Below, one piece after another: positions 1 to 64,000 of a DNA stretch of 64,000 nucleotides (position 1 is its first letter; every line of letters begins with the position of its first letter). A model generated the notes under the pieces. That model worked only from the letters and a program-made list of their open reading frames with translations, was not told the DNA's origin and did no database searches. The stretch is from an uncultured Acidobacteriota bacterium (lineage in GTDB: Bacteria > Acidobacteriota > Terriglobia > Acidiferrales > UBA7541). A program made the position numbers and the translations under genes. The DNA lies in contig CAWCPO010000013.1 of NCBI GenBank assembly GCA_963797345.1, positions 18,830 through 82,829 on the forward strand, written 5' to 3'.

Positions 1-476
1 AGTTCGGGGTGAAACGCGACCTCGGGGCGTTCGTCGAGATATTTCTCTCGTCAGCCGATTTGCGGAATTTTCTGGCGAGCCCGGCGGCGGGGCGCGAGGC
101 AAAGCAAAAAGTGATCGAGGAGATTGCGGCGCGAATGGACCTGGCGCCGGAGGTCCGGAACTTCCTTTTTGTCCTCGTGGATAATGGCCGGACGCGCGCA
201 CTCGCGGAAATCCAGCAGGCATTCGGGGAGGAGCTGAACGCGCGGCTGGGGATCGTCGAAGCGGAGGTCACCTCAGCGCGTGGGCTGAGCGCCGCGGAGA
301 AAGAGGAATTAACCGCCGCGCTCGTACGGGAGACGGGAAAGAAGAAGATCGAAGCGCGCTACGCGGAGGACAAGACTTTGCTCGGCGGCGTGCGAGTGCG
401 CGTGGGGTCCACCGTGTACGATGGCACGGTGCGCGAGCGATTGAACCGGCTGCGGGAGCAGCTCGAAGCGGAATAG
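1..476 (+). CDS. atpH: F1Fo ATP synthase subunit delta (OSCP), 5'-truncated by the window edge
   Basis: The frame of ORF 9..476 stays open back to nt 3, and the listed Met is an internal GTG. OSCP-like C-terminus ([21 protein letters not shown]). Sits directly upstream of atpA-G-D-C. Confidence 0.85.
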
Positions 477-483
477 GAGCCCG

Positions 484-2034
484 ATGGCGAAAATCAAGGC
501 GGACGAAATCACACAGATCCTGCGCGAGCAGATCGAAAGCTACCGGCAAACGCTGGCCGTGGAGGAAACCGGCACGGTGCTGGCGGTGGGCGACGGCATC
601 GCGCGGATTTATGGGCTGGACCGGTGCATGGCGGGGGAGATGCTCGAGTTTCCGCATGGTGTTACGGGCATTGCCTTGAACCTGGAGGAAGATCAAGTGG
701 GCGCGGTGCTGCTCGGCGACTATACGGAGGTCGAGGAAGGCGACACGGTCAAGCGGACGAAGAAGATCAACTCCGTGCCGGTGGGCGGAGCGCTCGTGGG
801 GCGCGTGGTGAATCCGCTGGGGCAGCCGCTGGACGACAAGGGACCCGTGGCGAGCGAGCAGCGCAATCCGCTCGAGCGGCTGGCGCCGGGCGTGGTGGAC
901 CGCCAGCCGGTCCGCGAGCCGCTGCAGACGGGCATCAAGGCCATTGACGCGATGATCCCCATCGGCCGGGGCCAGCGGGAATTAATTATCGGCGACCGGC
1001 AGACGGGCAAGACGGCCATCATTTTGGATACGATCCTGAACCAGCGCGGCGAAAATATGATTTGCATTTATTGCGCCATTGGGCAGAAGCGCTCGACGAT
1101 CGCGCAGGTGATCAAGACGCTGACGGATTACGGCGCCATGGAATATACGATTGTGGTGGCGGCATCGGCGTCCGAGCCGGCCGCGATGCAGTACATCGCG
1201 CCCTTCGCCGCGTGCGCCATGGGCGAGTATTTCCGCGATACGAAACGCCACGCCATCTGCTTCTACGACGACCTCTCGAAGCACGCGCAATCCTACCGCG
1301 AAATTTCGCTTCTGCTGCGGCGTCCGCCGGGGCGCGAAGCGTATCCGGGCGACGTCTTCTTCTTGCACTCGCGGCTGCTGGAACGGGCGGCGAAATTGAA
1401 CGACACGCTCGGCGCCGGCTCGCTCACGGCCCTGCCGGTGATTGAAACGCAGGCCGGCGACGTGTCGGCGTACATTCCGACCAACGTCATCTCCATTACC
1501 GATGGCCAGATTTACCTGGAGGCGGACCTCTTCAATGCGGGAATACGTCCGGCTATCAACGCCGGGATTTCGGTGAGCCGCGTGGGCGGCAACGCGCAGA
1601 TCAAGGCCATGCGCCAGGTGGCCGGGACGCTCCGGCTGGACATGGCGCAGTACCGCGAGCTGGCAGCGTTCGCGCAGTTCGGCGCCGAGCAGCTCGACAA
1701 AACCACGCAGGCGCAGCTCGCGCGCGGGCAGCGGCTCGTGGAGGTCCTAAAGCAGGATCAGTATCAGCCGCTGCCGGTGGAACGCGAGGTGCTGATAATT
1801 TTCGCGGGAGCGAACCGGTACCTCGACGATCTCGAGGTGGCTGACGTCGTGCGGTACGAACGCGAGCTTTTTCCATTCCTCGAGACGAATTACGGCGGGT
1901 TGCTGAAAACGCTGCGGGAAAAGAAGGCCTTCGACGATTCCCTGCGCGCGGAAGCGGTGAAGGCGCTCGATGCGTTCAAGCAGCGGTTCCAGGCGGGCGC
2001 GAAGGCCGCGGCCCAGGCGAAAGCCGGAACATGA
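484..2034 (+). CDS. atpA: F1 ATP synthase subunit alpha
   Basis: 516 aa. Walker A GDRQTGKT and many alpha-subunit blocks ([43 protein letters not shown]-like). Operon context. Confidence 0.98.
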
Positions 2035-2090
2035 CGAAAATCGAAGAGAGGGATCGAGCCTTGCGAGGTTAGCCATCGGCTGAATTTCCC

Positions 2091-3032
2091 GTGCCCACAC
2101 TTCTCGATTACCGGCGCCGTATTCGTTCGGTGAAGAATACGCAGCAAATCACGCGGGCGATGAAGTTTATCGCCGCGGCGAAGCTGCGCCGTGCCCAGGA
2201 AGGCGTGTTTGCGGCGCGTCCGTATGCCCGTGAAATCCGGCGGGTGCTGCGGTCGGCTGCGGCCCGCGTGGAAACAACGGTGCATCCGCTGCTGGAACGG
2301 CGGCCGGAAGAGCGCCTGCTCGTGGCCGTGGTGACGGGGGACCGCGGGCTTTGCGGGGCATTCAATACCAACGTGATCCGGAGCGCGTCCGAATTCTTTC
2401 GCGGACACGCGTCGCAAAAAATCCAGGTGATCGCCGCGGGGAAAAAAGGCCGCGATACGCTTCGGAGGCGCGGGTGGAGTTTCGCGGGCGAATACATGAA
2501 TGTTTCGGGCAAGGTGGAATTCGCGACGGCCAAGGAAATCTCCGCGCGCATCGCGGAGATGTATGCGCGGCGCGAGGTGGACGGCGTATACGCCATCTAC
2601 AACGAGTTCAAGAATGTGATGGTGCAGAGGCTGCGCACGGAGAAATTGCTCCCGGTCGATCCGGCCATCTTGGTTTCGGGGGCGGAGGCTTCCGAGGAGG
2701 AGATGTCCACGGGCCAGGAGCGCGGCGAAACGCCCGCGCCCGAGAAGCCGCCGGAGAATCCGCCGCTGCTCGTGGATTACATCTATGAAGAACCCATCGA
2801 GGAAATTTTCAGCGGGCTGCTGCCGCGCTATCTGGATTCCGAAGTGTTCCGGATTCTGTTGGAATCCGCCGCAGCCGAGCACGCCGCGCGGATGACGGCG
2901 ATGGATTCCGCCACGCGGAACGCCTCCGATTTCATAGACCACCTGACGCTGGACATGAACAAGATTCGCCAGGCGAGCATCACGAAGGAGTTGATCGAGA
3001 TTGTGAGCGGCGCAGCCTCAGCAACGTCTTGA
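2091..3032 (+). CDS. atpG: F1 ATP synthase subunit gamma
   Basis: 313 aa, GTG start. N-terminus IRSVKNTQQITRAMKFIAAAKLRRAQ and C-terminus ITKELIEIVSGA are gamma signatures. Confidence 0.95.
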   Translation: MPTLLDYRRRIRSVKNTQQITRAMKFIAAAKLRRAQEGVFAARPYAREIRRVLRSAAARVETTVHPLLERRPEERLLVAVVTGDRGLCGAFNTNVIRSASEFFRGHASQKIQVIAAGKKGRDTLRRRGWSFAGEYMNVSGKVEFATAKEISARIAEMYARREVDGVYAIYNEFKNVMVQRLRTEKLLPVDPAILVSGAEASEEEMSTGQERGETPAPEKPPENPPLLVDYIYEEPIEEIFSGLLPRYLDSEVFRILLESAAAEHAARMTAMDSATRNASDFIDHLTLDMNKIRQASITKELIEIVSGAASATS

Positions 3033-3047
3033 GGCCTGACTTGCTAG

Positions 3048-4559
<1,512 letters not shown>

Positions 4560-4591
4560 GTTCCGCGCCAGCGGCCGGCCAGGACGAAAAT

Positions 4592-5029
4592 ATGCTGCCG
4601 GAAAAAATCGAACTTCAAATCGTGACGCCCGAGCGGCACGTCCTCCAGGAAACCGTGCAATCGGTGGAGCTGCCCGGGAAAGAGGGCTATATGGGAATTT
4701 TGCCCGGCCACGCGCCACTACTGACGGAGCTGGGAGCGGGCGTGCTCACGTATCGGCGCGGCGCGGAGACGCACGCGCTCGCCGTGATTCGAGGTTATGC
4801 GGAAGTGCTGCCCGAGCGCGTGATCGTGCTGGCCGAATTTTCGGAGCGTGCGGAAGAAATTGATGTCGAGCGCTGCTGTGCGGCGCGCGACCGGGCGAAA
4901 TCCGAGATGGGCAAGTCGGCGCCGGGTGGTGACGATTGGGAGCGGGCCTCCTTTGCGCTCGAGCGGGCGCTGGCTCGATTGCAGGCGTCTTCTACGGTTC
5001 GCGGCGGGTCTCCTCCGAAGTCCAGTTGA
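4592..5029 (+). CDS. atpC: F1 ATP synthase subunit epsilon
   Basis: 145 aa. N-terminal beta-sandwich motif (LQIVTPERHV...VELPGKEGYMGILPGHAPLLT). Last gene of the atp cluster. Confidence 0.9.
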   Translation: MLPEKIELQIVTPERHVLQETVQSVELPGKEGYMGILPGHAPLLTELGAGVLTYRRGAETHALAVIRGYAEVLPERVIVLAEFSERAEEIDVERCCAARDRAKSEMGKSAPGGDDWERASFALERALARLQASSTVRGGSPPKSS

Positions 5030-5176
5030 GAGTGCGGCGTTCCGGTGGGAGCACGTGAATTCGACGATTCCGCGATGTGACGTCGATCACCGTGCTTCGA
5101 TGCGCGCGGAATCCGCGCGCGCCCTGCTGCATCGAATGAAAAAGAGCGATGTTCTTTCAGAATTGGATGGTCTGAA

Positions 5177-5449
5177 GTGGGCGAAATCACAGTTTACTGC
5201 ACGACCTGGTGTTGCGATTGCCGGCGAGTGAAGCGATTCCTGCACGAGCGGTGCCTCGCCTTCCGCGAAGTGAATATAGATGATGCGCCGGATGCCGAGG
5301 AACTGGTGCTGCGCGTCAATAAGGGCCGGCGCAAGGTGCCCACTATTGAAGTCGAAGGGCGGTATATCACGTGCAGCCCGTTTGACGCGAGCCGGCTTGC
5401 CGAGGAATTGAAAATTCCGCTCAACCCGAAGAAGCCCGATTCAAACTAG
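5177..5449 (+). CDS. glutaredoxin/NrdH-like small redoxin
   Basis: 90 aa. ITVYCTTWCCDC active-site region and a VPTIEV motif, typical of the glutaredoxin fold. Confidence 0.8.
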   Translation: MGEITVYCTTWCCDCRRVKRFLHERCLAFREVNIDDAPDAEELVLRVNKGRRKVPTIEVEGRYITCSPFDASRLAEELKIPLNPKKPDSN

Positions 5450-6616
5450 ACCTGCGCCGCGCGTCATCACGCCCGCGACGCGCAGGTCCGGCGTGAGCGC
5501 GACGAGGTCGGCATCCGATCCCACGGCGAGGATGCCTTTCTTTCCCGCCAAGCCGAGGCGCCGAGCTGGCAGCACCGTGGCCATGCGCACGGCGTCCGCC
5601 AGCGGCACTCCCAAGGCCACTACATAGCGCAAGGCGCGATCTAGGGTCAGCGTGCTGCCCGCCAGCTTTCCTTCCGCGTTCCGGCAGACTCCGTCCTTAA
5701 CAGTGACTTCGAAATTCCCGAGGCGATAATTGCCATCGGGCATTCCCGTGGCTGCGATGCCGTCGGATACCAGGAGCACGGTGCCGAAACCCTTGGCGGC
5801 GAGCAGGACTTGGATCGCTGGTCCGGCAACATGGACGCCATCGGCGATGATTTCAGCGGTGACTTCCGGGTCGGTGAGGATGGCGCCGATTACTCCGGGA
5901 TCGCGGTGGGAAAAGGGGCGCATGGCGTTGAACGTGTGCACGGCGTGGCGAGCGCCGGCTTGAATGGAGGCCCTCGATTGCTCGTAGTCCGCGTCGGTGT
6001 GTCCCATGGCAACCACCAGGCCGGCGGCAACCGCAAACTCGATGAAGGGAATGGCGCCAGGGAGTTCGGGCGCGGTAGTCAAAATTTTCACCAGGCCGTC
6101 CGAGGCATCGAGAAATTTGCTCAGGATTTCGGTCGAGGGTTTCTGGAGGGCGCCCGGCGGATGCACGCCCCGGCGCACCTTGCTGATGAACGGCCCCTCG
6201 AGGTGCATCCCCAGGATCTCGGCGGCAAGGTGCGGATTCTCCACCGGCTTTTCGCGGCTGCGTATATAGCGCGTGATTCCCTGGAGGCTTCGGCAGGTCT
6301 CCTCGACCGGCGCCGTGACGGTGGTGGCGACGAGGGAGGTGGTCCCATGGCGCGCGACCGTGGACGCGATGCGGTCCAGCGCGCGCGCGTTCGCTTCCAT
6401 CACGTCGTGGCCGCCGGCGCCGTGAATGTGAACGTCCACGAAGCCCGGCACGACGGTCAAACCCGCGGCGGAGTAATCGGCCGCGCCGGGCGGCACGCGA
6501 ACCTCGTCGCGATGGCCGATCGCGGCGATCCGGCCGGCCTCCACGAGAATCACGCCGTCGCTAATTTCCTCGAGCGGCGTCAGGATGCGGCTGGCATAAA
6601 TCGCGGTTGTGGGCAT
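5441..6616 (-). CDS. nagA: N-acetylglucosamine-6-phosphate deacetylase
   Basis: 391 aa. FVDVHIHGAGGHDVM metal-binding motif, GHTDA, and HTFNAM blocks of the NagA amidohydrolase family. Confidence 0.9.
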   Translation of the reverse strand: MPTTAIYASRILTPLEEISDGVILVEAGRIAAIGHRDEVRVPPGAADYSAAGLTVVPGFVDVHIHGAGGHDVMEANARALDRIASTVARHGTTSLVATTVTAPVEETCRSLQGITRYIRSREKPVENPHLAAEILGMHLEGPFISKVRRGVHPPGALQKPSTEILSKFLDASDGLVKILTTAPELPGAIPFIEFAVAAGLVVAMGHTDADYEQSRASIQAGARHAVHTFNAMRPFSHRDPGVIGAILTDPEVTAEIIADGVHVAGPAIQVLLAAKGFGTVLLVSDGIAATGMPDGNYRLGNFEVTVKDGVCRNAEGKLAGSTLTLDRALRYVVALGVPLADAVRMATVLPARRLGLAGKKGILAVGSDADLVALTPDLRVAGVMTRGAGLV

Positions 6617-6850
6617 GGTCTGGCCGAGCTGCCTGGGAATTGTACTTGGTCATCCTACCGGAACGGAACTGTAAACAGAAATGGGTGCTGGGTTGATTTG
6701 AATTTATGTGTACCAATGCAGAAGCGTAGTGCTGCAAAACCAGGAGACCGCAAGCATCCCAAAACCAACTATAAACGCCGCCGCTTCTCCGCTACAATCG
6801 TGTGTCACTGCAAGCCATCTCATAAATGGCCTGATGGCCTGTCCTGCCGA

Positions 6851-6908
6851 CTTCAGGGGTTAAAACCCGTGAGTTGTGGGGGCTTTTCGGCACGGCTGAA
6901 GCCGTGCC
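6851..6908. repeat. bipartite REP-like intergenic element: CTTCAGGGGTTAAAACCC box plus GGCACGGC-TGAA-GCCGTGCC hairpin
   Basis: Perfect 8-bp stem with a 4-nt loop at 6889-6908. A second copy with the same architecture and spacing is at 23234-23292. Confidence 0.5.
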
Positions 6909-6958
6909 CTGACACAAAGCATTTATGAGAGGGTTATAGCGAGCCGGAGGAAAACGGA

Positions 6959-7129
6959 ATGGCCAACGAAAAGCGGTACATCGCGCAAAAGCGTCAGAGG
7001 CGGCGGCGCAAGACCGCCAAGGCGAAAATGAAACTTTACGAGCAGGGGAAAATGCCACACGACAAACTTCCCTCCCTCGCGAAAAGGTTTCTCAGCCGCA
7101 AGATGCGGGCGCTGAAAAAAGCGGAATAA
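6959..7129 (+). CDS. small highly basic hypothetical protein (56 aa)
   Basis: ATG-to-TAA ORF below the track cutoff (MANEKRYIAQKRQRRRRKTAKAK...). No recognisable family; coding status uncertain. Confidence 0.35.
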   Translation: MANEKRYIAQKRQRRRRKTAKAKMKLYEQGKMPHDKLPSLAKRFLSRKMRALKKAE

Positions 7130-7166
7130 AACAAAAAAACGGGCGCCCCGGATTCCCGGGACGCCC
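7130..7166 (-). terminator. intrinsic terminator for the 7220..8011 gene
   Basis: GGGCGCCCCGG/CCGGGACGCCC stem with one mismatch and a 4-nt loop. On the minus strand it is followed by GTTTTTTTGTT. Confidence 0.6.
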
Positions 7167-7219
7167 GCTGGCCGTCTCCTCGCGCCGGCCCCCGCCAGGG
7201 CCGCGACGGGAGGGATTGT

Positions 7220-8011
7220 TCACATGCCCGAGTTGTCAGCCGCCTGCGCCGGAGCGGACTTCGGAACGCTCAGATAGCCCGTGATCTTGTTCTTCCCGAC
7301 CTGGTTCACAGTGAACTCGTAGGGTGCCGAGTGGCCGGAATTCGTGGGGAAGAAGTAGATGGGTTCGTCCACCGACCGGTTGTTCTTATCGAACCGCTGA
7401 TCGTTGACGTATACAGCCACGGAGTAGAGGTTCCTCTTGGGGTTCACGCTGCGGAGTTCGACCATCAGGTCGCCCACCTTTGTGCGCTGGCCCTTCTGGG
7501 TGATCGTGAACTCGTAATAATCGCGCTCGCCCATGCGGCGGAGTTCTTCGATCTGGTCATGGTTCTTGGCGATGAGGGTGCCGAACTCGCCCTTGGCCAT
7601 CTCCAAGCTGCTCTTAGTCGAGTCGAGGTCCGTCTTCACGGAATCGACATCGGTGCCAAGTTTATTCACGTCGTCCGTGCTGGCTTTGGTGGCCAATTGC
7701 CCGGCAACGTTGTTCTGCAGGTCCGCGAGTTGCTTGGCGTCGTCCGCTTTGATCTGAGCGGCTGTCCGATGCAGCTCGGTCGCCGACAGCTTCATCTTGT
7801 CCGCCACCACGCTCAATTCGCCCTGGAGCTGCGCGTTGGCGTCCTCCGCCTTCGCCAGCCGCTGGCTCAGCGTGTCTTCGTCCTGCTTGAATTGCTGCGT
7901 CTGCGCCGTCAGCGTCTGCGCGAGTGAACTCGATCGGTTCGATGCCGACCAGCCAACGCCCAAAGCGATCAGCGTTACCACCGCGACCCAATTCCTGCTA
8001 CCCCTATCCAC
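7220..8011 (-). CDS. membrane-anchored coiled-coil hypothetical protein
   Basis: 263 aa. N-terminal TM (NWVAVVTLIALGVGW), a long heptad-like Q/L/A/D/K-rich region, and a beta-rich C-terminal domain. No family recognised. Confidence 0.7.
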   Translation of the reverse strand: MDRGSRNWVAVVTLIALGVGWSASNRSSSLAQTLTAQTQQFKQDEDTLSQRLAKAEDANAQLQGELSVVADKMKLSATELHRTAAQIKADDAKQLADLQNNVAGQLATKASTDDVNKLGTDVDSVKTDLDSTKSSLEMAKGEFGTLIAKNHDQIEELRRMGERDYYEFTITQKGQRTKVGDLMVELRSVNPKRNLYSVAVYVNDQRFDKNNRSVDEPIYFFPTNSGHSAPYEFTVNQVGKNKITGYLSVPKSAPAQAADNSGM

Positions 8012-8303
8012 CGAGGGGTGCCCGAATCTTGTGTTGTCGTGAAAGCCTGTCTATCGTCGCTCATGTTCGTCTCCTCCGTCGTTAAGCCCCTTGCATAGGG
8101 AGGTAGAAGCACGCGTGGAACCAATGGCGCAGGGGGCTTCCATGCCATTGAACTTACAGATATAAGGGGACTTACTGTGACCTTCCGCGGAATGTCACTT
8201 TAGGGGTGTGTCAGACACAATGCAAATTTTACGTGCCTGGAAAGATTCCTACGTGGTTCGCGTGACACATACCGATAGCGCCTTGCGGGAGCCGCCGCCC
8301 GTG

Positions 8304-9141
8304 TTACCTGGTGATCGTCATATTCTGCAGTGCGGCAATGCGCGCCGCGAGGGGTGGATGCGTGCTGAACAGCTTGGCAAAGAATGCGCGAGCGCTCATG
8401 GGCGCCACAATGCACAGGGCAGCCGTGGAAGGCGGAATGTCCGAAGGGATTCTTTGGTTGTAGGCCCCGAGCTTTTCGAGCGCGCGAATTAGGCCGTAGG
8501 GATGGCCGACCATTCTTGCGCCCGAAGCGTCCGCCTGATATTCGCGCTGGCGCGAGATGCCGAAGCTGAAGCAGCAGCGCGCCGAGGGGCGCGAAAATCA
8601 GCGTCAAGAGGGCGATCAATCCGCCGCTGTTGCGGTTGCGACCACCGCCACCGAACCAGAAGCCCATGCGTGCAACCCATGTGACCGCTCCGGCGATGGT
8701 GGCCGCGATGGAGGAGGTGAGAATGTCGTAGTTGCGTACGTGCGAAAGCTCATGGGCAATCACGCCTTCGAGTTCTTCGTCGTCCATCAACTGGATCAGT
8801 CCCTGCGTGACGGCGACCGACGCATGGCTGGGGTTGCGGCCGGTGGCGAAGGCGTTCGGCGCCGGCTGCGGGATCATGTAAAGCTTGGGCATCGGCAGAT
8901 TGGCTTTGGCGGCGAGACGCTCCATCACGGCATAGAGCCGCGGCGATTGCTCCCGGCTGATGGGCTGCGCATGGCTCGACATGAGCGCAATCTTGTCCGA
9001 GAAGAAATAGGCTGTCCCGTTCATGAGAATGGCGAAGACCAGGGCGAGAGTCATGCCGCTGCGCCCGCCGAATGCGTCGCCGATGAAGAGAAGCAACAAC
9101 GTCAAAGCTGTGAGCAAAAATGCCGTTTTGAGTGTCTTCAT
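8304..9141 (-). pseudogene. htpX: HtpX zinc metalloprotease (M48) interrupted by a 1-nt insertion near 8556-8560
   Basis: The N-terminal 194 aa, including HELSHVRNYD, are in the frame of ORF 8200..9141. The conserved C-terminus (GISRQREYQADASGARMVGHPYGLIRALEKL...HPPLAARIAAL) continues in the frame of ORF 8304..8513. Confidence 0.85.
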
Positions 9142-9163
9142 TGTCCGTGTCCCCGGCGCCTTA

Positions 9164-11776
9164 TCAGGCGGCGCCCGCCTTCATTGTATCGCGTTTGAAC
9201 TGCATCTCGCCGGTCTTTGGATCGGCGTCCACAATCACGTTGTCGCCCGGCTTTACCTCGCCATCGAGAATCTTCAGAGCCAGGGGGTCCTGAATCAGCT
9301 TTTGAATCGCCCGCTTCATCGGGCGCGCTCCATAAGCCGGATCGTACCCCTCGCGTAGGAGCAGCGTCTTGGCCGCCGGCGTCAGGCGGAGAGTGACCTG
9401 CTTTTCGGCGAGCAGTTTCATCACATGCTGCAATTGCATGTCAACAATCCGCTCGATCTGGTCCTTGCCCAGCGGTTTGAACAGCACGATATCGTCAATG
9501 CGGTTCAAGAACTCCGGGCGGAAGAGCTCCCGGAGCGCGGCCATGGCCTCGTCACGCGCCTTCTTGGGGTCTTTATCGGCAAGCTCGAAGATGGCCGAGG
9601 AGCCGGCGTTCGAGGTCATGACAATCACGGCGTTGCGGAAATCCACTGTGTGGCCCTTGCCGTCCGTCAGCCGGCCGTCTTCTAGAATCTGCAGCAACAC
9701 ATTGAATACGTCCGGATGGGCCTTCTCGATTTCATCCAGCAGGACGACGGAGTAAGGACGCCGGCGAACCTGCTCGGTCAACTGGCCGCCCTCTTCGTAA
9801 CCCACGTATCCGGGAGGCGCGCCGATCATGCGCGCCACGGAGTGCTTCTCCATGTACTCGGACATATCGAGGCGAATGATGGCGCGCTCATCGTCAAACA
9901 AAAATTCGGCGAGGGCGCGCGCAAGCTCCGTCTTGCCCACTCCCGTGGGCCCGAGGAAAAGGAATGAGCCGATGGGCCGGTTGGGATCGCTCAACCCGGA
10001 CCGGCTGCGGCGAATGGCATTGGCCACGCTGGCGAGCGCCTCGTCCTGGCCGACCACGCGCTGGCGCAGACGCTCCTCCATGTGCACGAGCTTTTCGATT
10101 TCGCCCTCGAGCAGCCGCCCCACCGGAATGCCCGTCCACTTGCTGACGATTTTCGCGATTTCTTCCTCGCCTACTTCTTCCTTCAGCATGGGGTGGTCTT
10201 TTTGGAGTTCGGCGAGCTTGTCCTGCGCCTTCTTCAATTCCTTTTCCGCGGCGGAGAGTTTTCCATAGCGGATTTCGGCCACGCGCGAAAGGTCGCCCGC
10301 GCGCTCGAAGCGCTGCTCTTCGGCCTTCAGGCGCTCGATTTCCTCTTTCTGCTTGCGGATGCGGCCGATGGCGTCCTTCTCCGTCTGCCAGTGCGCTTTC
10401 AGGCCGTTCGATTGCTCGCGCAGTGTGGCGAGTTCTTTTTCGATTTGAGAGAGTCGCGCGCGCGAGTGCTCATCCGATTCCTTGCGCAGGGCTTGCCGCT
10501 CGATTTCCAGTTGCATGATGCGGCGTTCGATTTCGTCAATTTCGGCGGGCAGGGAATCAATCTCCATGCGCAGGCCAGCGGCGGCTTCGTCCACCAAGTC
10601 GATTGCCTTGTCGGGGAGAAAGCGGTCCGTGATATAGCGCTGCGAAAGCATCGCGGCGGCCACGATGGCGGAGTCCTTGATGCGCACGCCGTGGTGCACC
10701 TCATAACGTTCCTTCAAGCCGCGCAGGATGGCGATGGTGTCCTCGATGGAGGGCTCGCCCACGAAGACGGGCTGGAAGCGCCGCTCGAGCGCCGGGTCCT
10801 TCTCGATGTACTTGCGGTATTCATTGAGCGTGGTGGCGCCGATGGCGCGCAGCTCGCCCCGCGCCAGCGCTGGCTTCAGCATGTTGGAGGCGTCCATCGC
10901 GCCTTCCGCCGCGCCCGCGCCCACGAGCGTGTGCAGCTCGTCTATGAACAGAATTACCTGGCCCTCGGATTCGGTGACTTCCTTGAGCAGGGCCTTCAGG
11001 CGATCCTCAAATTCGCCGCGATATTTTGCGCCCGCGACCATGGCTGCGAGGTCGAGCGCCACGAGGCGCTTGGGCTTGAGGACTTCCGGCACATCCCCGG
11101 AGACGATCCGCTGCGCGAGCCCTTCGACGATGGCCGTCTTGCCCACGCCCGGCTCGCCGATGAGCACGGGATTGTTCTTGGTGCGGCGCGCCAGAATCTG
11201 CATCACGCGGCGGATCTCCTCGTCGCGCCCAATGACCGGATCGAGCTTGCCGCGCCGCGCCGCTTCGGTCAGGTCGCGCGCATACTGATCGAGCGCGCGG
11301 TAGGTGGCTTCGGGATTCTGTGATGTGACGCGATGGCTTCCGCGGATGGCCGTCATGGCCTGTAGGATGGCGTCGTGCGTGGCCCCATGGCGCGCTAGGA
11401 GCTGGCCGGCCGGGTCGCGGTCCGCTGCGGCGATGGCCAGCAGAATGTGTTCCGTCGAGACGTACTCGTCCTTGAGGCGCTGCGCTTCGTCGAAGGCGCG
11501 CTCAAGCACGTCGTTCGAGGCCGGGCTCAGGTACTGTTGGGAGACGCCGGAAACCTTCGGCAGCCGCTCAATTTGCTTCTCGATCTCGCTGGCTAGTGCG
11601 GCGGGAGGAGCTCCCAGCTTTTCGAGCAGCGGCGGGACCACCCCATCTCCCTGCGAGACGAGCGCCCACAGCAGATGCAGCGGCTCGATTTGCTGCTGCC
11701 CGGAGCGCGCGCCCATATCCTGCGCCGCTTGGAGCGCTTCTTGCGCCTTTACCGTAAGCTTGTCGAATCGCAGCAC
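9164..11776 (-). CDS. clpB: ATP-dependent chaperone/disaggregase ClpB
   Basis: 870 aa. Two AAA+ modules ([15 protein letters not shown]; [15 protein letters not shown]) and a coiled-coil middle domain. GTG start. Lies 22 nt upstream of htpX. Confidence 0.98.
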
Positions 11777-11876
11777 GACGTAATTCTCTCACTTTCCCCA
11801 TTCAGATACAAAACGCCTGGAGGCAAAAGGCCGAAGCGACGCGCCAACGTCAGTTTACCTGTATCAGCGCATCGGC

Positions 11877-11905
11877 ATGATATTATATGCGCGTTATATT
11901 GTCAA
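11877..11905 (-). promoter_or_regulatory. sigma70-type promoter candidate for clpB-htpX
   Basis: Minus strand reads TTGACA, then a 17-nt spacer, then TATCAT, about 100 nt upstream of the clpB start. Confidence 0.5.
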
Positions 11906-11949
11906 GTACTTTCTAAGGACACCAAGACACGGAAAATTATGCCCCTAAT

Positions 11950-13218
11950 CTATTCTAAGACCTTAAATATCATGCATTTAAGATAGTGCGTTTCTGGCAT
12001 GGTAAGCAATATAGGATGGTCCTGCGCCTGCGTTCGGCGCTCGCATATTGCCACTGTGCGACGGGCGTCGGTAGCGGCTTCGGCAACAATCTGGAGGAAG
12101 AGCGCCTCGGTGATGTGGTAGGAGCAGGAGCAGGTGAGGAGAAAACCGCCGGGTTCGAGAATTTTCAAGGCGCGCAGGTTGATTTCCTTGTAGCCGCGGT
12201 GGGCGGCTGGAATGCTGTCGCGGTTCTTGGCGAAGGCCGGGGGATCGAGGATGATCATCTGAAAGCGCCTGCCCGCCTCGTCGTATTCCTTGAGAACGTC
12301 GAACGTATTGCCTTCGCGGAAGCTTGCATTGGCGACGGCATTCAATTCCTGATTGCGTCGCGCCGCCTCGATGGCTGCCGGGGCCATTTCGACGCCTTCG
12401 ACGTGTTTGCATGCGCCGGCAACGGTGAGGGCGAAGCCGCCGTCGTAGCTGAAGCAATCGAGCACTTCGCCTGAAGCGTAGCGCCGCGCGGCCAGATGAT
12501 TTTCGCGCTGGTCGAGGAAGGATCCCGTCTTTTGCCCTTTGGCCAGGTGGCAAGCAAACGTCACTCCATTTTCCTGCACCTGAATCTCCTCCGGGACCTC
12601 GCCATGGAGCACGCTGACGCGCTGGTCCAGGCCTTCGAGGAAGCGCACCTTGGGGTCGTTGCGCTCAAGCACGCCCCGCGGGGAGAACAGCTCGACCAGA
12701 ATCTCGACGAAGAGGTCCTTGTGCCGCTCGGTCGCCTGGTTGAGCGTCTGCACGATAAGGTATTTGCCGTATCGGTCCACGATGAGGGAGGGCAGGAGAT
12801 CGGCCTCGCTATACACTAGGCGGAACGCGTCCGTATTTTCCACCACGCGTTTGCGGTAGTCGGCCGCGCGACGGATACGCTGTGTGAAGAACGCCCGGTC
12901 GATGGGGACGTCGTCGCGCGTGAGAAGGCGGACGGCAATCTGCGATTTATCGCTATAGAAGGCGCGGCCGTGGAAGCGTCCGCGATCATCCGTGAGCCGG
13001 ACGATGGCCCCAGCCGCCGCGCGCGCCGTGCGCACGTCGCTGCGGTAGACCCACAGATGCCCGGAGCGGAGCCGCTCCACTCCGCGCGGACTGATTTCGA
13101 CCGATCCTTCCGCGAAGTCTGCCACAGTCCGTGCCTCGCATGAACCAGCCCGCGGATTCGCTACAATGGCTCCGTGGTCCGCTGCCGGCAGGGAAGATGC
13201 AGGGGACGCAAACGGCAA
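11950..13218 (-). CDS. rlmI: class I SAM-dependent rRNA methyltransferase, RlmI-like (PUA plus MTase)
   Basis: 422 aa. HLWVYRSDV PUA-like N-terminus, and DCFSYDGGFAL, ILDPPAFAKN MTase motifs. The true start may be internal. Confidence 0.8.
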   Translation of the reverse strand: MPFASPASSLPAADHGAIVANPRAGSCEARTVADFAEGSVEISPRGVERLRSGHLWVYRSDVRTARAAAGAIVRLTDDRGRFHGRAFYSDKSQIAVRLLTRDDVPIDRAFFTQRIRRAADYRKRVVENTDAFRLVYSEADLLPSLIVDRYGKYLIVQTLNQATERHKDLFVEILVELFSPRGVLERNDPKVRFLEGLDQRVSVLHGEVPEEIQVQENGVTFACHLAKGQKTGSFLDQRENHLAARRYASGEVLDCFSYDGGFALTVAGACKHVEGVEMAPAAIEAARRNQELNAVANASFREGNTFDVLKEYDEAGRRFQMIILDPPAFAKNRDSIPAAHRGYKEINLRALKILEPGGFLLTCSCSYHITEALFLQIVAEAATDARRTVAICERRTQAQDHPILLTMPETHYLKCMIFKVLE

Positions 13219-13307
13219 GCCAAGCCGGGTGGTGCTGTTCTCTTAGCATACTTGCAGGAGTTGTGCCAGTGCGCATGCGGCGGAGCCGAGGCGGGAAATA
13301 GCAACGC

Positions 13308-14399
13308 ATGAATCTGAGCGAACTCGATTACGTTTTGCCGGCGGAATGCATTGCGCAGCGCCCACTCGCCGAGCGGGACGCCTCGCGCATGCTGCTTCTC
13401 GATCGCGCCACGGGGGCGTGGGACGATCGGCAGTTCCGCGAATTGCCCGGCGTCCTTCGCGGCGATGAACTCGTGGTGCTCAACAACGTGCGTGTGCTGC
13501 CCGCGCGGCTCTTTGGCCGGCGTGCCGGGCTTCGTTCGCAGAAGCCGGGCCGCAACAATCCCGCGCGCCGGGAATTTCTCGAATCCCCCATCGAGGTTCT
13601 TCTGCTCCGGCAAATTGATTCGGACGTGTGGGAGACGCTCGTCCGCCCGGGACGAAAAATAAATATCGGCGAGCGCATCTTCTTTGGCGAAGGGGAGCTG
13701 GAAGCGCGTGTGGAGGCTCGCGGAGAATATGGCCGGCGCGTCCTGCGCTTCACTTCCGCGGGTGCCTTCGACGACGCTCTCGCGCGCCTCGGTCACATCC
13801 CGTTGCCGCTCTACATCAAGCGCGCGGACGATCCGCTCGACCGCGAGCGTTATCAGACCGTCTACGCGCGCGAGGGCAGCGCCATCGCCGCGCCCACGGC
13901 CGGACTGCACTTCACGCCCGAGATCCTGGAGCGCCTGCGCGAGCGCGGCGTCGAAATCGCAGAAGTCACGCTGGAGGTGGGCCTCGGCACATTCGAGCCT
14001 GTCCGCACCGAGCGCCTCGAGGACCACAAAATCCACGTGGAATCCTACGACATCCCCGAAGCCTCGGCCGCCGCCATCGAGCGCGCCAAACTGGAAAACC
14101 GTCCCGTGCTTGCCATCGGCACCACTGTGGCGAGGGCGCTCGAGGACGCCGCGGAAAAATGCGCCGGGGGCCGCGCGCCCGTCGCGCCGGGAAGAGCCGA
14201 GGCCGATATTTTCCTTTTTCCCGGGAAGCCCTTCCGTGTCGTGGACCAATTGCTCACCAATTTTCACCTGCCGCGTTCGACTCTGCTGGCCCTAGTAGCC
14301 GCATTCGCCGGCAGCGAACACGTGTTGCGCGCCTATCGCCACGCGGTGGACGCCGGCTATCGCTTCTATAGTTATGGCGACTGCATGCTGATTCGCTGA
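13308..14399 (+). CDS. queA: S-adenosylmethionine:tRNA ribosyltransferase-isomerase
   Basis: 363 aa. LSELDYVLPAECIAQRPL, PLPLYIKR, AAPTAGLHFT and FYSYGDCMLI are QueA signatures. Confidence 0.95.
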   Translation: MNLSELDYVLPAECIAQRPLAERDASRMLLLDRATGAWDDRQFRELPGVLRGDELVVLNNVRVLPARLFGRRAGLRSQKPGRNNPARREFLESPIEVLLLRQIDSDVWETLVRPGRKINIGERIFFGEGELEARVEARGEYGRRVLRFTSAGAFDDALARLGHIPLPLYIKRADDPLDRERYQTVYAREGSAIAAPTAGLHFTPEILERLRERGVEIAEVTLEVGLGTFEPVRTERLEDHKIHVESYDIPEASAAAIERAKLENRPVLAIGTTVARALEDAAEKCAGGRAPVAPGRAEADIFLFPGKPFRVVDQLLTNFHLPRSTLLALVAAFAGSEHVLRAYRHAVDAGYRFYSYGDCMLIR

Positions 14400-14465
14400 A
14401 ATTGCCGCGTCGAACTGACGCTCAGCGGCGACGCCATTGACGCGCCCTTGGGCCGAAGGTAAATT

Positions 14466-14882
14466 GTGCTGACACTTGAGAGGTGCTCCGTGTCTACTCG
14501 ATCGAACAGGCCTGCGCAGTCGGAGGAGCAGGCGACGCGCAAGGCCATTGATAGGTTCAACGAAGCGTTCAATCGGCGCGATGCCGATGCGTTAGCGGGG
14601 CTTTTGACCGACGATACGGTTTTCGAGGACACGTCGCCCGCGCCGGACGGGCGGCGGATCGAGGGAAAAGCCGCAGTGATCGAGCATTGGCGGGGATGGT
14701 TCGCGCGCAACGAGGACGCGAGGTTCGAGGCTGAAGAAATTATCGTGAGCGGTAGCCGGGCGGTCGTGCGCTGGGTGTATCACAAGATGCGCAACGGCCA
14801 GCCATGGCACCTGCGCGGCGTGGATGTTTTTGCCGTGCGCGATGGACGAGTGGCCGCGAAGCTCGCCTATGTGAAAGGGTGA
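14466..14882 (+). CDS. SnoaL-like / NTF2-fold protein
   Basis: 138 aa. IDRFNEAFNRRDADALAGLLTDDTVFE pattern typical of SnoaL-like domains. Start uncertain. Confidence 0.7.
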   Translation: MLTLERCSVSTRSNRPAQSEEQATRKAIDRFNEAFNRRDADALAGLLTDDTVFEDTSPAPDGRRIEGKAAVIEHWRGWFARNEDARFEAEEIIVSGSRAVVRWVYHKMRNGQPWHLRGVDVFAVRDGRVAAKLAYVKG

Positions 14883-15035
14883 ACAATAAGGTCGAAGCTA
14901 TTCTCATCGAGATGGCACTGACGGCGTTGCAGGTCCTGGTCCGTCACCGGTCAGCGAGCCTCGTGCAAGCCCGTGCGTGTTCGTCTATGATGGTCCGCGC
15001 ATTATGATCGCAATTCCTCCAGCCCGATCCGCTTC

Positions 15036-15779
15036 ATGCGCTATTTGATCTTAAGCGACATTCACGGCAACCTCACGGCGCTCGACGCCGCGCTCAAGGC
15101 GGCCAAAGGCCGCTGGCAGAAGGCCGTATGCCTGGGCGATCTGGTGGACTACGGTCCCGATCCCAACGAGGTCATCGCGCGCGTGCGATCGCTGAAAGCA
15201 TTCACGATCCGCGGAAATCACGACAAGGCGGTGGTCGGCCTGGCAGACCCCGACGAGTTCAACCCCATCGCGCGCATGAGCGTGCTATGGACGCGCGAGC
15301 AGCTGACTCCCAAAAGTCGCGCGTACCTTATAAAACTGCCGAGCGGGCCAAAGCAGTTCGAAGGCTTTTCCATCGTCCACGGTTCGCTATTTGACGAGGA
15401 TGAATACGTGTTCTCGGCGGAGCTGGCGCTCGATGGACTGCTCGAAGCTCTCACCCCGGTAACATTCTTCGGCCACACGCACGTGCAGGGCGGTTTCACC
15501 CTCCGCGACGGCCAGGCGGGAATCCTGTACCTCCCGCCTGCTGGCGGCAATCCGTTCTCGACACTCACCATCGAACCCGGCGCGCCCTTTCTGCTGAATC
15601 CTGGGTCCATCGGCCAGCCTCGCGACGGCGATCCCCGGGCGGCCTTCGCCATCGCGGACCTCGACAACCAGTCCGTTGAATTCTGGCGCGTTCCATACGA
15701 TATTGAAGCTGTGCAGGACCGCATGGCGCGGGCGGCCCTTCCCGAGCCTCTCATCCTGCGGCTTTCCTTCGGCCGCTGA
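15036..15779 (+). CDS. metallophosphoesterase (calcineurin-like, YfcE/MJ0936-like)
   Basis: 247 aa. LSDIHGN, GDLVDYGPDPN, RGNHD, GHTH motifs. Confidence 0.85.
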   Translation: MRYLILSDIHGNLTALDAALKAAKGRWQKAVCLGDLVDYGPDPNEVIARVRSLKAFTIRGNHDKAVVGLADPDEFNPIARMSVLWTREQLTPKSRAYLIKLPSGPKQFEGFSIVHGSLFDEDEYVFSAELALDGLLEALTPVTFFGHTHVQGGFTLRDGQAGILYLPPAGGNPFSTLTIEPGAPFLLNPGSIGQPRDGDPRAAFAIADLDNQSVEFWRVPYDIEAVQDRMARAALPEPLILRLSFGR

Positions 15780-15792
15780 GGGAAATAATAGA

Positions 15793-16293
15793 ATGGCAAT
15801 TGAGGATCAAGAGCAGGCTGACGGGGAACAGAGAAGCCAATTCCCGCTAGCGTTCGCCGCCGGGGCTTGCATCGTCCTTATATTGGTGGGGGGTCTCGTC
15901 CTGGCCACGCACTTCGTCCAGCGCCACGGGCCGGCCGCGCCTGGCGTTAAGCTGCCCTTCGGCCCCGCGGAGCAGGCCTATGCTGGGAGCATCCATTTCG
16001 ACGGCATCCAGATGTCGCGCTCTTCCAATTTGCTGAACGAGGAGTTCACATACGTTAACGGCACGCTATCGAATGACGGTTCGCGGACGCTGCGCGGCCT
16101 CGACGTCGCGCTCGAATTCCGCGATCCCTTCGGCCAGTTGATACTGCGCGATACGGAGCGGCTGGTCCAACCCGCCTCCCCGCCCGTGCCCGCGGGCCAG
16201 CAGCGCGACTTTCAGGTCACGCTGGAACACGTTCCTGCGGAGTGGAATCAGCAGCTTCCTTCCATTCGCGTCACAGGCCTGATTTTGGAATAG
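15793..16293 (+). CDS. single-pass membrane hypothetical protein
   Basis: ATG at 15793 inside ORF 15676..16293. One TM (LAFAAGACIVLILVGGLVLA) followed by a roughly 110-aa beta-rich domain. Confidence 0.6.
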   Translation: MAIEDQEQADGEQRSQFPLAFAAGACIVLILVGGLVLATHFVQRHGPAAPGVKLPFGPAEQAYAGSIHFDGIQMSRSSNLLNEEFTYVNGTLSNDGSRTLRGLDVALEFRDPFGQLILRDTERLVQPASPPVPAGQQRDFQVTLEHVPAEWNQQLPSIRVTGLILE

Positions 16294-16435
16294 CTTTCCA
16301 CCGGGCAGGTTTGTCGAGAGCCTTGCAAAATGCGCGCATTCTACATTAGGCTCATGGCGTCTGAAGCGGCACTCGCCGCCATGCGGCGACAGACACCGGC
16401 GGGGTCCGCAAGTCTTGGAAGGAGCGGTAGAGACG

Positions 16436-16996
16436 ATGGGAAAATTTCTGTTGGGAATCCTATTCACGATAATTGTTTTATGCGTGGCTGCGTACGTGAT
16501 TGCCTCGAAAGGTTACGTCAGCTTTCAGGCGGACCAGCAGCCCTCCGCGGTGGAAAGCAGGTTGGCGATGGCGGCGGTGGACGCTTCCACGGACCGCCGC
16601 GCGCCCGACGAGAAGAATCCGGACCCTGCAACAGACGAAAATCTAGTGGCGGGCGCCAAACTTTACCTCGACCACTGCGCAGGCTGCCATGGCGTGCCGT
16701 CAAATCCCGATAGCCGGTTCGCGGTATCGTTCTATCCACCAGTCCCCGAGTTTTTCAAGGATGCTCCGGACATGGCGGACTATCAGAATTTCTACATCAT
16801 CCAGCACGGCGTCCGCTGGACGGGCATGCCTGCATGGAAGGGGACTCTCAACGATGGACAGATCTGGCAGGTGGTGACGTTCCTGAGCAACATCGAAAAG
16901 CTCCCTCCCGCGGCACTGGCGGTCTTCGGTCCCCAGGCGGCGACCGCTCCACCGCCAACCAAGAGCATGCCCATGAATATGCACATGAACCATTGA
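16436..16996 (+). CDS. membrane-anchored c-type cytochrome
   Basis: GGAAGGAG RBS then ATG at 16436. N-terminal TM, CAGCHG heme-binding motif, WTGMPAW distal Met region. Confidence 0.8.
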   Translation: MGKFLLGILFTIIVLCVAAYVIASKGYVSFQADQQPSAVESRLAMAAVDASTDRRAPDEKNPDPATDENLVAGAKLYLDHCAGCHGVPSNPDSRFAVSFYPPVPEFFKDAPDMADYQNFYIIQHGVRWTGMPAWKGTLNDGQIWQVVTFLSNIEKLPPAALAVFGPQAATAPPPTKSMPMNMHMNH

Positions 16997-17059
16997 GGCC
17001 CGCATGGTGAAAGTCGTGCGATTGACGCCCCCAATTGACAATCCTTGAGTTCTGGGCAG

Positions 17060-17719
17060 TTAGGCGGTCAGGACCCTTCTAGGAAAGGGTCGGTGAGAGG
17101 CCTTATTGGGGATGCGAACGGAGGAATCGATCGGCGTCGGTTCGGGCTTCAGGTAATCCATTTCCTCAAAGAAGTGTTCTGGGTGCGCCTGCTTCCCGCG
17201 TTCCAGAATCTCCATCCGCAAATATCCGGATCCACGGCGGGCCAGCTCGGCGCGATTTTCCACGCCAAACTTACTCAAGAGAGCGGAGACATGAAATTTT
17301 ACGGTTCGCACCGAAATATTGAGTTGGCAGGCGATCTCTTTATTGACCCGGTTGCAAATCACAAGACGCAGCACTTCTCTTTGCCGCGCGCTTAAAAAAA
17401 TGGCATTCGCCGCTGATCGCCCTTCTTCGAGTAGTTGTTTCGCACGCGCAGCCAAACGGGCGACTATATCCATCTCCGCTGGGACGAGAACCATGAAGTC
17501 TTCGGGCTCATACCCGCGAACAAGGCATTGCATGGCAAGCATACTGGCCGTGCGCTCAATCGCAAAACTTGGATCGCCGCTCGATTCCACCCGAAATTGC
17601 GGCATTCCCCCCGATTTTTCGCAGAAGTAGAAAGCTTGGGGCTGGCTCCCTTCCTGCTTCTTTTTCCGCTCAGCCAGCCTTGGTAATGCACGCAGTTTCT
17701 TCACCCAGACTCCTGACAC
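17060..17719 (-). CDS. LuxR/FixJ-type HTH transcriptional regulator
   Basis: LSARQREVLRLVICNRVNKEIACQLNISVRTVKFHVSALLSKFGV is a canonical GerE/LuxR HTH. The N-terminal part is unrecognised and the start is uncertain. Confidence 0.75.
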   Translation of the reverse strand: MSGVWVKKLRALPRLAERKKKQEGSQPQAFYFCEKSGGMPQFRVESSGDPSFAIERTASMLAMQCLVRGYEPEDFMVLVPAEMDIVARLAARAKQLLEEGRSAANAIFLSARQREVLRLVICNRVNKEIACQLNISVRTVKFHVSALLSKFGVENRAELARRGSGYLRMEILERGKQAHPEHFFEEMDYLKPEPTPIDSSVRIPNKASHRPFPRRVLTA

Positions 17720-18099
17720 TTGCTCGCCCGTCGCTGAACGGGGAGGATATTGTTTGCATCACTGGCGTGAAAGCCTGAAAGTCGCTTTTCTGTGGAACGC
17801 GAGTTACTACGTCACCTGAAGATTACGAGCTTCCCCCCGGAGACCTGGACACACAAAGCAACTGGCAGACGTTGCAGTTGACATGCCACAATCTGCGAAA
17901 GTTTTAATGCCGTTGAATTCGAAAGATACAGAGCTTTGGAGCGCTCGAAATCCGGAGAGAACATGTAGAAAGTTCACGAACCGGGCAGATTCTTCGGCGG
18001 TAACGGTCTTCGATCCGTGTGATTAGGCGCGTTTCTCGAAAGTGCGCGTGGGGGGGCACGCGCCACCCTAGCGTAAGAAAAGGAGATGATGCCCAGCGG

Positions 18100-18534
18100 T
18101 CAGCGGTTTGCGGAGCCGGCAGCGAAAGCGCGCTCCTGCGCCATCGAATCCGCCAAAATGCGGCGCACCGGCGCGAGCATGGAAGCAGGGAGAGGCCGTT
18201 CGCGCGGAGCGGCGACCTCCGCAACTTTGCCGGGAAAATCCAGCCGGCGGTCAAGGCACAGGCCAAACTCCTGGAGAAGGTCGCCAGCCATGTTCGGATC
18301 GTCGGAACGCTCGACACCCCAGAAACGCAGCCTATCTTCGTTTTTCTGCAGGATTTGCAGCGATTCCTGGAGCTTCTTCATCGCGCCATTGAAGGAGCCA
18401 GCCAGAAAATAGACCGGTAGAATCCAGGCGCCGCGGCCATAAGCGGCGCGCACGCGGACACTGTATTTCCCGGTCTGGTTCTTTTCCATGGCGCAAAGGT
18501 ATTCGTTCCCGGCAAGCGCGTTTTTTACAGGCAT
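18100..18534 (-). CDS. hypothetical protein (start chosen at MPVKN, with a GGGGAG RBS)
   Basis: Only sizeable ORF in a 1.3-kb lower-GC gap. No family recognised. The longer version 18100..18699 is also possible. Confidence 0.3.
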   Translation of the reverse strand: MPVKNALAGNEYLCAMEKNQTGKYSVRVRAAYGRGAWILPVYFLAGSFNGAMKKLQESLQILQKNEDRLRFWGVERSDDPNMAGDLLQEFGLCLDRRLDFPGKVAEVAAPRERPLPASMLAPVRRILADSMAQERAFAAGSANR

Positions 18535-19068
18535 TGCGCTCCCCAGTCTCGTTTTCCCCGTTACCGCACCGGGCAGAGTCCCTTGGGATATATGCCTGCC
18601 GTTTCTTCGCGCGACGGGAAGAAGCTGCTTGCTGCGAGCCCTGGATCTTTTTTGCGGCATGGGATTGCTCCACGTATAATGAGATTTGTCGTTCCCCAAT
18701 GAATCTCGATGGGTTAGATGGTTCCGGTCCTTACACCGAAACCCGCTGGTTTCGTGGCAGGCAGTACGGACAAAACTATACTAGCTGAGCGGCTGTGGAG
18801 GGTGCAAGGGGAGACTGAAACTAAATATAGCTTTTAGTTTCATAGTTTTGCAGATTACCCATGCGACGAATGGAGTGTGATTTTGGCGGGTTCGATTCGG
18901 AAGCCGGGAGAATACTGCTTCTACCAATTCGCGCAAGTCACTGTAAATAATATAGTTGACGGCAAATCTCCCCCGTGCGAGGCGGATCACGACATCGGGC
19001 GGATAGAAAACGACTCCCGGGTACATAATGGATGGCGACCGAGAGAACGGCTTCGGCGAGAAACGATT

Positions 19069-19329
19069 ATGACTGAAAATCACCTAAATGCGCAGATTCG
19101 CCAGTTCATCCTGGAGAAGTTTCCGCAGGCGCGCAGGCAGGAGTTCAGTGATACGGACACGCTGGTGGAAACCGGGATTCTGGATTCTCTGGGTGTGCTG
19201 GACCTGGTGAGCTTCATCGAGCAGAAGTTTTCGGTCGGCATGACCGACGACGAGCTCGTACCCGAGAATTTTCAGACCATCGAGCGAATCGCGGCTTTTG
19301 TCGCCCGGAAGAAGAATCGCAGCGCCTGA
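19069..19329 (+). CDS. acyl carrier protein
   Basis: 86 aa from the ATG at 19069. GILDSLGVLDLVSFIE phosphopantetheine-attachment (DSL) motif. Confidence 0.85.
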   Translation: MTENHLNAQIRQFILEKFPQARRQEFSDTDTLVETGILDSLGVLDLVSFIEQKFSVGMTDDELVPENFQTIERIAAFVARKKNRSA

Positions 19330-19331
19330 CA

Positions 19332-20903
19332 ATGGATCTCCTGATTCACCACTTGTTGCGCTCGAGCGCCGAGTGCTCGCCGGAAAAGGAAGCCCTGGTT
19401 CACGGCGATCAGCGGCTAAGCTACGGCGACGTGGCCCGGCGGACGACCGGCCTTTCGAGCGGGCTCCTGCGCGCTGGACTTCGCCGGACCGACCGCGTGG
19501 GCATCTACCTCGAGCCGTCCGTGGCCCAGGTCGTCTCAATCTTCGGCATCTCCGAGGCTGGGGGAGCATTCGTCCCTATCAACGGCGCGTTATTTCCTGA
19601 ACAGGTTGCGCACATGGCCGCCGACTGCGGGATGAAAGCATTGATAACCACGCCGGCGAAGCTTTCCATGCTCGCCACAATTCTTCCCCGGATTCCTTCG
19701 CTCGAATTCGTGGTGCTTTCAGGGGAGAAACATGCGCCGCCAGTTTCGCTTCCGTGCCATCGCTTGGAAGAGCTCTCGGAGTTATCAGGTCCGCGGGACG
19801 CGCGCGATCAGGCCATCAGCAAGGACCTGGCGGCCATCCTTTACACCTCCGGTTCGACGGGCAAGCCCAAAGGAGTGATGCTGAGCCATGCCAATATTCT
19901 GGCCGGAAGCACGATCGTCTGCACGTATCTGGGAATCACGCCCGCCGAGCGGATTTTGGCGGTTCTCCCGTTCAGCTTCGACGCGGGGTTGAACCAATTG
20001 ATGACCGCCTTTCAGCAGGGCTCGACGATTGTCCTGATCAATTTCGCTTTCGCCCGTGAAGTCGTGCAGGCGCTCGTGAAAGAGCGCATCACGGGACTCG
20101 CGGGCGTGCCCACACTCTGGAGCCTGCTCGCACAGCCGAATTCTACTTTGCAGAAGCAGCCCTTACCCAATCTGCGTTACATCACCAATACGGGAGGAGC
20201 CATGCCTCAGCCCGTTCTGAAAGTGCTGCGCCAGGCACTCCCGGCGGCGAAGGTTTACCTGATGTACGGACTGACCGAAGCGTTCCGCTCCACCTATCTT
20301 CCGCCGGAAGAGCTCGACCGGCGCCCGACTTCGATCGGCAAGGCCATCCCCGACACTGAGATTCTCGTCCTCAACGAGCAAGGGCAGCTTTGCAAGCCGG
20401 GTGAAACGGGAGAACTCGTGCATCGCGGCCCTACCGTCTCGATGGGATACTGGAACCGGCCGGAGGATACCGCGCGCGTCTTGCGCCCGCATCCACTGCT
20501 GCCGCCGGAGATGGGCGATTGCGAGAAAGTGTGCTACTCGGGCGACCTGGTGAAAATGGATGAAGATGGCTTCCTCTGTTTTATGGGCCGGCGCGATGCC
20601 ATGATCAAGTCCTCCGGCTTCCGCGTCAGTTCCACGGAGATCGAGGATGTTCTCCTGGAGACCGGCAAGCTCGGTGGCGCGGCGGCGATCGGCATCCCCG
20701 ACGATGTGCTGGGCCAAGCCATCAAATGTTTTGTGGCGCCCAAGGACGGCGAGATGCTCGATTCGGAGGCGCTCCTGGCTGCTTGCGCCGAGAAGCTTCC
20801 CCGCTACATGCGGCCTAAATTTATTGAAGTGCTCAGCGAGCTGCCGAAGACTTCCAGCGGCAAAGTGGATTATCCCGCGCTGCGCCGCCGGGAAGGATTG
20901 TAG
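19332..20903 (+). CDS. AMP-forming acyl-CoA/acyl-ACP ligase (adenylate-forming enzyme)
   Basis: 523 aa. AILYTSGSTGKPKGVMLSH AMP-binding motif, YGLTEA, GDLVKMDEDGF, and a PKTSSGKVDY C-terminus. Confidence 0.92.
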   Translation: MDLLIHHLLRSSAECSPEKEALVHGDQRLSYGDVARRTTGLSSGLLRAGLRRTDRVGIYLEPSVAQVVSIFGISEAGGAFVPINGALFPEQVAHMAADCGMKALITTPAKLSMLATILPRIPSLEFVVLSGEKHAPPVSLPCHRLEELSELSGPRDARDQAISKDLAAILYTSGSTGKPKGVMLSHANILAGSTIVCTYLGITPAERILAVLPFSFDAGLNQLMTAFQQGSTIVLINFAFAREVVQALVKERITGLAGVPTLWSLLAQPNSTLQKQPLPNLRYITNTGGAMPQPVLKVLRQALPAAKVYLMYGLTEAFRSTYLPPEELDRRPTSIGKAIPDTEILVLNEQGQLCKPGETGELVHRGPTVSMGYWNRPEDTARVLRPHPLLPPEMGDCEKVCYSGDLVKMDEDGFLCFMGRRDAMIKSSGFRVSSTEIEDVLLETGKLGGAAAIGIPDDVLGQAIKCFVAPKDGEMLDSEALLAACAEKLPRYMRPKFIEVLSELPKTSSGKVDYPALRRREGL

Positions 20904-20906
20904 GAA

Positions 20907-22163
20907 ATGGATCCGCTCACTTTCCTCCTCGAGAATTATTACGCTCGATCGAATGGTGAACTATTGGTTGGCGGGGTTTCCGCGCCGGCACTGGCCGATC
21001 AATATGGGACGCCGCTGTTCGTTTACGACGCCGGCATCATGGCCACAAAATGGGCGCTTCTGCGAGAGGCCTTGCCGCCGCGATTCTCCATCTGTTATTC
21101 GGTGAAGGCCAATCCCAATCGCACAATCCTGCGGTTCTTTCTGGCCAAGGGCGCCGGCCTCGAGATCGCCTCCGCCGGGGAATTCCGCCAGGCAATAAGC
21201 GCCGGGTGCGCTGCCGAGAAAATTCTGTTTGCCGGTCCCGGGAAGACGGAGGCGGAGCTCGAGCTGGTTTTGGCCCAGGGCATCGGCGAAATTCACGTCG
21301 AATCGGCCAGCGAAGCGGAGCGCATCTCTGCGATTGCCGAGCGCCTCGGAGTCCGCGCGCGCGTCGCCTTGCGCGTGAATCCCAGCGAAGATGCCGAAGG
21401 CGGAGCGATGCGTATGGGTGGGCGCCCTGCTCCCTTTGGCGTGGACGAGGAAAGTCTGGACGACGTTCTCAGCCGCATCCTCGCGCTTCCCGCGCTCGAT
21501 TTTCGCGGCATTCATCTCTACGAAGGCACGCAGATTCTCGATTTTCAGATATTGGCCGCGCAGTACGCCAGGGGAATCGAGATTGCGCGGCGCGGCGCCA
21601 CCCGCCTGAAAAGACCGCTGCTTAGCCTTGATTTCGGCGGAGGGTTTGGCATTCCCTATTTCCCGCACGAGCAGCAACTCGACACGCGCAAATTGAGGGA
21701 ATCGCTTGATGCCCTGGTGAAAACCGTCGAGAACGATCCGCTTTTTTTAGGCACGCATTTTTTGACCGAGCCGGGCCGATACCTGGTGGCAGAAGCGGGC
21801 ATTTATATCGCTCGCGTAGTCGACGTCAAGGTTTCGCGCGGCAAAAAATTCCTCATTCTCGATGGCGGGATGAATCATCACTTGGCAGCATCGGGGAATC
21901 TCGGCCAGACCATCAAACGCAATTATCCGTTGGCACTCGTCAACAAGCTCGGCCAGCCTGCCGAAGAAACCGTGGATGTGGCGGGACCGCTCTGCACACC
22001 TCTCGATTTTTTGGCGCGCGGCGTGAGCCTACCTCGCGCGGAGGCGGGTGACCTCGTCGGTATATTCCAATCCGGCGCCTATGCACGCTCGGCGAGCCCC
22101 TCGGATTTCTTAGCCACCCCTCGCCACCAGAGGTTTGGATCGAAAGCGGGGCCCATCGCTTGA
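20907..22163 (+). CDS. PLP-dependent decarboxylase (Orn/DAP/Arg decarboxylase fold III). The C-terminus is frameshifted; the native end is probably 22228.
   Basis: YSVKANPN PLP-lysine motif, DFGGGFGIPY, ILDGGMNHHLAAS. The conserved tail HPSPPEVWIESGAHRLIRRRGDFDDY lies in the -1 frame from about 22115. Confidence 0.9.
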   Translation: MDPLTFLLENYYARSNGELLVGGVSAPALADQYGTPLFVYDAGIMATKWALLREALPPRFSICYSVKANPNRTILRFFLAKGAGLEIASAGEFRQAISAGCAAEKILFAGPGKTEAELELVLAQGIGEIHVESASEAERISAIAERLGVRARVALRVNPSEDAEGGAMRMGGRPAPFGVDEESLDDVLSRILALPALDFRGIHLYEGTQILDFQILAAQYARGIEIARRGATRLKRPLLSLDFGGGFGIPYFPHEQQLDTRKLRESLDALVKTVENDPLFLGTHFLTEPGRYLVAEAGIYIARVVDVKVSRGKKFLILDGGMNHHLAASGNLGQTIKRNYPLALVNKLGQPAEETVDVAGPLCTPLDFLARGVSLPRAEAGDLVGIFQSGAYARSASPSDFLATPRHQRFGSKAGPIA

Positions 22164-22877
22164 TTCGGCGCCGCGGAGATTTTGACGATTACTTGCGCGA
22201 CCAGTGCTTCGATTCCGGGGCAGGGTAGAGGCTCGCCTCGAATGGCCCTTCGCGCAATTCTGAGTATCGGTTGAAAGGCAGCGGCCAGTCGTTGGGTGCC
22301 GCCCTAATGTGGCGAGGCTGGCCGCTGTCCTAAGCGAAGGGAGATGCTCAGTTGGAGTAACCGGCACTCGATGAAGGCCAAAATCGAGCTTCTATAGGTA
22401 CATCGCCTTCATCGTGGCACTCCGTCAAGAGCCTCAGTCCCTTCATTAAGCGTACTCTCCTTCTTTGCGTGTCCGGACGCAGTATCGCGGGTCACGCCTC
22501 AATGTGATAGCCATCACGAAGTGCCAAGGACGCGAAGGATGCTGAACTACACGCCCTCCCCGCAGCGCGCGATGCAATCATCACGGAAACCTACACCGCT
22601 GTTTTCATTCAGGAATTCTGCGATGGTAGCCTAAACGCTCATTTTCAGGGGTTCTCCGTGCCAGCCAGGGCAGTCCTGAATCGGAGTGAGGTGGACCAGC
22701 CGGGCGAATGGCTAAAAGCGGGCAGGCGCTATAATTTGGCCGCTTGCTCGTATAACTATTCCGGCCTAGACCTACGTCCATTTACACCTCGCCGGTTTGG
22801 GCCGGCGCACAAGGAGACAACATTATGAGCGGCGAGACCAGCCCGAAGGTAAGAAGGGGTTCTTGGACCGGCGCGGG

Positions 22878-22921
22878 CTTATGAAAACCTTATCGTCTCC
22901 TTATGACTTCCTTATGACCGG
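22878..22921 (+). promoter_or_regulatory. four CTTATSR direct repeats phased at exactly 11 bp (operator-like array 1)
   Basis: Units start at 22878, 22889, 22900 and 22911 (cttatgaaaac/cttatcgtctc/cttatgacttc/cttatgaccg). The array ends 72 nt upstream of the ATG at 22994. Confidence 0.5.
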
Positions 22922-22993
22922 CGGATTAGAGTTTTTCTAGAGTTGGTGAAAGGGCGCCCGCAATCGATAGCCGCGCCGGGGAGGAGAGCACAC

Positions 22994-23191
22994 ATGGTGG
23001 CATTGATATTCAGCATCCTCGGTTTCCTGGCATGCGTATTTTTGATTTACGTGCTTGCGCAATTTCATCGAGAGCTCGCTCAGGCCAGAGGCTCGCGCCG
23101 TCTCCATACACCTCGAGCTGTGACTGTAATGATGATGCCGCTAAGGCTTCCCGCCGATATCACACGCGTATGGGACAAGCGGGCGTCCTGA
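22994..23191 (+). CDS. small single-TM hypothetical protein (65 aa)
   Basis: GGAGGAGAG RBS 5 nt before the ATG. MVALIFSILGFLACVFLIYVLAQF TM helix. Coding status unproven. Confidence 0.3.
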   Translation: MVALIFSILGFLACVFLIYVLAQFHRELAQARGSRRLHTPRAVTVMMMPLRLPADITRVWDKRAS

Positions 23192-23233
23192 CGCTCGATT
23201 TGCGCCTACAAGCCTATCTTATAAATGGCGTGG

Positions 23234-23292
23234 CTTCAGGGGCTAAAGCCCTTCTGTTTGTGCGTGACTTACGGCGGGGTTGAAACCCCGCC
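23234..23292. repeat. second copy of the bipartite REP-like element (CTTCAGGGGCTAAAGCCC plus GGCGGGGT-TGAA-ACCCCGCC hairpin)
   Basis: Same box-to-hairpin spacing (about 21-22 nt) and the same TGAA loop as 6851-6908. Confidence 0.5.
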
Positions 23293-23516
23293 CTTCCGCC
23301 GGCAAACTGGGTCACCACTACTAATCTGGCTTTGTTGACATCCTCGTTTTTCGCAAGGCTCTCGGTGACGGAGCGGCGGGGGAGGGGGAAAACAGATCCC
23401 TCTCTCCGTCCCTCGCCCCTCAAAAGGCGACGGGAAAACAAAGACGGGGGACTACGTTCGGGATGACAGAGCGATGAGGTGTAGAGAAGAGTCGCGACGC
23501 ACAAACCGGGAAAGGA

Positions 23517-23555
23517 CTCAGGTGCTCCCGGCAGAGGGCGCCGGGAGCACCTGAG
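23517..23555. other. perfect 16-bp stem / 7-nt loop hairpin
   Basis: CTCAGGTGCTCCCGGC-agagggc-GCCGGGAGCACCTGAG. No U-tract on either strand. Confidence 0.6.
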
Positions 23556-23648
23556 CTATATTGTCAAAACCACCGGGACGCAAAAGGCACGAAAGCTCCG
23601 ACCCCCTAAAAAGCAATAAGTTGGAACGGCACTAGACACTCCGCTGCA

Positions 23649-23681
23649 CTTATGAAATCTTTATGACTCCTTTATCTCGTC
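23649..23681 (+). promoter_or_regulatory. three YTTATSW direct repeats phased at 11 bp (operator-like array 2, upstream of the kdp operon)
   Basis: Units start at 23649, 23660 and 23671 (cttatgaaatc/tttatgactcc/tttatctcgtc). The array ends about 90 nt upstream of the first kdp-operon ORF. Confidence 0.5.
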
Positions 23682-23772
23682 CTGATACTGGGATGGTAAC
23701 TTGCGCCATCCATTCGGGCGTCCGGGGGCGAGCGGGACGGCCGGAAGCGAGAGTCGCGAGCGGGAGACGCGG

Positions 23773-23859
23773 ATGCTAGACATACTATTTGTGGCCTTAA
23801 CGATCGGCTTTTTCGTGGTTTCGTTGTTGTACGTTTGGGCGTGTGAAAAGCTGAAGTAG
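23773..23859 (+). CDS. 28-aa hydrophobic peptide preceding kdpF
   Basis: GGGAGA RBS then ATG. MLDILFVALTIGFFVVSLLYVWACEKLK forms a single TM. Stop lies 14 nt before kdpF. Confidence 0.45.
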   Translation: MLDILFVALTIGFFVVSLLYVWACEKLK

Positions 23860-23873
23860 AGGGGGATAAATTC

Positions 23874-23960
23874 ATGACCGGGAACATCATCCTGCTGGGA
23901 ATTTGCACTCTAACCCTTGTGTATCTGCTGGCTGCGCTGCTGTGGCCTGAAAGGTTCTGA
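23874..23960 (+). CDS. kdpF: K+-transporting ATPase subunit F
   Basis: 28 aa, MTGNIILLGICTLTLVYLLAALLWPERF. The YLxxALLxPE(R/K)F ending is the KdpF signature. Stop lies 3 nt before kdpA. Confidence 0.75.
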   Translation: MTGNIILLGICTLTLVYLLAALLWPERF

Positions 23961-23963
23961 GCG

Positions 23964-25736
23964 ATGACGTTAAACGGCTGGCTGCAAATCGCGGCCTTCT
24001 TCGTGGTTCTTTTCGTGCTGACCAAGCCGGTTGGCGTGTTCATGGCGCGCGTGTTCGAGGGCGAGAAGACCTTTCTCGATCCGCTTCTGCGGCCGATCGA
24101 GCGGCTAATCTACCGGCTGACGGGAGTGGAGGAACAGCGCGAGATGGACTGGAAGGAATACACGGTGGCGATGCTGCTCTTCAGCGCTGTGAGCATGATC
24201 GTGCTCTACGTGATCGAGCGAACGCAGCAATGGCTGCCATGGAACCCGCAGCATTTTCCCGCCGTGCCGCCTGCTCTGGCGCTCAACACGGCCGCCTCGT
24301 TCACGACGAACACGAACTGGCAGAACTACGGCGGCGAATCCACGATGAGCTATTTCACGCAGATGGCGGGGCTGGCGTACCACAACTTCGCTTCCGCCGG
24401 CGTGGGCATCGCGCTGGCGATCGCCGTGATCCGGGGGATCGCGCGGCGCGAATCGAAGACCATCGGCAACTTCTGGGTGGATTTCACGCGGTGCATGTTG
24501 TGGGTGCTGCTCCCCGCTTGCCTGGTGATCGCGCTGGTGTTCGTGTCGCAAGGGATGATCCAGAATTTGCGGCCCTATGACACGGCGAAACTTTTGAATC
24601 CGCAAACGGTGCAGATTACGGGCGCGGACGGCAAAACGACCACGCAGACCATTACCGATCAGGTGATCGCGCAAGGGCCGTTTGCCTCTCAGGAAGCGAT
24701 CAAAATTTTGGGGACGAATGGCGGCGGCCCGTTCAACGCCAATAGCTCGCATCCCTTCGAGAATCCGACTCCGCTGACCGATTTCATGCAGATTGTGATG
24801 ATGCTCACGCTCGGGTCGGCGCTTACATACACGCTGGGGCGAATGACGCGGTCGCAGCGGCACGGCTGGGCGGTGTGGGCGGCCATGGCGCTTTTGTGCC
24901 TTGCGGGCGTGACTGTGGCCTATTCGATGGAATCTCGCGGCAATCCGCTCTTCCACGGAGTTGACCAGCGCGCCACATCCATGCAGGCGGGCGGAAACAT
25001 GGAGGGCAAGGAAGTGCGGTTCGGAATTGCGGCCACGGCAAACTTTGCGACGACGACCACGGATGCGAGTTGCGGCGCGGTCAACGGCATGCACGATTCC
25101 TTCACGCCGCTCGGCGGGATGGTGCCGCTCGTGAACATCATGATCGGCGAGGTGATCTTCGGCGGGGTGGGCGCGGGGCTCTATGGAATCGTCGTTTTCA
25201 TAATCCTATCGGTGTTCATCGCGGGCCTGATGGTGGGCCGGACGCCTGAGTATCTGGGCAAAAAGATCGAAGCCTACGATGTGAAGATGGCGATGCTCAC
25301 GGTGCTGATTTTCTGCCTGATTGTTCTGGGTTTCACGGCGGTTGCGATCGTGTCGCCGTTCGGCACGTCGTCCATTTCGAATCCCGGCCCGCACGGCCTC
25401 TCGCAAGTTCTTTACGCCTACACGTCCATGGCCGGCAACAACGGCTCGGCCTTCGCGGGGCTGAACGGGAATACGCCGTGGTTCAACGTCAGCGGAGCTT
25501 TCGACATGTTGCTAGGGCGGTTCTTCATGATCATTCCGCCGCTGGCCATCGCGGGCAACCTGGCGCGGAAGAAGATCGTTCCGGAATCGGCCGGGACGTT
25601 TCCGGTGACGACGCCGCTTTTCACGTTCCTCTTGATCTCGGTGATTTTGATTGTCAGCGCGCTTACATTTTTCCCGGCGCTCAGCCTGGGTCCGATTCTC
25701 GAGCACCTGCTGATGCACGCCGGAAAGGTTTTCTGA
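23964..25736 (+). CDS. kdpA: K+-transporting ATPase subunit A
   Basis: 590 aa polytopic protein. N-terminus [34 protein letters not shown], and [12 protein letters not shown] and [19 protein letters not shown] selectivity-filter blocks. Confidence 0.97.
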
Positions 25737-25740
25737 GGCC

Positions 25741-27788
<2,048 letters not shown>

Positions 27789-27829
27789 GTTGGGCGCGGG
27801 GGATCAAAAACGAATGCAAGGGACACGAT

Positions 27830-28063
27830 ATGACGGCTCTCAATCTGTTCGGGTTGTTCGCAGTCTCCGCTATGGTGGCGTGTTATTCGCTGGAGAGCCG
27901 CCATTCCATCTTTCTTCTGGCATTCGCGGGATCCTGCGTGCTGGCATCCGTGTACGGATTTTTGCAGGGAGCGTGGCCCTTCGGCTTGCTCGAAGGAGTT
28001 TGGTCCATTGTTGCAATCCGGCGCTGGCGGATTGCCAAGCGAGATAGCACGAGGCATAAATGA
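27830..28063 (+). CDS. 77-aa three-TM membrane protein inserted between kdpB and kdpC
   Basis: AAGGGA RBS then ATG at 27830. Its stop overlaps the kdpC start (ATGA at 28060-28063). Hydrophobic MTALNLFGLFAVSAMVACYSL... sequence. Confidence 0.6.
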   Translation: MTALNLFGLFAVSAMVACYSLESRHSIFLLAFAGSCVLASVYGFLQGAWPFGLLEGVWSIVAIRRWRIAKRDSTRHK

Positions 28064-28635
28064 AGAAAAATCTTCTCGTTGCGGTTTTGTACACACTGGT
28101 GACTACGGTGCTATTCGGAATCATCTACCCGCTGATGGTTACCGGGCTGGCGCAGGTGATGTTTCCGCGGCAGGCAAATGGAGAGCTGATTCGCTCGGGC
28201 GATAAGCTGATTGGCTCGCGTCTGATGGGGCAGCCGTTCACGGCGCCCGGATACTTTTGGTCGAGGCCATCGGCGGCGGGCACGGCGGGATACGATCCGA
28301 CGGCTTCCGGAGGATCAAATCTGGGGCCTACAAACAAAGCGCTGATTGATCGCGTGGCCGCGAGCGTCCAGGCATTGCAGCCGACAAATCCGGGCGCGCC
28401 GATTCCTGCGGACCTGGTGACAACGTCCGGCTCGGGGCTCGATCCGGACATTTCGCCCGCCTCGGCTGAATTTCAGGTGCCGCGCGTGGCGCGGGAACGC
28501 GGGATGAGCGAGCAGGACGTGCGCGCGATGGTGGAAGCGCACACGAAAGGGCGCCAGCTTGGGTTTCTCGGCGAGCCGCGCGTGAACGTGCTGGAGCTGA
28601 ATATCGCGCTCGACGAGGCGCATCCACTTCGGTAA
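28060..28635 (+). CDS. kdpC: K+-transporting ATPase subunit C
   Basis: 191 aa. N-terminal TM plus IYPLMVTGLAQVMFPRQANG, SGSGLDPDISP and QVPRVA motifs of KdpC. Confidence 0.95.
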   Translation: MKKNLLVAVLYTLVTTVLFGIIYPLMVTGLAQVMFPRQANGELIRSGDKLIGSRLMGQPFTAPGYFWSRPSAAGTAGYDPTASGGSNLGPTNKALIDRVAASVQALQPTNPGAPIPADLVTTSGSGLDPDISPASAEFQVPRVARERGMSEQDVRAMVEAHTKGRQLGFLGEPRVNVLELNIALDEAHPLR

Positions 28636-28649
28636 GCTGGCTCGCGCCT

Positions 28650-28793
28650 TCATTTATCAGAGCGATTGGTGCGGGCCTTCTCCGCGGGAGGTTCAAACCG
28701 ATATCCGACCCAGGGTTCGGTGCGGATATAGCGCGGTATCTTACGGCTTTGAATCTGTCTCCGCGCCTGGCCGACTTGGCCAGCCCTCCAACA
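28650..28793 (-). pseudogene. 3' remnant (about 47 codons) of an OmpR/PhoB-family response regulator (winged-helix C-terminus)
   Basis: Minus-strand frame reads ...VGQARRQIQSRKIPRYIRTEPWVGYRFEPPAEKARTNRSDK*. The PRYIRTEPxVGYRF block is the classic wing. The frame is closed by a TGA at 28794-28796, with no N-terminal receiver domain. Confidence 0.5.
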
Positions 28794-28807
28794 TCAGACC
28801 CGGGCCC

Positions 28808-29104
28808 TCCACTGTGCCGGCGAAACTTCTGCAGCGCCAATTGCGACCTACGTGCAAGGAACTCGGTTTGCCACGAATTACGTGGCATGCCTTGCGCCAC
28901 TGCCACGCGACGTTGCTGGACGTTGTAGGAGCACCGCTGGGCACCGTGCAGGCGCTTTTAGGCCACGCATCGCCGGAAGTTACACGGCAAATTTATCTGC
29001 ACGCGATTCCGGAGGAACAGCGCAGAGCGGTTGAAAAGGTCGAGAAGCTCCTTATTGGACCCAAATGGACCCAAGTTTCGGGAGCCGAGCAAAGGCCGAA
29101 TTAG
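28808..29104 (+). pseudogene. 3' fragment of a tyrosine integrase, identical to the 3' end of the gene at 58281..59449
   Basis: Encodes ...ITWHALRHCHATLL...LLGHASPEVTRQIYLH (HxxR and catalytic Tyr) but lacks the N-terminal 290 or so codons. Part of a 368-bp exact repeat. Confidence 0.9.
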
Positions 29105-29175
29105 CAAGTGATTGAAATGCAGGGAGATGTTGGTGGACGTGGCCGGGATCGAACCGGCGACCCCCTGCTTGCAAA
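28808..29175. repeat. 368-bp direct repeat, copy 1 (integrase 3' end plus tRNA-Ala half)
   Basis: Base-for-base identical on visual alignment to 59153..59520 (offset 30,345). Confidence 0.9.
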
Positions 29176-29289
29176 CAAGGTGGGGATAAACCACTAAATG
29201 CTTTGTCTGGTGTCGCTTACACGGAAAATCAACGAGATTCTCGCTCTCTCAAACGTCCCGAAGTTGTCCCGAACATTCCCGTATTAGAT
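29131..29289 (-). repeat. att core (a) plus right arm. The core 29131-29175 is the 3' half of tRNA-Ala(TGC), anticodon loop to CCA.
   Basis: Minus strand reads TTTGCAA-GCAGG-GGGTC-GCCGG-TTCGATC-CCGGC-CACGTCC-A-CCA (U70 fits the Ala G3:U70 identity). The 5' side cannot form the anticodon or acceptor stems. The 159 bp are 97.5% identical to 31519-31677. Confidence 0.8.
29255..29273 (+). promoter_or_regulatory. tandem GTCCCGAA-gtt-GTCCCGAA (candidate arm-type recombinase site)
   Basis: Lies 80 nt from core (a). The same motif is at 31643-31661 and a variant (GTTCCCAA-gtt-GTTCCCGAA) at 59607-59626, 87 nt from core (c). Confidence 0.4.
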
Positions 29290-29604
29290 CTTCCGCGTTG
29301 CTGAGTTTCACCCGGCAGCATTACCCGCATGCCAGTTCTTCAGTTTCCCGATCGTTTCCGTGTTGCATATTCGTCCGCAACTTCTTCGATCACTTCCTGG
29401 AACCCCGTTTCCGGGACCACCCTTCCAGAATACTGGGATGGCTTCACACCGATGAACTGCAACATTCAATTTGCTTCACCATTCTCCTCCATCGATTGGC
29501 TTTGCTTGGTAAGTCTGAGCTAGCTGAAGAACCTGATTTTCTCGATCTCATCATGTAAGATCGAAAAAGCCTGCTAGAACTCTCGGGTTATCGAACCCGT
29601 CTCT

Positions 29605-30249
29605 ATGGACACTCCGCTCGAAAAGAGCAACAATCCGTGCACGATAGACTACGAATCTCTACTCAAGGAAGTGAGGGCGGATTCTTACGAGGCCGCAGTT
29701 TCATTCCTTATGGAGAACCTCCCCTTCGTTTGGCGCGACTCCTACCTCGAAATGATGCCAAGAGATACCAAGATTTTTAGATTTCAGTATGGAACATTCG
29801 AGTACATCTACGACGACTATGCCTCATTGGAAGCAACCGGAGCCGTGCCTTACGATCCCATAATCGAAGCAAGACTCGTCGGCGTTTCCGGGTGTTCGAC
29901 CCCCAAAGAAACTAAACGGGACGATTTTCGCCTCAGGGGATGGGTCGGTCCGACAGAAAAAGCCTTTGGCAGGGCCTGGGACAAAGGTCATTTCATGGCG
30001 CATTCGATTGGCGGGGCGGCTGACCAACTTGAAGTAAACGTCTTTGTCCAACGCCGCGACTTAAATCGCGGCTGGTCAGAAGCGGGTCGGCGGTATCGAG
30101 AAATGGAGAAGTACTGCAAATACCATCCGGGGACCTTCTGCTTCAGCCGCCCCTTGTATCTCGATCAAACAGCCAAGCCCGCATTCCTGGAATTTGGGAT
30201 TCTCAAGAATGTCCACGAGCTATCGGTCGAGTGCTTCGATAATCGATAG
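29605..30249 (+). CDS. DNA/RNA non-specific endonuclease (Endonuclease_NS_2-like) with an unknown 120-aa N-terminal domain
   Basis: WDKGHFMAHSIGGAADQLEVNVFVQRRDLNRGWSEAGRRYREMEKY...RPLYLDQTAKPAFLEFGI matches the D-x-GH-x-A-x-x-GG ... N ... Q ... N-R-G ... E pattern of this nuclease family. No signal peptide or delivery domain. Confidence 0.7.
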   Translation: MDTPLEKSNNPCTIDYESLLKEVRADSYEAAVSFLMENLPFVWRDSYLEMMPRDTKIFRFQYGTFEYIYDDYASLEATGAVPYDPIIEARLVGVSGCSTPKETKRDDFRLRGWVGPTEKAFGRAWDKGHFMAHSIGGAADQLEVNVFVQRRDLNRGWSEAGRRYREMEKYCKYHPGTFCFSRPLYLDQTAKPAFLEFGILKNVHELSVECFDNR

Positions 30250-30289
30250 TTGGGACACCTTCTCTGGGCACGAAGACCTAGGAGGCGCG

Positions 30290-31060
30290 TTGAGTGTAAG
30301 GGTCTATGTAGGCGGACTTCCATATTTAACTACCTCGGACGAGCTGCGGGATGCCGCCCGACAGATTAGGCCCGAGGCCACCGCAGAGATAGTCGTTGAC
30401 AAAATGACTGGCAGATCAAGAGCCTTCGGCTTTTGGACAGTGGCAGACGTATCGGCCGCAGAAGAGCTAATCGAAGCTTATAACGGCAAGGATCTTGGCG
30501 GTCGACGCTTGACGGTCGGTCACGCGAAACCATTTGAACCTCGACATCCCTTAAGGGCAGCTCTCCTAGAACCCTTGGCCGAACTCTCGGTAGAGTCTCC
30601 CATAGTTCGGGTCAGTGAGCAGGTGTGCGAAGATCTGATCGAGTTCTTCGCACGGCATCCCGACGAGATGAGGCTAATGCCACCCCGCCGATTTGAAGAG
30701 CTGATTGCGGACCTGTGGCAGAGGTTCGGCTATGAGGTCGAGCTTACGAAACAAACCCGCGACGGTGGAACGGATGTAATCGCCATCAAAAACTCAGAAG
30801 TCCATACCCGCTTCCTTATACAGTGCAAACGGCTGGCTCCGGGAAAGAAGGTCTCGGTCCAGCCAGTCAGGGAGCTCTTGGGTGTTAAGCAGGACATGGG
30901 TGGATCGAAGGCGGTGTTGGCCACAACTGTCTACTTCACACGTGACGCCCAGATGTTTATAGATCAGCATTGCTGGGAATTAGAAGGAAGAGACTACGAT
31001 GGCGTAGTTGCTTGGCTCCGGCAGGCGACCCAACCACAAAGTCAGACTGGCCTCAAGTAG
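30290..31060 (+). CDS. RRM (RNA recognition motif) fused to an Mrr_cat PD-(D/E)xK restriction-endonuclease domain
   Basis: TTG start 5 nt after AGGAGG. RNP2 VYVGGL and RNP1 RAFGFWTV. C-terminal half RRFEELIADLWQRFGYEVELTKQTRDGGTDVIAI...FLIQCKR is the Mrr_cat pattern. Confidence 0.7.
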   Translation: MSVRVYVGGLPYLTTSDELRDAARQIRPEATAEIVVDKMTGRSRAFGFWTVADVSAAEELIEAYNGKDLGGRRLTVGHAKPFEPRHPLRAALLEPLAELSVESPIVRVSEQVCEDLIEFFARHPDEMRLMPPRRFEELIADLWQRFGYEVELTKQTRDGGTDVIAIKNSEVHTRFLIQCKRLAPGKKVSVQPVRELLGVKQDMGGSKAVLATTVYFTRDAQMFIDQHCWELEGRDYDGVVAWLRQATQPQSQTGLK

Positions 31061-31420
31061 CTCGTCCTCTTGTTCTGCCTAGTGCGCATGATCGGTTTCT
31101 GGCTGTGAGTTCCGCGAAATCTGGCCCGAAGTCTGCTTGTGGGAACTTTGAATTCTGCCGAGAGCTCGCAGTCCATTGCGCGTCAATGACGGGCAATCCA
31201 TGCGTAGCAAGGCGCTACTGCTTTCTCGACGTGGCAAACCGACGCCTGAAATGCTCATGACCTCGATCCGGCCAACTCCGCCGAAAGTGGCTCCCTTTCT
31301 CGCCGTCCCTAGCATGTTGACGCTGATTCTTGCCTCTGTTGTACCGATTGTCCCGAGTTTGCACCAAAAAAATGCCGAGGAAAAAGCAGCTTACATCTAA
31401 ATAAGAGCAGGAGTTGAGTT

Positions 31421-31480
31421 CGTGGGCGTGAGGACATTCGAACTCCCGACCCCCTGTGTGAATAGCAGGTGGTTACGCGG
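31421..31480 (-). other. degenerate second tRNA-3'-half-like remnant
   Basis: Minus strand ACAGGGGGTCGGGAGTTCGAATGTCCTCACGCCCACGA aligns position-for-position with the Ala core. The T-stem is mispaired and there is no CCA. Confidence 0.3.
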
Positions 31481-31518
31481 GAAAACCTCCGACGGCATCG
31501 CATTGAAATGATAGTGGT

Positions 31519-31677
31519 TGGTGGACGTGGCCGGGATCGAACCGGCGACCCCCTGCTTGCAAACAAGGTGGGGATAAACCACTAAATGCTTTGTCTGGTG
31601 TCGCTTACACGGAAAATCAACGAGATTCTCGCTATCTCAAATGTCCCGAAGTTGTCCCGAGCATTCCGGTATTAGAT
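31519..31677 (-). repeat. att core (b) 31519-31563 plus right arm
   Basis: The core is identical to (a) and (c). The arm has 4 mismatches in 159 nt against 29131-29289. Confidence 0.8.
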
Positions 31678-32029
31678 TTCGAGCTTCCGTCCGAAAAACC
31701 ATCAATTGGACCGAATGGACCGAAACTCGAATCTGAGCCGTTGTTGGAAATAGCTGTACCTGCTTGATTCAAGATGAGCGGTCTGAGACATAGGACCAGA
31801 GATAAGTGGCGCGCCCAAGGGGACGATTTTAGAACTTTTCTCGGCGAATTGATGGCAGCCTTGCCACACATTGAATTTCCCGCTGGACTGAGCCTGTAGC
31901 CTGTTTGAGGCCCCCGAGGGCACTTTTCCCGTGATCTGACCTTCCAGGAGTCACGCAAGACCGCTGATGGGAATCACACACTTAACTTCTAATAGACGCC
32001 AAAAATGAAAAAAACCACAAGTACTAGCG

Positions 32030-32950
32030 CTATGTTTGGCTGTTGTATTCGGGCGGTCCATCCAACTGAAAGAACGGCTCTTTTTTAGTGGGTATCCACC
32101 GTCCGTATTGGCGGCAAATCTTGGTTTCGTGTTCAACTCCGGGTATAAAAATATCTTCGTATTTAAGGATGCCGCACAACCACAGAGATTTCGTTTGGTT
32201 CCGAAGAACGGCGTCCCAATCCTCGCGTCCCATAATGCCCCCGTTGTTTTTCAGTTCGGCAACTTGAGGCAGCGGGTCACCTTGCGGAATTATTTGTGGT
32301 GCGAGTATCTCAGAAATGCTGTAAACGCTGTGATCGGGCGCTTGATTCAGGCTTGTTATATAGAGTCCGAATCGAAAAGCCGTCAGCTTTCCCACGGTTT
32401 TACCGAAGTTTTTGAAGCTGAAAAAAGCAAAGATTCTTTGCGGAATCTCCGGGGAAACGCAATGTATTTCTATCGGGATCGCGTCGTCAAACAAAAACCA
32501 AGCTCGTTCGCTGTTTATTATGGCTTGAGCATTCAAGAGGGCTGCGTCTGCTGTGATCTTTTGGAGGGGCAGGCTGTCACGCATCGCCTTCGTGGCTTCG
32601 GCGGTTTTTTCAGCCTGATACCAAATAACCCCCAAAGTACAAATCAGAGCAAGAGCCTGTGCGATACCGACATAGACGAGCCACCATTCGGCCTTTACGG
32701 TTTTATTTTTATCGGCTGTTTCTTGTTGGAGATCGGCGGCGCGTTCTTGTTCGTTTTTGGTTATCGCGGCCAACATCACGTTAAGCGCCGCGTCCTCGGC
32801 GGCTTTTTGGTTGTTATCGCAATTTGTGGTGAATTGAGCGTTGGCACGGCTCTCTTTTTTGGCGACCCCTGCGCGTGGTGGCCCAGAGCTTTGAGAGACA
32901 GATACGATCCACATACCCACAGTCAGGGCTGCGAGGGCAATCTGCTTCAT
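32030..32950 (-). CDS. hypothetical membrane protein (signal/anchor, second TM, 190-aa C-terminal domain)
   Basis: 306 aa. MKQIALAALTVGMWIVSV leader and a WWLVYVGIAQALALICTLGVIWY TM. No family recognised. Confidence 0.6.
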   Translation of the reverse strand: MKQIALAALTVGMWIVSVSQSSGPPRAGVAKKESRANAQFTTNCDNNQKAAEDAALNVMLAAITKNEQERAADLQQETADKNKTVKAEWWLVYVGIAQALALICTLGVIWYQAEKTAEATKAMRDSLPLQKITADAALLNAQAIINSERAWFLFDDAIPIEIHCVSPEIPQRIFAFFSFKNFGKTVGKLTAFRFGLYITSLNQAPDHSVYSISEILAPQIIPQGDPLPQVAELKNNGGIMGREDWDAVLRNQTKSLWLCGILKYEDIFIPGVEHETKICRQYGRWIPTKKEPFFQLDGPPEYNSQT

Positions 32951-33250
32951 AGCGGTGACTATACTACCGTTACCGTACTCTTAAACGGCGCGGAAAAAGG
33001 GATGGTATATAATCCGCTAATCCTTCGCGGAGGGAGCAGATGCGGAACGTCCTGCGAGTCGTTTGGTACACCTTTTTATCACTGCTATCGCTCATCCAAT
33101 CGGTTCATTGCAGGAGATACGGGCCAAACTACATGGCAAACACAAAGCAGGGCAGAATATTTTTAGCAAGCACACGATTTCTAAGGACAAGGGCTACGCC
33201 TGGAACGATTGGCACTACACCAATGATTTCATGAAGAAGGCGAGAGAAGC

Positions 33251-33481
33251 GTGATCAAATCGGCACAAAATTATCCCATTTCCAGCGTCCTCGACACCGA
33301 GGCCAAGGTCAGGTTTGTTGTGCCCAAGTACCAGAGGGAATACATCTGGAGAAAAACGCACTGGGAGGACCTCTTTGACGACGTCCAAGCTAATCCGGAA
33401 GGACATTTCCTGGGTTCCATCATTTGCATCAATCGCGCCGAGGACGCGTACAAGGTGGTTCGAGTCCGCAGGCGGGAGTGA
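33251..33481 (+). pseudogene. N-terminal fragment of a DUF262 (GmrSD-type) protein
   Basis: FVVPKYQREYIWRKTHWEDLFDD...GHFLGSIICI is the DUF262 N-terminal signature. The ORF ends after 76 aa, whereas full-length members are several hundred aa. Confidence 0.6.
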
Positions 33482-34959
33482 TGGTTCGGGAGACGCTCAA
33501 TGCTGGCTCCACGAATGCGTATGTATTTTACGACAACAATATCCTTTTCTATGACCGTCCGAGCACGGGGGCCGGCACCTCAAACCTGGGGACTATATCC
33601 GAGACACTCCCTTACTGGGTGAAGCTGGTGCGGAGCGGGAACAGTTTCAGTGGATATACGTCTCCAGACGGGGTGAACTGGACGCAAGTTGGGTCCACAC
33701 AAACGGTCACAATGGCGCAGAACGTAAGCATCGGCTTTGCTGTGAGCAGCGCGAACAACGCGAGTATTGCCGCCGCCACTTTCGACTCCGTTTCAGTCAC
33801 GTCCACACTTGCACCGCCGGTTGTCACAAGTCTCTCTCCTATGAGTGGCATTGCGGGCATTTCCGTAACGATTGCCGGGTCCAACTTTGGGGCGATGCAA
33901 GGGAATAATGGCGTGCAATTCAACGGGGTGACGGCAGCCGTTTTGAGTTGGAGTGACACGAGCATCGTAGCGACCGTTCCCAACCCGGCCACGACTGGAC
34001 CCGTGGTGGTTATTGTGAATGGGCAAAGCAGCAACGGAGTGATATTTACCGCTCTCACGACCGGCACTCTTTCCGGGGCGATCACCGCATCTGGGTCTGG
34101 CACGGCTATCAGCGGGGCCCAGATTCAAGCCACGCAATTGGGTGAGATAAAGGCCACAACTCAGTCGGACAGTAACGGCAACTATGCGTTCTCGAACCTC
34201 AATGCCGGCACGTACGATATTCAGGTCTCGGCCGCTGGATTCGGAACTTCACTCAATAGTGCCGTCTCTGTTCCTGTGGGTATGACGACAACTCTGAATG
34301 TCAGTCTGTCCCCGCCCGGCACAATCTCCGGAACCGTGACTCGGGCGGATGGAGTAACGCCGATTCCCGGAGCAATCGTACAGGCGTTTGTCGGTGAAAT
34401 TTCGGCGGCTCCAGTCACCACGGATTCGAACGGGAACTACAGCATCGCAGGCTTGAATGCCGGGACCTATAGGGTCCAAGCCTTGGCCAACGGCTATGTG
34501 GCCTCGACTCAAACGGAGTCGGTGACCGGGAATTCCACGACGACAGCGAACTTCTCACTCCAAACGCAAGGGACAGGGACAATCAGCTACGTCTACGACG
34601 CGCTTGGGCGATTAGTGGGAGTTATCAATCCGAACGGCGACACGGTCGTATATAACTACGATGCCGTGGGAAACTTGGCATCAATCTCTCGGCAAAGTTC
34701 CGCCCAGCTTTCCATCATCACCTTTACGCCCTCCAGTGGCATTGTTGGATCTGCCGTAACAATCTACGGAACGGGCTTCAGCAGCACGACAAGTCAGAAC
34801 ACAGTGAATTTTAACGGTACTGCCGCCACTGTTCAGTCAGCGACTACAACCCAGTTAGTGGTGACGGTGCCCACGGGGGCGACAACAGGCCCCATCAGTG
34901 TTACCACTCCCGCAGGATCGGTAACTAGCAGCGCTTCATTCACCGTACAGACCCAGTGA
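33424..34959 (+). CDS. 5'-truncated surface-type protein: partial lectin/LamG-like domain, IPT/TIG, three CarboxypepD_reg-like domains, one YD repeat, IPT/TIG
   Basis: Begins mid-domain (GVMVRETLNAGSTNAYVF...NSFSGYTSPDGVNWTQVG) with no signal peptide. Repeated SDSNGNY.F.NLNAGTY modules. YVYDALGRLVGVINPNGDTVVYNYDAVGNL. Confidence 0.65.
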   Translation: MHQSRRGRVQGGSSPQAGVMVRETLNAGSTNAYVFYDNNILFYDRPSTGAGTSNLGTISETLPYWVKLVRSGNSFSGYTSPDGVNWTQVGSTQTVTMAQNVSIGFAVSSANNASIAAATFDSVSVTSTLAPPVVTSLSPMSGIAGISVTIAGSNFGAMQGNNGVQFNGVTAAVLSWSDTSIVATVPNPATTGPVVVIVNGQSSNGVIFTALTTGTLSGAITASGSGTAISGAQIQATQLGEIKATTQSDSNGNYAFSNLNAGTYDIQVSAAGFGTSLNSAVSVPVGMTTTLNVSLSPPGTISGTVTRADGVTPIPGAIVQAFVGEISAAPVTTDSNGNYSIAGLNAGTYRVQALANGYVASTQTESVTGNSTTTANFSLQTQGTGTISYVYDALGRLVGVINPNGDTVVYNYDAVGNLASISRQSSAQLSIITFTPSSGIVGSAVTIYGTGFSSTTSQNTVNFNGTAATVQSATTTQLVVTVPTGATTGPISVTTPAGSVTSSASFTVQTQ

Positions 34960-34976
34960 AAGGAACGGAGACAGCG

Positions 34977-37900
34977 ATGAAGCACCGCCGGCATTCTGAC
35001 TCACTCTTGGCTGTGGGGCTGATTTTGAGCTTGGGGATGCTCTTATGCCCGGCCTCATCCCCAGGGAAAACAAGATCGCTTCGCCCCAGAAAGGCCCAGG
35101 CCAATCTCTCTTCTCTTATTCTCGCCGGCCAAACGGCGACACTTCTTCCCAACGGCGAGTGGCTGTTGGTTGGTGGCGAAGGGCCACAGGGCCCTGTGGC
35201 AACGGCGGCGATTCGTGATCCACAGACAGGTGCGGCGACGGTACTCCCTAGTGGACTCCATCAGCCTCGCGCGTGGCATACAGCCACAGTACTACCGAAT
35301 GGGACGATTCTAATTTTCGGCGGCGTGGGCGCAAACGGCTCCGTGCAAACGATTCCTGAACTTTTTGACCCGATGACACAAAAGTTTGCAAGTCTGCCGC
35401 CCATGGGATTGACTCCACGTGCCTATCACACAGCCACGCTTCTCACGGATGGCCGGGTGCTTATTGTCGGCGGAATTTCGGACAGCGGGGAAACGCTGGG
35501 ATCAATTGAGGCGTGGAACTTTCAAACGAACACCGCCGCGAATTTGCCTCCGGGTCTCCTCGTACCTCGCAGGGGGCACACGGCAACACTGCTCGCAGAC
35601 GGGACGGTCCTCCTCTGGGGAGGATACGGTGCCACTGGTGCCGAGCTGAATTTCGGCGAAGTATTCGACCCCGTGACACAGCGCACGACAATGGAGACTG
35701 CCACTGCGTCAACACAGAACACTCAACCGCCTCAACTCGAAGCATCGTTGCCGCCAGATGGGGCAACAAATGTATCCGTAAACACGCTCATTGCGTTGCG
35801 CTTCTCGAAGCCTCTTGCCGTCGTAACCGTAAATACTCAGACCGTTGTTCTGTCTGGCCCGCAGGGACCCGTGGACGCCCAGGTGGTTCCTGCGGAAGGC
35901 GGGATGCTGGCGTTTATCACTCCCGATGCTGTCATGGTTCCCGGCACAACCTATACGATTGCGCTGTCCGGTCTCACCGATGGCGCCAATGCGCTGAATG
36001 ATGCGGCCATCTCATTTACGACGGCCGGTACGCCTCCTGCTGACACGGGAGCCGTTCCCGGAACAGCGTCAGGGGCGGACCCGGATGACACCGGGAGCCA
36101 GTCATTCAATTCTCCGTGGCGAAAGATGCCACCGCTGGAAGCCCCGCCAGGTGTGACTGCAATTTCAGGGCAAGCTCTTCGATTGAATGGTCAGCCACTC
36201 GAAAATGTGACTCTTTCAATTGGAGGCCAATCGGCAACAACGGATGATACGGGCCGATTCCTGCTTGCGAACATTGGTTCAGGCCATCAGGTGATGCTCA
36301 TTGATGGCAGCACCGCTGACAAGGGCGACAGAACCTATGGATTATTTGAAGATGGCGTGAATATCGTCGCGGGGCAAACGTACACCTTGCCCTATACGAT
36401 TTGGATGACAAGGATCGACACGCAAGATGCGGTGACGATTCCCTCGCCCACAGTGGCGCAAGACACGGTGATCACGACGCCGCGGCTGCCGGGGCTCGAA
36501 CTACACCTGGCCGCCAACACCGTGATTTACGATCACCAGTGGAACGTGGCTCGCACAATCAGCATCACGCCGGTTCCGCTCGACAAGCCCCCATTCCCAT
36601 TGCCCCAAGGCGTCCAGGTTCCGATCTATTTCACGATTCAGCCGGGCGGCGGTTACATACAGGTGGGCGGGACTGGTAATTCGTACACGGGAGCAAGGCT
36701 GTTCTACCCGAACACGTATCAAGAAAAACCGGGAACGATCTTTGATTTCTGGAATTACGACGCGAAGCAGAAAGGGTGGTACGTCTATGGCGAAGGCAAA
36801 GTCAGCCAAGACGGACTCAGCGTAGTCCCGAACCCTGGCGTCGAGATATATGAGTTCACTGGAGCAATGGTCGGGGGTCCGTCCGCTGCCAAGGCAATCG
36901 GTCCACCGGCGCCTTCGCCACCGCACGGCGGAGAACCGGTCGACTTATCATCAGGCCTCTTCACGTACAACAAGACCGATATGGTGTTGCCGGATGTTAT
37001 TCCTCTGGTGGTGCAGCGAACTTATACGACGAACGATGGGCTGTCACGGTCATTCGGCATCGGGGCGATGCAGGATTACGACATGTTTATGGTCGGAGAT
37101 ACCTTCCCGTACACCTATCAGGAATTGTGCCTTCCGGATGGATCGAGGATTCATTTTTATCGTATATCGTCGGGCACAAGTTATTCCGATGCCGTGTACG
37201 CTCATACCTCCACGAATACGAAATGGTATGGCGCCACACTGACCTATAATGCCGGCGCGGTTTTCGCCGCTACCAATTGGGTTCTTACCACGCGCGATGG
37301 GACGAGCTATTACTTCCCGGATGGGCTTGGACAAACCAACCCCGGCAAAATGGCTTTGCTCGGCATTCGCGACCGCTATGGCAATACGGTTGCGATTAAC
37401 CGCGATTCGAATGGAAACATCACCTCTCTTGTTTCGCCGAACAGACGCACGATCGCGTTCTTTCATGATTCGAGCAACCGCATCACTCAGGCGCTGGACA
37501 ATACCGGCCGTACTGTCAGTTATACCTACGATTCGAGTGGACGGCTTTCGACCGTCACGGACGCGAACGGCGGCGTCACCACCTACACGTACGATTCCAA
37601 CAACAACATGCTGACGATCAAGGACGCTCGCGGGATCACCTACCTCACGAACCAGTACGACAGCAACGGTCGAGTGATTACGCAGACGCTCGCCGACGAA
37701 AGCACGTATCAATTTGCGTGGACGCCCGCAACAAGCACGGTGCTAACCAGTTTTGTCGATGGAAATCAGCCCACGGGCGGTTCGTCGGCGGCTGTCCTGA
37801 GCTTTCGCTCCTGCGCCACTTGCTCGGAAGGATACCTGCCTCTGATTTCGCAGGTGAATGTCACCGATCCGCGCGGGATCGTCCGGCAAGTGCAGTTCGG

Positions 37901-40376
37901 GCCGGCCGGGCAGATGACGAGCGATACGTATGCGCTGGGCAAGCCCGAGCAGCAGACATTCACTTACGCCTATTACGCCGATAATCTCCTCCAATCGGTG
38001 ACGGATCAGCTCGGGCGCACCACGAACTATTCCTACGACGCAAACGGAAATGCGACGAGCATCAACCGGACGGCCGGAAGCTTGTCGGCAACCACCTCGT
38101 TCAGTTACGACCCGGCGTTCAGCCAGCTTACGAGTTTGACCGACCCCCTGAATAACACGACCTCCTTTGCAATCGACGGCAGCGGAAACACGACAGGCAT
38201 TACGGACCCGCTGGGCCATCAGACGACGTTCACTTTCGATTCCGAAGGGCGGCCCTTGACGGCCACGGACCCGCTCAGCCATTCCACCCACTTTGCTTAC
38301 GACCCAAGCAGCGATCTCGTATCCATCACCGACCCGCTCAGCCGCACCACGTCTCGTTCGTTCGATCCCGTTGGCCGGCTCATCAGTGTGGCGAATCCGC
38401 TGAGCCAGAAGACGCAGTATGCCTATGATCCCTTGAATCAGGTTACCCAGGTGACGGACGCGCTCGGGAATGCGACGTCATTCGCCTATGACCCCAACGG
38501 CAACCTCACGGGCGTGACGGATGCCAATAGCCACGCGACGAGCTATACGTACGATTCGATGGATCGGCTCGCCACCCGCGCCGACCCGCTCAGCCGCGGC
38601 GAGAGTTATCAGTACGATGGCAACGGCAATCTGACCCAATTCACGGACCGCCGTGGCGAGGCCACAACCTACACCTACGACAATCTGGACCGCCGCGCTT
38701 TCGCAGGATTCAACACGCAGGCGGGGCCGAGCTACGAAAGCACGATCAGCTACACCTACGACGTAGGCAACCGGCTGACGCAAGCCGTGGATTCGATCAC
38801 CGGGACGATCGCGCGCGTGTATGACGGCCTCGATCGGCTGACTTCGGAAACCACGCCGCAGGGCGGCGTCAGCTACGGCTACGACATTGCCAGCCGCAGA
38901 ACCAGCATGACCGTCGCGGGCCAGCCGGCCGTGAATTATTCATACGACAACGCGAGCCGGTTGACGCAGATCGCGCAGGGCGCATCGGCGGTATCCTTTG
39001 TGTACGATTCGGCCAGCCGGCGCACGTCGCTGACTCTGCCGAATGGCGTGGCCATGAGCTACAGCTACGACAACGCGTCGCAACTCACCGGCATCAATTA
39101 CACCCTCGGCCAGAACTCGCTCGGGAATTTAGCATATACCTATGATCTCGCCGGTCGGCGGACGAGTGAGGGCGGGAGCTACGCAGCGGCCAATCTGCCG
39201 CAGCCTGTCTCCCTCACGGCGTACGACGCCGCAAACGAGTTGACGGAGTGGGGCGCGGCCACACCGGTGTACGACGCGAATGGGAACACGCTCAGCGACG
39301 GAACGAATAGCTACGCCTGGAACGGGCGCAATCAGCTCGCGTCAATGAATTCGAGTGCGGAAAGCTTCCAGTACGATCCCCTCGGCCGGCGCGTGGCGAA
39401 GACTGTCCTATTTGGCACGACGAATTACCTCTACGACGGCGCAAACCCCGTCCAGGAACTCGCAGGCACGACGCCTACGGCAAACTTGCTGACTGGCCTG
39501 GGAATCGACGAACGCTTTACCAGAACAGATTCGAGCGCGACGGCGAATTTCCTCACCGATGCGCTTGGCAGCACTTTGGCGCTGACGGACCCAAGCGGCA
39601 ACACCCTCGCCTCCTACACCTACGAGCCTTTCGGCAACACGACTGTCACTGGCAGTTCTGCAAGCACCTACCAATTCACCGGACGAGAAAACGACGGCAC
39701 TGGCGTGTACTTCTACAGGGCTCGTTACTATTCGCCGACATTGCAGAGGTTCATGAGCGAAGACCCCTTAGGCATGCAGGGCAGCGGACCTAATCTTTAT
39801 GCATACGCTGGCAATAACCCTATCAATTGGACCGATCCAGGGGGCATGGTGTCGCCCTTCACCTTCTATCGCCGCCCCCCTAACCCTCTCCCCGGCAGAA
39901 AGGACAATGGGTCGCCAGGTCTGGGAAGACAGATCTTTGGGTACCTCTGGAATAACTTGACGAATGGTTGCGGCAAGAGCCTGCAGAATATCTGCCAAGG
40001 TGGTATTCCTCCCGCTCCATTCGAATTGGCCGCTGGTGCTGAGGCCGCGGCGGAAGGGCTTGCTGAAGGATCGAGCGCGGCAGCTCCTGATTTCCTTGGG
40101 CAAGAGAGCGGACCATCAATCCCAGTACCCGAGGGCGCAGCTGGGCCGTATCCTACCGATAACCTCGCCGGAATTCAATATAATGACGGGTCGGGTGGAA
40201 ATGGGCTGGCAGGCAATGTCACGGATGTGAGGGTGATGGATTCGACTGCGGACTATCCGAACGGGTACGTGAACTACGGAAGCCAACAGGCAAACGGCGG
40301 ATGGCAAAGCGTGAATCCCTATACAGGCCAGTCAGTGCCGCCGAGCAGTCCTTGGTGGCACATATCGCCTAAGTGA
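34977..40376 (+). CDS. Rhs/YD-repeat polymorphic toxin with Sec signal, Kelch repeats, an Ig-like domain, the Rhs shell, and a 175-aa C-terminal toxin (39849..40373)
   Basis: ATG at 34977 after GGAACGGAG. MKHRRHSDSLLAVGLILSLGMLLCPASS leader. At least 4 Kelch-like LxDGxVLxxGG units. GEPVDLSSGLFTY plug. Dozens of YD repeats. YRARYYSPTLQRFMSEDP...NPINWTDPGGM demarcation motif. Confidence 0.95.
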   Translation: MKHRRHSDSLLAVGLILSLGMLLCPASSPGKTRSLRPRKAQANLSSLILAGQTATLLPNGEWLLVGGEGPQGPVATAAIRDPQTGAATVLPSGLHQPRAWHTATVLPNGTILIFGGVGANGSVQTIPELFDPMTQKFASLPPMGLTPRAYHTATLLTDGRVLIVGGISDSGETLGSIEAWNFQTNTAANLPPGLLVPRRGHTATLLADGTVLLWGGYGATGAELNFGEVFDPVTQRTTMETATASTQNTQPPQLEASLPPDGATNVSVNTLIALRFSKPLAVVTVNTQTVVLSGPQGPVDAQVVPAEGGMLAFITPDAVMVPGTTYTIALSGLTDGANALNDAAISFTTAGTPPADTGAVPGTASGADPDDTGSQSFNSPWRKMPPLEAPPGVTAISGQALRLNGQPLENVTLSIGGQSATTDDTGRFLLANIGSGHQVMLIDGSTADKGDRTYGLFEDGVNIVAGQTYTLPYTIWMTRIDTQDAVTIPSPTVAQDTVITTPRLPGLELHLAANTVIYDHQWNVARTISITPVPLDKPPFPLPQGVQVPIYFTIQPGGGYIQVGGTGNSYTGARLFYPNTYQEKPGTIFDFWNYDAKQKGWYVYGEGKVSQDGLSVVPNPGVEIYEFTGAMVGGPSAAKAIGPPAPSPPHGGEPVDLSSGLFTYNKTDMVLPDVIPLVVQRTYTTNDGLSRSFGIGAMQDYDMFMVGDTFPYTYQELCLPDGSRIHFYRISSGTSYSDAVYAHTSTNTKWYGATLTYNAGAVFAATNWVLTTRDGTSYYFPDGLGQTNPGKMALLGIRDRYGNTVAINRDSNGNITSLVSPNRRTIAFFHDSSNRITQALDNTGRTVSYTYDSSGRLSTVTDANGGVTTYTYDSNNNMLTIKDARGITYLTNQYDSNGRVITQTLADESTYQFAWTPATSTVLTSFVDGNQPTGGSSAAVLSFRSCATCSEGYLPLISQVNVTDPRGIVRQVQFGPAGQMTSDTYALGKPEQQTFTYAYYADNLLQSVTDQLGRTTNYSYDANGNATSINRTAGSLSATTSFSYDPAFSQLTSLTDPLNNTTSFAIDGSGNTTGITDPLGHQTTFTFDSEGRPLTATDPLSHSTHFAYDPSSDLVSITDPLSRTTSRSFDPVGRLISVANPLSQKTQYAYDPLNQVTQVTDALGNATSFAYDPNGNLTGVTDANSHATSYTYDSMDRLATRADPLSRGESYQYDGNGNLTQFTDRRGEATTYTYDNLDRRAFAGFNTQAGPSYESTISYTYDVGNRLTQAVDSITGTIARVYDGLDRLTSETTPQGGVSYGYDIASRRTSMTVAGQPAVNYSYDNASRLTQIAQGASAVSFVYDSASRRTSLTLPNGVAMSYSYDNASQLTGINYTLGQNSLGNLAYTYDLAGRRTSEGGSYAAANLPQPVSLTAYDAANELTEWGAATPVYDANGNTLSDGTNSYAWNGRNQLASMNSSAESFQYDPLGRRVAKTVLFGTTNYLYDGANPVQELAGTTPTANLLTGLGIDERFTRTDSSATANFLTDALGSTLALTDPSGNTLASYTYEPFGNTTVTGSSASTYQFTGRENDGTGVYFYRARYYSPTLQRFMSEDPLGMQGSGPNLYAYAGNNPINWTDPGGMVSPFTFYRRPPNPLPGRKDNGSPGLGRQIFGYLWNNLTNGCGKSLQNICQGGIPPAPFELAAGAEAAAEGLAEGSSAAAPDFLGQESGPSIPVPEGAAGPYPTDNLAGIQYNDGSGGNGLAGNVTDVRVMDSTADYPNGYVNYGSQQANGGWQSVNPYTGQSVPPSSPWWHISPK

Positions 40377-40395
40377 ATCTGCTGAAGATGATAAT

Positions 40396-40770
40396 ATGAC
40401 ACCTAACGAGATGAGTGTGAACGAGGGTGAAGCACTCTTGCGAACTATCTGCGGCGCTCGCCTCACGTCGGTGCAGTTCGTGCTCGATTACTTGATCCTG
40501 GGGTTTGATGAAGCCGGGGCGCTCACGACTCTTGTTTGGCCTGAAATCCAAGATGGCGAGGGCGTATTCAAATTTGGAATGAGCGGCTACAGAGACCGTT
40601 TGTGCGGACTAATTACGGAAGTTGTCAAGACTGTGGAGCTTACGGAGGACGAGACGATTTTCATCACATTCGAGAATAGGAGCTTTATGCGAATACCGCT
40701 TCGGGATCGTAAGGTTCGCGGCGAAAGGGCAATCTTCACCGCCCCCAAGCATCATCTCTACGCCTGGTAG
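40396..40770 (+). CDS. candidate cognate immunity protein (soluble, 124 aa)
   Basis: Starts 20 nt after the Rhs stop and immediately precedes the next cassette. No family recognised. Confidence 0.55.
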   Translation: MTPNEMSVNEGEALLRTICGARLTSVQFVLDYLILGFDEAGALTTLVWPEIQDGEGVFKFGMSGYRDRLCGLITEVVKTVELTEDETIFITFENRSFMRIPLRDRKVRGERAIFTAPKHHLYAW

Positions 40771-40788
40771 AAGTTCACCCCACTCGGA

Positions 40789-42450
40789 GTGTGTTGGCGA
40801 AATCCGCTCAGCCGCGGCGAGAGCTATCAGTACGACGGCAACGGCAATCTGACCCAATTCACCGACCGCCGCGGCGAGGCCACAACCTACACCTACGACA
40901 ATCTGAACCGCCGCGCTTTCGTGGGATTCAACACGCAAGCGGGGCCAAGCTACGAAAGCACGATCAGCTACACCTACGACGCAGGCAACCGCCTGACGCA
41001 GGCCGTGGATTCGATCACCGGGACGATCGCGCGCGTGTATGACGGCCTCGATCGGCTGACTTCGGAAACCACGCCGCAGGGCGGCGTCAGCTACGGCTAC
41101 GACATTGCCAGCCGCAGAACCAGCATGACCGTCGCGGGCCAGCCGGCCGTGAATTATTCATACGACAACGCGAGCCGGTTGACGCAGATCGCGCAGGGCG
41201 CATCGGCGGTATCCTTTGTGTACGATTCGGCCAGCCGGCGCACGTCGCTGACTCTGCCGAATGGCGTGGCCATGAGCTACAGCTACGACAACGCGTCGCA
41301 ACTCACCGGCATCAATTACACCCTCGGCCAGAACTCGCTCGGGAATTTAGCATATACCTATGATCTCGCCGGTCGGCGGACGAGTGAGGGCGGGAGCTAC
41401 GCAGCGGCCAATCTGCCGCAGCCTGTCTCCCTCACGGCGTACGACGCCGCAAACGAGTTGACGGAGTGGGGCGCGGCCACACCGGTGTACGACGCGAATG
41501 GGAACACGCTCAGCGACGGAACGAATAGCTACGCCTGGAACGGGCGCAATCAGCTCGCGTCAATGAATTCGAGTGCGGAAAGCTTCCAGTACGATCCCCT
41601 CGGCCGGCGCGTGGCGAAGACTGTCCTATTTGGCACGACGAATTACCTCTACGACGGCGCAAACCCCGTCCAGGAACTCGCAGGCACGACGCCTACGGCA
41701 AACTTGCTGACTGGCCTGGGAATCGACGAACGCTTTACCAGAACAGATTCGAGCGCGACGGCGAATTTCCTCACCGATGCGCTTGGCAGCACTTTGGCGC
41801 TGACGGACCCAAGCGGCAACACGCTCGCCTCCTACACCTACGAGCCTTTCGGCAACACGACGGTCACCGGCAGTTCTGCGAGCACCTACGAATTCACCGG
41901 CCGGGAAAACGACGGCACCGGCGTGTATTACTACAGAGCGCGCTATTACTCGCCAACCATGCAGAGATTCATCAGCGAAGACCCAATTCAGTTTGATGGT
42001 GGAGTGGATTTCTACGAATATGTCGATAGCAACCCCGTTGACTTCATCGACGCTTTCGGTTTATCAAGCCTAGTATTCAACCGGGCGGCCGGAACCCTGG
42101 ACGTGTACGACGGTAAAGGAAGCTACGTGGGAACGTACGATGCCGGCAATTTTACACTGAATCCAAACGGAGATCCGAATACGATCAACAGTTTTGGACC
42201 GGCCCCGAATGGAACTTATCCTGTGCAGCCACCGATTAATACAGGCAATGATCAATTAAGGTATGGACCCTATTTCTTTCCTATTGGGGCACCGGGATCG
42301 CTCATTCGTCGCCGTGGAATCGGACTGCACGGTGGACGTAAAGGACCACACTCCCTCACAAAAGGGTGTATCCGTGTGAGTAATCAGACCGATCAACAAC
42401 TGTACAATCTGAACCAAACTGATCCCATAAGGCAGATTACAATTCAATGA
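40789..42450 (+). CDS. orphan Rhs cassette 1: start-less Rhs core fragment plus an L,D-transpeptidase(YkuD)-like toxin domain (42064..42447)
   Basis: About 1.15 kb nearly identical to 38590-39760 of the main gene (offset 2218). The CT has GIGLHGGRKGPHSLTKGCIRVSN, the YkuD H...GC(I/V)R motif. Confidence 0.85.
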   Translation: MCWRNPLSRGESYQYDGNGNLTQFTDRRGEATTYTYDNLNRRAFVGFNTQAGPSYESTISYTYDAGNRLTQAVDSITGTIARVYDGLDRLTSETTPQGGVSYGYDIASRRTSMTVAGQPAVNYSYDNASRLTQIAQGASAVSFVYDSASRRTSLTLPNGVAMSYSYDNASQLTGINYTLGQNSLGNLAYTYDLAGRRTSEGGSYAAANLPQPVSLTAYDAANELTEWGAATPVYDANGNTLSDGTNSYAWNGRNQLASMNSSAESFQYDPLGRRVAKTVLFGTTNYLYDGANPVQELAGTTPTANLLTGLGIDERFTRTDSSATANFLTDALGSTLALTDPSGNTLASYTYEPFGNTTVTGSSASTYEFTGRENDGTGVYYYRARYYSPTMQRFISEDPIQFDGGVDFYEYVDSNPVDFIDAFGLSSLVFNRAAGTLDVYDGKGSYVGTYDAGNFTLNPNGDPNTINSFGPAPNGTYPVQPPINTGNDQLRYGPYFFPIGAPGSLIRRRGIGLHGGRKGPHSLTKGCIRVSNQTDQQLYNLNQTDPIRQITIQ

Positions 42451-42457
42451 GGAAATT

Positions 42458-43006
42458 ATGAAATTCCGTCTGACTGTCGGGCACCTCATTTGGGCACTTT
42501 TGCTTTGCGGATACTCACCCGTAACGCATGCGCGGCAAACTGGACCTGTGGATGGGGCCAATCGAGTCATCGCTCGCGCCGGCGAATTTGTTTCTCCGAA
42601 TAAGAAGTGCCGAGCCACGCTCAAGACTAGCAGCCTGGGTGGATTCTTAGTCCTTACTCTAGGCAGGAAGGCTGGTAAGAGAATCGACGATGTTACGGGA
42701 ATTGCATGGGTATCTGGCGACACCCTCGTTTATACTACGAGCCCGAGTTACGGAATTCCCGGAGTGTTCGCTTATAGCTGTGATTCTAACGGCATTAAGC
42801 GGCTCGCTGCGCCAAGAACGCTCAGCAAGGCGTATCCGAATGGGGCGGACTATTTTGAGCTACAAGGAATTTCAAGCGCGAACCCTGTCACAGTCTACTT
42901 CTATTACGCGCCCGACGTGGATGCGATGGACACTAAGAATTTCAAAACCCCAGCCTACCTCTTTCAGGTTTATCTAGATGGTACCGGCTTTAAGCAGGCG
43001 GAATAA
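42458..43006 (+). CDS. candidate immunity protein 1, secreted/periplasmic
   Basis: 182 aa with signal peptide MKFRLTVGHLIWALLLCGYSPVTHA. Lies 8 nt after the cassette 1 stop. Confidence 0.6.
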   Translation: MKFRLTVGHLIWALLLCGYSPVTHARQTGPVDGANRVIARAGEFVSPNKKCRATLKTSSLGGFLVLTLGRKAGKRIDDVTGIAWVSGDTLVYTTSPSYGIPGVFAYSCDSNGIKRLAAPRTLSKAYPNGADYFELQGISSANPVTVYFYYAPDVDAMDTKNFKTPAYLFQVYLDGTGFKQAE

Positions 43007-44228
43007 CACCTACGATCTGGCGGGGCGGCGGACGAGCCTGGGCGGGAACCTTGCGTCCACGGGGCTGCCGCAGCCCGTTTCGCTCACGGCGTACGACGCT
43101 GCCAACGAGCTCACCGAGTGGGGCGCGGCCACGCCAGTGTACGACGCGAATGGAAATACGCTCAGCGACGGAACGAACAGCTATGCATGGAACGGGCGGA
43201 ATCAGCTGGCTTCGATGAACATGGGTGCCGCGAGCTTCCAGTACGATCCCTTTGGACGGCGTGTCGCGAAGACCGCCGTCTTCACCACGACGAATTATCT
43301 CTACGATGGCGCAAATCCTGTCCAGGAACTCGCAGGCACCACGCCTACGGCAAATCTACTGACAGGCGGCGTGGACGAATACTTCCAGCGCACCGATTCA
43401 AGCGGCACGGCCAATTTCCTCACGGATGCGCTTGGCAGCACGTTGGCTCTGACGGGCCCGAGCGGTAACACCCTCGCCTCCTACACCTACGAGCCTTTCG
43501 GCAACACGACCGTCACCGGCAGCTCAACGAGCACCTACCAGTACACCGGCCGAGAGAATGATGGCACTGGCGTTTACTTCTACAGGGCACGCTACTACTC
43601 GCCGACACTGCAAAGGTTCATTAGCGAGGATCCCCTTGGCATCATTGGGGGCGGGATCGATTTCTACACCTACGTGGGCAATAGTCCGATAAACTTGACG
43701 GATGCTTTTGGGTTGCAAGCGAGCACGATCGGCCCGTCGACGGCAGGCCGCGCGCAGTGCGCTTCCTGCGTTCAACCCAATTTCCTGAATAAATTGGAGA
43801 TACCTATACTCCAAAATATTGCAGAACAAAACAATGAGACCGTTGGGATCGGCCTAAGCATCTCGGGAGGGGCCGGAAACGGAATCGGGGTTGCTGGAGG
43901 GTGGTCGGGATTCCTCGTGGTTAGTCCAGACGGCGAAGCCGGGTTTGCCTTCACACATGGATTTACGCCCTTGTTCGGACCAGTTAAAGGCAAAGGCTTT
44001 TTGGGTGGCGCCGCAATACTTCAGTCGGGTGCTACTAGCCCTGGACAACTGGCAGGGTGGGGTGTTGACGCCGGAGGGAGCGCTGCCGATGCGTTAGGAA
44101 TAGGAAGTGACGCATCTATCGGCAACGGAGGCATCCTAACGACTGTAGCCACCGCCGGTTTTGGGGCGGGTGGAAATGGACACGCGGCTGTGATTCAGCA
44201 CACTGTGGTCATCCCGATCTGCCAGTGA
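42978..44228 (+). CDS. orphan Rhs cassette 2 with a glycine-rich 170-aa CT (43716..44225)
   Basis: Rhs homology starts at about 43007, right after the immunity 1 stop, with no credible start codon. DAFGL demarcation, then a G-rich CT (GIGLSISGGAGNGIGVAGGW...). Confidence 0.8.
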   Translation: MVPALSRRNNTYDLAGRRTSLGGNLASTGLPQPVSLTAYDAANELTEWGAATPVYDANGNTLSDGTNSYAWNGRNQLASMNMGAASFQYDPFGRRVAKTAVFTTTNYLYDGANPVQELAGTTPTANLLTGGVDEYFQRTDSSGTANFLTDALGSTLALTGPSGNTLASYTYEPFGNTTVTGSSTSTYQYTGRENDGTGVYFYRARYYSPTLQRFISEDPLGIIGGGIDFYTYVGNSPINLTDAFGLQASTIGPSTAGRAQCASCVQPNFLNKLEIPILQNIAEQNNETVGIGLSISGGAGNGIGVAGGWSGFLVVSPDGEAGFAFTHGFTPLFGPVKGKGFLGGAAILQSGATSPGQLAGWGVDAGGSAADALGIGSDASIGNGGILTTVATAGFGAGGNGHAAVIQHTVVIPICQ

Positions 44229-44240
44229 CCCGAGGATTAT

Positions 44241-45008
44241 ATGACGTCAATTGCTAAGACCGACCGCGAGATGTTTTTTCTGATGAAGTATTTGCTACCG
44301 CTGCTTTTGTTTGTTGGGAGCAGCGCGCTGCTATTTAGCGGTCACCCGACTTTTGCCGTCGTGGCCCATAGGGCTCCGCTGCAAATTCCTTTTATTCTGT
44401 GGGGGGTCTTCCTCATGACACTGGCCGAGGTCAAGCTAGCTGACCACCATTTAGAGTACCGACGATTTCTCAAATGGCAGCAGGTTCCTTATAGTCAAAT
44501 CCGGCGACCTACGAACTCTGTGCATCCCGGTATAGGTTGCATAGCTCTCGATCGGTTCTTGTTGCCATGGGGCAGGATATACTTCGTGGCTCTGCGCCCA
44601 GCCTTCGATCATCAGGTCGACTTGGTGACATCCATCAATGAGCGGCGCTCGACCCAACAGTTTATTCCGGCACAATCCCAAGGCAACGTGCCTCACGATA
44701 CGCAGACAGACACCAAAAAAGCTGTCCGACTTTGCCTTGTTATGGGCCTCGTTGGTGTCCTTTACTCGGTTCTTCTTACTGCTTGGTTCCCGAATTTCTT
44801 CTCCGAGTCCAATTGGGATGGGTTCCCACCGTGGCTGGCATTTGCAGTGAAGGCTCTGCTCCGTGCAAGCAGTTGGCCATGGGCGCTCGCAACCGGTGCT
44901 CTGCTGCTTGTGTGGATTATGGCAGTACGTTTTAGGAATCGTTCGTGGGTTCTGGCAATGATAGTAGGGTCCCTGCTCGGCCACGTGGCAGTCGAAGCTT
45001 TGCGCTGA
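44241..45008 (+). CDS. candidate immunity protein 2, polytopic membrane protein
   Basis: 255 aa with about 6 hydrophobic helices. GAGGA RBS. Confidence 0.6.
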   Translation: MTSIAKTDREMFFLMKYLLPLLLFVGSSALLFSGHPTFAVVAHRAPLQIPFILWGVFLMTLAEVKLADHHLEYRRFLKWQQVPYSQIRRPTNSVHPGIGCIALDRFLLPWGRIYFVALRPAFDHQVDLVTSINERRSTQQFIPAQSQGNVPHDTQTDTKKAVRLCLVMGLVGVLYSVLLTAWFPNFFSESNWDGFPPWLAFAVKALLRASSWPWALATGALLLVWIMAVRFRNRSWVLAMIVGSLLGHVAVEALR

Positions 45009-45091
45009 TGGTTCGTTAACGCCTCGCATGTGAGGACGCCCGTAAGAGCCGTCTGACGTAGATCGCGCAAGGCGCTTCGGCGGTATCCTTT

Positions 45092-46477
45092 GTGTACGAT
45101 TCGGCGAACCGGCGCACATCGCTGACTCTGCCGAATGGCGTCGTTATGAGCTACAGCTACGACAATGCGTCGCAACTCTCGGCGATTAACTATCAGCTGG
45201 GGAGCAATTCGCTCGGCAATTTGACGTACACCTACGATCTGGCGGGGCGGCGGACGAGCCTGGGCGGGAACCTTGCGTCCACGGGGCTGCCGCAGCCCGT
45301 TTCGCTCACGGCGTACGACGCCGCAAACGAGTTGACGGAGTGGGGCGCGGCCACACCGGTGTACGACGCGAATGGGAACACGCTCAGCGACGGAACGAAT
45401 AGCTACGCCTGGAACGGGCGCAATCAGCTCGCGTCAATGAATTCGAGTGCGGAAAGCTTCCAGTACGATCCCCTCGGCCGGCGCGTGGCGAAGACTGTCC
45501 TATTTGGCACGACGAATTACCTCTACGACGGCGCAAACCCCGTCCAGGAACTCGCAGGCACGACGCCTACGGCAAACTTGCTGACTGGCCTGGGAATCGA
45601 CGAACGCTTTACCAGAACAGATTCGAGCGCGACGGCGAATTTCCTCACCGATGCGCTTGGCAGCACTTTGGCGCTGACGGACCCAAGCGGCAACACGCTC
45701 GCCTCCTACACCTACGAGCCTTTCGGCAATACGACAGCGACCGGCAGTTCTGCGAGCACCTACCAATTCACCGGCCGAGAGAACGATGGGACGGGGGTGT
45801 ACTACTACAGAGCACGTTACTATTCGCCGACATTGCAGAGGTTCATGAGCGAAGACCCCTTAGGCATGCTAGGCAGTGGACCCAATCTTTATGCATACGT
45901 TAGCAATAGCCCGATTAATGGGACGGACCCAGAGGGCACCGTATCGCCTTTCGGCCCCTGGAGTCACGCCCTTAAGCCGCTCTCGGGCAGAAAAGATAAA
46001 AACTCGAATCCAAACCCACTTCAGCCGCTCTCGGGAAAGACCCCTGAGCCACAGTCGCAGTCGCCGTGCACAGCCGCTCGAGCGGCCTTGGCATCCGTGG
46101 GCAGCCAACTTTCGGCGATCGGGAATGATTTGACTTGGACTGGGATAGCCGCTGTCGGGATTTCTGGCGCCGCTGCAATTCCTGCCCCCGAGGGTGCGCC
46201 CGGCGAACTTGCCGGCGCCGAGGCGGGTGTCGGCCTAATTGAGGTCGGCGGAGCTTCATCAACATTGGGAGCCAGTCTGGAGGGAGATGCTCAGAGCGGT
46301 CTTGCCGGAGGGATTAAGAAGGCAGCGATCAATGTTGCTGTAGATCAGATCAGTTCTCGCCTGACAGGTGGCTTATTTCCTGGAATAGACAGTGCTGCGA
46401 AATCCGCCGCCGCCGCTCTCTTGGGCGAAATTCCTGACTTACTTCAAAATGAGGAGGCCGCTTGTGGAGGTGGATAG
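45092..46477 (+). CDS. orphan Rhs cassette 3 with an Ala/Gly-rich 178-aa CT (45941..46474)
   Basis: Homology to the main gene begins at about 45058. The stretch 45290-45830 is near-identical to 39190-39730. DPEGT demarcation. Confidence 0.8.
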   Translation: MYDSANRRTSLTLPNGVVMSYSYDNASQLSAINYQLGSNSLGNLTYTYDLAGRRTSLGGNLASTGLPQPVSLTAYDAANELTEWGAATPVYDANGNTLSDGTNSYAWNGRNQLASMNSSAESFQYDPLGRRVAKTVLFGTTNYLYDGANPVQELAGTTPTANLLTGLGIDERFTRTDSSATANFLTDALGSTLALTDPSGNTLASYTYEPFGNTTATGSSASTYQFTGRENDGTGVYYYRARYYSPTLQRFMSEDPLGMLGSGPNLYAYVSNSPINGTDPEGTVSPFGPWSHALKPLSGRKDKNSNPNPLQPLSGKTPEPQSQSPCTAARAALASVGSQLSAIGNDLTWTGIAAVGISGAAAIPAPEGAPGELAGAEAGVGLIEVGGASSTLGASLEGDAQSGLAGGIKKAAINVAVDQISSRLTGGLFPGIDSAAKSAAAALLGEIPDLLQNEEAACGGG

Positions 46478-46673
46478 CATTATTGGACGTGACTGGATCG
46501 TTCTGCTCGCTGCCGCAGCTCTTCTATTCAACGCGATAAGGGGCTTAGCCACCGGGAGCGCGATACTGTTCTACCGAACCGTGACGCGATCTGAAGATGG
46601 GTTCCTGTATTGGTCCGCTGTATTGGGGTCTGCGATATTGGGCGTTGCAGCTGCGCTGGTAATTGTCCTGTGA
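46464..46673 (+). CDS. candidate immunity protein 3, 2-TM small membrane protein
   Basis: GAGGAGG RBS 6 nt before the GTG at 46464 (alternative ATG at 46449). Overlaps the cassette 3 stop. Confidence 0.5.
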   Translation: MEVDSIIGRDWIVLLAAAALLFNAIRGLATGSAILFYRTVTRSEDGFLYWSAVLGSAILGVAAALVIVL

Positions 46674-46812
46674 TCGTTGACGGCGGCCAGTGGCTGTGCA
46701 GCCACTGAAATCCCAATAGGGTTCGCATCAGAATTTCAACAAATGGGACCCTGAGCGGAAACTTAAGCAGGAGTTATCCGGCACTACAACCACCGCAACC
46801 CTGCTGACGGGC

Positions 46813-47538
46813 TTGAACGTGGACGAATATTTCCAGCGCACAGATTCTACTGGCACGGCCAATTTCCTGACGGATGCGCTCGGCAGTACACTGGCACTGA
46901 CGGACCCGAGCGGCAACACCCTCGCGCAATACACCTACGAGCCCTTTGGCAACACGACGGTCACCGGCAGTTCTGCAAGCACCTACGAATTCACCGGCCG
47001 GGAAAACGACGGCACCGGCGTCTATTTCTATCGGAACCGCTACTACAATCCGACCTTTCAGCGATTTATCAGGCAAGACCCAGTAGGGTTTATAGGAGGC
47101 ATGAACAAATATGCATATGCTTTCGGGAATCCTGTGAATAACCGTGATCCATTAGGGCTGTGGACCTTCGGCGCGGGCCTTACCGTCAACGTTCAGTTCG
47201 GTATCATTAATATCGAAGGATCCTACGGAGTTGTCATCGATGGATCTGGGCACGTAGGACTCTATGGGACAACAGGAGGGGGTCTCGGAGTCGGAGCCGA
47301 CGCGTCCGCTGGTGCAAGTCTCAGTTGGTCGAACGCCCGAAAGATTTGCGACTTGGCTGGGCCGTTTCAATATGGCAGCGGAACCGCGGGCGCGGGGCTA
47401 GACGGAACCATTGATGAATTCACTGGTTTCACTGGGGATGGTAAACCTGTAGTCGGCGGTGGCCTGACGGTTGGCGCTGGCGTTGGGGGAGGAGGTTCGG
47501 TCGGCCTGAATGGAACCACCATCATCCCAGTTAATTGA
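46813..47538 (+). CDS. orphan Rhs cassette 4 (short) with a glycine-rich 125-aa CT (47161..47535)
   Basis: Only the last 115 or so core codons are retained (homology from about 46768). DPLGL, then WTFGAGLTVNVQFGIINIEGSYG... Confidence 0.75.
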   Translation: MNVDEYFQRTDSTGTANFLTDALGSTLALTDPSGNTLAQYTYEPFGNTTVTGSSASTYEFTGRENDGTGVYFYRNRYYNPTFQRFIRQDPVGFIGGMNKYAYAFGNPVNNRDPLGLWTFGAGLTVNVQFGIINIEGSYGVVIDGSGHVGLYGTTGGGLGVGADASAGASLSWSNARKICDLAGPFQYGSGTAGAGLDGTIDEFTGFTGDGKPVVGGGLTVGAGVGGGGSVGLNGTTIIPVN

Positions 47539-47545
47539 GACAGAG

Positions 47546-47839
47546 ATGAAAAAATTAAAACGCATCATTGAGGTCCTGCTGATAACTGGAGTTTTTGGAA
47601 GCATCTTGTCGTTCACATACATTCATATTTCCTATAGTGCGTCGATGCCCAGAACACCTCAGATTGAATCTGGCAGGGTGTATCCAATTACCGTAAACCA
47701 CGGCACGGTGGTTTATGTGAACCGACGGGAATTGGATCACGCACATTTCATCACTCACGGAGTTTTCACTGGAGGTCTACTGTGTGTTTTGGCGTTGGTT
47801 TTTATTAAACAATATTGGAACGATGAGCCTAGCTCCTGA
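47546..47839 (+). CDS. candidate immunity protein 4, 2-TM membrane protein
   Basis: 97 aa from the ATG at 47546, 8 nt after the cassette stop. Confidence 0.55.
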   Translation: MKKLKRIIEVLLITGVFGSILSFTYIHISYSASMPRTPQIESGRVYPITVNHGTVVYVNRRELDHAHFITHGVFTGGLLCVLALVFIKQYWNDEPSS

Positions 47840-48029
47840 GTTTTGTCTTCCGCCCGCAACAAGAATTCGTGTCGTGGTTTGGGCGATGGCCACATCAACA
47901 AAGGCGCGAGCCAGCCGGTGCGGACATGCCTCAGCCCGTCTCCGTCACGGCCTATGACGCGGCGAACGAGTTGACCGCCGCGGCGAGGCCACAACCTACA
48001 CCTACGACAATCTGAACCGCCGCGCTTTC

Positions 48030-49646
48030 GTGGGATTCAACACGCAAGCGGGGCCAAGCTACGAAAGCACGATCAGCTACACCTACGACGTAGGCAACCG
48101 GCTGACGCAAGCCGTGGATTCGGTCACGGGAACCATCACGCGCGCGTATGACGGCCTCGATCGGCTGACTTCGGAAACCACGCCGCAGGGCGGCGTCAGC
48201 TACGGCTACGACATTGCCAGCCGCAGAACCAGCATGACCGTCGCGGGCCAGCCTGCCGTGAATTATTCATACGACAACGCGAGCCGGCTCACCGGCATCG
48301 CGCAGGGCACATCGGCGGTATCCTTTGTGTACGATTCGGCGAACCGGCGCACGTCGCTGACTCTGCCGAATGGCGTGGTCATGAGCTATAGCTACGACAA
48401 TGCGTCGCAACTCTCGGCGATTAACTATCAGTTGGGGAGCAATTCGCTCGGCAATTTGACGTACAGCTACGATCTGGCGGGGCGGCGGACGAGCCTGGGC
48501 GGGAGCTACGCGTCCACGGGGCTGCCGCAGCCCGTTTCGCTCACGGCGTACGACGCTGCCAACGAGCTCACCGAGTGGGGCGCGGCCACGCCGGTGTACG
48601 ACGCGAATGGGAACACGCTCAGCGATGGAACGAACAGCTACGCCTGGAACGGGCGCAATCAGCTTGCCTCGATGAACATGGGTGGCGCGAGCTTCCAATA
48701 CGATCCCTTCGGCCGCCGCGTGGCGAAGACCGCCCTCTTCACCACGACGAACTATCTCTACGACGGCTCGAACCCCGTCCAGGAACTCGCAGGCACCACG
48801 CCCACTGCAAACTTGCTCACCGGCAGCGTGGACGAGCGTTTTCAGCGCACGGACTCCACCGGCACAGCCAATTTCCTCACGGATGCGCTCGGCAGCACCC
48901 TGGCTCTTACCGATGGCAGCGGCAACACCCTCGCCTCCTACACCTACGAGCCTTTCGGCAACACCACGACGACCGGCAGTTCCGCAAGCACTTACCAATA
49001 CACCGGGCGGGAAAATGATGGAACAGGCCTCTACTACTATAGAGCGCGTTATTACTCGCCGACGCTTCAAAGGCTCATGAGCGAAGACCCGCTTAGGCTG
49101 AATGGCGGTGATGTAAACTTTTACGCCTATGTGGGCAATAGCCCGACCAATTTTAGGGATGCGAGAGGTTTGCTGCGTGACTGTTTCACTACTGCGTGCG
49201 GGGGCGTGCCACCGGTCGTTCCACTTCCTTTACCTCCCGCATCTCTCTCAGGCAGGAAACCAAAAGATGCCGCGAAGCAATATTGCGAAGACACCGGACA
49301 GCTCTCGTTCAATATTCCATGGACCAACGTTCCCGTTACAGTTGCCGCGAGCGGCACCCTTGGTCCAGCGAACTACGGTTCCACGAACGACTTGAATACG
49401 GTGGTTCCAGTCATTCCGTGGCCCCAATGGCTAGCGTCCGGCGCAAGTGTCGATATAACTGTTAATGCCCCAGCGCAGCCGTCCAATAACTTGACTTACG
49501 GCTTTGGGAAGAATCTCAGTCTAGGATCCTTCCTCACACCCAACGGTTCGCAAGGACTCACTATAAGCTTGGGCCCCAGTGTGGGACCGCCTGTGAACCT
49601 TTCGCACCTGACCAATAACGGTTGCGCTATGATGGCGAACAACTGA
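48030..49646 (+). CDS. orphan Rhs cassette 5 with an unclassified 157-aa CT (49173..49643)
   Basis: The Rhs-homologous frame extends upstream to about 47927 without a start. DARGL demarcation. Confidence 0.8.
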   Translation: MGFNTQAGPSYESTISYTYDVGNRLTQAVDSVTGTITRAYDGLDRLTSETTPQGGVSYGYDIASRRTSMTVAGQPAVNYSYDNASRLTGIAQGTSAVSFVYDSANRRTSLTLPNGVVMSYSYDNASQLSAINYQLGSNSLGNLTYSYDLAGRRTSLGGSYASTGLPQPVSLTAYDAANELTEWGAATPVYDANGNTLSDGTNSYAWNGRNQLASMNMGGASFQYDPFGRRVAKTALFTTTNYLYDGSNPVQELAGTTPTANLLTGSVDERFQRTDSTGTANFLTDALGSTLALTDGSGNTLASYTYEPFGNTTTTGSSASTYQYTGRENDGTGLYYYRARYYSPTLQRLMSEDPLRLNGGDVNFYAYVGNSPTNFRDARGLLRDCFTTACGGVPPVVPLPLPPASLSGRKPKDAAKQYCEDTGQLSFNIPWTNVPVTVAASGTLGPANYGSTNDLNTVVPVIPWPQWLASGASVDITVNAPAQPSNNLTYGFGKNLSLGSFLTPNGSQGLTISLGPSVGPPVNLSHLTNNGCAMMANN

Positions 49647-50140
49647 TGCAGGAACTGACACCAAAGAGTGCTCCACAGCACATCTTCAAGGCGGGGCAGT
49701 TTTGGACTTCGAACGTCTTTGGAGCGGCAGTGGGAGGAGCTGGGGCTGGCATTTTGATGTCCGTTGTGATGGTTATTGTGGTCTCGGAAAACCCGACACG
49801 GAACAATATTTTGTTCGCGACTGGATTGGTTCTGATCCTTGTACTGAGCGCACTATGCCTCCTTCCAGGCAATCTAATCGCTGGATACCCGTATGCCGTC
49901 GAGCTGGAGGAAGGGACGGGATTGCTGGTCCAGGCGCCTCTGAGGAAACTCAGTATTCCGATACAGGCCGTTCAGGACGTGCGTAAAACCTTTCTTCAAC
50001 CAGGATACGTCGTGCGGCTGAACCGTCGTTACGGTTTGCTTAAATCCTTTCTGATCCCATCGTACTTTGGAGAAGAAGGCGAGGCGTTGGCCAACGCGAT
50101 TCAAAAGGAGATTTGGCAGCTGCACGATAGTGCGAAATAG
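49646..50140 (+). CDS. candidate immunity protein 5, membrane protein
   Basis: The ATG overlaps the toxin stop (TGATG). Two to three TM helices, then a soluble tail. Confidence 0.55.
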   Translation: MQELTPKSAPQHIFKAGQFWTSNVFGAAVGGAGAGILMSVVMVIVVSENPTRNNILFATGLVLILVLSALCLLPGNLIAGYPYAVELEEGTGLLVQAPLRKLSIPIQAVQDVRKTFLQPGYVVRLNRRYGLLKSFLIPSYFGEEGEALANAIQKEIWQLHDSAK

Positions 50141-52223
50141 CAGGTTGAATAACACGACCTCCTTTGCAATCGACGGCAGCGGAAACACGACAGGCATTAC
50201 GGACCCGCTGGGCCATCAGACGACGTTCACTTTCGATTCCGAAGGGCGGCCCTTGACGGCCACGGACCCGCTCAGCCATTCCACCCACTTTGCTTACGAC
50301 CCAAGCAGCGACCTCGTATCCATCACCGACCCGCTCAGCCGGACCACGTCTCGTTCGTTCGACCCTGTTGGCCGGCTCATCAGCACGGCGAACCCGCTGG
50401 GTCAGAAGACACAGTATGCCTACGACGGCTTGAATCAGGTTACGCAGGTGACAGACGCGCTGGGGAATACGACGTCGTTCGCCTATGATCCGAACGGGAA
50501 CCTCACGGGCGTGACGGATGCCAATAGCCACGCGACGAGCTATACCTACGATTCGATGGACCGGCTCGCCACCCGCACCGATCCGCTCAGCCGCGGCGAA
50601 AGTTATCAGTACGATGGCAACGGCAATCTGACCCAATTCACGGACCGCCGCGGCGAGGCCACAACCTACACCTACGACAATCTGGACCGCCGCGCTTTCG
50701 CAGGATTCAACACGCAGGCGGGGCCGAGTTACGAAAGCACGATCAGCTACACCTACGACGTAGGCAACCGGCTGACGCAAGCCGTGGATTCGGTCACGGG
50801 AACCATCACGCGCGCGTACGACGGCCTCGACCGGGTGACTTCGGAGACCACGCCGCAGGGCGGCGTCAGCTACGGCTACGACATTGCCAGCCGCAGAACC
50901 AGCATGACGGTCGCGGGCCAGCCGGCCGTGAATTATTCATACGACAACGCGAGCCGTCTGACGCAGATCGCGCAGGGCACATCGGCGGTATCCTTTGTGT
51001 ACGATTCGGCCAGCCGGCGCACGTCGCTGACTCTGCCGAATGGCGTGGCCATGAGCTACAGCTACGACAATGCGTCGCAATTGAGCGGACTTACGTACAC
51101 GCTGGGGACGAACACGTTGGGAAATCTGACGTATACCTACGATCTGGCGGGGCGGCGGACGAGCATGGGCGGGAGCTACGCGGCGGCCAATCTGCCGCAG
51201 CCCGTTTCGCTCACGGCCTATGACGCTGCCAACGAATTGACCGAGTGGGGTGCGGCCACGCCGGTGTACGACGCGAATGGAAATACGCTCAGCGACGGAA
51301 CGAACAGCTATGCATGGAACGGGCGGAATCAGCTGGCTTCGATGAACATGGGTGCCGCGAGCTTCCAGTACGATCCCTTTGGACGGCGTGTCGCGAAGAC
51401 CGCCGTCTTCACCACGACGAATTATCTCTACGATGGCGCAAATCCTGTCCAGGAACTCGCAGGCACCACGCCTACGGCAAATCTACTGACAGGCGGCGTG
51501 GACGAATACTTCCAGCGCACCGATTCAAGCGGCACGGCCAATTTCCTCACGGATGCGCTTGGCAGCACGTTGGCTCTGACGGGCCCGAGCGGTAACACCC
51601 TCGCCTCCTACACATACGAGCCTTTCGGCAATACGACAGCGACCGGCAGTTCTGCGAGCACCTACCAGTACACCGGTCGAGAGAACGATGGAACGGGAGT
51701 GTATTTCTATCGAGCCAGATACTACTCGCCGACGCTGCAACGGTTCATCGGCGAGGACCCGATCGGGTTCGCAGGTGGTTTCAACCTCTACCGCTATGTC
51801 TCAGACAATCCCGTAAACCGAGTTGATCCGCTCGGAATGTGGCAATTGACCCTCAGTGGAGGCGCGGGCTGGGGAGCTAGAATCACGATCGGGAACAATG
51901 GCGGGAGCGGCTTTTTCAATGGCCAATGGAACTTTGGTTTCTATGGAGGCGGTGGCGAGGGACTCGCCCTAGATATCGACATCTATAACAGAGGCTGTCA
52001 CCAGCAGGGACTTAACTGGGGTGTTGAGGGAAACGGCGAAATCGGTTTTGGGCCTGAGGTCGAGGCAGAGGCTCACGTGGGCACAGACCCTTGGTGGAAC
52101 ATCAATGGCAATATCCCAGGGACACCGGTTGGCGGGTCAATCGGCACTGAGGGCGTCACCGTACCAACAATTGGATTTGGTGAGTCAGTGGTCGTCGGCG
52201 TTGGCGGAACGGCCTATTTCTGA
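50067..52223 (+). CDS. orphan Rhs cassette 6 (longest, about 1.6 kb of core) with a glycine-rich 127-aa CT (51840..52220)
   Basis: Homology to main gene nt 38149 onward starts at 50147, 7 nt after the immunity 5 stop. The listed N-terminal 26 aa overlap immunity 5 and are not Rhs-like. Confidence 0.8.
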   Translation: MEKKARRWPTRFKRRFGSCTIVRNSRLNNTTSFAIDGSGNTTGITDPLGHQTTFTFDSEGRPLTATDPLSHSTHFAYDPSSDLVSITDPLSRTTSRSFDPVGRLISTANPLGQKTQYAYDGLNQVTQVTDALGNTTSFAYDPNGNLTGVTDANSHATSYTYDSMDRLATRTDPLSRGESYQYDGNGNLTQFTDRRGEATTYTYDNLDRRAFAGFNTQAGPSYESTISYTYDVGNRLTQAVDSVTGTITRAYDGLDRVTSETTPQGGVSYGYDIASRRTSMTVAGQPAVNYSYDNASRLTQIAQGTSAVSFVYDSASRRTSLTLPNGVAMSYSYDNASQLSGLTYTLGTNTLGNLTYTYDLAGRRTSMGGSYAAANLPQPVSLTAYDAANELTEWGAATPVYDANGNTLSDGTNSYAWNGRNQLASMNMGAASFQYDPFGRRVAKTAVFTTTNYLYDGANPVQELAGTTPTANLLTGGVDEYFQRTDSSGTANFLTDALGSTLALTGPSGNTLASYTYEPFGNTTATGSSASTYQYTGRENDGTGVYFYRARYYSPTLQRFIGEDPIGFAGGFNLYRYVSDNPVNRVDPLGMWQLTLSGGAGWGARITIGNNGGSGFFNGQWNFGFYGGGGEGLALDIDIYNRGCHQQGLNWGVEGNGEIGFGPEVEAEAHVGTDPWWNINGNIPGTPVGGSIGTEGVTVPTIGFGESVVVGVGGTAYF

Positions 52224-52224
52224 G

Positions 52225-52626
52225 ATGTCATCCACCGTTCAGAGCAAGTGGCTGGCTATTAGGGTGCTCTTGTTGGGCGTCAGCGCATTGGGAATCGCAA
52301 TGATCCCAGGCGAACGATCCAACTTAGATTGGCCCGCGTGCGTCTTGATCAGCACCCTGTCATCACTCGCTCTGTTCGGCTGGTTGACGGCGATTCGCTT
52401 TAGGCAGGACGCCAACTGGTCAGCCCCCTTCTCATGGCACGAGCCCTTTTGGCCAATGATGAGATATCCTTTGCGATACTGGTTTCTGGCTTCGTGTGCG
52501 CTCGCAATAGGTGGCGCTTTGGGGATAGTGGCGGATGCCATTTTGCACAGAGGGCATGAAGCCGTTAGTGGAACATTCTTCTTCACGGGGGCTCTTGATG
52601 CTTGCAGCTCTAAGAATCTGGATTAG
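52225..52626 (+). CDS. candidate immunity protein 6, 4-TM membrane protein
   Basis: ATG 2 nt after the toxin stop. 133 aa, strongly hydrophobic. Confidence 0.55.
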   Translation: MSSTVQSKWLAIRVLLLGVSALGIAMIPGERSNLDWPACVLISTLSSLALFGWLTAIRFRQDANWSAPFSWHEPFWPMMRYPLRYWFLASCALAIGGALGIVADAILHRGHEAVSGTFFFTGALDACSSKNLD

Positions 52627-52832
52627 GAAATTTAGGCCGGCGCGAGTGTGAACCATATGGAGATTTCCGTGTGGCACAGCTCGGTCGCTGTCATTCGCCA
52701 AAATTCCATCTGCCCCGAAAGTGCCGCGATTCTTTCGCGCTAAGGATCGAAAAGCGAGCCTGCACTTAGCCGAGATTTGCACTGAGCATCCTGAAAATCC
52801 CCTCGGATGCAGGAAATCATCTAACCCAGGCG

Positions 52833-54347
52833 GTGGATTCGGTTACGGGGACGATCGCGCGCGTGTACGACGGCCTCGATCGGCTGACTTCGGAAACCAC
52901 GCCGCAGGGCGGCGTCAGCTACGGCTACGATACGGACAGCCGCAGAACCAGCATGACGGTGGCGGGCCAGCCTGCCGTGAATTATTCATACGACAACGCG
53001 AGCCGGTTGACGCAGATCGCGCAGGGCGCATCGGCGGTATCCTTTGTGTACGATTCGGCCAGCTGGCGCACGTCGCTGACTCTGCCGAATGGCGTGGCCA
53101 TGAGCTACAGCTACGACAACGCGTCGCAACTCACCGGCATCAATTACACCCTCGGCCAGAACTCGCTCGGGAATTTAGCATATACCTATGATCTCGCCGG
53201 TCGGCGGACGAGTGAGGGCGGGAGCTACGCGTCCACGGGGCTGCCGCAGCCTGTCTCCCTCACGGCGTACGACGCCGCAAACGAGTTGACGGAGTGGGGC
53301 GCGGCCACACCGGTGTACGACGCGAATGGGAACACGCTCAGCGACGGAACGAATAGCTACGCCTGGAACGGGCGCAATCAGCTCGCGTCAATGAATTCGA
53401 GTGCGGAAAGCTTCCAGTACGATCCCCTCGGCCGGCGCGTGGCGAAGACTGTCCTATTTGGCACGACGAATTACCTCTACGACGGCGCAAACCCCGTCCA
53501 GGAACTCGCAGGCACGACGCCTACGGCAAACTTGCTGACTGGCCTGGGAATCGACGAACGCTTTACCAGAACAGATTCGAGCGCGACGGCGAATTTCCTC
53601 ACCGATGCGCTTGGCAGCACTTTGGCGCTGACGGACCCAAGCGGCAACACGCTCGCCTCCTACACCTACGAGCCTTTCGGCAATACGACAGCGACCGGCA
53701 GTTCTGCGAGCACCTACCAGTACACCGGCCGAGAGAACGATGGGACGGGGGTGTACTACTACAGAGCACGTTATTACTCGCCGACGCTGCAAAGATTCGT
53801 CAGCGAGGATCCGATTGGAATTGTGGGTGGAATTAACAAATATGCTTATACTCTCAGCAACCCGACAACATATCGTGATCCCTCAGGCCTAAGTTCGACA
53901 ACTGGAAGGGGACCCTGCACATGCTTGCAGGTTTTTGCAAATGCTTTTACAAATCCAGTAGAGGGGCCGCTGGGCAACGAGGTCGAAGATGCAACCCAGG
54001 CGGTGCAGGGCGGGCTTCAAGCTGCCGGTGCCGGGCTCGGCTACGCTGCTGGACAAGTCTACAACCAAGCATTGCAGTACGGCTTCGGTTTGGCGTCTTC
54101 TGCTTCCGCCGCCGGAACCATATCCTACGGGCTACGTTCTTCTATTCTGCGTGGCCTTCTGAATACGACCGAGGACTTGTCTAACCTTGCGGAGAGCGTG
54201 ACTAGCGAGGCAGTTGCGGGCGAGGCCGGAATTGCAACGGTTGATGTCCTCTTGGGCAACGCCCTAGGAGCGGAGGTCGAGGCTGTGAGAAACGGAACTT
54301 GCATTCCAGAGCAGGAAGCCCTCAGGATCATAATATTCGGGCAATGA
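52833..54347 (+). CDS. orphan Rhs cassette 7 with an Ala/Gly-rich 151-aa CT (53892..54344)
   Basis: Homology from about 52820. The stretch 53230-53760 is near-identical to the main gene and cassette 3. DPSGL demarcation. Confidence 0.8.
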   Translation: MDSVTGTIARVYDGLDRLTSETTPQGGVSYGYDTDSRRTSMTVAGQPAVNYSYDNASRLTQIAQGASAVSFVYDSASWRTSLTLPNGVAMSYSYDNASQLTGINYTLGQNSLGNLAYTYDLAGRRTSEGGSYASTGLPQPVSLTAYDAANELTEWGAATPVYDANGNTLSDGTNSYAWNGRNQLASMNSSAESFQYDPLGRRVAKTVLFGTTNYLYDGANPVQELAGTTPTANLLTGLGIDERFTRTDSSATANFLTDALGSTLALTDPSGNTLASYTYEPFGNTTATGSSASTYQYTGRENDGTGVYYYRARYYSPTLQRFVSEDPIGIVGGINKYAYTLSNPTTYRDPSGLSSTTGRGPCTCLQVFANAFTNPVEGPLGNEVEDATQAVQGGLQAAGAGLGYAAGQVYNQALQYGFGLASSASAAGTISYGLRSSILRGLLNTTEDLSNLAESVTSEAVAGEAGIATVDVLLGNALGAEVEAVRNGTCIPEQEALRIIIFGQ

Positions 54348-54712
54348 CTATGGCCAAGAATCCGGGAGAGACGAAGAGGAGTCTTGCCGACTCCGTTGTA
54401 TTGTGGGGTACGGCGTGTCTCGTAGTCGGTCTCGGGGTAGGTTTTTTCTGGGTTAGCGACGAATTGCATTTCGAGGGGAAGTGGCGCCTCTACCTGCTCC
54501 TAAACGTTGGATTCTGTGGTGTTGTAATTTGGAGATCCCGGACGTGGTTTAACCATTGGGGGTCCGGATTACTGCTGACCGCATGGCTAGCAGTGCATCT
54601 TGTGGTCTATGGATTTCTCACCCGACTCGATTTCAATTTGTTCTTCTGTATTTTCCTATTCCCGGCCCGAGGCCATGGTCCTGCTGGCTGTAGGTCAGGT
54701 AGTGAGGGCTAG
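54344..54712 (+). CDS. candidate immunity protein 7, 4-TM membrane protein
   Basis: ATGA start/stop overlap with cassette 7. 122 aa. Confidence 0.55.
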   Translation: MTMAKNPGETKRSLADSVVLWGTACLVVGLGVGFFWVSDELHFEGKWRLYLLLNVGFCGVVIWRSRTWFNHWGSGLLLTAWLAVHLVVYGFLTRLDFNLFFCIFLFPARGHGPAGCRSGSEG

Positions 54713-54760
54713 ACACCGAGAGAACGAGTTGCGCCAAGTAAAGCGCGGCTGACACGATCA

Positions 54761-55456
54761 ATGGCCCATGACGCCGCGAACGAGCTCACCGAGTGGGGCG
54801 TGGCCACGCCAGTGTACGACGCGAATGGCAATACGATCGGTTCGGGCGGAATCAACTCGGCGTACGATTTCGAGAACCGCCTGATCCAGCAGGGCGCGGG
54901 AGTCAGCATCGTGTACGACGGCGATGGGAATCGCGTGAAGAAGACGGCCGGAGGCGTCACGACGACGTACCTGGTGGACGAGATCAATCCCACCGGCTAC
55001 CCGCAGGTAATCTACGAAGGCTTCTCGGGAGGCGCTGGCGCGCGGGAACTTTATCACATGTACGTCTACGGGCTGGAGCGCATCAGCCAGAGCCGCACCT
55101 TCCTTGCCGGCAGCCAGCAGACGCAAATCAGCTACTACGTCTACGACGGCCACGGCAGCACACGAGCATTAACCGATCCCACCGGCAACGTCACCGACGC
55201 CTACGACTACGACGCCTTCGGGAACCTGATCCACTCGACCGGCACCACGCCCAACGAATTCCTCTTCGCCGGCGAGCAATTCGACTCCACCCTCAACCTC
55301 TACTACAACCGCGCCCGATACTCTCGCCCGGAAACCTTGGAACGTCTGGCCAAGGAACCCCAGAAAGTTAACTCTTCTGTGGTTCACCACGCCTTCCGTT
55401 GCTCCCCTTGCTATAAGACTTGCAGCCGGCTGCTGGCCCACATGAAGGTCGAATGA
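54761..55456 (+). pseudogene. orphan Rhs cassette 8: chimeric and 3'-truncated, with no toxin and no immunity
   Basis: The first 20 or so codons match the local family and the rest is a different Rhs lineage. Similarity stops right after LYYNRARY, before the PxxxxDPxGL motif. Confidence 0.7.
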
Positions 55457-55541
55457 ATTGCCAGAACAGCTTCCAAGGCTCACAGGGCTGATTCCAGAAG
55501 CCATAGTTGAAGAGAGTTAAATTTCTCCTGACATTTCCCCA

Positions 55542-55578
55542 TTTTTTTGCCTCTTTATAAGTGAGGGGAGTTCTCGCC
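55542..55578. repeat. T-run plus hairpin motif, copy 1 (copy 2 at 55831-55867)
   Basis: TTTTTT(G/C)CC..TCT.TATA..TGAGGGGAGTT.CT shared at about 85% over about 38 nt. Copy 2 forms a 7-bp stem (TCCCCTC/GAGGGGA). Confidence 0.45.
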
Positions 55579-55999
55579 GGACATTCCCACGAGCTTGACG
55601 GCCCCGAACCACAACGGTGAGCCGCCGGGCGTCGCGCACGGCTGCCTGTGGGGTCGCTGCCACCCCCCAGTATGGGCTGCACGCCCGGTTGTCTGTGCCG
55701 CGTACCAAGCTCCAAGAAGGGTTTTCGTAAGGCGCCCCGGCACTATATCTCGCACCTAAACGGAGCGGAGGCGATGACCCCAACCGCAAAAGATCCGCCC
55801 AAACCGAATTTTGTTGGTGCGTTTTGCCCGTTTTTTCCCCTCTGTATAGATGAGGGGAGTTTCTGCTCAATGCCCAACCAGGAGCTTGGGTTTACCGAGG
55901 AAAGCATCCGTCAGCCGTATTGCGTGAATGACCGTAGGAGAAACGTCGGCTTCGATACGTTCTTGCTGAAAAGGATTGGCATCCCCAGCGAGGAACCCA

Positions 56000-56242
56000 A
56001 TGAAAACAAGTGACGACGGTAGGAATTACACGATGCACTTTTTCATCTGCCAGCATCGTCACCGTCCCGCTTTCGAAGTCACTTACGGCAAGACACCTAC
56101 AGCCGCGCAGTCAGCGAAAGATACCGTGGAACAAACACGAAATCGGGCGGCATTCTCCCTCCACAGCCGCCCCGAAGACGCCTCCCGTCTGCGCCGCATT
56201 CTGAACGACCGGGACCTTACCGCGGGAATCCTCGCGCTATGA
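56000..56242 (+). CDS. hypothetical protein (80 aa)
   Basis: GAGGAA RBS then ATG at 56000. Its stop overlaps the next gene start (ATGA at 56239). Confidence 0.4.
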   Translation: MKTSDDGRNYTMHFFICQHRHRPAFEVTYGKTPTAAQSAKDTVEQTRNRAAFSLHSRPEDASRLRRILNDRDLTAGILAL

Positions 56243-57246
56243 ACATCTCCTCTTCCCATCTCGACGCCCTCAAAGCCTTCGGCTACACCGAGGAGGAAGC
56301 ACGGTTTCTTTACATTGTTGCGACGCATTCGGGCTACTTTGTCGCGCGCCAGTTCCTTGCATTCACTGGAGCTCATTGGGGCAACCGCACGACCACGTTT
56401 TGGGGCAAACTCCACACCCAGAAACACGCCCGCACCGAGTGCTTTCCCAAGAGCGGAGTCATCCATCATCTCTTTTCGCGGAGGCTCTACCGCCAGCTCG
56501 GACGGGAGAAACTTCGCAACCGCCGCGAACACGAAATCGAGTTCATCCGGCAACGCATCGCCATCCTCGATTTTGTCCTCGCAAACCAAGACCGAACGTA
56601 CCTTGAAACCGAGCCGGAAAAGGTCCGCTATTTCTGCGACCAACTGAAGGTGCCCAATCACTTTCTGCCCTCGAAAACCTTTCACGGACAGCGTACCTCC
56701 CAGCCCACGGTTCGCTATTTCGTGGATAAGTTCCCGATGTTCCTGGGCAATGAGGTTTCGCCCTCCCCTGTGGTGACGTTCACCTACATCCAGGGGAGCG
56801 AGGCAAACATGACCGACTTCGTTCATCACCTGGAAACATATTTGCCCCTCTTCCGCCAGCTTTCCGAGTTCCGGTTCCTGTATCTGGCTCGGGCAGATTC
56901 CCACTTTGAAAAGGCGAAGGAGATGTTCAAGTCTCTGGTCATGATCCCGCTCCAGTCGGACGCGGCAAAAGACATCATCCGGTACTTCGAGGTTCGCAAG
57001 GCTTGGGACCTCAAACAATACGCTTCTCTGACCGAAGCAGACCTCATATTCCGCAATGAAGCCAAGCGACGGTTCCCGGGAGACCGGTTCGAGCACTTGT
57101 ATCGGGGATGGAAGGCCGCGCGCGTGACCGAGGCGAACATCCGTTACGAATTCGGCGGGGATGGCCGGCCTCATACGGTCCATTTCACCGCTGAAATCCT
57201 GCGGCGCGTCGCCCCGACGAGAGCTGAATCCGGTGAGAAAGGGTGA
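56239..57246 (+). CDS. hypothetical element-backbone protein (335 aa). A replication/relaxation-type role is possible but unproven.
   Basis: Natural amino-acid composition, unlike the antisense ORF 56083..57183. Translationally coupled to the upstream ORF. Followed by a terminator-like hairpin. Confidence 0.6.
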   Translation: MNISSSHLDALKAFGYTEEEARFLYIVATHSGYFVARQFLAFTGAHWGNRTTTFWGKLHTQKHARTECFPKSGVIHHLFSRRLYRQLGREKLRNRREHEIEFIRQRIAILDFVLANQDRTYLETEPEKVRYFCDQLKVPNHFLPSKTFHGQRTSQPTVRYFVDKFPMFLGNEVSPSPVVTFTYIQGSEANMTDFVHHLETYLPLFRQLSEFRFLYLARADSHFEKAKEMFKSLVMIPLQSDAAKDIIRYFEVRKAWDLKQYASLTEADLIFRNEAKRRFPGDRFEHLYRGWKAARVTEANIRYEFGGDGRPHTVHFTAEILRRVAPTRAESGEKG

Positions 57247-57357
57247 CGAGGCCGAAAATGAACCCCTGCAAACTCGTCTTCAGCACTTTCTTCAGCCCAT
57301 TGAGCGGCGAAGTCTTTGGCCGAGAGAGGGATGGAGACACGGCGAGGGGCAAAAGCG

Positions 57358-57482
57358 CCATGGAAAAAAACACGGAAACGGGCGGGAGCGACCCCACTTT
57401 TTCGGCGTTCAGCCGCCCAAGTGGAATGTGGGGTCGCTCCCGCCTGCGCCCCGAGCAGCTCGGGGCCGTGTTTTTTCCACGG
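57358..57482. other. 125-nt composite palindrome (nested inverted repeats)
   Basis: Outer arms CCATGGAAAAAAACACGG / CCGTGTTTTTTCCACGG. Inner perfect 17-bp arms GGCGGGAGCGACCCCAC (57381-57397) / GTGGGGTCGCTCCCGCC (57428-57444). Confidence 0.7.
57448..57476 (+). terminator. candidate intrinsic terminator after 56239..57246
   Basis: GCCCCGAG-cag-CTCGGGGC followed by CGTGTTTTTT. Confidence 0.45.
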
Positions 57483-57548
57483 GGACAGAAAACAAGAATT
57501 CCGTCAGACACCGAGTCTGACGATTTGTAAGCCGAAAGGAGAAAACAA

Positions 57549-57797
57549 TTGCCAATCCTGAAAGCACCCCCAAAGCAGCCCAAGAACGCAATGATCCAGG
57601 TCCGCGTCGAGGAGAACATCAAACTCAATGTGGATAAATACGCTCAGTTCATCGGCGGCAACCAAGCCTACGTCGTGAGCGAAGCCCTCAAGCTTCTGTT
57701 CAAGAAAGACGAGGAGTTCAAGCGTTGGCTAGACCAACGAGGCTGTGAGGACGACCATCAGCCGACCGAAGGAGGAGTCCTCACTAAGACGCCTTAA
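57549..57797 (+). CDS. ribbon-helix-helix-like small DNA-binding protein
   Basis: AAGGAG 7 nt before the TTG start. The IQVRVEENIKLNVDKYA...YVVSEALKLLF pattern (beta strand then two helices) is RHH-like. Confidence 0.5.
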   Translation: MPILKAPPKQPKNAMIQVRVEENIKLNVDKYAQFIGGNQAYVVSEALKLLFKKDEEFKRWLDQRGCEDDHQPTEGGVLTKTP

Positions 57798-57802
57798 CGC
57801 CC

Positions 57803-58219
57803 ATGAAGTCTCGTCCAACCCAACTCGGTGTGCGCAAGAATACAGCGTCCTCAAGACAGCATGCCCCGCGCCTTTCAACAGGTACCGACTCGAATGCGCC
57901 TTGCATTGATGAAGGCGTCTCGGAAACAGAACGCTCTTCGATCCGCAACGATGGTCAAGCAGCAGAGTTTCAAGACGAACTGCATGCCGCGTCACAACAC
58001 GCGGCCACAGTGGGAAAAGAACGACACGAAGACCACCTTCTGACAGTTCACGAAGTAGCCGAGTTGTTGCGGGTGCCCGTGTCCTGGGTCTATGGACGCA
58101 TGCGTAGACGATCCACAGAGCGATTGCCCGCTTACCGTCTCGGGAAGTACTGGCGTTTCAGTGAGAGCGAAATACGTGCATGGGTTAAACGTCAGCATGG
58201 AGGCCAGCATGCTGCTTGA
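57803..58219 (+). CDS. xis: excisionase-family (MerR-like HTH_17) DNA-binding protein; start uncertain (58010 GTG possible)
   Basis: LLTVHEVAELLRVPVSWVYGRMRRR...LPAYRLGKYWRFSESEIRAWV is the classic excisionase/AlpA-type motif. Confidence 0.7.
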   Translation: MKSRPTQLGVRKNTASSRQHAPRLSTGTDSNAPCIDEGVSETERSSIRNDGQAAEFQDELHAASQHAATVGKERHEDHLLTVHEVAELLRVPVSWVYGRMRRRSTERLPAYRLGKYWRFSESEIRAWVKRQHGGQHAA

Positions 58220-58280
58220 TAGCAGAGCTACACTCATAGCTGACACAGGACAAGCCAAGCGGGCCATCGAAGGAGGAACG

Positions 58281-59449
58281 ATGGTTCGCAGGCGGTATCA
58301 ACGAGGTTCGCTTTTCAAGCGCGGCAAACGTGAAAGGGTCTGGGTTGCCCGCTGGTGGGAGGATGTGATCAACGCGGACGGAACAATGGGAAGGATGCGC
58401 CGTTCAATGGTAATCGGTACGGTTGCAGAACTAACCACGCGCCGTCTCGCCATGCATGCTCTCTCGCAGCGGCTCCTGCTTTTGAACAATGGGAGCCAAC
58501 ATCCACAAGCCATGCGCACGTTGAAGGACTTTGTGCGAATGGATTGGGAACCAGTAGTGCTTCCGACCCTTAAGTACGCAACACAAATGCATTACAAGTA
58601 CATGCTCCGCGTTCATCTGATTCCAGCATTTGGTGAACGACGGCTCCCTGATATTTCGCGCGCGGCGATTCAAGTATTGTTGGCCGCAAAGCTTCGCGAC
58701 GGGCTTTCTTGGGAGACCGTACATCACATCCGATGTGCGCTGAGCAAAGTGCTGGGTACTGCGGAGGAGTGGGGCTATATCTCCGACAATCCAGTACGCA
58801 AGACGCGACTCCCGAGAAGGGATTGCACTTCAGAACGGCCCATCGTTACGCCACAGCAAGTGAAGCGTCTGACAACCGCTCTTCCAGAGCCCGCCAAATC
58901 CATCGCGCTGCTTTTAGTGCTGACGGGATTACGAATTGGCGAGCTTCTCGCGCTTCGATGGAAGAACGCGGACCTGGACGACCAAATGCTGCGCGTAACC
59001 GAAACCGTTTACGAGGGGCACTTCGACAAGCCAAAGACAAAGCGAAGTGTCCGTGCAATTCCATTGTGTCGAGAAGCTGTGTCGATACTCTCCTCTTTGC
59101 GCCAAGATGCATGTGAACCTGAGCAATTAGTCTTCGCGACTTGCTCAGGCCGTCCACTGTGCCGGCGAAACTTCTGCAGCGCCAATTGCGACCTACGTGC
59201 AAGGAACTCGGTTTGCCACGAATTACGTGGCATGCCTTGCGCCACTGCCACGCGACGTTGCTGGACGTTGTAGGAGCACCGCTGGGCACCGTGCAGGCGC
59301 TTTTAGGCCACGCATCGCCGGAAGTTACACGGCAAATTTATCTGCACGCGATTCCGGAGGAACAGCGCAGAGCGGTTGAAAAGGTCGAGAAGCTCCTTAT
59401 TGGACCCAAATGGACCCAAGTTTCGGGAGCCGAGCAAAGGCCGAATTAG
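58281..59449 (+). pseudogene. int: tyrosine recombinase/integrase with a -1 frame break at about 59159-59162
   Basis: GAAGGAGGAACG-ATG start. MVRRRYQRGSLFKRGKRERVWVARWWEDV N-terminus and LTGLRIGELLALRW (Arg I) in frame A. HALRHCHATLL and RQIYLH (Tyr) in the frame of ORF 59141..59449. Confidence 0.9.
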
Positions 59450-59520
59450 CAAGTGATTGAAATGCAGGGAGATGTTGGTGGACGTGGCCGGGATCGAACC
59501 GGCGACCCCCTGCTTGCAAA
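59153..59520. repeat. 368-bp direct repeat, copy 2, including att core (c) at 59476-59520
   Basis: Identical to 28808-29175. The core is followed by unrelated sequence, not by a tRNA 5' half. Confidence 0.9.
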
Positions 59521-59697
59521 TGAGATTTAAGAATGCTATGTGGTTTTCGTTTCTTGCCTTTACCTATGTCGTGGTACACGGTTTTTGACGGTATTTGGCA
59601 GCATTTGTTCCCAAGTTGTTCCCGAATTTTTTTCGTGCCTGACCCCCTGCTTGCGCGTAGTTTACTGTGACAAGCTGCGACAGGTTACCGTGACGGC

Positions 59698-60540
59698 CTA
59701 ACCTCCGCTTTCGGGAGGCAGAGGCTTGTCCGGCGTGATGGCCGAGATGATTTCGGAAGCGGTGCGCTGGACGAGTTCGAGGCTCTCAAGCAGCACAACG
59801 GCGTCGCCATACCACAACGAGATGTAATCCGCGCTCGACGTTCCGGTCTCCAGGCCGATTGCTTGGCAAACCACAAACGCGACGGCCTCGGCTTCCGTTT
59901 CACGGATGCGCTTCGTCGTGCTTGCGCGGCGCTCGGTCCGGTGAAGTCGCTCGTGGGCTATTTCGTGTACCAGCGTTGCCACGGTTTCAGCCGGAGACTG
60001 GCCGGGTAACAGCTTAATCTTCCCGCCTTCTGAGATGCCCTTCGCGGGCGCGATGTCCTCCGAATATTCAAGCGCAATGCCTTGGTCCTGAATGAATTGT
60101 TCGAGCTGCTCGCGATGCACACCTGGATCGCCGTTGACGCTGCCGATTTGGGGCAACGGATTTCCTGCGGTCATACTCTCGTCGAAAACATAAACGGCAC
60201 GGAAGCCCGTCAGTGCGCGGGAGTCTTTGGAATCCAGCTTGGCATTTTCCCCTTCGTTGCTTTCGTCCCTGCGGCGACGAAACACGGGGGCAAGGATCAT
60301 GATTCCCTTCTCGCCTTTCTTGACGTATCGTCCCAACGATTTCCAGGTCTGATACCCGGCCACGCGCGTTGCTTGCGGGCAGGTTCGCGCGATAAGCATC
60401 ACGTTGAAAAAACTGTAACGGTGGAATCTGCCCATTGCTGCGAGATAATTCGTCAACGCTTCGCTGTGACCGGCATTGAGCGCCGTGACTAGCTCCTCGA
60501 TTGCCTTGCTTGTGATTTGTTTGATTTGTTCTGATTTCAT
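59698..60540 (-). CDS. ardC: ArdC-like antirestriction protein (ssDNA-binding N-domain plus zincin-like metallopeptidase)
   Basis: 280 aa. FHRYSFFNVMLI and GYQTWKSLGRYVKKGEKGI N-domain blocks. HEIAHERLH metallopeptidase motif. Confidence 0.85.
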   Translation of the reverse strand: MKSEQIKQITSKAIEELVTALNAGHSEALTNYLAAMGRFHRYSFFNVMLIARTCPQATRVAGYQTWKSLGRYVKKGEKGIMILAPVFRRRRDESNEGENAKLDSKDSRALTGFRAVYVFDESMTAGNPLPQIGSVNGDPGVHREQLEQFIQDQGIALEYSEDIAPAKGISEGGKIKLLPGQSPAETVATLVHEIAHERLHRTERRASTTKRIRETEAEAVAFVVCQAIGLETGTSSADYISLWYGDAVVLLESLELVQRTASEIISAITPDKPLPPESGG

Positions 60541-60554
60541 TTTTCTTTTCCTTT

Positions 60555-60616
60555 CGGTGAGTTTCGCTTCGGTCCCTTCAACCAGGCACAGGGACCGAAG
60601 CGAAACGCACTCACCG
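60555..60616 (-). promoter_or_regulatory. 62-nt bulged hairpin immediately 5' of the ardC RBS
   Basis: 7-bp plus 16-bp stems (CGGTGAG/CTCACCG; TTTCGCTTCGGTCCCT/AGGGACCGAAGCGAAA), a 4-nt bulge and a 12-nt loop. Ends 15 nt before the start codon. Confidence 0.5.
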
Positions 60617-60975
60617 GAAGGACAAGGCGGAAGTGGCTCACTGTTTGCGGCTGGAGCGGGTTGCAGCGGGCGTGACAGATCGCCATTTACCTGGCGCGAC
60701 CGTTGCTAGCGGAAGCCAGATGGGGCAAGCTTGGAAAGTCAATCTTAAATCGCTACCGAATTACCGACAATCCTCCACAAATCTGGTGAGCGTTAACTTA
60801 GAAGGTGTGACGGATCATTACATGATACGTGGCCTGCTTTGTTCTTCTGCAACTTACGTGTTCGGTGTTGTACGGTGTGTGGCATGATTGCGGCACGTTC
60901 TGCTCCCAAACTTGCTCCTATATTTGTGCTCTGACTAGCTGCCAGAATTTTAGAGGGTCAGCTACAGGGTGTTTT

Positions 60976-61209
60976 CTACGCCAGTTCAATCGTTACTCGC
61001 CGTCCGACCATCGCGGCCGCTCGTTGCAGGCTAGAAAGCGTGATGTCGCTCTTCGGATCAAGGAGTCGGTCAACCTGGGTGGGGCTTGTCTTGAGCAGAG
61101 CAGCACCAAGCGCTACGCCGAAAAGGTCCCGCCCACACTTGATGCTGGTCAGAATTGGTTGTTGACCATTTTCTCGCGGACTTCTTGAATCCAAGCACGA
61201 CGGCGTCAA
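60976..61209 (-). CDS. XRE-family HTH protein (antitoxin-like)
   Basis: 77 aa. The C-terminal TSPTQVDRLLDPKSDITLSSLQRAAAMVGRRVTIEL matches the HTH_3/XRE helix-3-onward pattern. 4-nt overlap with the upstream gene. Confidence 0.55.
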   Translation of the reverse strand: MTPSCLDSRSPRENGQQPILTSIKCGRDLFGVALGAALLKTSPTQVDRLLDPKSDITLSSLQRAAAMVGRRVTIELA

Positions 61210-61877
61210 GGTGGTTGAGCATTTCTCTGATCGAGGCTTTTGTCAAAGCGCATATACCTTTCCTTGTCGATCTCGCCGATGATCTGAAGTAGGCTCATTG
61301 CCATTCTCACGCACCCTTCTGCCTCAGGTTTGCCAAATTGTGCCTGGCCGAAATGCAATATCTTGTTCCGCTTGCGAAATAACTCTTCGGCGAAATACGA
61401 TTTCGGCGACCTGGCTCCTATATTCTGGTGAATCTGTTGGAGGACTGTTGCTAAATCCGTTCGACGGACCAGGAAAGCGTCGAAGTTTTCACCAACGAGT
61501 AGTTGAGTGATACAGTCGAGCTTGCCCGTAATACCGCCTTGGACTCTCCGGAACTCCTCTTCCCACGCGTCAGTGTGGGTTTGCGTTACTTCACATGGGA
61601 TCAGGCCAGCATCGAGCATTTTCCACTTGGAGTGCAAAAATGCCAGTTCGCATTCGACACACATCGCACTCAGGATGATTGCAAGTGAAAAGTCTTCGCC
61701 TAGCAATTCAGCTTCGGCCCGGCAAAGCACTCTGCGGCTAACGGGTATGCTGGATTGCACGACATAGATGGTAGCGCCGCACTCGCACTGTAAGTCCGGG
61801 TACGGCTCATTTCCCTTCGTCTCAACGGTGAGACGTTTTCCACATGTCGGGCAAGGTACCAACATCGGGAACTTCAT
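61206..61877 (-). CDS. zinc-ribbon protein with a HEPN-like (Rx4-6H) helical domain
   Basis: 223 aa. CPTCGKRL...CECG ribbon. ELFRKRNKILHFGQ contains the R-N-x-x-x-H motif typical of HEPN/DUF4145 RNases. Confidence 0.5.
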   Translation of the reverse strand: MKFPMLVPCPTCGKRLTVETKGNEPYPDLQCECGATIYVVQSSIPVSRRVLCRAEAELLGEDFSLAIILSAMCVECELAFLHSKWKMLDAGLIPCEVTQTHTDAWEEEFRRVQGGITGKLDCITQLLVGENFDAFLVRRTDLATVLQQIHQNIGARSPKSYFAEELFRKRNKILHFGQAQFGKPEAEGCVRMAMSLLQIIGEIDKERYMRFDKSLDQRNAQPP

Positions 61878-62003
61878 GACCGGAAGTGTAGACCGAGTGA
61901 GCGTTTGTAGCTATGTTTCTCGAAGGTCTCCTGAGGCAGTGCAGACCGGCAATGACCGACCGGACGCCAACTCGCCGCAGATGTTGAGAACGGAGAATGA
62001 ACC

Positions 62004-62228
62004 ATGAAGCGAGAACCGATGTGGGCGCATTGGGACGGCTCGGGCTACTCGAAACTCTACCAACTATACCGAAGAGTTCAAATAGTGGCTGTCAAATTAA
62101 ACAGACGCAGGAAACTTAGATGGGTGCCAATCAAAAGGTACAACAGTGAGCTTTACGCCATTTCGGACCAACTGAAGGTGCTCGATGGAGAGTACGATCG
62201 GCAAAGAAGGAAAGCCCCGAGGCGCTGA
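62004..62228 (+). CDS. hypothetical basic protein (74 aa)
   Basis: ORF only. Partly overlapped by an antisense ORF (62153..62578). Coding strand unresolved. Confidence 0.25.
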   Translation: MKREPMWAHWDGSGYSKLYQLYRRVQIVAVKLNRRRKLRWVPIKRYNSELYAISDQLKVLDGEYDRQRRKAPRR

Positions 62229-62527
62229 ACGAACGGCACGTCGTCTCCTTTACGCACCAAGCGCACCTTGCTGCGATGCATGTTCATTATCTGAAGGAAG
62301 CACAGCGCTCTGTTTTGCGAGGTGGCGAGCCCAGAAGGAAGGCTGGCCGAGAGAGTAACGGAAAGTTCTGAGTTGCTGATCTTGTACATCTGCACGACTG
62401 TTCCATTGTGGGCTAGCTGTTCGCCAACTAAGCTACCCGACATAGAGGGAACGCTGATGAAAATCATGCGCATGGTTATTGGGTTCTTCTGCTGGCTGTT
62501 GCAGGAGGCACGGCTCACGGGCAAATT

Positions 62528-63532
62528 GTGAATCGAGTAGCCGAAGTTTCGAATTCTGTGCGCGCACGAGACCGCCAATCGCCAGCCACACGGAGGAGCA
62601 TACCAGCGATAGCCAAAGCCGCAGATGGGGCTATCGTATCAATCGTCCTGTCGGACAAAGATGGTCACGCTATCGCCCAAGGCAGCGGCTTCGTTGTAAG
62701 CAGCGATGGCATCATCATGACAAATTATCACGTCATTGAGGAAGGTAGTTCCGCCATCGTTAAGCTCCCTGACGGCGCATTCTTTGTTGTCGATGGATTG
62801 CTCGCATCCGACAAAGCCCGCGATATGGCCATCATCAAGGCACACGGCAAAAACTTTCGGACGCTCACTCTCGGAAATTCGGATCGACTTCAAGTAGGAG
62901 AGGAAGTCGTTGCTATTGGTAATCCGCTTTCTCTCGAATCGACCGTCTCAAATGGCATAGTCAGTGGGATCCGTACAGTCGAGGAGAAGGGCGGCAAGTA
63001 CTTGCAAATCACCGCGCCCATCTCCCCCGGTAGCAGCGGCGGGCCACTTTTCAATATGGCGGGACAGGTAATTGGGATCACAACTATGTACATCCAAGGA
63101 GGCGAAAACTTAAATTTCGCAATCCCCATAAATGACGCCAAACCTCTGCTGGCGGAATCCGAAGGGCCAGAGGCGGCAGCCGATCTATCGGGCGATTACG
63201 CCTGCGATGTTGATGTCATTCCGATGCATTTAACTCTCAACGTGTCGGGACAGGTCCTCGTTCTAACTATTCATTCTAGTAACGGGGCAGAGGGGGAGAC
63301 GCGTTTCCACCGGGATGGCCATACATGGATCGAAGAAGGTGCGGGGGATTATCTTTACAAGCTCGGAGAACCCACCCCTACTTTTTCCGTTACGAATACA
63401 ATGCGCTTTTTTCTCCGCAATACGTTCGTGTATGACAAATCTCGAGGAGAAATGTACGCCGGCGCCGAGACAGTAGGCTATCCTCCGTACCTAACTCTTT
63501 CCGGAACCTGCAAGCGGGTGCCAGCAAAATAA
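62528..63532 (+). CDS. trypsin-like (S1C/HtrA-type) serine protease without PDZ or signal peptide, plus an unknown 130-aa C-terminal domain
   Basis: GSGFVVSSDGIIMTNYHV (His), DMAIIK (Asp), and TAPISPGSSGGPLFN (Ser) catalytic blocks. GTG start. Confidence 0.8.
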   Translation: MNRVAEVSNSVRARDRQSPATRRSIPAIAKAADGAIVSIVLSDKDGHAIAQGSGFVVSSDGIIMTNYHVIEEGSSAIVKLPDGAFFVVDGLLASDKARDMAIIKAHGKNFRTLTLGNSDRLQVGEEVVAIGNPLSLESTVSNGIVSGIRTVEEKGGKYLQITAPISPGSSGGPLFNMAGQVIGITTMYIQGGENLNFAIPINDAKPLLAESEGPEAAADLSGDYACDVDVIPMHLTLNVSGQVLVLTIHSSNGAEGETRFHRDGHTWIEEGAGDYLYKLGEPTPTFSVTNTMRFFLRNTFVYDKSRGEMYAGAETVGYPPYLTLSGTCKRVPAK

Positions 63533-63841
63533 CCACGCGACCATCGCTGTTCGATCTCGTCCATACTCGGCGTTCAGGGGGAGGCCAGGGCCATGACGGC
63601 CTTTGCCTAACCATTTCAAGTGATTCGAATTCGCTAAGGACGTGGTCATTCCGGGATTTCAGGTAGGCCAAGCGTGATGACCGGCCAGCGCCGGGCCGCC
63701 ATGTTTTCATGCTTGACGGGGAAGAGCATTTTGGCGCTTGTCTTTCGTTAGCAGACTTAGAACGATTGACGGAGTCCTTGCAGCGTAGCAACGCCTGCCC
63801 TGTTCATCGCTTACCGCCTTTCGGGCTGCTCAGCGTTTGAT

Positions 63842-64000
63842 ATTACTTAACCTCGATCCAAAAATCATGGGGAGGTTCACTACCATCTTCCGTAATTACT
63901 CCGGACAATGATACTCGGCCCATTCATGCTCGCCTTGGTCTGTGTATCGCGTATGCCCAGTAAAAGTGGCCTCAATATGATGCATCGGGCATTCGACTTG
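63842..64000 (-). CDS. 3' end of an unidentified ORF entering from the right window edge
   Basis: Open minus-strand frame over 52 codons (...QVECPMHHIEATFTGHTRYTDQGEHEWAEYHCPGVITEDG...EVK*), with Cys/His spacing. Not in the track because it has no start. Confidence 0.25.

What the first reader, a model, noticed from the sequence alone, without database searches (positions are those of the whole stretch)
60976..61877. Zinc-ribbon/HEPN-like protein plus overlapping XRE-HTH gene: candidate toxin-antitoxin or abortive-infection pair
The 223-aa protein has an N-terminal CxxC...CxC ribbon. Its helical domain contains FRKRNKILHFG, which fits the Rx4-6H (often R-N-x-x-x-H) catalytic motif of HEPN RNases and DUF4145-type domains. 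Its stop overlaps by 4 nt the start of a 77-aa protein whose C-terminal half looks like an XRE-family HTH. HEPN toxins normally pair with MNT antitoxins. A ribbon-HEPN with an XRE partner in toxin-first order is not a combination I recognise.
Basis: inference. Interest (0 to 1): 0.65.

Follow-up and report, generated by a model that had tools for sequence, protein, structure and literature searches.

The report
Standalone zinc-ribbon HEPN RNase gene
The 223-aa zinc-ribbon plus HEPN-type RNase protein is real and belongs to an unnamed family built like known single-gene phage-defence RNases, but its supposed antitoxin partner is only the broken tail of an unrelated antitoxin gene.

Summary
Both ORFs, the Cys4 ribbon, the RNKILH motif and the 4-nt TTGA overlap are in the sequence as described. 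The HEPN reading is supported. R170, N171 and H175 are each kept in 99% of 90 relatives that are only 22-44% identical. The motif lies at the end of helix 3 of a confident AlphaFold model. The only consistent fold and Pfam matches are HEPN domains, and all of them are sub-threshold.

The toxin-antitoxin reading fails. Only the last 41 codons of the 77-aa ORF (61104-60982) are homologous to anything. They match, at 93-98% identity, the C-terminus of an abundant 92-aa HigA-type antitoxin. That antitoxin elsewhere follows a Gp49/HigB toxin. Its first 50 codons and the toxin gene are absent from the window. None of 48 homologue loci (21 distinct downstream contexts) carries this ORF. Synteny with the closest relative ends 25 nt before the HEPN stop codon.

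The best reading is a partnerless Zn-ribbon-HEPN RNase, the architecture of RAZR/PD-T7-4 and DS-38. It does not match the DUF4145 model, and no PD-T7-4 model was among the PADLOC hits listed. The family has at least 349 clusters, all unnamed, mostly from Acidobacteriota. It is a new variant of a known kind and of modest interest.

The parts
61206..61877 (-). Gene for the 223-aa Zn-ribbon-HEPN protein (P0001), the real feature
   Evidence: ORF. There are 29 close homologues and 349 clusters at 50% identity. Substitutions against L043 are biased to third codon positions. AlphaFold2 gives pLDDT 89.6 and pTM 0.85.
61752..61877 (-). N-terminal Cys4 zinc ribbon (residues 1-42; C9, C12, C31, C33)
   Evidence: The model shows four short beta strands. 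The cysteines are kept in 94-98% of 90 relatives. Only sub-threshold zinc-ribbon Pfam hits were found. With the insert, it is the most variable part of the protein: pairwise identity 0.54 against 0.81 for helix 2.
61233..61745 (-). All-helical HEPN-like domain (residues about 45-215)
   Evidence: Helices are at 46-59, 63-89, an insert at 99-149, 158-176 and 183-220. The domain-only model has pLDDT 94.3. All Foldseek hits with probability 0.44 or higher are HEPN proteins. HEPN_RiboL-PSP gives sub-threshold hits in 14 of 90 members.
61353..61370 (-). RNKILH, an Rx4H motif (R170, N171, H175) and the predicted RNase active site
   Evidence: Read from the sequence. R, N and H are each kept in 99% of 90 diverse relatives. 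The motif sits at the C-terminal end of helix 158-176, before the loop to the last helix. That is the position given for HEPN domains in PMC3710099.
60976..61209 (-). Mechanical 77-aa ORF with a TTG start; not an intact gene
   Evidence: ORF. Residues 1-35 have no homologue, and no full-length match exists in the protein database. The ORF is absent from all 48 homologue loci.
60978..61104 (-). 3' remnant (last 41 codons) of a 92-aa HigA-type XRE antitoxin gene
   Evidence: The remnant is 93-98% identical in protein to the C-terminus of more than 4,600 proteins of about 92 aa. tblastn finds only residues 51-91 of that protein in the window, in any frame. DNA homology of 78-86% starts sharply at 61104. 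The intact gene follows a Gp49 (PF05973) toxin with a 4-nt overlap in L037-L042.
61105..61231 (.). Junction segment between the end of synteny with the closest relative (61231) and the higA remnant (61104). It holds the last 8 codons and stop of the HEPN gene and the TTG 'start' of the 77-aa ORF.
   Evidence: Alignment with L043-L045 runs at 80-84% nucleotide identity from 63143 (62390 for L043) to 61231 and then stops. Homology to all other relatives ends at 61231-61267.
62004..62228 (+). Divergent 74-aa ORF, syntenic in the closest relatives; gene status uncertain
   Evidence: It is 88% identical in protein in L043-L045 at the same position. However, substitutions are not clearly biased to third positions ([4,6,10]), and the intergenic DNA is about equally conserved by eye in the printed alignment. 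It has no Pfam hit.
62528..63532 (+). Trypsin_2 serine protease, a syntenic divergent neighbour
   Evidence: Pfam E = 3.5e-33. Homologues lie next to the HEPN gene in L001/L002 and L044/L045.
59698..60540 (-). ArdC-like protein (ArdcN domain plus HExxH metallopeptidase), a mobile-element gene downstream
   Evidence: Pfam ArdcN E = 1.3e-11. ArdC homologues (52-61% identical) lie upstream and divergent from the HEPN homologue in L013, L016-L019, L021 and L022.

Best explanation
The 223-aa gene encodes a stand-alone, two-domain protein. An N-terminal Cys4 zinc ribbon is joined by a conserved helix to a divergent HEPN domain.

Inferred mechanism:
- It is a metal-independent endoribonuclease.
- R170, N171 and H175, at the end of core helix 3, form a composite active site when two HEPN domains dimerise.
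- It needs no antitoxin. Activity is presumably held off until the variable zinc ribbon, or a change in oligomeric state, senses a trigger. This is how the single-gene defence RNase RAZR/PD-T7-4 works.
- The likely role is abortive-infection-type defence, or conflict between mobile elements.

The downstream 'XRE gene' is not a partner. It is the last 41 codons of a higA-type antitoxin gene, left by a rearrangement at the 3' end of the HEPN gene, in a stretch of decaying mobile DNA (ArdC gene, tRNA-like att fragment, frameshifted integrase).

Shown here: the domain architecture, motif conservation, motif position, the lack of a conserved partner, and the remnant nature of the ORF. Inferred only: RNase activity, dimerisation, trigger sensing and the defence role.
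For: 1) The motif. R170, N171 and H175 are each kept in 99%, and G177 in 92%, of 90 relatives that are 22-44% identical to the query. The four cysteines are kept in 94-98%.

2) The fold. The AlphaFold2 model has pLDDT 89.6, and the domain-only model 94.3. The domain has helices 46-59 and 63-89, a helical insert, helix 158-176 ending in RNKILH, a loop, and helix 183-220. [quoted passage not shown]

3) Fold search. Every PDB hit with probability 0.44 or higher is a HEPN protein: 1ufb 0.97, 2hsb 0.92, 1wol 0.77, 4nqf 0.69, 2q00 0.60 and Csm6 5fsh 0.44, with TM-scores normalised to the target of 0.49-0.60 for the first five (0.18 for the 448-residue Csm6 chain). Non-HEPN hits have probability 0.16 or lower.

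4) Profile search. The only non-ribbon Pfam family hit repeatedly is HEPN_RiboL-PSP, in 14 of 90 members with best E = 0.0012. Those matches, and single HEPN_Apea and HEPN hits, are colinear with the domain. Scattered PADLOC hits are to Csx1, CARF_HEPN, Cas13a and Cas13d.

5) No conserved partner. Of the 48 homologue loci, the 39 with at least 300 nt of downstream sequence fall into 21 distinct downstream contexts. None has a higA or p77 hit.

6) The remnant.

7) Precedent. RAZR is a Cys4 ribbon plus a DUF4145-HEPN domain. It is a single-gene abortive-infection system, and its zinc-finger domain is its most variable region and sets specificity (PMC13017515). DS-38 is a second validated zinc-finger-HEPN system (bioRxiv 10.1101/2025.01.08.631726). 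Here too the ribbon is more variable than the catalytic helices.

8) Context. Some neighbourhoods hold mobile or defence-type genes: ArdC, ParB-like, a Type III REase, PDC-S31/DUF2971, SLFN_AlbA_2, Fic and integrases.
Against: - No match to a HEPN family is statistically significant. The best Foldseek E-value is 0.19, Pfam scores are 12-14 bits against a 28.4-bit cut-off, and there is no PDB hit by sequence.
- No match to DUF4145 was listed, and no PD-T7-4 model was among the PADLOC families listed. The RAZR structures 9Y9C and 9Y6U were not among the 50 Foldseek hits listed in either PDB search.
- Some contexts are plain chromosomal. In a Phycisphaerales genome the gene lies between a T2SSF gene and a glycoside hydrolase. 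In L008/L009 it lies among housekeeping genes. Defence-island enrichment is therefore not shown.
- No relative was found in sequenced phages or plasmids, or in viral contigs.
- In 11 related loci a 251-aa protein always follows the gene, so a partner in that subclade is not excluded.
- Nothing here tests RNase activity, toxicity or dimerisation.
Confidence: 0.6

Rival explanations
1. One reading: the ribbon-HEPN protein is a toxin and the overlapping 77-aa XRE-HTH protein is its antitoxin, or an abortive-infection partner, in toxin-first order.
For: The two ORFs are on the same strand and overlap by 4 nt (TTGA). The C-terminal half of the ORF does come from an XRE-type antitoxin family.
Against: - Only 41 of the 92 codons of that antitoxin are present. 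The break falls inside the first HTH helix, and the N-terminal 50 residues are absent in every frame.
- That family's real partner is a Gp49/HigB toxin.
- The ORF is absent from all 48 homologue loci and from a 5.8-billion-protein database as a full-length product.
- It has a TTG start, and I see no Shine-Dalgarno-like sequence upstream by eye.
- The overlap lies beyond the synteny break at 61231.
Confidence: 0.03
2. The HEPN protein is the toxin or effector of a two-gene system whose partner varies between lineages: the 251-aa protein downstream in L007 and L014-L023, the 191-aa protein in L008-L010, or the 205-aa CxxC protein upstream in L004-L006. In the window that partner was lost in the rearrangement at 61231.
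For: A same-strand neighbour lies 53-64 nt away in 11 loci (251-aa protein), 3 loci (191-aa) and 3 loci (205-aa). The 191-aa protein has a very weak NTP_transf_5 hit (E = 0.09), which recalls HEPN-MNT pairs.
Against: - The neighbours are unrelated to one another.
- The 11 loci share a whole syntenic block (ArdC, HEPN, 251-aa, 155-aa, DUF5677), so the adjacency may be inherited rather than functional.
- Many loci have no same-strand neighbour at all, including L043, L046, L049 and L051.
- The window's copy keeps every conserved residue without such a partner, which is unexpected for an orphaned toxin.
Confidence: 0.12
3. The protein is a housekeeping or regulatory RNA-processing enzyme, or a non-catalytic nucleic-acid-binding protein, and is unrelated to defence. 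Its position beside mobile DNA in the window is incidental.
For: Contexts are chromosomal in a Phycisphaerales genome and in L008/L009. Synteny with a trypsin-like protease is conserved in three lineages. There is no PADLOC hit, and the family is absent from phages and plasmids.
Against: - The distribution is patchy. Only 7 loci were found in 185,579 species-representative genomes with one pattern, and none with another.
- There are 21 different downstream contexts.
- The gene often lies next to ArdC, integrase, restriction or TA genes.
- A fast-evolving ribbon with a conserved active site is typical of conflict genes.
Confidence: 0.15
4. It is a cargo gene of ArdC-bearing conjugative or integrative elements and serves the element itself, for example in anti-defence, exclusion of competing elements, or addiction, rather than defending the host against phage.
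For: ArdC is adjacent in the window and in 7 other loci, in two different arrangements. ParB-like, T4SS and integrase genes lie nearby. A hairpin precedes ArdC in the window and in the four loci checked (L013, L016, L019, L022), as expected of a regulated leading-region gene.
Against: Most family contexts lack ArdC. No relative is present in 72,556 plasmids. No anti-defence HEPN precedent was found in the papers read.
Confidence: 0.1

Closest known systems
RAZR / PD-T7-4 (ring-activated zinc-finger RNase; Zhang et al., Nature 2026, PMC13017515)
   Same: - Single polypeptide of about 200 aa.
- N-terminal Cys4 zinc ribbon, a conserved linker, and a C-terminal divergent HEPN domain with an essential R and H.
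- No antitoxin gene.
- The ribbon is more variable than the catalytic core.
   Different: - RAZR's HEPN domain is DUF4145. No member here was listed as matching DUF4145, and no PD-T7-4 model was among the PADLOC families listed.
- The catalytic residues are spaced differently: R146 and H154 in RAZR against R170-x4-H175 here.
- RAZR structures were not among the 50 Foldseek hits listed in either search.
- The hosts are Acidobacteriota and Planctomycetota, not Enterobacteria.
- Triggers, oligomerisation and defence are untested here.
DS-38 (DefensePredictor; bioRxiv 10.1101/2025.01.08.631726)
   Same: A validated defence protein described as having HEPN and zinc-finger domains. Its zinc finger differs from that of PD-T7-4, so this architecture has more than one defence family.
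   Different: I had no DS-38 sequence, so homology could not be tested.
Ribo L-PSP-HEPN (PF18735) and the AbiD/AbiF-like HEPN clade (Anantharaman et al. 2013, PMC3710099)
   Same: It is the only helical-domain Pfam family hit repeatedly (14 of 90 members). The matches are colinear and cover the Rx4H region. The Rx4H motif with N after R is conserved. Zinc-ribbon fusions are listed for DUF4145 and one other HEPN family in Table 1 of that paper.
   Different: All scores are below the 28.4-bit cut-off (12-14 bits; best E = 0.0012). There is no L-PSP fusion and no ParB operon, except for an incidental ParB-like gene in L019.
HEPN-MNT and other type II toxin-antitoxin pairs
   Same: A HEPN RNase that could act as a toxin. 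The region also holds a relic of a HigBA-type TA module.
   Different: There is no MNT and no conserved adjacent gene. The adjacent XRE ORF is a truncated higA from a different TA family (Gp49/HigB-HigA).

Membership tests
HEPN superfamily | Conserved Rx4-6H motif with a polar residue (N, D or H) right after R | tested here: met
   R170-N171-K-I-L-H175. R, N and H are each kept in 99% of 90 relatives. Definition from PMC3710099.
HEPN superfamily | [quoted passage not shown] | tested here: met
   The AlphaFold2 models (pLDDT 89.6 and 94.3) show helices 46-59 and 63-89, an insert at 99-149, helix 158-176 ending in the motif, a loop at 177-182 and helix 183-220. This rests on a predicted structure, not a solved one.
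HEPN superfamily | Significant profile or structure match to an established HEPN family | tested here: inconclusive
   All Foldseek hits with probability 0.44 or higher are HEPN proteins, but E-values are 0.19 or worse. Pfam HEPN_RiboL-PSP, HEPN_Apea and HEPN hits are all below their cut-offs. There is no PDB hit by sequence.
HEPN superfamily | Metal-independent RNase activity from a dimeric composite active site | not testable with these tools
   This needs biochemistry or multimer modelling.
RAZR / PD-T7-4 (DUF4145 zinc-finger RNase) | N-terminal Cys4 zinc ribbon plus a C-terminal HEPN domain in one protein, with no partner gene | tested here: met
   RAZR is described.
RAZR / PD-T7-4 (DUF4145 zinc-finger RNase) | HEPN domain matches Pfam DUF4145 (PF13643) | tested here: not met
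   There was no DUF4145 hit for the query at E up to 1. DUF4145 was not among the families listed for 25 members at E up to 5 or 90 members at E up to 1; only the top 25 families were listed. It was also not hit in the 10 members scanned individually.
RAZR / PD-T7-4 (DUF4145 zinc-finger RNase) | Matches the PADLOC model for PD-T7-4 | tested here: not met
   The query has no PADLOC hit. For 90 members, 25 of the 28 families hit were listed and none is named PD-T7-4. That PADLOC-DB 2.0 contains a PD-T7-4 model is from my memory and was not verified here.
RAZR / PD-T7-4 (DUF4145 zinc-finger RNase) | Activation by assembly around phage ring proteins; abortive-infection defence | not testable with these tools
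   This is experimental.
Type II toxin-antitoxin pair (toxin plus XRE antitoxin) | An intact antitoxin gene conserved next to the toxin across relatives | tested here: not met
   The ORF keeps 41 of 92 codons. It is absent from all 48 homologue loci.
HigB(Gp49)-HigA module (applied to the 77-aa ORF) | A full-length HigA of about 92 aa, preceded by a Gp49/HigB toxin gene | tested here: not met
   Intact pairs are seen in L037-L042. In the window, no Gp49 or HigA N-terminal sequence is found in any frame. The ORF is therefore a gene remnant.

The most novel reading that the evidence does not exclude
This is a previously unnamed family of single-protein zinc-ribbon-HEPN immune sensors. It has at least 349 clusters at 50% identity and no Pfam, NCBIfam or PADLOC model. 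By sequence it is independent of RAZR/DUF4145. It is widespread in Acidobacteriota, with outliers in Planctomycetota, and is often carried beside ArdC on integrative elements. Its fast-evolving ribbon would recognise triggers different from those of RAZR.
Probability: 0.35. Interest if true: 0.5.

Novelty: new variant of a known kind. Interest (0 to 1): 0.35.

Why it matters
If it is a defence RNase, this family would show that the ribbon-sensor plus HEPN-effector design of RAZR recurs in a family with no sequence similarity to it that these tools can detect. It would also extend that design to soil Acidobacteriota, whose immune repertoire is poorly known. The variable ribbons would be a set of candidate trigger-recognition modules.

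The finding is also a warning for automated TA or Abi calling. A 4-nt overlap with an HTH-like ORF can arise at a rearrangement junction that left only the tail of an unrelated antitoxin gene.

Tried and rejected
- Family libraries. Pfam, NCBIfam and PADLOC gave nothing for either ORF except sub-threshold zinc-ribbon hits. Lar_restr_allev scored 19.8 bits against a 28.6-bit cut-off, and I treat it as generic ribbon similarity, not as evidence of restriction alleviation.
- Solved structures by sequence. Searches with the single sequence and with two profiles found only zinc-finger noise.
- Viral structures. Foldseek against viral models gave nothing meaningful.
- A majority consensus of the family scanned against Pfam hit ribbons only, and the helical part hit nothing.
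- Searches for relatives. The close-family pattern found none in species-representative genomes. A second pattern found 7 Acidobacteriota MAGs. Nothing was found in IMG/VR viral contigs, sequenced phages or plasmids.
- A frameshifted full-length higA was rejected. No N-terminal HigA or Gp49 sequence is present in any frame.
- A conserved partner was sought. Neighbour clustering found only lineage-specific blocks. The neighbours have no informative Pfam or PADLOC hits apart from a Type III REase and PDC-S31.
- The promoter and terminator scan of 60400-62600 found nothing above shuffled expectation.
- A direct comparison with the RAZR sequence was not possible. The paper has no supplement held as text, and I had no RAZR or DUF4145 sequence.
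- DzbB hits in PADLOC (3 of 90 members, best E = 4.3e-6) could not be localised or interpreted. The one paper held gave no domain information.
Full report
**1. The observation**

The two ORFs exist as described. ORF 61206-61877(-) encodes 223 aa from an ATG. ORF 60976-61209(-) encodes 77 aa from a TTG. Window 61206-61209 reads tcaa, which is TTGA on the minus strand, so the TGA stop and the TTG start overlap by 4 nt. The protein has C9-x2-C12 and C31-x-C33. It also contains FRKRNKILHFG, with RNKILH encoded at 61353-61370. None of Pfam, NCBIfam or PADLOC assigns either ORF to a family. The only hits are sub-threshold zinc-ribbon matches, such as Lar_restr_allev at 19.8 bits against a cut-off of 28.6.

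**2. The 223-aa protein is a real gene of a sizeable unnamed family**

- A word-indexed search found 29 relatives at 49-77% identity. All were unnamed or 'hypothetical' and none carried a Pfam domain.
- An exhaustive profile search found 349 clusters at 50% identity with E up to 1e-3, of which 250 had E up to 1e-10. Most are about 205-235 aa and match end to end.
- A third search with the 90-sequence profile again returned only 'hypothetical protein' names. One was from a Phycisphaerales genome.
- A scan of species-representative genomes with one pattern found 7 loci, all in Acidobacteriota MAGs: Terriglobia, Korobacteraceae and Angelobacter. Another pattern found none.
- Twenty-four further loci came from metagenome contigs.
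- Nothing was found in viral contigs, sequenced phages or plasmids.
- Against the closest relative, substitutions by codon position are [24,28,58]. This indicates purifying selection on the protein.

**3. Is it HEPN?**

*Conservation.* Among 90 members that are only 22-44% identical to the query, the best-kept columns are:
- C9, C12, C31 and C33 (94-98%);
- E57 (97%), D62 (93%), A71 (97%) and W85 (90%);
- F167 (92%), R170 (99%), N171 (99%), H175 (99%) and G177 (92%).

The ribbon cysteines and the R-N-x3-H motif are therefore the defining features of the family.

*Model.* AlphaFold2 with the family alignment gives pLDDT 89.6 and pTM 0.85 for the whole protein, and 94.3 and 0.88 for residues 43-223 alone. 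The model has four short strands forming the ribbon, then helices 46-59 and 63-89, an insert of four short helices (99-149), helix 158-176 with RNKILH at its C-terminal end, a loop, and a long helix 183-220. Anantharaman et al. 2013 describe the HEPN domain as a four-helix core with frequent inserts between helices 2 and 3. [quoted passage not shown] The model fits each of these points.

*Fold search.* No Foldseek hit against the PDB is significant (best E = 0.19). Even so, every hit with probability 0.44 or higher is a HEPN protein: 1ufb 0.97, 2hsb 0.92, 1wol 0.77, 4nqf 0.69, 2q00 0.60 and Csm6 5fsh 0.44. AbiV, TM0613 and sacsin HEPN domains rank lower. Unrelated helical proteins have probability 0.16 or lower and TM-scores of about 0.2.

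*Profile search.* Scanning members one by one against Pfam, the only non-ribbon family hit repeatedly is HEPN_RiboL-PSP. It was hit by 3 of 25 close members and 14 of 90 diverse members, with best E = 0.0012. In three members inspected, the matches are colinear: protein 75-209 against profile 41-186 of 191, 128-202 against 87-178, and 162-202 against 144-186. One member also hit HEPN_Apea (116-208 against 56-131 of 136). Another hit HEPN PF05168 over the first helices (49-83 against 8-42). PADLOC hits were scattered over Csx1, CARF_HEPN, Cas13a and Cas13d.

*Verdict.* HEPN is the only reading the data point to. It is well supported by motif and topology but not proven by any significant alignment.

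**4. The 77-aa ORF is a gene remnant, not a partner**

- The database search returned 4,607 hits. All covered only about 53% of the query, namely its C-terminal 41 residues, at 90-98% identity. They were proteins of about 92 aa that their sources call XRE-type DNA-binding protein, antitoxin HicB, or VapI.
- Their sequences run MSKKHMGSS(I/L)DDFLKEEGIF...ISKARMAALLKTSRTQVDRLLDPKSDITLSSLQRAAAMVGRRVTIELV.
- tblastn of the full 92-aa protein against the window aligns only residues 51-91, to 61104-60982 at 95% identity. The first 50 residues, and the Gp49 part of a fused variant, are found in no frame.
- DNA homology to intact genes is 78-86% and begins abruptly at 61104.
- In six loci (L037-L042) the intact gene follows a 118-aa Gp49 (PF05973, HigB/RelE-type) toxin gene with a 4-nt overlap. 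That toxin is its real partner.
- The break removes helix 1 and part of helix 2 of the HTH unit, going by the position of 'ISKARMAALLKTSRTQVDRLL' (inference).
- Residues 1-35 of the ORF match nothing. The only available start is a TTG, and I see no Shine-Dalgarno-like sequence upstream by eye. No full-length copy of the ORF exists among 5.8 billion predicted proteins.

**5. No co-occurrence, and the overlap lies at a junction**

I collected 48 loci that encode a homologue of the 223-aa protein. None has a tblastn hit to the 77-aa ORF or to full-length HigA. Of these, 39 have at least 300 nt of downstream sequence, and they fall into 21 unrelated downstream contexts.

The closest relative is P0002 (77% identity; loci L043-L045). 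It shares 80-84% nucleotide identity with the window from the trypsin-like protease gene, through a 74-aa divergent ORF and the intergenic region, into the HEPN gene. That alignment stops at 61231, which is 25 nt before the stop codon. Beyond that point L043 continues into an Amidohydro_2 gene. The last 8 codons, the stop codon and the TTG 'start' therefore lie in DNA that is not shared even with the nearest relative.

Downstream of the junction, the window carries:
- the higA tail;
- a strong hairpin;
- an ArdC-like gene;
- a 14-nt direct repeat;
- a tRNA/tmRNA-like 3' end with CCA;
- a convergent tyrosine integrase split between two reading frames, with an excisionase-like HTH_17 gene.

This looks like decaying integrative-element DNA.

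**6. Neighbourhoods**

The recurrent neighbours are lineage-specific:
- a 251-aa protein, followed by 155-aa and DUF5677 proteins, in 11 syntenic loci;
- a 191-aa protein in L008-L010;
- a 205-aa CxxC protein upstream in L004-L006.

These neighbours are unrelated to one another. An ArdC-like gene lies upstream and divergent in 7 loci, and downstream on the same strand in the window.

Other neighbours include a ParB-like gene and a Type III REase (L019), PDC-S31/DUF2971 (L046), SLFN_AlbA_2 (L004), Fic, integrase and T4SS genes (L001/L002), and HicA- and ParE-like ORFs, identified by eye from their sequences (L048, L050). Other contexts are ordinary chromosomal ones. The gene therefore behaves as a mobile, stand-alone cargo gene. 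Enrichment in defence islands is suggested but not demonstrated.

**7. Comparison with known systems**

Zinc-ribbon-HEPN fusions were already listed in 2013 for DUF4145 and one other HEPN family.

RAZR, formerly PD-T7-4, is a single-gene abortive-infection system. It has an N-terminal Cys4 ribbon and a DUF4145 domain that is a divergent HEPN RNase. Its R146 and H154 are essential. It is activated by assembling around phage ring proteins. Its zinc-finger domain is the most variable region and sets specificity (PMC13017515). DS-38 is a second validated zinc-finger-HEPN protein whose finger differs from that of PD-T7-4.

The family studied here has the same architecture, has no partner gene, and has a ribbon more variable than its catalytic helices. 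Mean pairwise identity is 0.54 for the ribbon, 0.81 for helix 2 and 0.73 for the motif helix. The insert is equally variable at 0.52.

It nevertheless fails the membership tests I could run. No DUF4145 hit and no PD-T7-4 PADLOC hit was listed. The motif spacing is Rx4H, whereas RAZR's residues are eight positions apart. RAZR structures were not among the 50 Foldseek hits listed in either search. It works like a RAZR-type protein by analogy, but I do not file it as a member.

**8. Verdict**

The HEPN inference is supported at about 0.75.
- The TA or Abi pair with an XRE partner is refuted, at about 0.03.
- The most likely function is a stand-alone, trigger-activated HEPN RNase in defence or mobile-element conflict. 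The defence role itself stands at about 0.5.
- Novelty: a new variant of a known kind.
- Interest is modest. The architecture has validated precedents. The family itself is uncharacterised, fairly large, and found in under-studied phyla.

Noticed in passing
window 60548-60619 (minus strand), just upstream of the ArdC-like start at 60540; also L013 2346-2435, L016 3728-3781, L019 3727-3780, L022 3726-3779: A strong hairpin (30-nt arms, RNA MFE -50.5 kcal/mol, z = -6.8) sits directly before the ribosome-binding region of the ArdC-like gene. ArdC homologues in four other loci also have an inverted repeat just upstream of their start codon (within about 90 nt), but with a different sequence. The structure is conserved and the sequence is not, so it may be a leader or a single-strand promoter of a leading region. 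Rfam gives only sub-threshold miRNA hits.
   Followed up: partly
window 58092-59449 (+): The tyrosine integrase is split between two reading frames. A 393-aa ORF (58092-59273) holds the SAM-like domain and the start of the catalytic domain. A 102-aa ORF (59141-59449) holds the C-terminal catalytic part (…ITWHALRHCHATLL…). This is either a frameshifted pseudogene or an assembly indel. An HTH_17 excisionase-like gene lies at 57803-58219.
   Followed up: partly
window 59476-59517 (minus strand) and 59641-59654: There is a tRNA/tmRNA-like 3' end (…GGGGGTCGCCGGTTCGATCCCGGCCACGTCCACCA) next to the integrase. Rfam matches tmRNA at E = 0.017, and ARAGORN finds no whole tRNA or tmRNA in the window. A 14-nt direct repeat, GACCCCCTGCTTGC (plus strand), occurs 137 nt away. 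This is probably an att-site remnant. The element's boundaries were not resolved.
   Followed up: partly
window 62004-62228 (+): A 74-aa arginine- and lysine-rich ORF lies divergent from the HEPN gene. It is 88% identical in L043-L045 at the same position. The substitutions are not clearly biased to third positions ([4,6,10]), and the flanking intergenic DNA looks about equally conserved, so whether it is a gene is open.
   Followed up: partly
window 34956-55456 (+): A large RHS-repeat locus. It has an 1,806-aa ORF that I did not scan against any library, followed by at least eight ORFs with RHS-repeat hits and unannotated ORFs between them. It looks like an RHS toxin array with orphan C-terminal cassettes and possible immunity genes.
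   Followed up: no
L007 982-1737; L016 4722-5468; L019 4711-5466 and 8 other loci: A conserved protein of about 251 aa with no Pfam or PADLOC hit always follows the HEPN homologue in one subclade. Its N-terminus (…DFLVDGRIAVEVRRL…) looks to me like a PD-(D/E)xK nuclease motif. It is followed by 155-aa and DUF5677 proteins. This may be an uncharacterised cargo or defence block of ArdC-bearing elements.
   Followed up: partly
L050 5983-7128 and protein P0160 (380 aa): Some family members carry a C-terminal extension of about 170 aa with no recognisable domain.
   Followed up: no
L035/L036 1276-2981: The intact 92-aa HigA-type gene also occurs on a small replicon-like or integrative context: integrase, a 57-aa ORF, higA, RepA_C and ParA. 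The family is extremely abundant (more than 4,600 near-identical C-termini), mostly in Acidobacteriota-type metagenomes.
   Followed up: no
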